A DNA stretch of 24,193 nucleotides from a virus (taxonomy: Duplodnaviria > Caudoviricetes), in the IMG/VR virus record IMGVR_UViG_3300033076_001517, positions 1-24,193 of that record. The stretch is one strand, 5' to 3'. The position numbers were made by a program, and so were the translations under genes. The notes beneath the pieces were generated by a model, which was not told where the DNA came from, ran no database searches, and saw only the letters and a list, made by a program, of their open reading frames with translations. Positions 1 to 24,193 of this stretch are shown in pieces; position 1 is the stretch's first letter; each line of letters starts with the position of its first letter.

Positions 1-633
1 ATGTGAAAGTTGAGTGAGTTGATCCGTCTCTTGCTGTGTGTACCCGCGGCCGAGTGTCGCCACTTGCTCTTGTACGACCGCCGCCGCCGCCGCGCGGATC
101 GCGGCCACCCGTTGCTCAGCGTCGCCGTCGGCGTTCGCCGCTTCGGCGAGTGACGAATACGTCCCGCCGAGGCGCGCCTGTGCCGCCGCTAGTTCTTCGC
201 TCGCAGCCGTGACCGCGCGCTGCTCAGTCTCATACTGGACAAAAGCGTTGTAAAGCATCAGCACACCGCCGACCGCGGCCGTCGCCTGGAGCCCGATGCC
301 GCCGAAAGCCGCGAGCGACTTCAATCCGACGTCAGCAATCTTCCCCGCCGCGCCACCCATGCTGCTCGCGAGTTCGCTCGCCTTTTCGGACAGCGCATGA
401 AGCCCGCGGTTGCCCGACTCTTCGAGCCGCTCGACGGCCGTCTTGGTGCCTTCAGCAGCCGTCGCGATGCGCCCGATGGAGGCACTTGACGCCGTGGCGC
501 TCGTACCCATCTTCGTCGCGCTCTTGTCAGCCGCGCCTCCGACCTCTTCGAGTTTGTCCGCAATCCGATCGAGTACCGCCGCCGACTCGGGTCCGCCGGG
601 CGTACTGATCGGGATGACGAGGCCTTCAGCCAT
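1..633 (-). CDS. Tape measure protein, N-terminal part (runs off left edge; absent from ORF track)
   Basis: Manual translation from ATG 633 is open to position 1: MAEGLVIPISTPGGPESAAVLDRIADKLEEVGGAADKSATKMG...AAFGGIGLQATAAVGGVLMLYNAF...EQRAVTAASEELAAAQARL. Ala/Gly-rich and helical, located downstream of the tail chaperones. Confidence 0.8.
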   Translation of the reverse strand, partial: MAEGLVIPISTPGGPESAAVLDRIADKLEEVGGAADKSATKMGTSATASSASIGRIATAAEGTKTAVERLEESGNRGLHALSEKASELASSMGGAAGKIADVGLKSLAAFGGIGLQATAAVGGVLMLYNAFVQYETEQRAVTAASEELAAAQARLGGTYSSLAEAANADGDAEQRVAAIRAAAAAVVQEQVATLGRGYTQQETDQLTQLSH

Positions 634-880
634 GAGGAGCCGCCCTGAGCGACCGGAGGGCCGCGATAAAGTCCGCGCGTGTCAAGTCTGGGATCACCAC
701 CGCGTCGGCGTCGGACACGCTCACGCCCTCGCTCGCGACGGTGTAGCGCACTAACTGAGCGACTCGCGCGACGAGCGACGATACGGCTGCGTCCGCCCCG
801 GGCGGCGCGTCAATGTCCAGCACCAGCAGAGCGAGCCTTCGCGGCTGCTGCCCGGTCGCGTCTGTCGATCTCTCGGTCAC
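626..880 (-). CDS. Small hypothetical protein (84 aa; start uncertain)
   Basis: Fills the gap between the GT frame and the tape measure gene. Its stop overlaps the tape measure start (ATGGCTGA). Composition is protein-like. Confidence 0.5.
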   Translation of the reverse strand: MTERSTDATGQQPRRLALLVLDIDAPPGADAAVSSLVARVAQLVRYTVASEGVSVSDADAVVIPDLTRADFIAALRSLRAAPHG

Positions 881-1343
881 TTGCGAGGCTCTCTCTCTGC
901 CCGCGCGTCAGCGCCGCGAGCGCGATCAGATCAGCGTGCGTGAGCTGTCGGCCCAGCGCCTCGGCGACTGTAACACCCCAGTCGCTTGCGGCGATAGCGA
1001 CCGCGGCCGTCACCTCGCGCACCCAGGGCGAGGCGCGCTCTAGGCACGCGAGCGGACATGTGCCCGTCGGTGCGATACCCGTCACCCGCGCGGCGTGCCG
1101 CTCCTCGCTCGCGAGATCCGGATCCAGCACCGCGGGCGGCGTGTGCCCGGCGGCGGGACAGCCCCACCGCCGTTGGTAATCCTGCGCGCCCGCTTCGAGC
1201 GCCGCGCGCGTGGCCTCGTCCTCGGCGCGGCTACCGCTCGACGGCGGCGGCGAGTGCGCAAGCTCCCGAAGGAGCGCGCACCCGCACTGCGCCCGTGTCG
1301 TCGTCAGCGCGCGAGCATCAGCCCAAGCGGCAAGAGAAAAGGG
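810..1343 (-). CDS. Tail assembly chaperone, frameshifted extension (gpT-like part of G-T)
   Basis: -1 frame relative to 1304..1816, with no convincing start of its own. Becomes protein-like exactly at the slippery site (PFSLAAWADARALTT...). Confidence 0.75.
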   Translation of the reverse strand, partial: PFSLAAWADARALTTTRAQCGCALLRELAHSPPPSSGSRAEDEATRAALEAGAQDYQRRWGCPAAGHTPPAVLDPDLASEERHAARVTGIAPTGTCPLACLERASPWVREVTAAVAIAASDWGVTVAEALGRQLTHADLIALAALTRGQRESLASDREIDRRDRAAAAKARSAGAGH

Positions 1344-1816
1344 CTCACCGCGAGCGGCCCCACCTCCGCGCGCTGCACCACTACGGCCGCAATCTCTGTG
1401 ACCGCCTTCGCGCCGTAGAGGTCCGCGATGTGGTCTAGCCAATCGTCGCTTGCGATCGACACACCTTTCGTCACCGACGTCAAGCCGCCGTGGTCGCTCG
1501 CCCGGTGCTCGACGCCGAGCGCGTCGGTGAACGAATGGCAAGCGATCAGCACGGCGTTCTGGGCGCGGCGGACACCCGCCGTGTCGAGCGCGAGCCGCAT
1601 ACCCGCGGAGGTAAGCGGCTGCACCACGAACACCGACGGCCGCGCGTCTGGGCGTAGAGGGAGCGCCTCCCTGTCGGCGTCGGAGCGGGAGCGCTCATAG
1701 GCCGACAGCCGCGCCGCCGCGCCGGGCGCGAGGGTGTCGAGCGCCGGGTCGCAGTTGGGCGACTGCTGCGACGTGGAGCCGACGAGCACTAGACGGAGGG
1801 AGGTAGAGGGATTCAA
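1304..1816 (-). CDS. Tail assembly chaperone (gpG-like), 170 aa
   Basis: Lies between tail tube and tape measure, AGGA upstream of TTG start, slippery site near 3' end. Confidence 0.78.
   Translation of the reverse strand: MNPSTSLRLVLVGSTSQQSPNCDPALDTLAPGAAARLSAYERSRSDADREALPLRPDARPSVFVVQPLTSAGMRLALDTAGVRRAQNAVLIACHSFTDALGVEHRASDHGGLTSVTKGVSIASDDWLDHIADLYGAKAVTEIAAVVVQRAEVGPLAVSPFLLPLGLMLAR
1337..1343 (-). other. Programmed -1 ribosomal frameshift heptamer C CCT TTT
   Basis: X XXY YYZ pattern in the correct phase, 10 sense codons before the stop of the gpG-like gene. A -1 slip enters the ORF ending at 810. Confidence 0.8.
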
Positions 1817-1840
1817 GCGGAGTCCTGACGTGGTGGGTGA

Positions 1841-3124
1841 TCAGCCGAAGGCGACGCGGAAGGGCGCTTTGATGAAGTCCAGGTCGGTGAGCGTCTCGCC
1901 CGCGAGCGTGACGCTGGTGTCCTGGATGCCCTCAAGCATAAGCTCCATATGAAGTCTATCGCCAATCGTCGTCAGCTTCGGCTGAGCGACAAGCTGCGCG
2001 ACGGGCAATTCCCAGATCCAGAACGAGGCCGTGACCCCCGTGCCGACCTTCTGGACAAGTACCATCTGATATGCAGTGTCGGCCGTGAAGGCTGCCGGGT
2101 AGGCGCTATCGAAGCGGAGCTTGATGCTCGCCTTGACGGCCGTTGGGCGGCCGCCCGTGGACACCACCGCGGCGACGGTGGTGAGTTGCCCGTTGCTAGC
2201 CGTTGCACCGGGATCGCGGACCATTTGCCAGTCGTTGCCGTAGTCGATCGTCGCGCCCTCGCACACCAGTCGAGTCGCACGCGCGACGGACGTGGCGAGG
2301 TACACCGACGGTGACCACGTGAAGGCTGGGCCCATCTCGTCGCTTGCGCTATCGGCGGTCAGCATCTGAGCAGACGGCCCGGTGAAAGCGGACGCCGTGA
2401 GCGCGAGGCTCATCGACGGGATTTTGCCGTACTCGGGTAAGTCGAAGGAGACGTCGCCATAGCAGCCGAAGGCGACGACTTGCGCCGTGGAATCGTTGAC
2501 GAATGCTTGCGCCACGGACAGTGACGCCGCGTGCGTCTCAGCGGGCGAATAGTTGTAGAGGTTGCGGACGATCTTCCCCGCGGTCGCCGGAGCCGCGGAC
2601 AGCGCGGGAGCGACTGTCAGCGCGTTCGTGCTGATGTTCGTGATCTTCGCCCACTCCATCTCGCTGTTGACTTCGACGAGAATAAAAGTCCCCTTCTTGA
2701 AGCGCGTCCCGTCGGTGACGTTGACCACCATGGTGGTGCTCGCCGTGCCGCTGATGATGTCGCCCTCGTCGGCGGCTTCCGACCCGAGCGCGTGGCGCAG
2801 GATGATCCGCGGAGTGAGCGACGCGAGGGCCGCTCCGTCGACAAGCTGGTCCGCCGTCTTCGTCGTCTTCAGCAGCATCTTCAGCGCGCCGATCTTCGAT
2901 GCGATCCGCAGCCCGTGGACTGGGTGAATCGCGTCGAGGCGGCGGACGCGCTCGTCGCCGACCGGGAGCATTTCCTCCGCGAGCCCTTCGAGGATGAGCC
3001 CGTCGCCGAGCGGGAAGACACGCGTCGGTGCGTTCGGGAACACGCTCACAGGTAGCGTGCCGTAAGTGGCTTCCTCGGCGATGTACGTGGCCCGCTCGCG
3101 GCTGATAATGTTCGTCTGTGCCAT
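1841..3124 (-). CDS. Major tail (tube) protein, 427 aa
   Basis: N-terminal IAEEATYG motif typical of tail tube proteins, beta-rich, positioned directly before the chaperones. Confidence 0.8.
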   Translation of the reverse strand: MAQTNIISRERATYIAEEATYGTLPVSVFPNAPTRVFPLGDGLILEGLAEEMLPVGDERVRRLDAIHPVHGLRIASKIGALKMLLKTTKTADQLVDGAALASLTPRIILRHALGSEAADEGDIISGTASTTMVVNVTDGTRFKKGTFILVEVNSEMEWAKITNISTNALTVAPALSAAPATAGKIVRNLYNYSPAETHAASLSVAQAFVNDSTAQVVAFGCYGDVSFDLPEYGKIPSMSLALTASAFTGPSAQMLTADSASDEMGPAFTWSPSVYLATSVARATRLVCEGATIDYGNDWQMVRDPGATASNGQLTTVAAVVSTGGRPTAVKASIKLRFDSAYPAAFTADTAYQMVLVQKVGTGVTASFWIWELPVAQLVAQPKLTTIGDRLHMELMLEGIQDTSVTLAGETLTDLDFIKAPFRVAFG

Positions 3125-3129
3125 TGCTT

Positions 3130-3152
3130 TTCTCTGCCGCGCGCGGCGGCGA
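3130..3152 (-). promoter_or_regulatory. Repeated near-palindromic leader motif, copy 1 (TCGCCGCCGCGCGCGGCAGAGAA)
   Basis: 17/18 identical to the intergenic motif at 9126-9143. Both lie just upstream of an ATG. Confidence 0.45.
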
Positions 3153-3158
3153 CGGTGA

Positions 3159-3665
3159 CTACTTCGTGCGAGACATTACCACCAGCGCGCGGCGCATGGC
3201 GGCGAGCAGGTACCCACGCGCGACGCCGATGCGAAGGTCAAGGCCCATGCGCCGCTTGTGCGCGAGGTAGGGCGGCGATAGCTCGTGAAGCTTCATATCC
3301 GCGCCGCTGTTTGTGAGCCGGTCAACGTACACCGCGCGGATCGCGTTGCCGCCGACCGTGAACGCGTTGTGGAGCCCGAGCTCTTTGCCCGCCGCGAGGT
3401 TGCTCGCCGTCTTGGCAATGATCGCGTCCGCGGCGGCCTTCTTCACGCGCGCCTGAACACGGAGAATCGGCCGCGCGGGTTGGTGGTTGTCGGGCACCCC
3501 GGCGTCGAACCAGAGCAGGTGCGTCGAGTCCTCGTCTGGCAGCGTGAGGCGCATGGTGTACGAGCGCCCGATCTCGTCCGCGATCTCACGCGCGCGCTTC
3601 GCGATGGCCTGGGCGGCCTCGCGTGCGAGCCTCGACGCGGTGCTTGCGACGGTAGGCGCGGGCAT
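3159..3665 (-). CDS. Tail completion / virion morphogenesis-like protein, 168 aa
   Basis: ATG 3665 coupled to the upstream TGA (TGATG). C-terminal LSPPYLAHKRRMG...IGVARGYL resembles the Mu gpG / P2 gpS-type motif. Neck position. Confidence 0.65.
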   Translation of the reverse strand: MPAPTVASTASRLAREAAQAIAKRAREIADEIGRSYTMRLTLPDEDSTHLLWFDAGVPDNHQPARPILRVQARVKKAAADAIIAKTASNLAAGKELGLHNAFTVGGNAIRAVYVDRLTNSGADMKLHELSPPYLAHKRRMGLDLRIGVARGYLLAAMRRALVVMSRTK

Positions 3666-4240
3666 CAGGGATCGTACGCGGTCGCGTTGTCCATCTGATA
3701 CCGCAGCGCGTAGACCGTCGTCGCGAGCATGCGCCCTCCTCCCATATCCTCGATCGTCGTGCCGCCCTCGCGCACGCACGCAAGCGGCACCGGGTCAAGC
3801 ACCGTCCCGCCTCGCAGGAGATCCGGATTCCCGAGCGCACGCTGTAGCCTTGCGCTGTCGTTCAAAGCGCGCTGCCGTGGCTGGTCAATCACCGTCGCCG
3901 CCGACTCGGTGCCCGAGAGCACCAGGAAGTCGGTGACGGCGTTGCCGTACGTGACGGCGTTGCAGATAGCGACTCGCGCCACGCGGTGCTGCGGGTTGTC
4001 AATCGGGTTGTTAATCGTCGGGTCGTCGGCGTCCGCAAGCCACTCGACGAACACGGCGCGGTCGAAGTCCACGCTCGGATACGTGGTGTCGCGCAGCGGT
4101 GCGTTCATACGCGCCTGACGGAAGCGCCCGACGGGTATTGACTTCGCCTGCGCGTCGGAGCCGAGCGAGCCGTTGGCTCCGCGGCCGTTGACCATGATGT
4201 CGTAGAGCCGCCCTTCGAGCGTCGCGAATGCACTCGTCAC
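3665..4240 (-). CDS. Putative neck / tail terminator protein, 191 aa
   Basis: Coupled on both sides, located in the neck cluster. Function inferred from synteny only. Confidence 0.6.
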   Translation of the reverse strand: MTSAFATLEGRLYDIMVNGRGANGSLGSDAQAKSIPVGRFRQARMNAPLRDTTYPSVDFDRAVFVEWLADADDPTINNPIDNPQHRVARVAICNAVTYGNAVTDFLVLSGTESAATVIDQPRQRALNDSARLQRALGNPDLLRGGTVLDPVPLACVREGGTTIEDMGGGRMLATTVYALRYQMDNATAYDP

Positions 4241-4713
4241 TGCGCCGTCCTCCGCACCGTCAGCGTGACTTGATGCGGGCGCGCGGCGTCCACGTCGGTG
4301 AGCTCGAACCGCTCGCCGCCGTCGCTAAACTCGTCGCCTGCAAGGAAATAATAAATGCGCGTATCGCTTGCGCCCGGTGGCGAAAGCTGATCGACGGTGT
4401 ACCCTCCGCCCGTCGTCGCGAGGGTGATCGGCCCGATACGGTAGGTGCCCGCGATGAGACGGCCACCGCTGATCGCGGAGTTGCCGCCGCCGAAGTAGCC
4501 GGCTTCTTCGCCCGCCGGGACCACCTTCGGGCGCGGCGAGAGCACCAGCGTGGATGTGCTCATCAGCGTGGACGTGCTCACCTGAGTCGGCCCGCTCCAT
4601 GTCTCTACGATCACAGAGACGGACACCGAACGCACGCCCGAGCGCTCAGCCGCACGTCGGCCCGTGAGCGCGGCGTTGCGGTGCGCGAGTCGCGCGGCGA
4701 GGTTGTCCGCCAT
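4237..4713 (-). CDS. Putative head-closure protein, 158 aa
   Basis: ATG 4713 follows the upstream TAG by 2 nt. Beta-rich, ends FELTDVDAARPHQVTLTVRR like head-closure proteins. Function inferred from synteny. Confidence 0.6.
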   Translation of the reverse strand: MADNLAARLAHRNAALTGRRAAERSGVRSVSVSVIVETWSGPTQVSTSTLMSTSTLVLSPRPKVVPAGEEAGYFGGGNSAISGGRLIAGTYRIGPITLATTGGGYTVDQLSPPGASDTRIYYFLAGDEFSDGGERFELTDVDAARPHQVTLTVRRTAQ

Positions 4714-4715
4714 GG

Positions 4716-5327
4716 CTAGTACACCTCGAAGGACGTCGAGCCGCGTGAGAAGGCGCGCCCGGCGTTCAGCACGTACGAGATTCCGCACGCGCGTGCGAGC
4801 CTATCGCGTAGCTCCGCGCGCCGCGCGAGTAGCGCCTGGGCGATCGTCTGCTCGCCCGAGCCGCCGAACCATTGGACCTCATCGACGGCCCTGAGCCCGG
4901 CGCTCGCCGTGGCGTCCTGCTCCTGGTCGTCGAGCGACGCGAGATCGGAGAGCAGCCCGCGCACGATCGTCAGCGGTGACTCGACCTCCACCGGGTACGT
5001 GCCCGAGTGCAGGCGACGGCAGACGACAGAGATGCCGCCGCCGGTGAGGGCGCGGACGGTCACCACCTCGCGCGTGCCGTCCACGTCGAGCACCACACGC
5101 GACGACGCCGCGAGCCCGGTTAGGCTCGTGAGCACGAGCACCGCTGCGCCCGGCGCCGTGACGGCCGTCGACGACGTGGTGGGCGCGATCGTCGACGACA
5201 CGACGTGCTGCTGGATGATGTCGTAGATGGCGCGGATCGACACGTAGGGGATCGCCCCGATGTCGAGCACGTTATCCAGGACTTCGGCTTTGATGCGCGA
5301 AATCTCATCCTGGCTGAGTGTCGTCAC
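4716..5327 (-). CDS. Putative head-tail adaptor protein, 203 aa
   Basis: AGGAG 7 nt before a GTG that overlaps the endonuclease stop (GTGA). Helical termini around a beta insert. First neck gene after the capsid genes. Confidence 0.65.
   Translation of the reverse strand: MTTLSQDEISRIKAEVLDNVLDIGAIPYVSIRAIYDIIQQHVVSSTIAPTTSSTAVTAPGAAVLVLTSLTGLAASSRVVLDVDGTREVVTVRALTGGGISVVCRRLHSGTYPVEVESPLTIVRGLLSDLASLDDQEQDATASAGLRAVDEVQWFGGSGEQTIAQALLARRAELRDRLARACGISYVLNAGRAFSRGSTSFEVY
5283..5327 (-). repeat. Diverged 15-codon duplicate, copy at adaptor 5' end (MTTLSQDEISRIKAE)
   Basis: 12/15 aa and 30/45 nt identical to 6077-6121. Confidence 0.9.
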
Positions 5328-6121
5328 GGCTTGCTCCTAGCGATCTGCGCGGTGCCGTCCACCTCATTGATGATCGACGGCGTTACTGTATCAGCATGGC
5401 GTTTGCCGATGTGTGCGGCCGACATATTCGCACGGCTCTCGGCGCTATGAACCCGGCCCTTGTGAGCCGCCGATATCTTGGCCTTTGTCTCTGGCGAGCG
5501 CGGGCCGCGCGTGCGCCCCGCCGCAGCGGCCGACAGCTTCGTGCGCGTTGCTTCTGATACTGGCGGTTGTGGGCGACCGGAGTGTGCGGCTCCAATCTTC
5601 GCGCGTGTCTCTGGCGAGAGTTTCCGCCCGCAAGCCGACTCGCTCATTTTTGCGCGTGTCTCTGGCGTGACGATGCGCCCCACCATAGACGCTTGAAGAT
5701 TGGCCCGATGCTCAGGTGAGCGCGTGCGCCCCTTCAAAGCAGCGCTCTGTTTCGCGCGTGATTCGAGCGTTGGGCTGCGACCTCGCGTCGGAGCTGACAC
5801 GTCTTGTGCTTGGTTGAAGCATTGTCGACCGTAGAGCGCGGTGACCATCAGTTGTTCGAGCCCAAGACGCAGGCTGTAGTCGGGCTCTGCCTCCATCATC
5901 TCGAACACCAAATCGTCGACCCCATACTTTCGCGCGTGCGCTTGAAGGTGGGAGTTCGTGTGATGCCCGGTCCTAAGTCGGCTGCGGTGGTGCCGCCAGC
6001 GTAGGACGACGTTGACCGATGAGCCGACGTAGACCTTGCCGGTCAGTCGTGAGGTGATGGAGTACACCCCCGCAGACTCTGCCTTGATTCGGCCAATCTC
6101 GTCTTCGCTCAGCGTTGCCAT
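5324..6121 (-). CDS. Free-standing GIY-YIG homing endonuclease with NUMOD3 repeats, 265 aa
   Basis: GVYSI...KVYVGSS...RWRHH...H.N.HLQ...KYG...E...N catalytic domain, followed by about seven (S/T)PETRAK(I/M)S-type repeats. Confidence 0.93.
   Translation of the reverse strand: MATLSEDEIGRIKAESAGVYSITSRLTGKVYVGSSVNVVLRWRHHRSRLRTGHHTNSHLQAHARKYGVDDLVFEMMEAEPDYSLRLGLEQLMVTALYGRQCFNQAQDVSAPTRGRSPTLESRAKQSAALKGRTRSPEHRANLQASMVGRIVTPETRAKMSESACGRKLSPETRAKIGAAHSGRPQPPVSEATRTKLSAAAAGRTRGPRSPETKAKISAAHKGRVHSAESRANMSAAHIGKRHADTVTPSIINEVDGTAQIARSKP
6077..6121 (-). repeat. Diverged 15-codon duplicate, copy at endonuclease 5' end (MATLSEDEIGRIKAE)
   Basis: Partner of 5283-5327. Similarity ends two residues before the GVY motif. 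Confidence 0.9.
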
Positions 6122-6163
6122 GCGGTGTCCCTTCGATCAGAGCGGAGCGGAGGCGAGAGCGGC

Positions 6164-6197
6164 CGCACGCGCGAGAGTGTGAGCCCTCGCGCGTGCG
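6164..6197 (-). terminator. Strong intergenic hairpin (terminator/attenuator or mRNA stabiliser) after the capsid genes
   Basis: Perfect 12-bp stem CGCACGCGCGAG/CTCGCGCGTGCG, extendable by G-U and G-C pairs on the minus strand. No U-tract. Confidence 0.5.
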
Positions 6198-6206
6198 CCT
6201 AGTGGG

Positions 6207-6593
6207 CTACCAGATCTTGCCGCGCGGGATGTACCGCGAAGTGACCGTGGTGGTGTCACCGACGACGCTCGCGCCCGACAGCGTCGCGACGGCGCGAACC
6301 TGCTGGAACGAGTAGGCCGCCATGGGCACCGCAAGGGCGACGGTCCCGGAGGCGCTGAGCGTCACCGTGGCCACGTTCGAGATGTCCTTGATGGGCACCC
6401 AGGTGGTGCCATCGACGGAGCCCTCGGCGCCGAAGGTGGCGACGATGGAGCCCGTGACGATCGAGCACGCGCAGTCGAGGATCAGCGTACCGAGTTGATA
6501 CACGTCCGACTGGAGAGCGACGCCCGTGCGCTTCGTGCCGTTGGTGCTCGTGAGCACCGGCAGAGAGGGAGCGGCGATTCGTTGAAGAGCCAT
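6207..6593 (-). CDS. Small beta-sandwich virion protein (capsid decoration-like), 128 aa
   Basis: Directly after the capsid gene, GAGGA RBS, EGSVDGTTW and VRAVAT motifs, Thr/Val/Ser-rich. Confidence 0.65.
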   Translation of the reverse strand: MALQRIAAPSLPVLTSTNGTKRTGVALQSDVYQLGTLILDCACSIVTGSIVATFGAEGSVDGTTWVPIKDISNVATVTLSASGTVALAVPMAAYSFQQVRAVATLSGASVVGDTTTVTSRYIPRGKIW

Positions 6594-6613
6594 GGTGTTC
6601 TAGTCCTCTCGAA

Positions 6614-7747
6614 TCAGCAGGAGTGGACGTTGACCACGAAGCGGTTATCGAGCATGGCCTCGCCCTCGTAGGCGATCCAGATGACCTTCGCGGTTTCGCC
6701 ATAGTTGTCGTCGGCCGACGCGGCCGCGCGACACGGGCCGCTCGACACGCGGCCGAGAGCGCCCGGGCCGAACATGGCGCCGTGGTCGATCGGACACGAC
6801 GCGCCGACGGTGCTGCTGTCGATCGTCTGCGTGTTGCTCATGTAGACGTCGATGCCCGCGATCGAGCGCACGAGCGACTGAGAGAGCGGGTTGATCGGGT
6901 TGAGCGCCGGAGTGAAGGGCGCCTGCCGCACGAAGTCCGGATCTGTCTGGAGCTGGCGCACCTGACGCGGCGAGAGCACCGCGATGAACTGCCCGTTGGC
7001 GAACCTTTGGACGTTGTTGAGCGTCAGCTTCTCCTGCATCTGGAGCAGCGCCTGGAAGTCCATGGAGCGCTGGCCCGCGACGGTGCCCGCCGGGAAGGCG
7101 CCCGCGTCGGTGGTGAGCGCGCCGTTGGGATCACCCGGGAAGATGATCGTCGAGCCCGCGTCGAACAGCGAGCCGTAGACGCTGTCAACGAACTTTAGCC
7201 GATCGCGGTAGAGGTCGATGCCCACGATCGAGGCGATCGAGTGCACGCCACGCTCGGCGTCGAGGCGGTCGATGGCGCGCGGCGCGACGCGGCTGTTGAC
7301 CGAGTCGTAGGGCCCGGCGCGGCGAGCGATGGTGATGGACACCTGCTCCTGCGTGAGGTCCACCGGGACCACGCTGATGGACTGCGACGCGGCGATGGTG
7401 CGCGCGGCCGCGGTGTACCCGCCGCCGCTGAAAACAGGGCGGTTCATGCGGATCGTATGACCGGGCTTGCCCGGCGCGAGTTCGTCGGACACGACGATCG
7501 CTTCGGCGTAGGGCATTTGCCCGGCGATGATTGACTGCATCAGCTGGAACTGGAGCGCGGCGGGACCGACGTCGGGCGCGCTGCGCTCGGCGGTCAACCC
7601 CATGTCACCGACGCGGCGGAACTCGGCGTTCATGTCGGCGAGGTACACGAGCTGCGCGTAGAGGTACTGCGGCTCTGGCTGCCGCAGCATGACCGCACTG
7701 GTGCGATCATAAAATTCATTCGGGAGCGTGACGCGTGAAACGGACAT
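6614..7747 (-). CDS. Major capsid protein, 377 aa
   Basis: Size and position after the scaffold. GKPGHTIRM, FIAVLSPRQVRQLQTDPDF, IAGIDVYMSN and DDNYG...IW.AYEG.AML segments are typical of HK97-fold coat proteins. Confidence 0.88.
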   Translation of the reverse strand: MSVSRVTLPNEFYDRTSAVMLRQPEPQYLYAQLVYLADMNAEFRRVGDMGLTAERSAPDVGPAALQFQLMQSIIAGQMPYAEAIVVSDELAPGKPGHTIRMNRPVFSGGGYTAAARTIAASQSISVVPVDLTQEQVSITIARRAGPYDSVNSRVAPRAIDRLDAERGVHSIASIVGIDLYRDRLKFVDSVYGSLFDAGSTIIFPGDPNGALTTDAGAFPAGTVAGQRSMDFQALLQMQEKLTLNNVQRFANGQFIAVLSPRQVRQLQTDPDFVRQAPFTPALNPINPLSQSLVRSIAGIDVYMSNTQTIDSSTVGASCPIDHGAMFGPGALGRVSSGPCRAAASADDNYGETAKVIWIAYEGEAMLDNRFVVNVHSC

Positions 7748-7793
7748 TCGGATGACCTGTGCGAGTCAGCGCTCGCGACGGAGTGAGAGACGA

Positions 7794-8369
7794 TCAGGAC
7801 GGACGTAGAGCCTTCGCGCGGGCGATGGCCGGGCCTTGCGCCGAGAGGTGTGCGGCGGCCATCATGTGCGCGCCGCGCGACTGGAGATCCTCGTACCGCG
7901 CGAGGGCCGCGGCGTCGGGATTGACCGGCGCTGCGGGCACGGGCTGCTGCGCCGGGACGGCAGTGGACGCGCCGACCGGGAGCACCGACGTGGTGCCTCC
8001 GAGGCCGTGCGCGCGCATGGCCGCGAGGGTGTCAAGCTGCCGCGCCGGGCTGTCCCCAGCGATAGCGCGGACTGCGTTGCGGAGCGCCTCGGGAGCCTCC
8101 GCGAGCACGCTCGCCGCGTGGCGTCCGAGCACCGCCGACGACTCGGCGGCGGACGCTTCGAGCGCCGCATACCGAGGATCGACAGGTGCCGTCTGGAGCT
8201 TCGGCGAAGCGTACGGGTTGAGCACCCGCGGCGCGGCGACGACGGGCGCGACGGGAGGCACCACGGGCGCGACGACGACGGGCGGCGTAGCAGCGGCCAC
8301 AGGCACCGCAACGGCGGGCGTGGCGATATCGGTGGTCGGTGCGAGAGGCGTAATCGTCGGGTCGCTCAT
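7794..8369 (-). CDS. Putative scaffolding protein, 191 aa
   Basis: AGGAG RBS. Pro/Ala-rich disordered N-terminus plus helical segments. Directly upstream of the capsid gene. Confidence 0.7.
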   Translation of the reverse strand: MSDPTITPLAPTTDIATPAVAVPVAAATPPVVVAPVVPPVAPVVAAPRVLNPYASPKLQTAPVDPRYAALEASAAESSAVLGRHAASVLAEAPEALRNAVRAIAGDSPARQLDTLAAMRAHGLGGTTSVLPVGASTAVPAQQPVPAAPVNPDAAALARYEDLQSRGAHMMAAAHLSAQGPAIARAKALRPS

Positions 8370-8382
8370 GATGCTCCTGGTG

Positions 8383-8682
8383 TCAGCCTACCGGCATGGC
8401 CGGAGGCGGTGTAGACGGGCGCTCTTCGGCGGCCTCCTCGGCCTCCTCGACGAGCAAGTTGGCCTTGAGAATATCGGCAGCCTTGAGCACGCCGCTATCG
8501 GTGCTGCCGTCGGTGGACACCACCTCGAAGGTGACGTCGCCGCTCTTGTCGAAGGTGAACGTGCTCGACTTGAGCGCGCTTACGTCCACGCCCGCGAGCG
8601 ACGCCAGGACGACCACGGTTTCGTGGACGTTCGCGACGCGTAGCGCCTCGGCGCTGATGGCCTGCTCCGGGTTCACGCTCAC
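8383..8682 (-). CDS. Hypothetical acidic protein, 99 aa
   Basis: GTG coupled to the upstream stop (GTGA), strong GC3 bias. Confidence 0.65.
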   Translation of the reverse strand: MSVNPEQAISAEALRVANVHETVVVLASLAGVDVSALKSSTFTFDKSGDVTFEVVSTDGSTDSGVLKAADILKANLLVEEAEEAAEERPSTPPPAMPVG

Positions 8683-9113
8683 GCCTCGGTGTACGCGCAG
8701 GTGACGGCGTACGGGCGGACGATCGTCACGGTGGCCGACGACGCGATGGTGCTGTCGGTGGAGCCGGTGAGGTAGCCGTCCGACTTCGGCGTGATGGTGA
8801 TGGTGCTCGACGAGATCGCGGCGGTGATGAAGCCCGCGTGCGTCACCTCGGTGAAGGGCGCGGCGAGGAGCTGCGTCGTGAGCGCCTGCGAGATGCTCGC
8901 GGTGCGGACGGTGACCGTCTTGCCGTTGCGGACCTTGTTCTGGATCGCCGTCGCGAGGTTGGTGGAGAGCACGTCAGTGCCGCCCGTGACGACGACGCCG
9001 CCGTTGTCGAAGTAGACGGTGGCGCGCTTGAGGTTGCCGATTGCGGCGGCGCGAGCGTCGTCGTCGCCACGCTCGATCTGAACATTCTGGACTACTGCGG
9101 TGACGGTGGCCAT
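8679..9113 (-). CDS. Thr/Val-rich putative virion structural protein, 144 aa
   Basis: ATG 9113 (MATVTAVVQNVQIERG...), beta-rich composition, located in the head module. Confidence 0.65.
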   Translation of the reverse strand: MATVTAVVQNVQIERGDDDARAAAIGNLKRATVYFDNGGVVVTGGTDVLSTNLATAIQNKVRNGKTVTVRTASISQALTTQLLAAPFTEVTHAGFITAAISSSTITITPKSDGYLTGSTDSTIASSATVTIVRPYAVTCAYTEA

Positions 9114-9119
9114 TCGAGA

Positions 9120-9143
9120 TTCTCGTGCCGCACGCGGCGGCGA
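9120..9143 (-). promoter_or_regulatory. Repeated near-palindromic leader motif, copy 2 (TCGCCGCCGCGTGCGGCACGAGAA)
   Basis: Matches 3130-3152. Confidence 0.45.
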
Positions 9144-9150
9144 TAGGGAC

Positions 9151-9438
9151 TTACTTCTTCTTCGCCGACACGGGTGCGGGAGGCGGCGGTTGCACCACCT
9201 GCGGGCCGTACCACAGCACAAGTCGCGCCCCGGCGCTAGTCCCTGCGACCTCGCTCGAAATCACGGTGTGCCCGTCGAGTACCCGCAGCGCTTCGAGGTC
9301 CGCGGACACCCGTGCCGCGTAGCTCTCGCCGGATAGATACGCGAGCACCACCGCGGAGTCAGAGACACTGACGACAGGGACGTCGTCGGGAGCGCGAGCG
9401 GTGAGCAGCGCGTGGAGATCGAGGGAGTGTGGGATCAC
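9151..9438 (-). CDS. Hypothetical protein, 95 aa
   Basis: GTG 9438 overlaps the upstream TGA. Ends PPPPAPVSAKKK. Confidence 0.6.
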   Translation of the reverse strand: MIPHSLDLHALLTARAPDDVPVVSVSDSAVVLAYLSGESYAARVSADLEALRVLDGHTVISSEVAGTSAGARLVLWYGPQVVQPPPPAPVSAKKK

Positions 9439-9986
9439 TTGAGTTTGACCTTTCCGAAATCTTGGACGCGTGCCGCGAGTGCACCCGTCCGGACGCCGAT
9501 GGGATTGCGGCCGTAGCCGTCGCGCTTCTTCGACTTCGCATATGCGGGAGTGAGCGCGGTAAGCCGCTCGTCGCGGACCTTGTGCGCGAAGCGGCGCACG
9601 ATCCACCCGAGCGCCGACTCCGCGAGCGACGCCTTGAGCGTCTTCATGGTCGGCACTTTGACGGCATTCTCGAAAGCGATTGTCACCTCCGCGACCATGT
9701 GCTTGCGCATGGTGGGAGTAGTCGCCGCGAAGTCGCGCCCCTGCGCTTTGAGGATGCCGATGAGCTTGTCATACGTCATGCCCGAGTAGTGGATACCCGG
9801 CACCTGGAGCGCGATCTCGACACCCTTCGTGGTGTCCCGGATCGTGCGGGTGATCTCGCCGCGCTGCGCACTCCGCTCGCGCTCCGTCGTGCCCGTGCGC
9901 TGCGGTTGTGTCGCGCCGCGCACTTGCTCCGGACGCGCGAGCCGCGTCGGCGCACCGATCCGGCCGGAGTCGTTGAAGACGGCCAT
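9435..9986 (-). CDS. Virion morphogenesis-like protein (second paralogue), 183 aa
   Basis: Coupled to the portal stop (TGATG). C-terminal LTPAYAKSKKRDG...IGVRTGAL motif. Confidence 0.7.
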   Translation of the reverse strand: MAVFNDSGRIGAPTRLARPEQVRGATQPQRTGTTERERSAQRGEITRTIRDTTKGVEIALQVPGIHYSGMTYDKLIGILKAQGRDFAATTPTMRKHMVAEVTIAFENAVKVPTMKTLKASLAESALGWIVRRFAHKVRDERLTALTPAYAKSKKRDGYGRNPIGVRTGALAARVQDFGKVKLK

Positions 9987-11878
9987 CAGCCGGCGTCACC
10001 AGTCGATGCGAAGAAGCTCCGCCCGACCTCGCCCATGATCGCCTCGGCCTCCGCGGCCGGGAGCCGGAACGCGGCCTGGAGCAGCGCCACTCCCGACGCA
10101 CGCGGTAGCTGCCCGTTCGAGACGGCAGTCACCGTTTCGAGGAGCGACGACACCTGCGCGCCGTTCAATGCCGTCGAGGCCACGTCAATCTGCGGCGCGG
10201 CGTCCACCGCGGCGGGCTCGTCCCGCAGTGCGCCGAGCGTCGCCGTCACGGCCGCGTGCGTGTCGGCGCTGTCGGTGTCGATCGCGTCGAGTTCGTCGGC
10301 TAGGACCGCGGCACCAGTCAGCGGCGCTAGCATCTCCACCGCGCGGCGGCGCGAGAGCACGCGGCCATCGACGCCCTTCGTGGCGGCGTCCACCGCGGCA
10401 CTGATCTCGGACCACGACGGCTCGAAGTACTCGCCCCAGGTGAGCGCGACCGGCGGTGCGTTCCACGTCGGGACACCCGCGGCGTCGGTGGCCCAGCACC
10501 GGGCAAGCGCCGGGAGCGCCGCCTCCCACGACGGGAGCCGCACGCCGTCGCGAGCGGCCGCGCCACCCGCGCACAGTCGGAGCAACTGGTCAACGATCTC
10601 CGCGAGCGCCGCGCCGTACTCGACGCGCAGGTTGTCCGCCGTGTCAAGCTGCGGCCCGTAGAGCAGCGCGAGGGCGCGCGCGCTAACGTCGCCCGAGCCC
10701 ATGGCCGCAGGGTCCACCATGACCACGCCGAGCGCGTCAGTGGTCACTCTCATAAGTCTGTCAAGCGCCTGAGTGATGATGTTCGCGCCCGCGCCCGTGG
10801 ACTCCAACATCTTGGCGTCGGAGCCAACCGCGAGATCCCAGATCTTACCCGGTGCCTTCTGGACCACGGCCTTCGGCGCGCCGCCGAGCCACCCTGGGAG
10901 CACACTATTTAGATATGAGAAACCGCCGTGGGACTCGCGGCCCTGCGCGCCCATGGGCATAGCAGGACGGTCGGCGTCAACGCCCGTGCGCACTAACTGC
11001 GGGTCGCCGTTGTACAACGCGTTTCGATAGAGTTGCGACAGCTCCATGTCGATCGCGTCAAGCTCATCTTCGAGGCCCTCGGCGAGCGCGTGCCCGTCGA
11101 TCGAGGAGCCCTCCTCGACGGCCTCGCACATGGAGCGCGTCCACACTACCGGGACGAATGCAATAGGCACCTCGCTCGCGACCGGCACCGCGCTCCAGTC
11201 GAAGCCCTCGTCCGCGAGTCGCTTCGCCGGTATCGTCTGGTAAGCGCGGTCGTACCCGCCACCGATCTCGCGGCGATAGACACAGAGCACGCCTTGTGCG
11301 TCGGGACACTTGTACTGGATCACCAGACGCGTGATGCAGCCCGAGGCGTCACGCGTCGGCGTGCACCACTTGGCCGGGAGGATCTGCACGCACGGCTTGC
11401 CGTACGCGAGCGACTGCACGCACACCGCGGAGCCCGTCTTCAAGCCCTCGATCAGGTACGCGCGGAACCTCACCGGGAGGCGAGCGGCTGCGACGGCCTC
11501 GGACGCGAGCGCCTGGAGCGCGGCGTGCGCCGTCTCGTCGAGCGCCACACGATAGCCGCCCGGCTGCACGCGCACCGCCGGGAAGCTCCGCTCGCCCGCC
11601 ACCATATGCGCGAGTCGCATGCCCGCGCTCCGTGCGAGCGACGCCTGGACGGCGGGCGCGCGGTCGCGGAGAGGAACCGAGGTGTCCCAGAACGACGGCC
11701 GCGGATCGAGGCGGTGACGCTGCCCATTCCAAATCGCCTCCAGTCGATTCAGAGTCCAATAGCGCTCGGACTCGCCGAGCGCCGCAGCCTCGCGGGACGT
11801 AGTGGCAGCGGCGACGGTCGAGGCATTCGTCAGCATGAGGTTGACGGTCAGCGTCGCATATGGGCCGCTCAGTCGCAA
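9986..11878 (-). CDS. Portal protein (start 11878 TTG or 11836 ATG)
   Basis: Follows TerL. VPVVW, LEDELDAID..LSQ, SARALALLYGP segments resemble SPP1 gp6-type portals. Has a C-terminal LNGAQVSSL...GQLP extension. Confidence 0.85.
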   Translation of the reverse strand: MRLSGPYATLTVNLMLTNASTVAAATTSREAAALGESERYWTLNRLEAIWNGQRHRLDPRPSFWDTSVPLRDRAPAVQASLARSAGMRLAHMVAGERSFPAVRVQPGGYRVALDETAHAALQALASEAVAAARLPVRFRAYLIEGLKTGSAVCVQSLAYGKPCVQILPAKWCTPTRDASGCITRLVIQYKCPDAQGVLCVYRREIGGGYDRAYQTIPAKRLADEGFDWSAVPVASEVPIAFVPVVWTRSMCEAVEEGSSIDGHALAEGLEDELDAIDMELSQLYRNALYNGDPQLVRTGVDADRPAMPMGAQGRESHGGFSYLNSVLPGWLGGAPKAVVQKAPGKIWDLAVGSDAKMLESTGAGANIITQALDRLMRVTTDALGVVMVDPAAMGSGDVSARALALLYGPQLDTADNLRVEYGAALAEIVDQLLRLCAGGAAARDGVRLPSWEAALPALARCWATDAAGVPTWNAPPVALTWGEYFEPSWSEISAAVDAATKGVDGRVLSRRRAVEMLAPLTGAAVLADELDAIDTDSADTHAAVTATLGALRDEPAAVDAAPQIDVASTALNGAQVSSLLETVTAVSNGQLPRASGVALLQAAFRLPAAEAEAIMGEVGRSFFASTGDAG

Positions 11879-11881
11879 CCG

Positions 11882-14266
11882 CTAGAAGTCGTGGTCACTC
11901 TCACGCAGCGGCGCGCGCTCGCGCTGCGGCTCGACGACGAGATCCGTCAGCGCCCACACCAGCGCGTCGAGGCGATCGGGTGAGCCGCGCGACGACGACG
12001 GTTCCCACGAGGTGAGCTGGTCCTCCAGCCGCGAGAGCACACCGACGTGCACCACGCGGCCTTGCTCGTACAGCGCGGCGACGGGCTCGGCGCGCACCGC
12101 CTTGCCGCGGCTCGCGTGCACCGTGCGGACGGGCGCGGCAGCGTCGACCATGCGTAACACCGACGCGACCATGTCGCCTCCGTTGTTGACTTCGGCGACG
12201 ATCCGGTCCGCGCGGTGCGTGCGGTACGCGGCGACGGCGACGTGCGCCCACTCCGTCGGCGCGTAGCGCCCGCTTACGTCCGCGAGCACATAGACGCGCC
12301 CGTCGAAAGCAAGCCCGGCGACGACGATCCCTGTCTCGTCGCTGCCTTCATGCGACGTCACCGCCGGGTCGATTGCCACCACCACGCGCTGTAGCGGCGG
12401 CGCGACGGCGGCGCGGCTGCGGTCGATCATGGCCCACGTCCAGAGCGCGCCGGGAGCGTCGGTGAGTATCTCGCCGTCGAGCTCTTGACGTCCAAGGCGA
12501 GTCGCGCCGTAGCGCGCGGTGAGCGCGGCGACGACACCGGGCGCGAGGTTGCGGGCGTTGTCCGCGGTGCGCCCGCGGGTGATCCGCGTCGTCGGCGACG
12601 AGGCGAGCGCGCGCACGATCGGCGTCGGGCGCGGTGTCGTCGTCACCACCACGCGCGGATCGGAGCCGAGGCGCAAGCCCATCTGAAGCTGATCCCACGC
12701 GTCGGGATATCTCCAGGCCGCTAGCTCGTCGCACCACGCCGCGTCGTGCTGCGGGCCGCGCAGCTGGTCGGGCTCCTCGGCGCTGTACGTCGTCGCGATC
12801 GCGCCCGACGGCCATGTCAAGCGGCGCTTCGACGGCTCCCACACCGGGCGCTCGTGCGCCGGGCAGCACGCGAGGATCCCTGACTCGCCCTCGATCAGCA
12901 CGTCCCTAACGTCCGCTGCGGTCCTCGCCACCAGGGCGACGCGACGCGCGGCACCCGAGGCGATGACGGCGCGTACCCACTCGGCGCCTGTGCGCGAGTT
13001 GTGCGTCGGGATCATCGACTGGCCTGCGAGGAACAGGTGCGACGGAGCATCGACTGTGATGCAGCGCACCGGCACTGACGGGACCGGTGTCACAGACGCA
13101 ATGAACCGTTGCGCCGTCCTGCCCATCTGCGCGCGATCATTGCGAACGCGCTCCGCCTTGCGCTGGAATCGGAACACCTGACGCCGCGGAGTCCAAGAGA
13201 TCCGCCAGCGCCGTCCTACTTCGCGGCCGTCAATCTTCGCCGCGCTCTCGCTGATGGTTGCCTTGAACCCGAGCGAGACGACGACCTCGAAGGCATCGAA
13301 CGCGAGTGGCTTGTGCGTCAGAGTCAACTCAGCGTTGCCGTTACGCTCGATGTGTCCGTCGGTATCCATGAGCCCTTGCAGAAGAGCCATGCGCTGCTCG
13401 GCGGACGCGCGCTTGTAGGCCATCGGGATGTGCTTGTTCGAGAGCACGCCAAGCGCCCGAAGCGCGCTGTGGATGCTGCCGTTGCCAGACATTCTCCCGC
13501 GCTCATCGCGTGCGTAGGGGCGCGTTCCAATCGTCCATCGACAGGCTGCCGACTTGGGATCTTTCTTGGCGACGCCGCAGTGCGTCCCGTCCGCCATCAG
13601 CAGTGCCCTAAGCTCATCCGCGTCGCTCATGCCCTGGGTGATCGTGGCGGACTTTGAATCGCCGTCTCCGAGCCAGACGCCGAACGTGTACGGTTCGACC
13701 GGGAGCGCAGCCGCGGAGAGTGCCAATGGTGCTGTGACGGTCACCGCGTGGTTGCGCTCCTTGCCGCAAAAGAGCGTTGCGGCAATCTCACGCGTCGTAC
13801 GCACTATCGGCCTTGCCGCACCGCCACGAGCTTTCGCGCGTCGCGCGGACCTGTCTGATGTCAGCCACCGATGATCCGCGTCCGCGATGATCGTCGAGCC
13901 GTCGTCGAAGCGAACGGCGAAGCACTCGCGCTCGTGCTGAACCTCCGTCGCAAACGTTACGCGCGTAGGTGTCCCGTTCTCGTCGAACACCTCATCGCCG
14001 ACGCGGAGTGCTCCCATCGTCGACCATCCCGTCGGCGTAGGAATTGGCGTGTCGAGCGCGAGCGCTTTCCCCCACCCCCTACCGGCGAGGATCAACCACG
14101 TCCGCCACTCACCGACGGGCGGCAGTTGATCCGGCCGCGCCCAGAACGGCCACGCCGTGAGCAGCGCCGTCGCCGCTGCTGGCGTCAACGACGACAGCAC
14201 CGACTCCCGCTCCTGCGGCGTCAGACAGGCGAGCGATTCGGCGGCGGATCTCGTCGACAACAGCAA
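11882..14266 (-). CDS. terL: Terminase large subunit, intein-containing (794 aa precursor, ~438 aa spliced)
   Basis: Walker A AGRGWGK|S, LRGPQ...AWCDE Walker B, VTTTP coupling motif, nuclease IDPA...DETG...EVNNGG...SPDRLDALVWA. The true start may be TTG 14260 (GGAGG at 6 nt). Confidence 0.96.
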   Translation of the reverse strand: MLLSTRSAAESLACLTPQERESVLSSLTPAAATALLTAWPFWARPDQLPPVGEWRTWLILAGRGWGKALALDTPIPTPTGWSTMGALRVGDEVFDENGTPTRVTFATEVQHERECFAVRFDDGSTIIADADHRWLTSDRSARRAKARGGAARPIVRTTREIAATLFCGKERNHAVTVTAPLALSAAALPVEPYTFGVWLGDGDSKSATITQGMSDADELRALLMADGTHCGVAKKDPKSAACRWTIGTRPYARDERGRMSGNGSIHSALRALGVLSNKHIPMAYKRASAEQRMALLQGLMDTDGHIERNGNAELTLTHKPLAFDAFEVVVSLGFKATISESAAKIDGREVGRRWRISWTPRRQVFRFQRKAERVRNDRAQMGRTAQRFIASVTPVPSVPVRCITVDAPSHLFLAGQSMIPTHNSRTGAEWVRAVIASGAARRVALVARTAADVRDVLIEGESGILACCPAHERPVWEPSKRRLTWPSGAIATTYSAEEPDQLRGPQHDAAWCDELAAWRYPDAWDQLQMGLRLGSDPRVVVTTTPRPTPIVRALASSPTTRITRGRTADNARNLAPGVVAALTARYGATRLGRQELDGEILTDAPGALWTWAMIDRSRAAVAPPLQRVVVAIDPAVTSHEGSDETGIVVAGLAFDGRVYVLADVSGRYAPTEWAHVAVAAYRTHRADRIVAEVNNGGDMVASVLRMVDAAAPVRTVHASRGKAVRAEPVAALYEQGRVVHVGVLSRLEDQLTSWEPSSSRGSPDRLDALVWALTDLVVEPQRERAPLRESDHDF
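12998..14065 (-). mobile_element. Class 3 intein with LAGLIDADG homing endonuclease, 356 aa
   Basis: Starts ALALDTPIPTPTGW (Ala1). Block B ADADHRW, block F VRCITVD, block G IPTHN/S give the W-C-T triplet. Endonuclease motifs GVWLGDG and LQGLMDTDG. Confidence 0.93.
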
Positions 14267-14660
14267 CCTCCGTGACCTCGTGCCGCTCGACGTGGTCGCC
14301 CTTCGCGCGGTGCTCTGCGATCTCGGCCTCCCACTTCGCGCGCCGCGCGTCGGCCTTGCGACGGCGATCCGTGACGCGGTGGTCGATCGCCCACGCGGAG
14401 GCGCGCCAGTCGCTCTCGCCCGCGGCGGTGACCGTCGCCATCAGCGCGGCGGTCGCCTTCGCGTACTCCGCGTGCGCGTCGGTGACGAGCGCCTCGATCT
14501 CGGGCGACGGCGGCTCACCGGCACGACACGCGGCGACCCACCGATACCAGACGCCGCGGCCGAGTCCGACGGTGCCGACGGCCGTGTCGAACGTGGAGCC
14601 GCCGCGGAGCGCGTCGAGCATGCCGCGGAAGCGCGGATGGTAATCGACGCGGGCGACCAT
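14109..14660 (-). CDS. terS: Terminase small subunit, 183 aa
   Basis: GGAG before the ATG. N-terminal HTH (VGLGRGVWYRW), DWRASAW motif. Overlaps the terL start. Confidence 0.8.
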   Translation of the reverse strand: MVARVDYHPRFRGMLDALRGGSTFDTAVGTVGLGRGVWYRWVAACRAGEPPSPEIEALVTDAHAEYAKATAALMATVTAAGESDWRASAWAIDHRVTDRRRKADARRAKWEAEIAEHRAKGDHVERHEVTEVAVVDEIRRRIARLSDAAGAGVGAVVVDASSGDGAAHGVAVLGAAGSTAARR

Positions 14661-14691
14661 CAGGACTCCGCGCGCGGCGACTTCCGATCGC

Positions 14692-14928
14692 TCACCGCGC
14701 ATCCTCTGGCCACCGCACGCCCCAGCGTCGGCGCTCGTGCCGCGTCACGGCGGCGAGCTCGGGCATCGACGTGACGGCGATCACCACGCCACCGACGGCG
14801 ATCCGGTACTCCCGTCCCGCGTCGGTGTGCGCGTAGCCCGCGAAGGCGTCCTGCGCCGCGTCGCGGATCTCGCCCCATGCGGCGACCTGCTCGTAGTCCC
14901 TGTCCTGGCGCGGCGTCACGAGCACCAC
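14692..14928 (-). CDS. Hypothetical protein, 78 aa
   Basis: The only protein-like frame between the primase and terS. Confidence 0.55.
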   Translation of the reverse strand: MVLVTPRQDRDYEQVAAWGEIRDAAQDAFAGYAHTDAGREYRIAVGGVVIAVTSMPELAAVTRHERRRWGVRWPEDAR

Positions 14929-14952
14929 CCTGAGCGCACTCGATGCCCGGCG

Positions 14953-17900
14953 TCAAGAATCCCACCGCTGCGACTCGACGCGGAGCCACGCCCACCCGCC
15001 GTCGTCGGGCTCGTCGGCGACGGTGCGCCGCGTCGGCGACGGGAGCGGCGCGTCGTCGTCGGCGGGCGGTAGTGTGTCTCCGGGTGGAGATACCGTGGGA
15101 CCGAAACCCCTATCAGAAGAAGAGTATCTGAAAGGGGTTTCGGTCCCATTGGTATCCTCGCTCGGACATATCGTGGGACCGAAACCCCTATCAGAGACAC
15201 CCACATGTGCGCTCGTGTCTGTCTCTGTCGCAGGGCAGAGCACACGCACGGCGGCTGCGACGTCCGGCGGCACCTCCCGCTCGCCCGACTCATAGCGCGT
15301 CACCGTCTTGCGGGAGACGCCTAGCAGCCCCGCCAGAGCCTCCGCTGTCAGCCCGAGGGCGGTTCTAGCGGCGAGCACCTCGGCGGCCCCTACGGCGCCT
15401 TCAGCGCGCGCCGGTCGCCCGACGGGGAGCACGCGGACGTCGACGGCGCGCCCCTGCCACCCGGACGGCGCGACGGTGCCGACGTGCAGCTGTCGCCCTG
15501 GTCGCGCGCGGTGGACGGTGCGGAGTCGGCCGTGCGCCTGGCCGAGCTCGGCGCCCGCGAGCGCGTCGAGGCGGCCCTCGACGTCGAGCCCGAGGTAGGT
15601 GGCCTTCACCCGCTCCACACCCAAGTTGGGGCGCGGGTCCATCAGCGTCAGGGTGGCGTCGCAGTCGGCCATGTGGTCGAGCCCTTCGAGTGCCTGATAA
15701 TGTCCGAGCACGTAGCGCCCCTGCCACGTCGCGAGGATCGGCGCGAGGTGAGCGCGCGCCCGTTCGAGCGACGCGGCGGTGCCACGGCACGCCTTCCATA
15801 CCTTGCGCGGCGCGGGGTCGTCGGGCGCGAGGGTGTGCGCGATTGCGGCTTCGATCACCTGCGGCGCGATGAGCCCGACGGAGCGCGTGGCGCCGCCCTC
15901 CGAGAGCCACGCGATAGCCCACCGCAGCGCGGGGAGGATTGCGGTCCAGTCGGGCAGTCCTCGCGGGAGCCACGTCGAGCGGCTCGCGCGTGCGGCGAGA
16001 ATGGTGCGCGCGATTGGTGCGCCGTCGGGGACGCGGAGCGCGGTGACGGGCGGTGCCCACCCGAGGATCTTTGTCAACGCCGGAACGTGCAGCGCGACAT
16101 CTGCGTCCAGAATCACTACGGGGCCAGCGTGTGCGAGGGCGGCGGTGAGTTGGCCGTTGACGCCGACGACGATTGCGGCGCGGTCGTCGTCCTCGCCGTC
16201 GAGGGCGGCGGCATAGGGCGCGGTGCGGAGCAGCCCCTCGGCGGGCGCGACGGCGGTGAGGCCGCGCCACAGGAGGTCGAGCACGCGCGACGCGGCGCCG
16301 AGCTCAGCGGCTCGCGCCGCGTTGACGCGGGCGACGGCGAGCGCGCTCCACCGGATCGGCGGCGCCTTCGAGCGAGCGTCTGGCCGGATCGCGCCCGCGG
16401 CGGCGTCGAGCACGGCGGCGGCGGTGCCCTCGATCCCGGCGGCTTCGAGGAGGTCGGGCGACACCTCGTGAGCGAAGGCCTCGACGGCGTGGTGCAGGTA
16501 GGTGAGCCCTTCGGTGGCGACGGGCATGGTGAGCCACCGCCGCCACGCGTCGAGCGCGGGCGCGATTGCGACGGCGTAGGCCGTCACGAACTGATCGAGG
16601 TAGCGCACCGCTCCGTCTACCTGATCGAGCGTGACGCGCTCGGTGAACAGCGGGTCGCCGGGCTCGTCCACCACCAGCGTGCCGGAGGTGCCCGCGTAGC
16701 CTGAGAGCGCGGACGCGAGGCCGTGCACACCGACGACGAGGTTGGCGTCCGGCGCGCCCTCCTGCCCGGCGTAGGCAGGGCAACGCGCGCGCTCGGGGCA
16801 CGGGTCGCGTCCGCGTCCGTCGCAGAGTTCTTTGCTCACCGACTGCCCGCCCGCGGCGAGCGGCCCCGCGGAGTCGGAGTAGATACACGTCAACGTGCCG
16901 TCGGGCTGTGTGTGCGAGGTGGGGGAGTAGATTCGCAGCGAGCGGCCCGGCAGCTTCGCCGCGATCTGCTTGCCCAGCTTGTGCGTCGGGACGCTGATCG
17001 CCATGCGCGAGCCCGGCGCGGCGCGGCCCTCGATCGGCGGGAGCGTGGCCGCGTGCGCGAGCACGGCTTGCGTTTTGCCGGTGCCGGGCGGCGCGGCGAT
17101 ACAGGTAACGCCGTACGCCTCGCGGATCGCGTGCGTGATCACCACGCCCGCGGTCGCGGCGGGCACCTCGACGCCTGGAGCGGCGTCGATCTGCGCGCGC
17201 ACGGCGACGGCCTCGGCGGTGGCGGCGACGCCTGCGAGGTGCAGCGCGAGGCGCTCGGCGACGCCCACGAGGGGGACGCCCTCGCCCGCTGCGGCGGTGA
17301 GCTGGTCGATCACCCGCGCCTCGGCGGCGGTGCGACGGGTGGCGTAATCGAGCGCGTCGGCGACGCCGGGATAGTCGGCGCGCAGCGTCGCGTATCCCGA
17401 GACGGTCTGCCCGGTGGCGTACCGCGTGACGGTCGTCGTCGCGAGCGCGGTGCGGTCGTCGAGCAGGTAGGCCCACGCCGGGTCGACGAGGTGGGCGCGG
17501 CCGACGACGGCGGGGACGTACTCCAGCGGGCAGCCGCGCGAGCACAGCGCCCCGGCGAGCGCGAGGTAGCAGCGGCGCCAGTCGCGAATCACGGTGTCAC
17601 GAATCGCGGCGCCGACGGCGTCGGCCACCGGGTGCCACTCGGGCGGCGAGTCGGCTGCGACGGCCGGGAGCGCACCGACGGCGTCAGCGCGGACGATCAC
17701 GCGAGGGAGCACGCCGCCGCGGGCGACGCGTGCCGGGAGCGAGCGCGGCGGCGGTGCCTCGATCGCGCGGAGCCGCGAGAGGTCCACGAGATCAGGGTCG
17801 CGGCGCTCGCCCTTGTACGTGCACCGGGCGACGCGCATCAGGTGTCCCCAGTCCTTGCACTCCAGGGCCGACGCCCACGCGCCCTCGGCGACGAGTTGGT

Positions 17901-18447
17901 GCAGCCACGCGAGGAGGCGCGGCTCGGCCTCGTCGACGGGGAGCCACGTCGTGAGCGGCTGGAGCAAGCGGTAGCCCTTCGGTGAGAGGTAGAGCCCGCA
18001 CGTCGCGAGCGACGGCGCGGAGGCCCACAGCGCGTCGAAAGCGGCGCGCGTCTCGGGCGTCCAGGGCAGGTGCCCGGGCGTGTCGATGTCGGCGATAAAG
18101 CCCGTCTGAAGCGCGTCGAGGCCCTGCGATCGCAGCCACGGGAGCGACTCCTTCGAGACGCGCGGTGTAGCAGGAACCGGCACACCCTGACGGCACACGA
18201 CGTAGCCCGAGACGAGCGCTCCGGTGCGCCACGTGCGGCCACCCGCGGCCTCGGCGAGCGTCGTGTGTGTCTCGGCGCGGACGTCGTGCCGGTTGCCCTC
18301 GGAGCCGCGCGGCTCGCGCCAGTCGGAGGTATGCACCGTGCAGCCCTTGCGGGCGCAGCCCGCGGACGGGACGCCGGGCGAGTGGAGCGTCATGACGCGC
18401 TGGTCGCTGATCCACATGAGGGGCGTGTCGAGGTCAGCGGGCCGCAT
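14953..18447 (-). CDS. Replication protein: primase-polymerase-like domain + P-loop helicase-like domain + C-terminal XRE HTH, 1164 aa
   Basis: FIADID and SPKGYRL (AEP-like motifs). APPGTGKT, VPTHKL, 4-Cys cluster and VVDEP (helicase). LGLTAEALAGLLGVSRKTVTRYESGER (HTH). Confidence 0.8.
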   Translation of the reverse strand: MRPADLDTPLMWISDQRVMTLHSPGVPSAGCARKGCTVHTSDWREPRGSEGNRHDVRAETHTTLAEAAGGRTWRTGALVSGYVVCRQGVPVPATPRVSKESLPWLRSQGLDALQTGFIADIDTPGHLPWTPETRAAFDALWASAPSLATCGLYLSPKGYRLLQPLTTWLPVDEAEPRLLAWLHQLVAEGAWASALECKDWGHLMRVARCTYKGERRDPDLVDLSRLRAIEAPPPRSLPARVARGGVLPRVIVRADAVGALPAVAADSPPEWHPVADAVGAAIRDTVIRDWRRCYLALAGALCSRGCPLEYVPAVVGRAHLVDPAWAYLLDDRTALATTTVTRYATGQTVSGYATLRADYPGVADALDYATRRTAAEARVIDQLTAAAGEGVPLVGVAERLALHLAGVAATAEAVAVRAQIDAAPGVEVPAATAGVVITHAIREAYGVTCIAAPPGTGKTQAVLAHAATLPPIEGRAAPGSRMAISVPTHKLGKQIAAKLPGRSLRIYSPTSHTQPDGTLTCIYSDSAGPLAAGGQSVSKELCDGRGRDPCPERARCPAYAGQEGAPDANLVVGVHGLASALSGYAGTSGTLVVDEPGDPLFTERVTLDQVDGAVRYLDQFVTAYAVAIAPALDAWRRWLTMPVATEGLTYLHHAVEAFAHEVSPDLLEAAGIEGTAAAVLDAAAGAIRPDARSKAPPIRWSALAVARVNAARAAELGAASRVLDLLWRGLTAVAPAEGLLRTAPYAAALDGEDDDRAAIVVGVNGQLTAALAHAGPVVILDADVALHVPALTKILGWAPPVTALRVPDGAPIARTILAARASRSTWLPRGLPDWTAILPALRWAIAWLSEGGATRSVGLIAPQVIEAAIAHTLAPDDPAPRKVWKACRGTAASLERARAHLAPILATWQGRYVLGHYQALEGLDHMADCDATLTLMDPRPNLGVERVKATYLGLDVEGRLDALAGAELGQAHGRLRTVHRARPGRQLHVGTVAPSGWQGRAVDVRVLPVGRPARAEGAVGAAEVLAARTALGLTAEALAGLLGVSRKTVTRYESGEREVPPDVAAAVRVLCPATETDTSAHVGVSDRGFGPTICPSEDTNGTETPFRYSSSDRGFGPTVSPPGDTLPPADDDAPLPSPTRRTVADEPDDGGWAWLRVESQRWDS
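15094..15195. repeat. Three-copy iteron-like cluster (direct-inverted-direct), candidate replication origin
   Basis: CGTGGGACCGAAACCCCTATCAGA perfect at 15094-15117 and 15172-15195. Inverted 21/22 copy at 15127-15148. Confidence 0.85.
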
Positions 18448-18817
18448 GGAATTCTCGCTTGTGCTGTACCGCGCGGCGCACCGTTTCGGCGGCGTCGGTG
18501 GCGTTCTCTTCGAGCGTGCGCGAGGCGTCGAGGCGCAGCGTCAGGGCGACGCAGCCGAGCGCGGTCATGCGCTCGCGCCAGCGCACCTGCTCGGGTGTCT
18601 CGCGGGTGCGCGCGCCCTTCACTTCGAGCTCTACGCGCCAGCCCTCGGGCGCGACGACTCCGGTGAGGTCCGCGGCGCCGACGGGCGCGCACTCCACCCA
18701 GGTCCCGCGGTCGGTGCGGAGCTTCCCGGCGGGCTGACGCCAGAGCGTGACGCCCAGGCGGGCGGCGGTGATTGCAACGCGCAAGGCGTTCGAGAAGTCC
18801 TGCTCTGATAGACTCAT
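18434..18817 (-). CDS. VRR-NUC-like PD-(D/E)xK nuclease, 127 aa
   Basis: SEQDF...GAADL...LEVK...TPEQ..W motif set. ATG coupled to the helicase stop (ATGA). Confidence 0.85.
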   Translation of the reverse strand: MSLSEQDFSNALRVAITAARLGVTLWRQPAGKLRTDRGTWVECAPVGAADLTGVVAPEGWRVELEVKGARTRETPEQVRWRERMTALGCVALTLRLDASRTLEENATDAAETVRRAVQHKREFHAAR

Positions 18818-20250
18818 GGGGTCACCGAGGGGCGGGGATAATAGCGCCGTTCCAGGTCGCTGAACGCGGGCCACGCGCCGAACTTTTCCTTGTAGCGGTG
18901 ACGCGCCGCGCCCACCTTCCAGCCGCGCGAGGCGGCCGTCGCCACGGTGCCTTCGTACCACGCGCGGCGCACCGCGACGGGGAGCGTGGACGGCGGCACT
19001 ACCTGCACGAGCGCGCCGTCTACCGTCTCAATCTCCTCGCGCGGCGGCGCCTCGAACACGTGCCCGCACTCCGGGCACACCAGCGTGCCGGTGGGGAGCG
19101 CCGCGTAGCACGAGGGGCAGGTCTTCACCGGCGCCGCGCCCGCGCGCTTCTTCTTCGATTCGAGGCTCCACTCCTGATCGTCCTGTGGGAAGCCGTGCGC
19201 GAGCACACAGCCCGCGTGGTCGAGGAGCAGCGCGGGCGTATCGCCGTCGGGCCGCAAGCCGCGCCCGGCCATCTGGAGATAGAGGCCCTTGGACTTCGTG
19301 GGCCGCGCGAGGATCACGCACTTGCAGCGCGGAAGATCCCAGCCCTCCGTGAGAACGCCGAAGTTGGCGACGACGGTCGTCTCGCCCGTCGCGAGTCGCG
19401 CAAGGATCGCAGCGCGCTCGTCGTCGTCGGTGGTCCCGTCGAGGTGCTCGGCGCGCACGCCCGCCTCGCAGAACTGCGTGGCGATTGCGCGGCTGTGCGC
19501 GACGCTCGCGGCGAAGACGACGGTGGTGCGCCCGGCCGCGTGCTCTTGCCAGTGCGCGACGATATCGCCGACGAGCTCGCGCCGGTTCAGCGCCTCGTCG
19601 AGGTCGTGGAGGTTGTAGTCGCCCGCGGTCGACTTGATCGTCGAGAGGTCCACCGGGTGACGGGTGCTGTACACCGTCGGCACGATTAGGAATCCCTCGG
19701 CTGCGAGGTCGCCGAACTGCGCGACTTGCACCAACGCACCGAACGCGTCGCCGAGGCCGCGCCCGTCGCCGCGGCAGGGCGTCGCGGTGAGTCCGACGAC
19801 GACAGCACCGGGGTACGATTCGAGAATCCGCTCGTACGTGCGAGCCGTCGCGTGGTGAGCCTCGTCGACAAAAACTAGGTCCGCGGGCGGGTGCTTGCGG
19901 CCCACCAATGTCTGCACGCTGGCCACCTGCACCGGCGCGTGTGGCCGGGCGCGAGGGTCGCCCGCGAGGATCGTCCCGAGGTGCTCGCGCGAGAGGCCGC
20001 TCGCGAGGAGCTTCCCATAGCACTGGTCGATCAGCTCGCGGCGGTGCGCGAGGAAGAGGGCGCGCTTCTGCTTGCGGACGGCGCCCGCGATAATCGACGC
20101 GGCGACGACCGTTTTCCCCCCACCTGTCGGGAGCACCATCAGCACGCGACGGACACCGCGGGCGATCTCGGCGCGGACGGCTGCGATACCGCGGTCCTGG
20201 TACGGTCGGAGTTGCAGAACGGGGGGTGTCGGTGGTAGGGAATCGGTCAT
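18814..20250 (-). CDS. SF2 DEAH helicase with C-terminal zinc ribbon, 478 aa
   Basis: LRPYQ, PTGGGKT, DEAHH, LTATP, LTEGWD, QMAGRGLR, CPSC...CPECG. AGGAGG upstream of ATG 20250. Confidence 0.95.
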   Translation of the reverse strand: MTDSLPPTPPVLQLRPYQDRGIAAVRAEIARGVRRVLMVLPTGGGKTVVAASIIAGAVRKQKRALFLAHRRELIDQCYGKLLASGLSREHLGTILAGDPRARPHAPVQVASVQTLVGRKHPPADLVFVDEAHHATARTYERILESYPGAVVVGLTATPCRGDGRGLGDAFGALVQVAQFGDLAAEGFLIVPTVYSTRHPVDLSTIKSTAGDYNLHDLDEALNRRELVGDIVAHWQEHAAGRTTVVFAASVAHSRAIATQFCEAGVRAEHLDGTTDDDERAAILARLATGETTVVANFGVLTEGWDLPRCKCVILARPTKSKGLYLQMAGRGLRPDGDTPALLLDHAGCVLAHGFPQDDQEWSLESKKKRAGAAPVKTCPSCYAALPTGTLVCPECGHVFEAPPREEIETVDGALVQVVPPSTLPVAVRRAWYEGTVATAASRGWKVGAARHRYKEKFGAWPAFSDLERRYYPRPSVTP

Positions 20251-20319
20251 CGGCTGCGCCCTCCTTTGGCGCAATAGTCGGTCACTCGTTCGAGCGGTTG
20301 GCGCCGCTGCGGACGGCTA

Positions 20320-20399
20320 TTGCTACCGCGGGACGCGTCGGATTGCAAGCGCGCAGCGATACGCGAGAAGTTGCACGGCGTCGCGCAGTGTGGTATTCG
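20320..20399. promoter_or_regulatory. Possible divergent promoters
   Basis: Plus strand: TTGCAC(20371)-17 nt-TATTCG with TGn extension. Minus strand: TTGCAA(20348)-17 nt-TAGCAA. Both -10 boxes are imperfect. Confidence 0.35.
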
Positions 20400-20405
20400 C
20401 GGCGT

Positions 20406-20585
20406 ATGACTGCATCACTGGACGACAAGTTGATCGCTCGCATCAAAACCGCTCTCCTGACGTGCACGCGGACGGAGCTAGCAGCGCGCTGCGGCGTCTC
20501 GCACGCGACGCTCGGGAGGGCGCTGAACGGCCTGCCCGTCGGTGCGCCCACGCGCAAACTGATTGCGCTGGAGGTGGGCAAGTGA
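20406..20585 (+). CDS. Cro/XRE-like HTH regulator, 59 aa
   Basis: TRTELAARCGVSHATLGRALNG helix-turn-helix. Divergent from the replication operon. Confidence 0.75.
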   Translation: MTASLDDKLIARIKTALLTCTRTELAARCGVSHATLGRALNGLPVGAPTRKLIALEVGK

Positions 20586-20735
20586 CGTATCCTGTCCACC
20601 CGGCCGCGACGCTGTTTCCGATGATGGACGCGGAGGCGTTGCAGGCGCTCGCCGACGACATCCGCGAGCACGGGCAGCGCGAGCCGGTGATTCTCTATCA
20701 CGGCGCGGTGCTCGACGGACGCAATCGCCTGCGAT
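20582..20735 (+). pseudogene. ParB/Srx-like N-terminal domain gene, truncated after ~51 codons
   Basis: GTG coupled to the Cro-like stop. HPAATLFPMM...LADDIREHGQREPV...LDGRNRLR, after which the frame degenerates into Arg/Pro-rich non-protein-like sequence. Confidence 0.7.
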
Positions 20736-20910
20736 TCCGGCCGCCTACGCCCGTCGCCACGACCTCACGCAGGCCGTCGCGCGCACGGCGCTCGCCGAAG
20801 CCGGTGGCAACATCTCGCGGGCATCGCGCTCGCTGGGCGTGGCTCGCTCCACGCTCCGCACGCATCTCGCTCGCGCCACCGCGGACGAACTGTCCGCGGC
20901 AGCATCCTGA
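20730..20910 (+). pseudogene. 3' fragment of a Fis-type HTH gene
   Basis: ALAEAGGNISRASRSLGVARSTL in the -1 frame relative to the ParB-like fragment. No convincing start or RBS. Confidence 0.6.
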
Positions 20911-20916
20911 TCTGCC

Positions 20917-20994
20917 CCTTCCTCTTGGAGAGCCCGGTCGGAGTTTCTCTCCGCCGACTCGAAGACCCGCTCGCCCGGGCTCTCCGCCTTCCTC
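20917..20994. repeat. Nested inverted repeat flanked by 8-bp direct repeats
   Basis: GGAGAGCCCGG 20927-20937 pairs with CCGGGCTCTCC 20975-20985. Inner CGGAG/CTCCG stem. CCTTCCTC at 20917 and 20987. Confidence 0.55.
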
Positions 20995-21063
20995 CTCGAC
21001 GGGAGTCCACGCGCTGCGCGGTGCAGCGCGCCCGGCATGTCACGTCGAGGAGCCGAGGCATTC

Positions 21064-22146
21064 ATGAACATCGAAGCTCGTTCTTCCAACGGCGCCTCGA
21101 CGGCGCTCGCGGTCATTCCCGCGCCCGCGTCGCCGCCTCCGCCGCCTCCACCGCCGACGCTTCGCGGCCGCTCCTTCGCGTCGGTCTACGACGACGTTCA
21201 ATCGCGTGCCGGGGAGATGCTTCCCGACCAGGTCGTGCACGTCGCCGACCTGCGCATGACCCCGTCGGGCGACCTCGCCCTTCCGGGCAACCTCCGCTAC
21301 CGCCTCAACCCGTTCGCCCGTCGCGGCCTCGCAACGATGCTCGGGCTCAACTGGAGCCGATGGTTCGCCCAGGCGAGCGGCGAGGAGCGAGCGGAGGAGA
21401 TCAACCGTCGCTTCCAGCGCACGCCCGGCGAGAAGAAGATCCGCGCCTGGGTCGATCGCGATGGGACTGCCGACGGCATCGCGCGCGCGTTCCTCGGGCC
21501 GGCCTTCACGCCGATCGACGACGCCCGCCTGTTCGAGCGCATGCACACGATGATGCGCGGACTCCTCGACGAGTACGTCTTCACGGCGGTGCAGTTCACC
21601 GACGCGACGACGCACTACACCGCCGCGCACGTGGACGGCTTCGACATCGACGGCCACGGCGACCTGCTCCACCCCGGGTTCCACCTTCGGAACAGCGAGG
21701 TCGGAGCCGCCGCCCTCTCGCTCGACGACCACTGGCTGCGCCTCGTCTGCACCAACGGCCTCATGCTCCGCGTCGGCGGGAAGCGTTCGCTCTACCGCAC
21801 GCATCGCGCGATCGACGACGACCAGCTCGCCGCCGCGCTCGTGATCGCCGTCGGGAGGCTCCCCGAGCGCTGGCAGATCTCCTTCGCTTGGATGCAGTCC
21901 GCGAGGACGATCCGGGTCCCGCACCCCGACGATGCCGTCGCCGCGATCCTGGGCGACTCCGCCGAGGTGCCGAAGGCCCTGCTCGAAGAGGCTCAGCGCG
22001 TCGTCCTTCGGGACGGCGCCACCAGCCGCTTCGACGTCGCGCAGGCGATCACCCTCGTCGCGCACGCGACGAACCGCGACCCGGAGGTGCGCTTCGCCAT
22101 GGAGCGCCTCGCCGGCGAGTACCTCGCCGCCACCATCTCCGCCTGA
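21064..22146 (+). CDS. DUF932-like mobile-element protein, 360 aa
   Basis: RAFLG..F.PID, GFHLRNSEVG and RLVCTNG motifs. GAGG before the ATG. Confidence 0.8.
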   Translation: MNIEARSSNGASTALAVIPAPASPPPPPPPPTLRGRSFASVYDDVQSRAGEMLPDQVVHVADLRMTPSGDLALPGNLRYRLNPFARRGLATMLGLNWSRWFAQASGEERAEEINRRFQRTPGEKKIRAWVDRDGTADGIARAFLGPAFTPIDDARLFERMHTMMRGLLDEYVFTAVQFTDATTHYTAAHVDGFDIDGHGDLLHPGFHLRNSEVGAAALSLDDHWLRLVCTNGLMLRVGGKRSLYRTHRAIDDDQLAAALVIAVGRLPERWQISFAWMQSARTIRVPHPDDAVAAILGDSAEVPKALLEEAQRVVLRDGATSRFDVAQAITLVAHATNRDPEVRFAMERLAGEYLAATISA

Positions 22147-22176
22147 GCGCTCCCTTCTCGGGACCACTCCCCTCTC

Positions 22177-22210
22177 GGCCCGACCATGTCACTTCCTGGT
22201 CGGGCTTTTT
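22177..22210 (+). terminator. Rho-independent terminator
   Basis: GCCCGACCA-10 nt loop-TGGTCGGGC followed by TTTTT, 30 nt after the stop codon. Confidence 0.8.
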
Positions 22211-22702
22211 GCGTCGCGCGCGCGCGGAAGACCGAAGAAGAAATGTGTGAGCGATCGATGGGTCCCGGGGCGTTGGTCACGGTCGGATCGTCTGGATGCC
22301 GTTGCGGCCAGCCGTCGACGCGTCGTCGGTCTCGTTTTTCGGCTCGTCAGAAATGCGTGGGAAGTGGGAATGTGAGTTCCGGATGGGTGTACGGATTCGC
22401 CTTGTGCGCCGCGGAAATCGAGTGATCGCCCTGCCTCGACGGCGAAGGCAGGGCGCGACGGCAGGGAGTGATGCGAGCCGGGGGTTGGTGTGACGGCAGC
22501 CTGCGAGGGCACCGTCGCCGTCGGGAGCGCCCGCAGCGACGGCAGGGGGTGGCGCCAGGGGGTGGCGGCACGCGCGATCCGAGCCGCCGCCGCGCCCCGG
22601 GAGTGTCGGCGTGAGGCTGGTCCGTGGGTAGGGCAGAATCCGAGGCCGGGAGCCGCTTGCGATGGCCCAGGAGCGGCCGGGCGGGGTACAAATAGGATCG
22701 TC

Positions 22703-23689
22703 ATGGCGACCGCGGACCAGGTGAAGGCGCTCATCCGGAGCCATGCAGATGGCGACGACACGCGCTTCTACGCGATCGCCATGCAGGTAGCGGCGCAGGC
22801 GGCCCGCGGCGGCCACGGCAAGTTCGCCCAGGAGCTTCGCGAGCTCGTCGACCAGGTGAAGGCGCGCGCCCACGCGGTCGAGCCCGTACGCGGGCCGAAG
22901 CCGGTCCCGCTGGCCCAGCCGAGAGGCGAACTGGCCGGGCTGCTGACGGTCGGCTACCCGAAGACCCGGGTCGTCGACATGGCGCTGACCGACGCGCTCC
23001 GCGCCCGCCTCGATCGCGTCCTGACCGAACAGCGACAGCGCGATCGGATTCGTGAGCACGGCTTCGCGCCGATGCGGAAGCTCCTCCTGGTGGGGCCGCC
23101 CGGGACCGGCAAGACGATGACCGCGGCGGCGCTCGCGGGCGAGCTCGGGCTGCCGCTCTTCAGCATCCAGCTCGACGGGCTCATCACGAAGTACATGGGC
23201 GAGACGGCGGCGAAGCTGAGGCTCGTGTTCGACGCCATCCAGTCCACGCGCGGCGTGTATCTCTTCGACGAGTTCGACGCGCTGGGCGGCGAGCGCGGCA
23301 CCAAGAACGATGTCGGCGAGATTCGCCGCGTGCTCAACTCGTTCCTCCAGTTCCTGGAGCAGGACGAATCGGACAGTCTCGTGCTCGGCGCGACCAACCA
23401 CGTCGGACTCCTCGACCGCGCGCTCTTCCGTCGGTTCGACGCGGTGCTCGAGTACGCGCTGCCCACGTCGGACATCGCCGCGCGCGTGATGCGGTCGCGC
23501 CTCGGGTTGCTCGACACGTCGGCCATCGATTGGAACGCAGCCGCCAGGGCCGCCGAGGGACTCAGCCACGCGGAGATCGTGATGGCCTGCGATCACGCGG
23601 CGAAGAACGCGATCCTCGACCACTCGACCGCCGTTCGCGACGCGGAGTTGACCGCCGCGCTCGAAGAGCGACGCAGCACGCACGCGTAG
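22703..23689 (+). CDS. AAA+ ATPase, IetA-like (family usually paired with an S8 protease), 328 aa
   Basis: AGGA before the ATG. N-terminus MATADQVKALIRSH..GDD.RF...AMQVAA. GPPGTGKT, KYMGET, FDEFDA, DVGEIRRVLNSFLQ, ATNH..LLD.ALFRRFD. Confidence 0.9.
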   Translation: MATADQVKALIRSHADGDDTRFYAIAMQVAAQAARGGHGKFAQELRELVDQVKARAHAVEPVRGPKPVPLAQPRGELAGLLTVGYPKTRVVDMALTDALRARLDRVLTEQRQRDRIREHGFAPMRKLLLVGPPGTGKTMTAAALAGELGLPLFSIQLDGLITKYMGETAAKLRLVFDAIQSTRGVYLFDEFDALGGERGTKNDVGEIRRVLNSFLQFLEQDESDSLVLGATNHVGLLDRALFRRFDAVLEYALPTSDIAARVMRSRLGLLDTSAIDWNAAARAAEGLSHAEIVMACDHAAKNAILDHSTAVRDAELTAALEERRSTHA

Positions 23690-23709
23690 CTCGTCGAGGA
23701 GAATGACGC

Positions 23710-23961
23710 GTGGCCGCCCCTCGCAACCGCAAGCACATCATCGTTCCGGTCAGGCCCACGACCGAGTCGTACAAGCCGCACGGTCGGAAGTTCGACATCC
23801 CGAAGCCTCCGGCGCCCGCGAGCCGCAAGGCCCACGGGAAGGCGCTCAAGAACGCGCTCGATTCGGCTGTGGAAGAGGCCCTGAAGCGGCGCGCGGATGC
23901 CGGCTGCGAGGTGCACGGTGCCGAGCCGGGTCTCTACGTGCAGTTCGAGAGTCAGCCCGGG
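23710..23961 (+). pseudogene. 5' fragment (84 codons) of the probable S8 serine-protease partner gene
   Basis: GAGGAG 8 nt before GTG. MAAPRNRKHIIVP...SRKAHGKALK...PGLYVQFESQPG resembles, from recall, N-termini of ATPase-linked S8 proteins. After 23961 the frame stays open to the window end but loses GC3 bias. No catalytic motif is visible. Confidence 0.55.
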
Positions 23962-24144
23962 GCGCGGGTAGTGCCTCACCGGCAGCTTACCGTCCCACGG
24001 CACGCTCCAGTCGCGCAGGTAGTCCATCGCTCCTGCGCGCTCGCTCGTTCCGCTCCACACGGCGCGGTCGACCGGGCCGAGCCCGCGCAGGAACGCGTTC
24101 CAGTCGCGCACCGCGTAGGAGTACAGCCGAGAGCGGCGGCTCAT
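23956..24144 (-). pseudogene. 5' part of a phage-like hypothetical gene, colliding with the S8 fragment
   Basis: MSRRSRLYSYAVRDWNAFLRG...HYPRP has high GC3. Its ATG overlaps the TGA of an upstream minus-strand frame (...GVVSV*). Beyond ~23956 it reads the antisense of the S8 fragment. Confidence 0.5.
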
Positions 24145-24193
24145 ACGCTCACCACGCCCGGCGGCGCCGACACGCCGACGACCGTCCAGCCAC

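Follow-up and report, generated by a model that had tools for sequence, protein, structure and literature searches.

A GIY-YIG nuclease gene that has captured the start of a likely phage neck gene and supplies a diverged replacement

In a freshwater phage, a gene for a likely head-tail adaptor is interrupted after codon 15 by a GIY-YIG nuclease gene, which opens with the native start of the adaptor gene as its own first 15 codons and is followed by a second, diverged set of the same 15 codons that leaves the interrupted gene whole; close relatives carry the gene without the insert. The account that we consider reasonably probable is that this is a homing nuclease that lives within the adaptor gene, restores it with the diverged copy, and spreads by cutting uninterrupted starts. 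The window is the whole 24,193-nt contig that was analysed, in which terminase, capsid and helicase genes are present. The interrupted gene is referred to as gene 2, its captured start as copy 1 and the replacement start as copy 2; labels with L denote loci fetched around gene-2 relatives, those with P proteins and those with X sequencing runs. The features of the locus, in the direction of transcription, are as follows.

6614..7747 (-), major capsid protein gene (PHROG 1357, E 2e-5)
6207..6593 (-), 128-aa gene, an upstream neighbour conserved in position across the family
6164..6197 (-), strong native intergenic hairpin of 13-14 bp, from folds, aligned in the empty alleles too
6145..6164 (-), 5′ arm of a predicted 17-bp stem; its partner is codons 4-11, and the ribosome site and the ATG lie between the two arms
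6128..6134 (-), native ribosome-binding site GAAGGGA, now ahead of the nuclease, with the same site in the empty alleles
6077..6121 (-), copy 1, the host gene's native codons 1-15 as captured by the nuclease, identified by their match to empty alleles
6091..6110 (-), 3′ arm of the predicted stem, within the captured leader (nt 12-31), from folds
5324..6121 (-), fusion ORF (6121-5324) of 265 aa, made up of 15 host residues followed by a GIY-YIG domain (aa 17-82) and NUMOD3 repeats
5283..6076 (-), inserted element of 794 nt, comprising the body and tail of the nuclease, the second ribosome site and the replacement version of codons 1-15
5324..5398 (-), last 24 codons of the nuclease, which differ from the tails of its nearest relatives P0002 and P0131
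5334..5338 (-), second ribosome-binding site AGGAG, within the nuclease tail, 6 nt 5′ of the GTG
5327-5324 (-), GTGA overlap of the nuclease stop and the gene-2 start
5283..5327 (-), replacement start (copy 2), matching close empty alleles at 31-34/45 nt
4716..5327 (-), restored host gene (gene 2), 203 aa with a GTG start; the product, which contains an inserted beta domain, is a likely head-tail adaptor (neck) protein
5028..5048 (-), codons 94-100 of gene 2, a further diverged patch that goes with occupied alleles and is a rival target site

The initial annotation had reported twin starts that share 30/45 nucleotides and 12/15 amino acids with 7 synonymous differences, together with an AGGAG in the nuclease tail and a GTGA overlap, and each of these is present in the sequence. 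Against a six-frame translation of the window, the leader peptide matches copy 2 at 11/15 residues (with GTG read as V) and no other 15-mer at more than 7, and the second start is therefore not a chance resemblance. To place the two copies, 89 loci encoding gene-2 relatives were fetched, 81 of them with at least 150 nt of upstream DNA. The insert is absent from all nine loci that combine upstream DNA with at least 85% identity (seven of them distinct), and the blastn blocks of L001, L002, L108, L110 and L128 stop at window position 6077; across the 81 loci, a nuclease stands ahead of gene 2 in L004 only, which is 56% identical. The empty site that had been predicted from the window exists in nature, since L001 reads as the predicted junction with one synonymous difference.

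Copy 1 matches L128 at 44/45 nt and copy 2 at 31/45 (against L001, 41/45 and 34/45, respectively), which identifies copy 1 as the host's own start and copy 2 as the replacement. Over the leader and 90 nt of upstream DNA, L128 and the window agree at 133/135 nt, and past codon 15 gene 2 matches its close alleles at 37-44/45 nt per block through codons 16-60. Eight bases of copy 2 are unseen in the seven empty alleles, compared with one base of copy 1 and 0-3 in leave-one-out controls, and seven of these eight private bases fall within nt 12-30. Joined to codons 16-203, copy 2 gives an intact ORF of 203 aa. No donor of copy 2 was found among the 89 loci, where 34/45 is the closest match and distant families come up to 33/45. 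The natural empty alleles thus bear out the earlier proposals of an insertion after codon 15, an element of 794 nt, the capture of the host start and the provision of a replacement copy. The element has a GC content of 62%, compared with 69.5% for the window, and its 24-codon tail is probably an absorbed spacer; the tail has no match longer than 14 nt among the blastn matches listed. A scan for promoters and terminators returned nothing above chance.

It had also been noted at the outset that no intron or intein features flank the ORF, and this stands: the Rfam search returned no intron match, the ORF occupies all of the insert, and the frames differ. That the 794 nt form a self-splicing group I intron or an intein, with the second copy of the start being incidental, is accordingly a reading to which we give almost no weight. 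Some homologs are automatically named 'group I intron endonuclease', and there is one in-register U/G junction, at nt 46, where splicing would place Phe at residue 16, but the U at nt 46 is missing in variants with Thr or Ala at that residue. A group I intron was rejected on the absence of an Rfam match and on this lack of conservation in the only available register. An intein is excluded because 794 is not a multiple of 3, so that the frames differ, and a stop intervenes between them. Four RNA-labelled runs, available as contigs that may include DNA, contain no joint skipping the element, which agrees weakly with a lack of splicing, and metatranscriptome contig X18, in which DNA may be present, crosses the left junction unspliced. 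The contigs from these runs show neither strand nor level; X19 covered 2/30 bins and X20 is probably DNA.

The nuclease is assigned to its family by PF01541 (GIY-YIG; 29.3 bits against a cut-off of 22.6) and carries PF07460 (NUMOD3) in three stretches (E 6.5e-19). Residues 17-74 align to the catalytic domain of I-TevI (1mk0, E 1.1e-5), for which the reference residues are Y6, Y17, G19, R27, H40, E75 and N90, and the alignment places Y20, Y31, G33, R41 and H54 at equivalent positions. Outside this alignment, E89 and N103 are taken, from their spacing, to be the counterparts of E75 and N90. The nuclease belongs to a protein cluster of 10 members, all of 265 aa, all with the leader, and all within 23 residues of the window's protein; G18, Y20, Y31, G33, R41, H54, E89 and N103 are kept in every one of them. 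Residue 2 of the leader is Ala or Thr among these variants, the same choice that is seen in the empty alleles, and occupied alleles differ from one another at the 3′ end of gene 2, observations that together imply exchange of the flanks.

Single contigs that run across both junctions were recovered from X2 and X9 (two of four runs), which belong to two different studies. An assembly artefact was considered and rejected, as these spanning contigs and the 10 full-length, leader-bearing variants rule it out. Run X5 holds one nuclease contig and one contig in which the leader continues straight into gene 2. The leader is also specific to this cluster and is not a general N-terminus of GIY-YIG proteins, a candidate explanation that was discarded because the leader is missing from unrelated members of the family: when 134 nuclease N-termini were compared with gene-2 starts, the match was 9/9 residues for the 10 cluster members, 6/9 for P0131 and no more than 4/9 for the remaining 123. 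Locus and pattern scans for the DNA context of P0131, P0002 and other occupied alleles gave nothing close, and the count of independent start captures is a lower bound. P0131 is a relative of the window nuclease, and its 6/9 match lies in a leader of its own. Among P0271-P0278, four gene-2 proteins carry Ala at the nearly invariant R11 and E15, and two have a Val start; judging from sequence, the four Ala-bearing proteins may be the replacement copies for P0131.

Gene 2 lies 3′ of the capsid gene and the 128-aa gene across the family, and its protein cluster has 222 members. It has no sequence match in Pfam, PHROG or PDB, a Foldseek search of PDB gave no match at E 0.001, and BFVD matches were of low TM. 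An AlphaFold model built with 97 sequences (pLDDT 83.7) has a helix at residues 6-15, a beta insert at about residues 50-115 and long C-terminal helices. The VIA search matched residues 2-194 of this model to the neck protein of cyanophage A-1(L) (8keg_A; Z 8.6, rmsd 3.4, 104 aligned residues), the only match among the top VIA rows to span the whole chain, at a score that is modest for a helical part, and weak Atlas leads at 0.89-0.90 point to Mu gp36, DUF4054 and Phage_connect_1. Position, the 8keg_A match and the Atlas leads lend moderate support to the earlier identification as a neck gene, and we consider a head-tail adaptor likely; gene 2 would then presumably be essential. No longer fused form of gene 2 was present among 8000 candidates, which is weak evidence, and no GenBank phage matched gene 2 or the capsid protein, so far as cultured relatives are concerned. 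The only match to gene 2 in the genome collection is L169 (51%), in a contig of a Myxococcota MAG, a weak hint at Myxococcota as the host group.

The helix at residues 6-15 also bears on the suggestion, made at the outset, that the captured segment targets the nuclease to the virion, which could work by docking it on the portal or neck and so packaging it. This we regard as very improbable. The leader is indeed kept in 10/10 variants, but its conservation does not exceed that of the other residues (1/14 variable positions, compared with 32/250 elsewhere; Fisher p 1.0), most members of the nuclease family lack it, and the start site and RNA stem suffice to account for its retention.

Leaderless relatives of the nuclease are found directly before several genes of the same region: the capsid gene in L004 and L131, gene 2 in L004, the next genes in L003 and L004, and a tail-tube-like gene in L127 and L129. 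The capsid regions of L131 and L127 are 95% identical, and their capsid genes differ at 13 positions in codons 1-15 and at 0-4 in each later block; the tail-tube-like gene has 19 differences in its first block and 3-7 in later ones, and a control gene has none in its first block. Gene 2, which has no nuclease before it in either locus, differs at 11, 6 and 12 positions in its first three blocks, and divergence at the 5′ end is therefore not specific to present occupancy. In L004, where a nuclease stands at the start of gene 2, GC3 is 0.55 and 0.45 over the first 40 codons of gene 2 and 0.85-1.0 thereafter. A tree of 28 catalytic domains groups the window nuclease with P0002, P0131 and L003 (98/99) and leaves the nuclease at the gene-2 site of L004 outside this group, which suggests separate arrivals at the same gene-2 start.

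Two of these loci offer further observations. In L003, gene 2 is separated from the next gene by a short GIY-YIG gene of the same clade (3612-4060), which closes with codons that, together with the bases after them, resemble the native end of gene 2; gene 2 itself ends in differently spelled codons. From sequence comparison this is a possible 3′ capture at the same gene, a mirror case of the window. Within 5 kb of L004 (1-4780), the capsid gene, gene 2 and a 191-aa gene each have a related GIY-YIG gene immediately ahead of them, and two of these three nuclease genes have ATGA overlaps.

The native start also lies within a predicted RNA structure that the initial annotation had overlooked, as it had the patch at codons 94-100. 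Immediately after the hairpin at 6197-6164 comes the 5′ arm of the stem (6164-6145), whose predicted partner is nt 12-31 of the gene, in codons 4-11. This register is predicted in the window and in 7/7 empty alleles (z -1.5 to -3.8); across the eight sequences 99.3% of the cells pair, and one pair alternates between G-C and G-U. The eight sequences contain no two-sided change that would amount to covariation, and shuffles were uninformative. Pairing with the arm that equals that of copy 1 was obtained for 152/4804 control windows (about 3%), and the predicted duplex is -33.2 kcal/mol with copy 1 and -18.2 with copy 2. All seven of the private bases of copy 2 that lie outside its start codon fall on paired positions of the stem. 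On these predictions the stem is plausibly real, and in that event the nuclease has likely taken over a host RNA throttle along with the start. Hairpins that hide the ribosome site are a known control on T4 nucleases, according to the consulted sections of PMC2988022; should the stem be real, a selfish gene would here have taken over an existing control of host expression and not evolved its own. A stem at codons 4-11 would be a further reason for copy 2 to diverge there. The fold predicted for L127 (2893-3000), with z near 0, also pairs intergenic DNA, of a different sequence, with gene 2, at codons 10-14, a hint at a parallel throttle; 11 other distant regions gave no significant fold.

Under the homing reading, the nuclease would be translated from the native ribosome site, under the predicted stem, and gene 2 from its own AGGAG or by coupling at the GTGA, with no splicing. 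The target would span the junction of codons 15 and 16. In an occupied allele, the left junction would lack the right half of that target and the right junction would have an altered left half; repair of a cut empty allele from an occupied genome, with homology on both sides, would copy the 794 nt. The likely origin would be a free-standing nuclease just before a virion gene that carried the diverged start of that gene, the left side of which became joined inside the coding sequence of a recipient; its relatives are still free-standing. Homing is backed by the clean empty alleles, by the coexistence of both forms in X5, by the 10 intact variants and by the divergence of starts in the family pairs.

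A single past insertion that no longer homes, has been reshuffled by ordinary recombination, and left copy 2 to drift once it was free of the stem is an improbable alternative. It would explain why the seven non-start private bases of copy 2 all hit paired stem positions, and phage genes here are mosaic; it fits poorly with ten of ten variants being full length with intact catalytic residues, and with variable positions numbering 7/95 in residues 16-110 and 18/131 in residues 111-241.

The position of the cut is a separate question. The cut made by I-TevI lies at a distance of 23-25 nt from where it is inserted (PMC2988022, in the sections consulted). The private bases of copy 2 could reflect escape from cutting at a site like that of I-TevI, or else drift that followed release from pairing. 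Such a cut, if on the upstream side, would presumably fall at about nt 20-22 of gene 2. Among the points against a cut at the junction, the patch has more private bases (13 in nt 271-315) than copy 2, and release from RNA pairing also explains all seven private bases. The same insertion and homing could instead depend on a cut about 280 nt downstream, at or near codons 94-100, with the patch as the immunity allele and the captured start merely the place where the left junction fell; we hold this to be unlikely, though less so than a single past insertion. The patch accompanies the element in 5/5 readable occupied alleles, directly in the window and P0266 and indirectly (by the absence of diagnostic indel rows) in X2, X9 and X16, and it is absent from 7/7 known-empty loci and from 12/13 proteins with an empty-type start. 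Within the occupied contigs the patch is constant and codons 24 and 26 are not, and characterised free-standing T4 nucleases, as described in the same sections of PMC2988022, cut hundreds to thousands of bases from their own genes, which makes distant cutting the rule in T4. Against this, P0144 combines an empty-type start with the patch, hitch-hiking on a founding haplotype also accounts for linkage over 280 nt, P0266 is tied to the nuclease by its start and by a contig of the same length as that of P0121, and most of the divergence in the family pairs falls in codons 1-20. It is these pairs, and where the private bases lie, that favour the junction over the patch. A CNNNG cut motif, read by eye, is too frequent in GC-rich DNA to place a site.

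A wider reading is that codons 4-11 are triply locked, as cut site, first adaptor helix and throttle arm, that the nuclease, by its insertion just past the stem, inherited a throttle on translation after the capsid gene and hands the neck gene a suitably low dose by coupling at the GTGA, and that a single nuclease clade travels between starts and ends of virion genes in this phage group. This is speculative, and we would sooner doubt it than accept it. If true, empty alleles could hardly mutate to resistance, and the free-standing, start-capturing and end-capturing states of the clade would illustrate how a splicing-free invasion of coding DNA arises.

With regard to known systems, the closest likeness is to the mobile endonuclease ORFs (mORFs) of fungal mitochondria, which form gene hybrids in Allomyces atp6 and in Glomus atp6, atp9, cox2 and nad3 (extracts of PMC3630166) and replace C-termini (extracts of PMC3630166 and PMC4019555). 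In these extracts, as in the window, an intron-free endonuclease ORF sits in a conserved gene that is kept whole by a diverged duplicate of one end, and the atp9 case is likewise GIY-YIG; the present case differs in its phage host, in that it is the N-terminus that is replaced, and in that the nuclease is driven from the native start. In Torulaspora and Lachancea, WHO elements substitute the 3′ end of FBA1, and their cleavage depends on the allele (PMC7282813, in part). They share with the window element homing without splicing and a duplicated, diverged fragment that serves as second homology arm and as allele-specific resistance. As the consulted part of that source describes them, they differ in encoding a LAGLIDADG intein-zinc-finger protein, in targeting the FBA1 3′ end, in independent transcription, in forming clusters and in that cleavage has been shown for WHO. 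As the 5′ end and not the 3′ end is replaced in the window, the element works like mORFs and WHO elements and is not classed as one of them.

Among phage systems, the Seg nucleases of T4 (SegA, E, F and G) are also GIY-YIG, intron-free and located beside an essential target gene, and translational coupling and ribosome-site-hiding hairpins are common among them (consulted sections of PMC2988022). Unlike the window nuclease, which lies inside a coding start and duplicates it, Seg genes are intergenic there and their products cut far away; moreover, the hairpin in the window is a host structure that is also present in the empty alleles. A Seg-type intergenic position is thus not what is found for the window nuclease, inserted after codon 15, and is the position of its relatives in L004, L131, L127 and L003. 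Aeh1 nrdA/mobE and T4 gene 60/mobA resemble the window in having a nuclease inserted in a needed coding gene without splicing, but as presented in those sections of PMC2988022 the host protein is made in two pieces, and here it is restored whole. I-TevI (1mk0, 1ln0) is alike in its catalytic domain, which aligns over residues 17-74, and in NUMOD3 motifs, and unlike in being intron-encoded, the window nuclease having no intron.

The initial annotation had named no description of the 5′ form in a phage neck gene. In phage this agrees with what was found, but the 5′ form itself is in print for a fungal gene: a survey mentions duplication of the N-terminus of atp9 along with free GIY genes (PMC7487136, in part). 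The T4 review treats nucleases as intergenic or gene-splitting, and no replaced start was found in its consulted sections (PMC2988022), or in those of PMC10448857, PMC12724721 and PMC12386605. No description of a start-capture form in phage was found in the literature covered, mostly open-access main texts, which does not establish its absence from print. The form is thus apparently undescribed in phage, and its principle is known from fungi and yeast. Phage homing nucleases have been described as intron-borne, intein-borne, intergenic and gene-splitting, and start capture is another route into needed coding DNA. With base-matched natural empty alleles from the same sample, the WHO-type model becomes directly testable in phage. 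There is also a caution for annotation, namely that such nucleases open with the peptide of a virion protein, and that the first codons of the host gene have a separate history.

Several minor features of the window were noted in passing. The 128-aa gene differs from L001 and L002 mostly at codons 12-19 (window 6593-6500, minus strand), and some early differences are present in the capsid gene (7747-7680, minus strand); on sequence comparison, both are possible traces of past nuclease visits. The large terminase subunit (794 aa; 14266-11882, minus strand) contains a LAGLIDADG-containing insert, beginning at about residue 68 and closing with a His-Asn near residue 423, that is probably an intein; its apparent first residue is Ala and not Cys or Ser. 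The opposite (plus) strand carries two genes at the end of the contig (21037-23689), one DUF932-like and one for an AAA ATPase.
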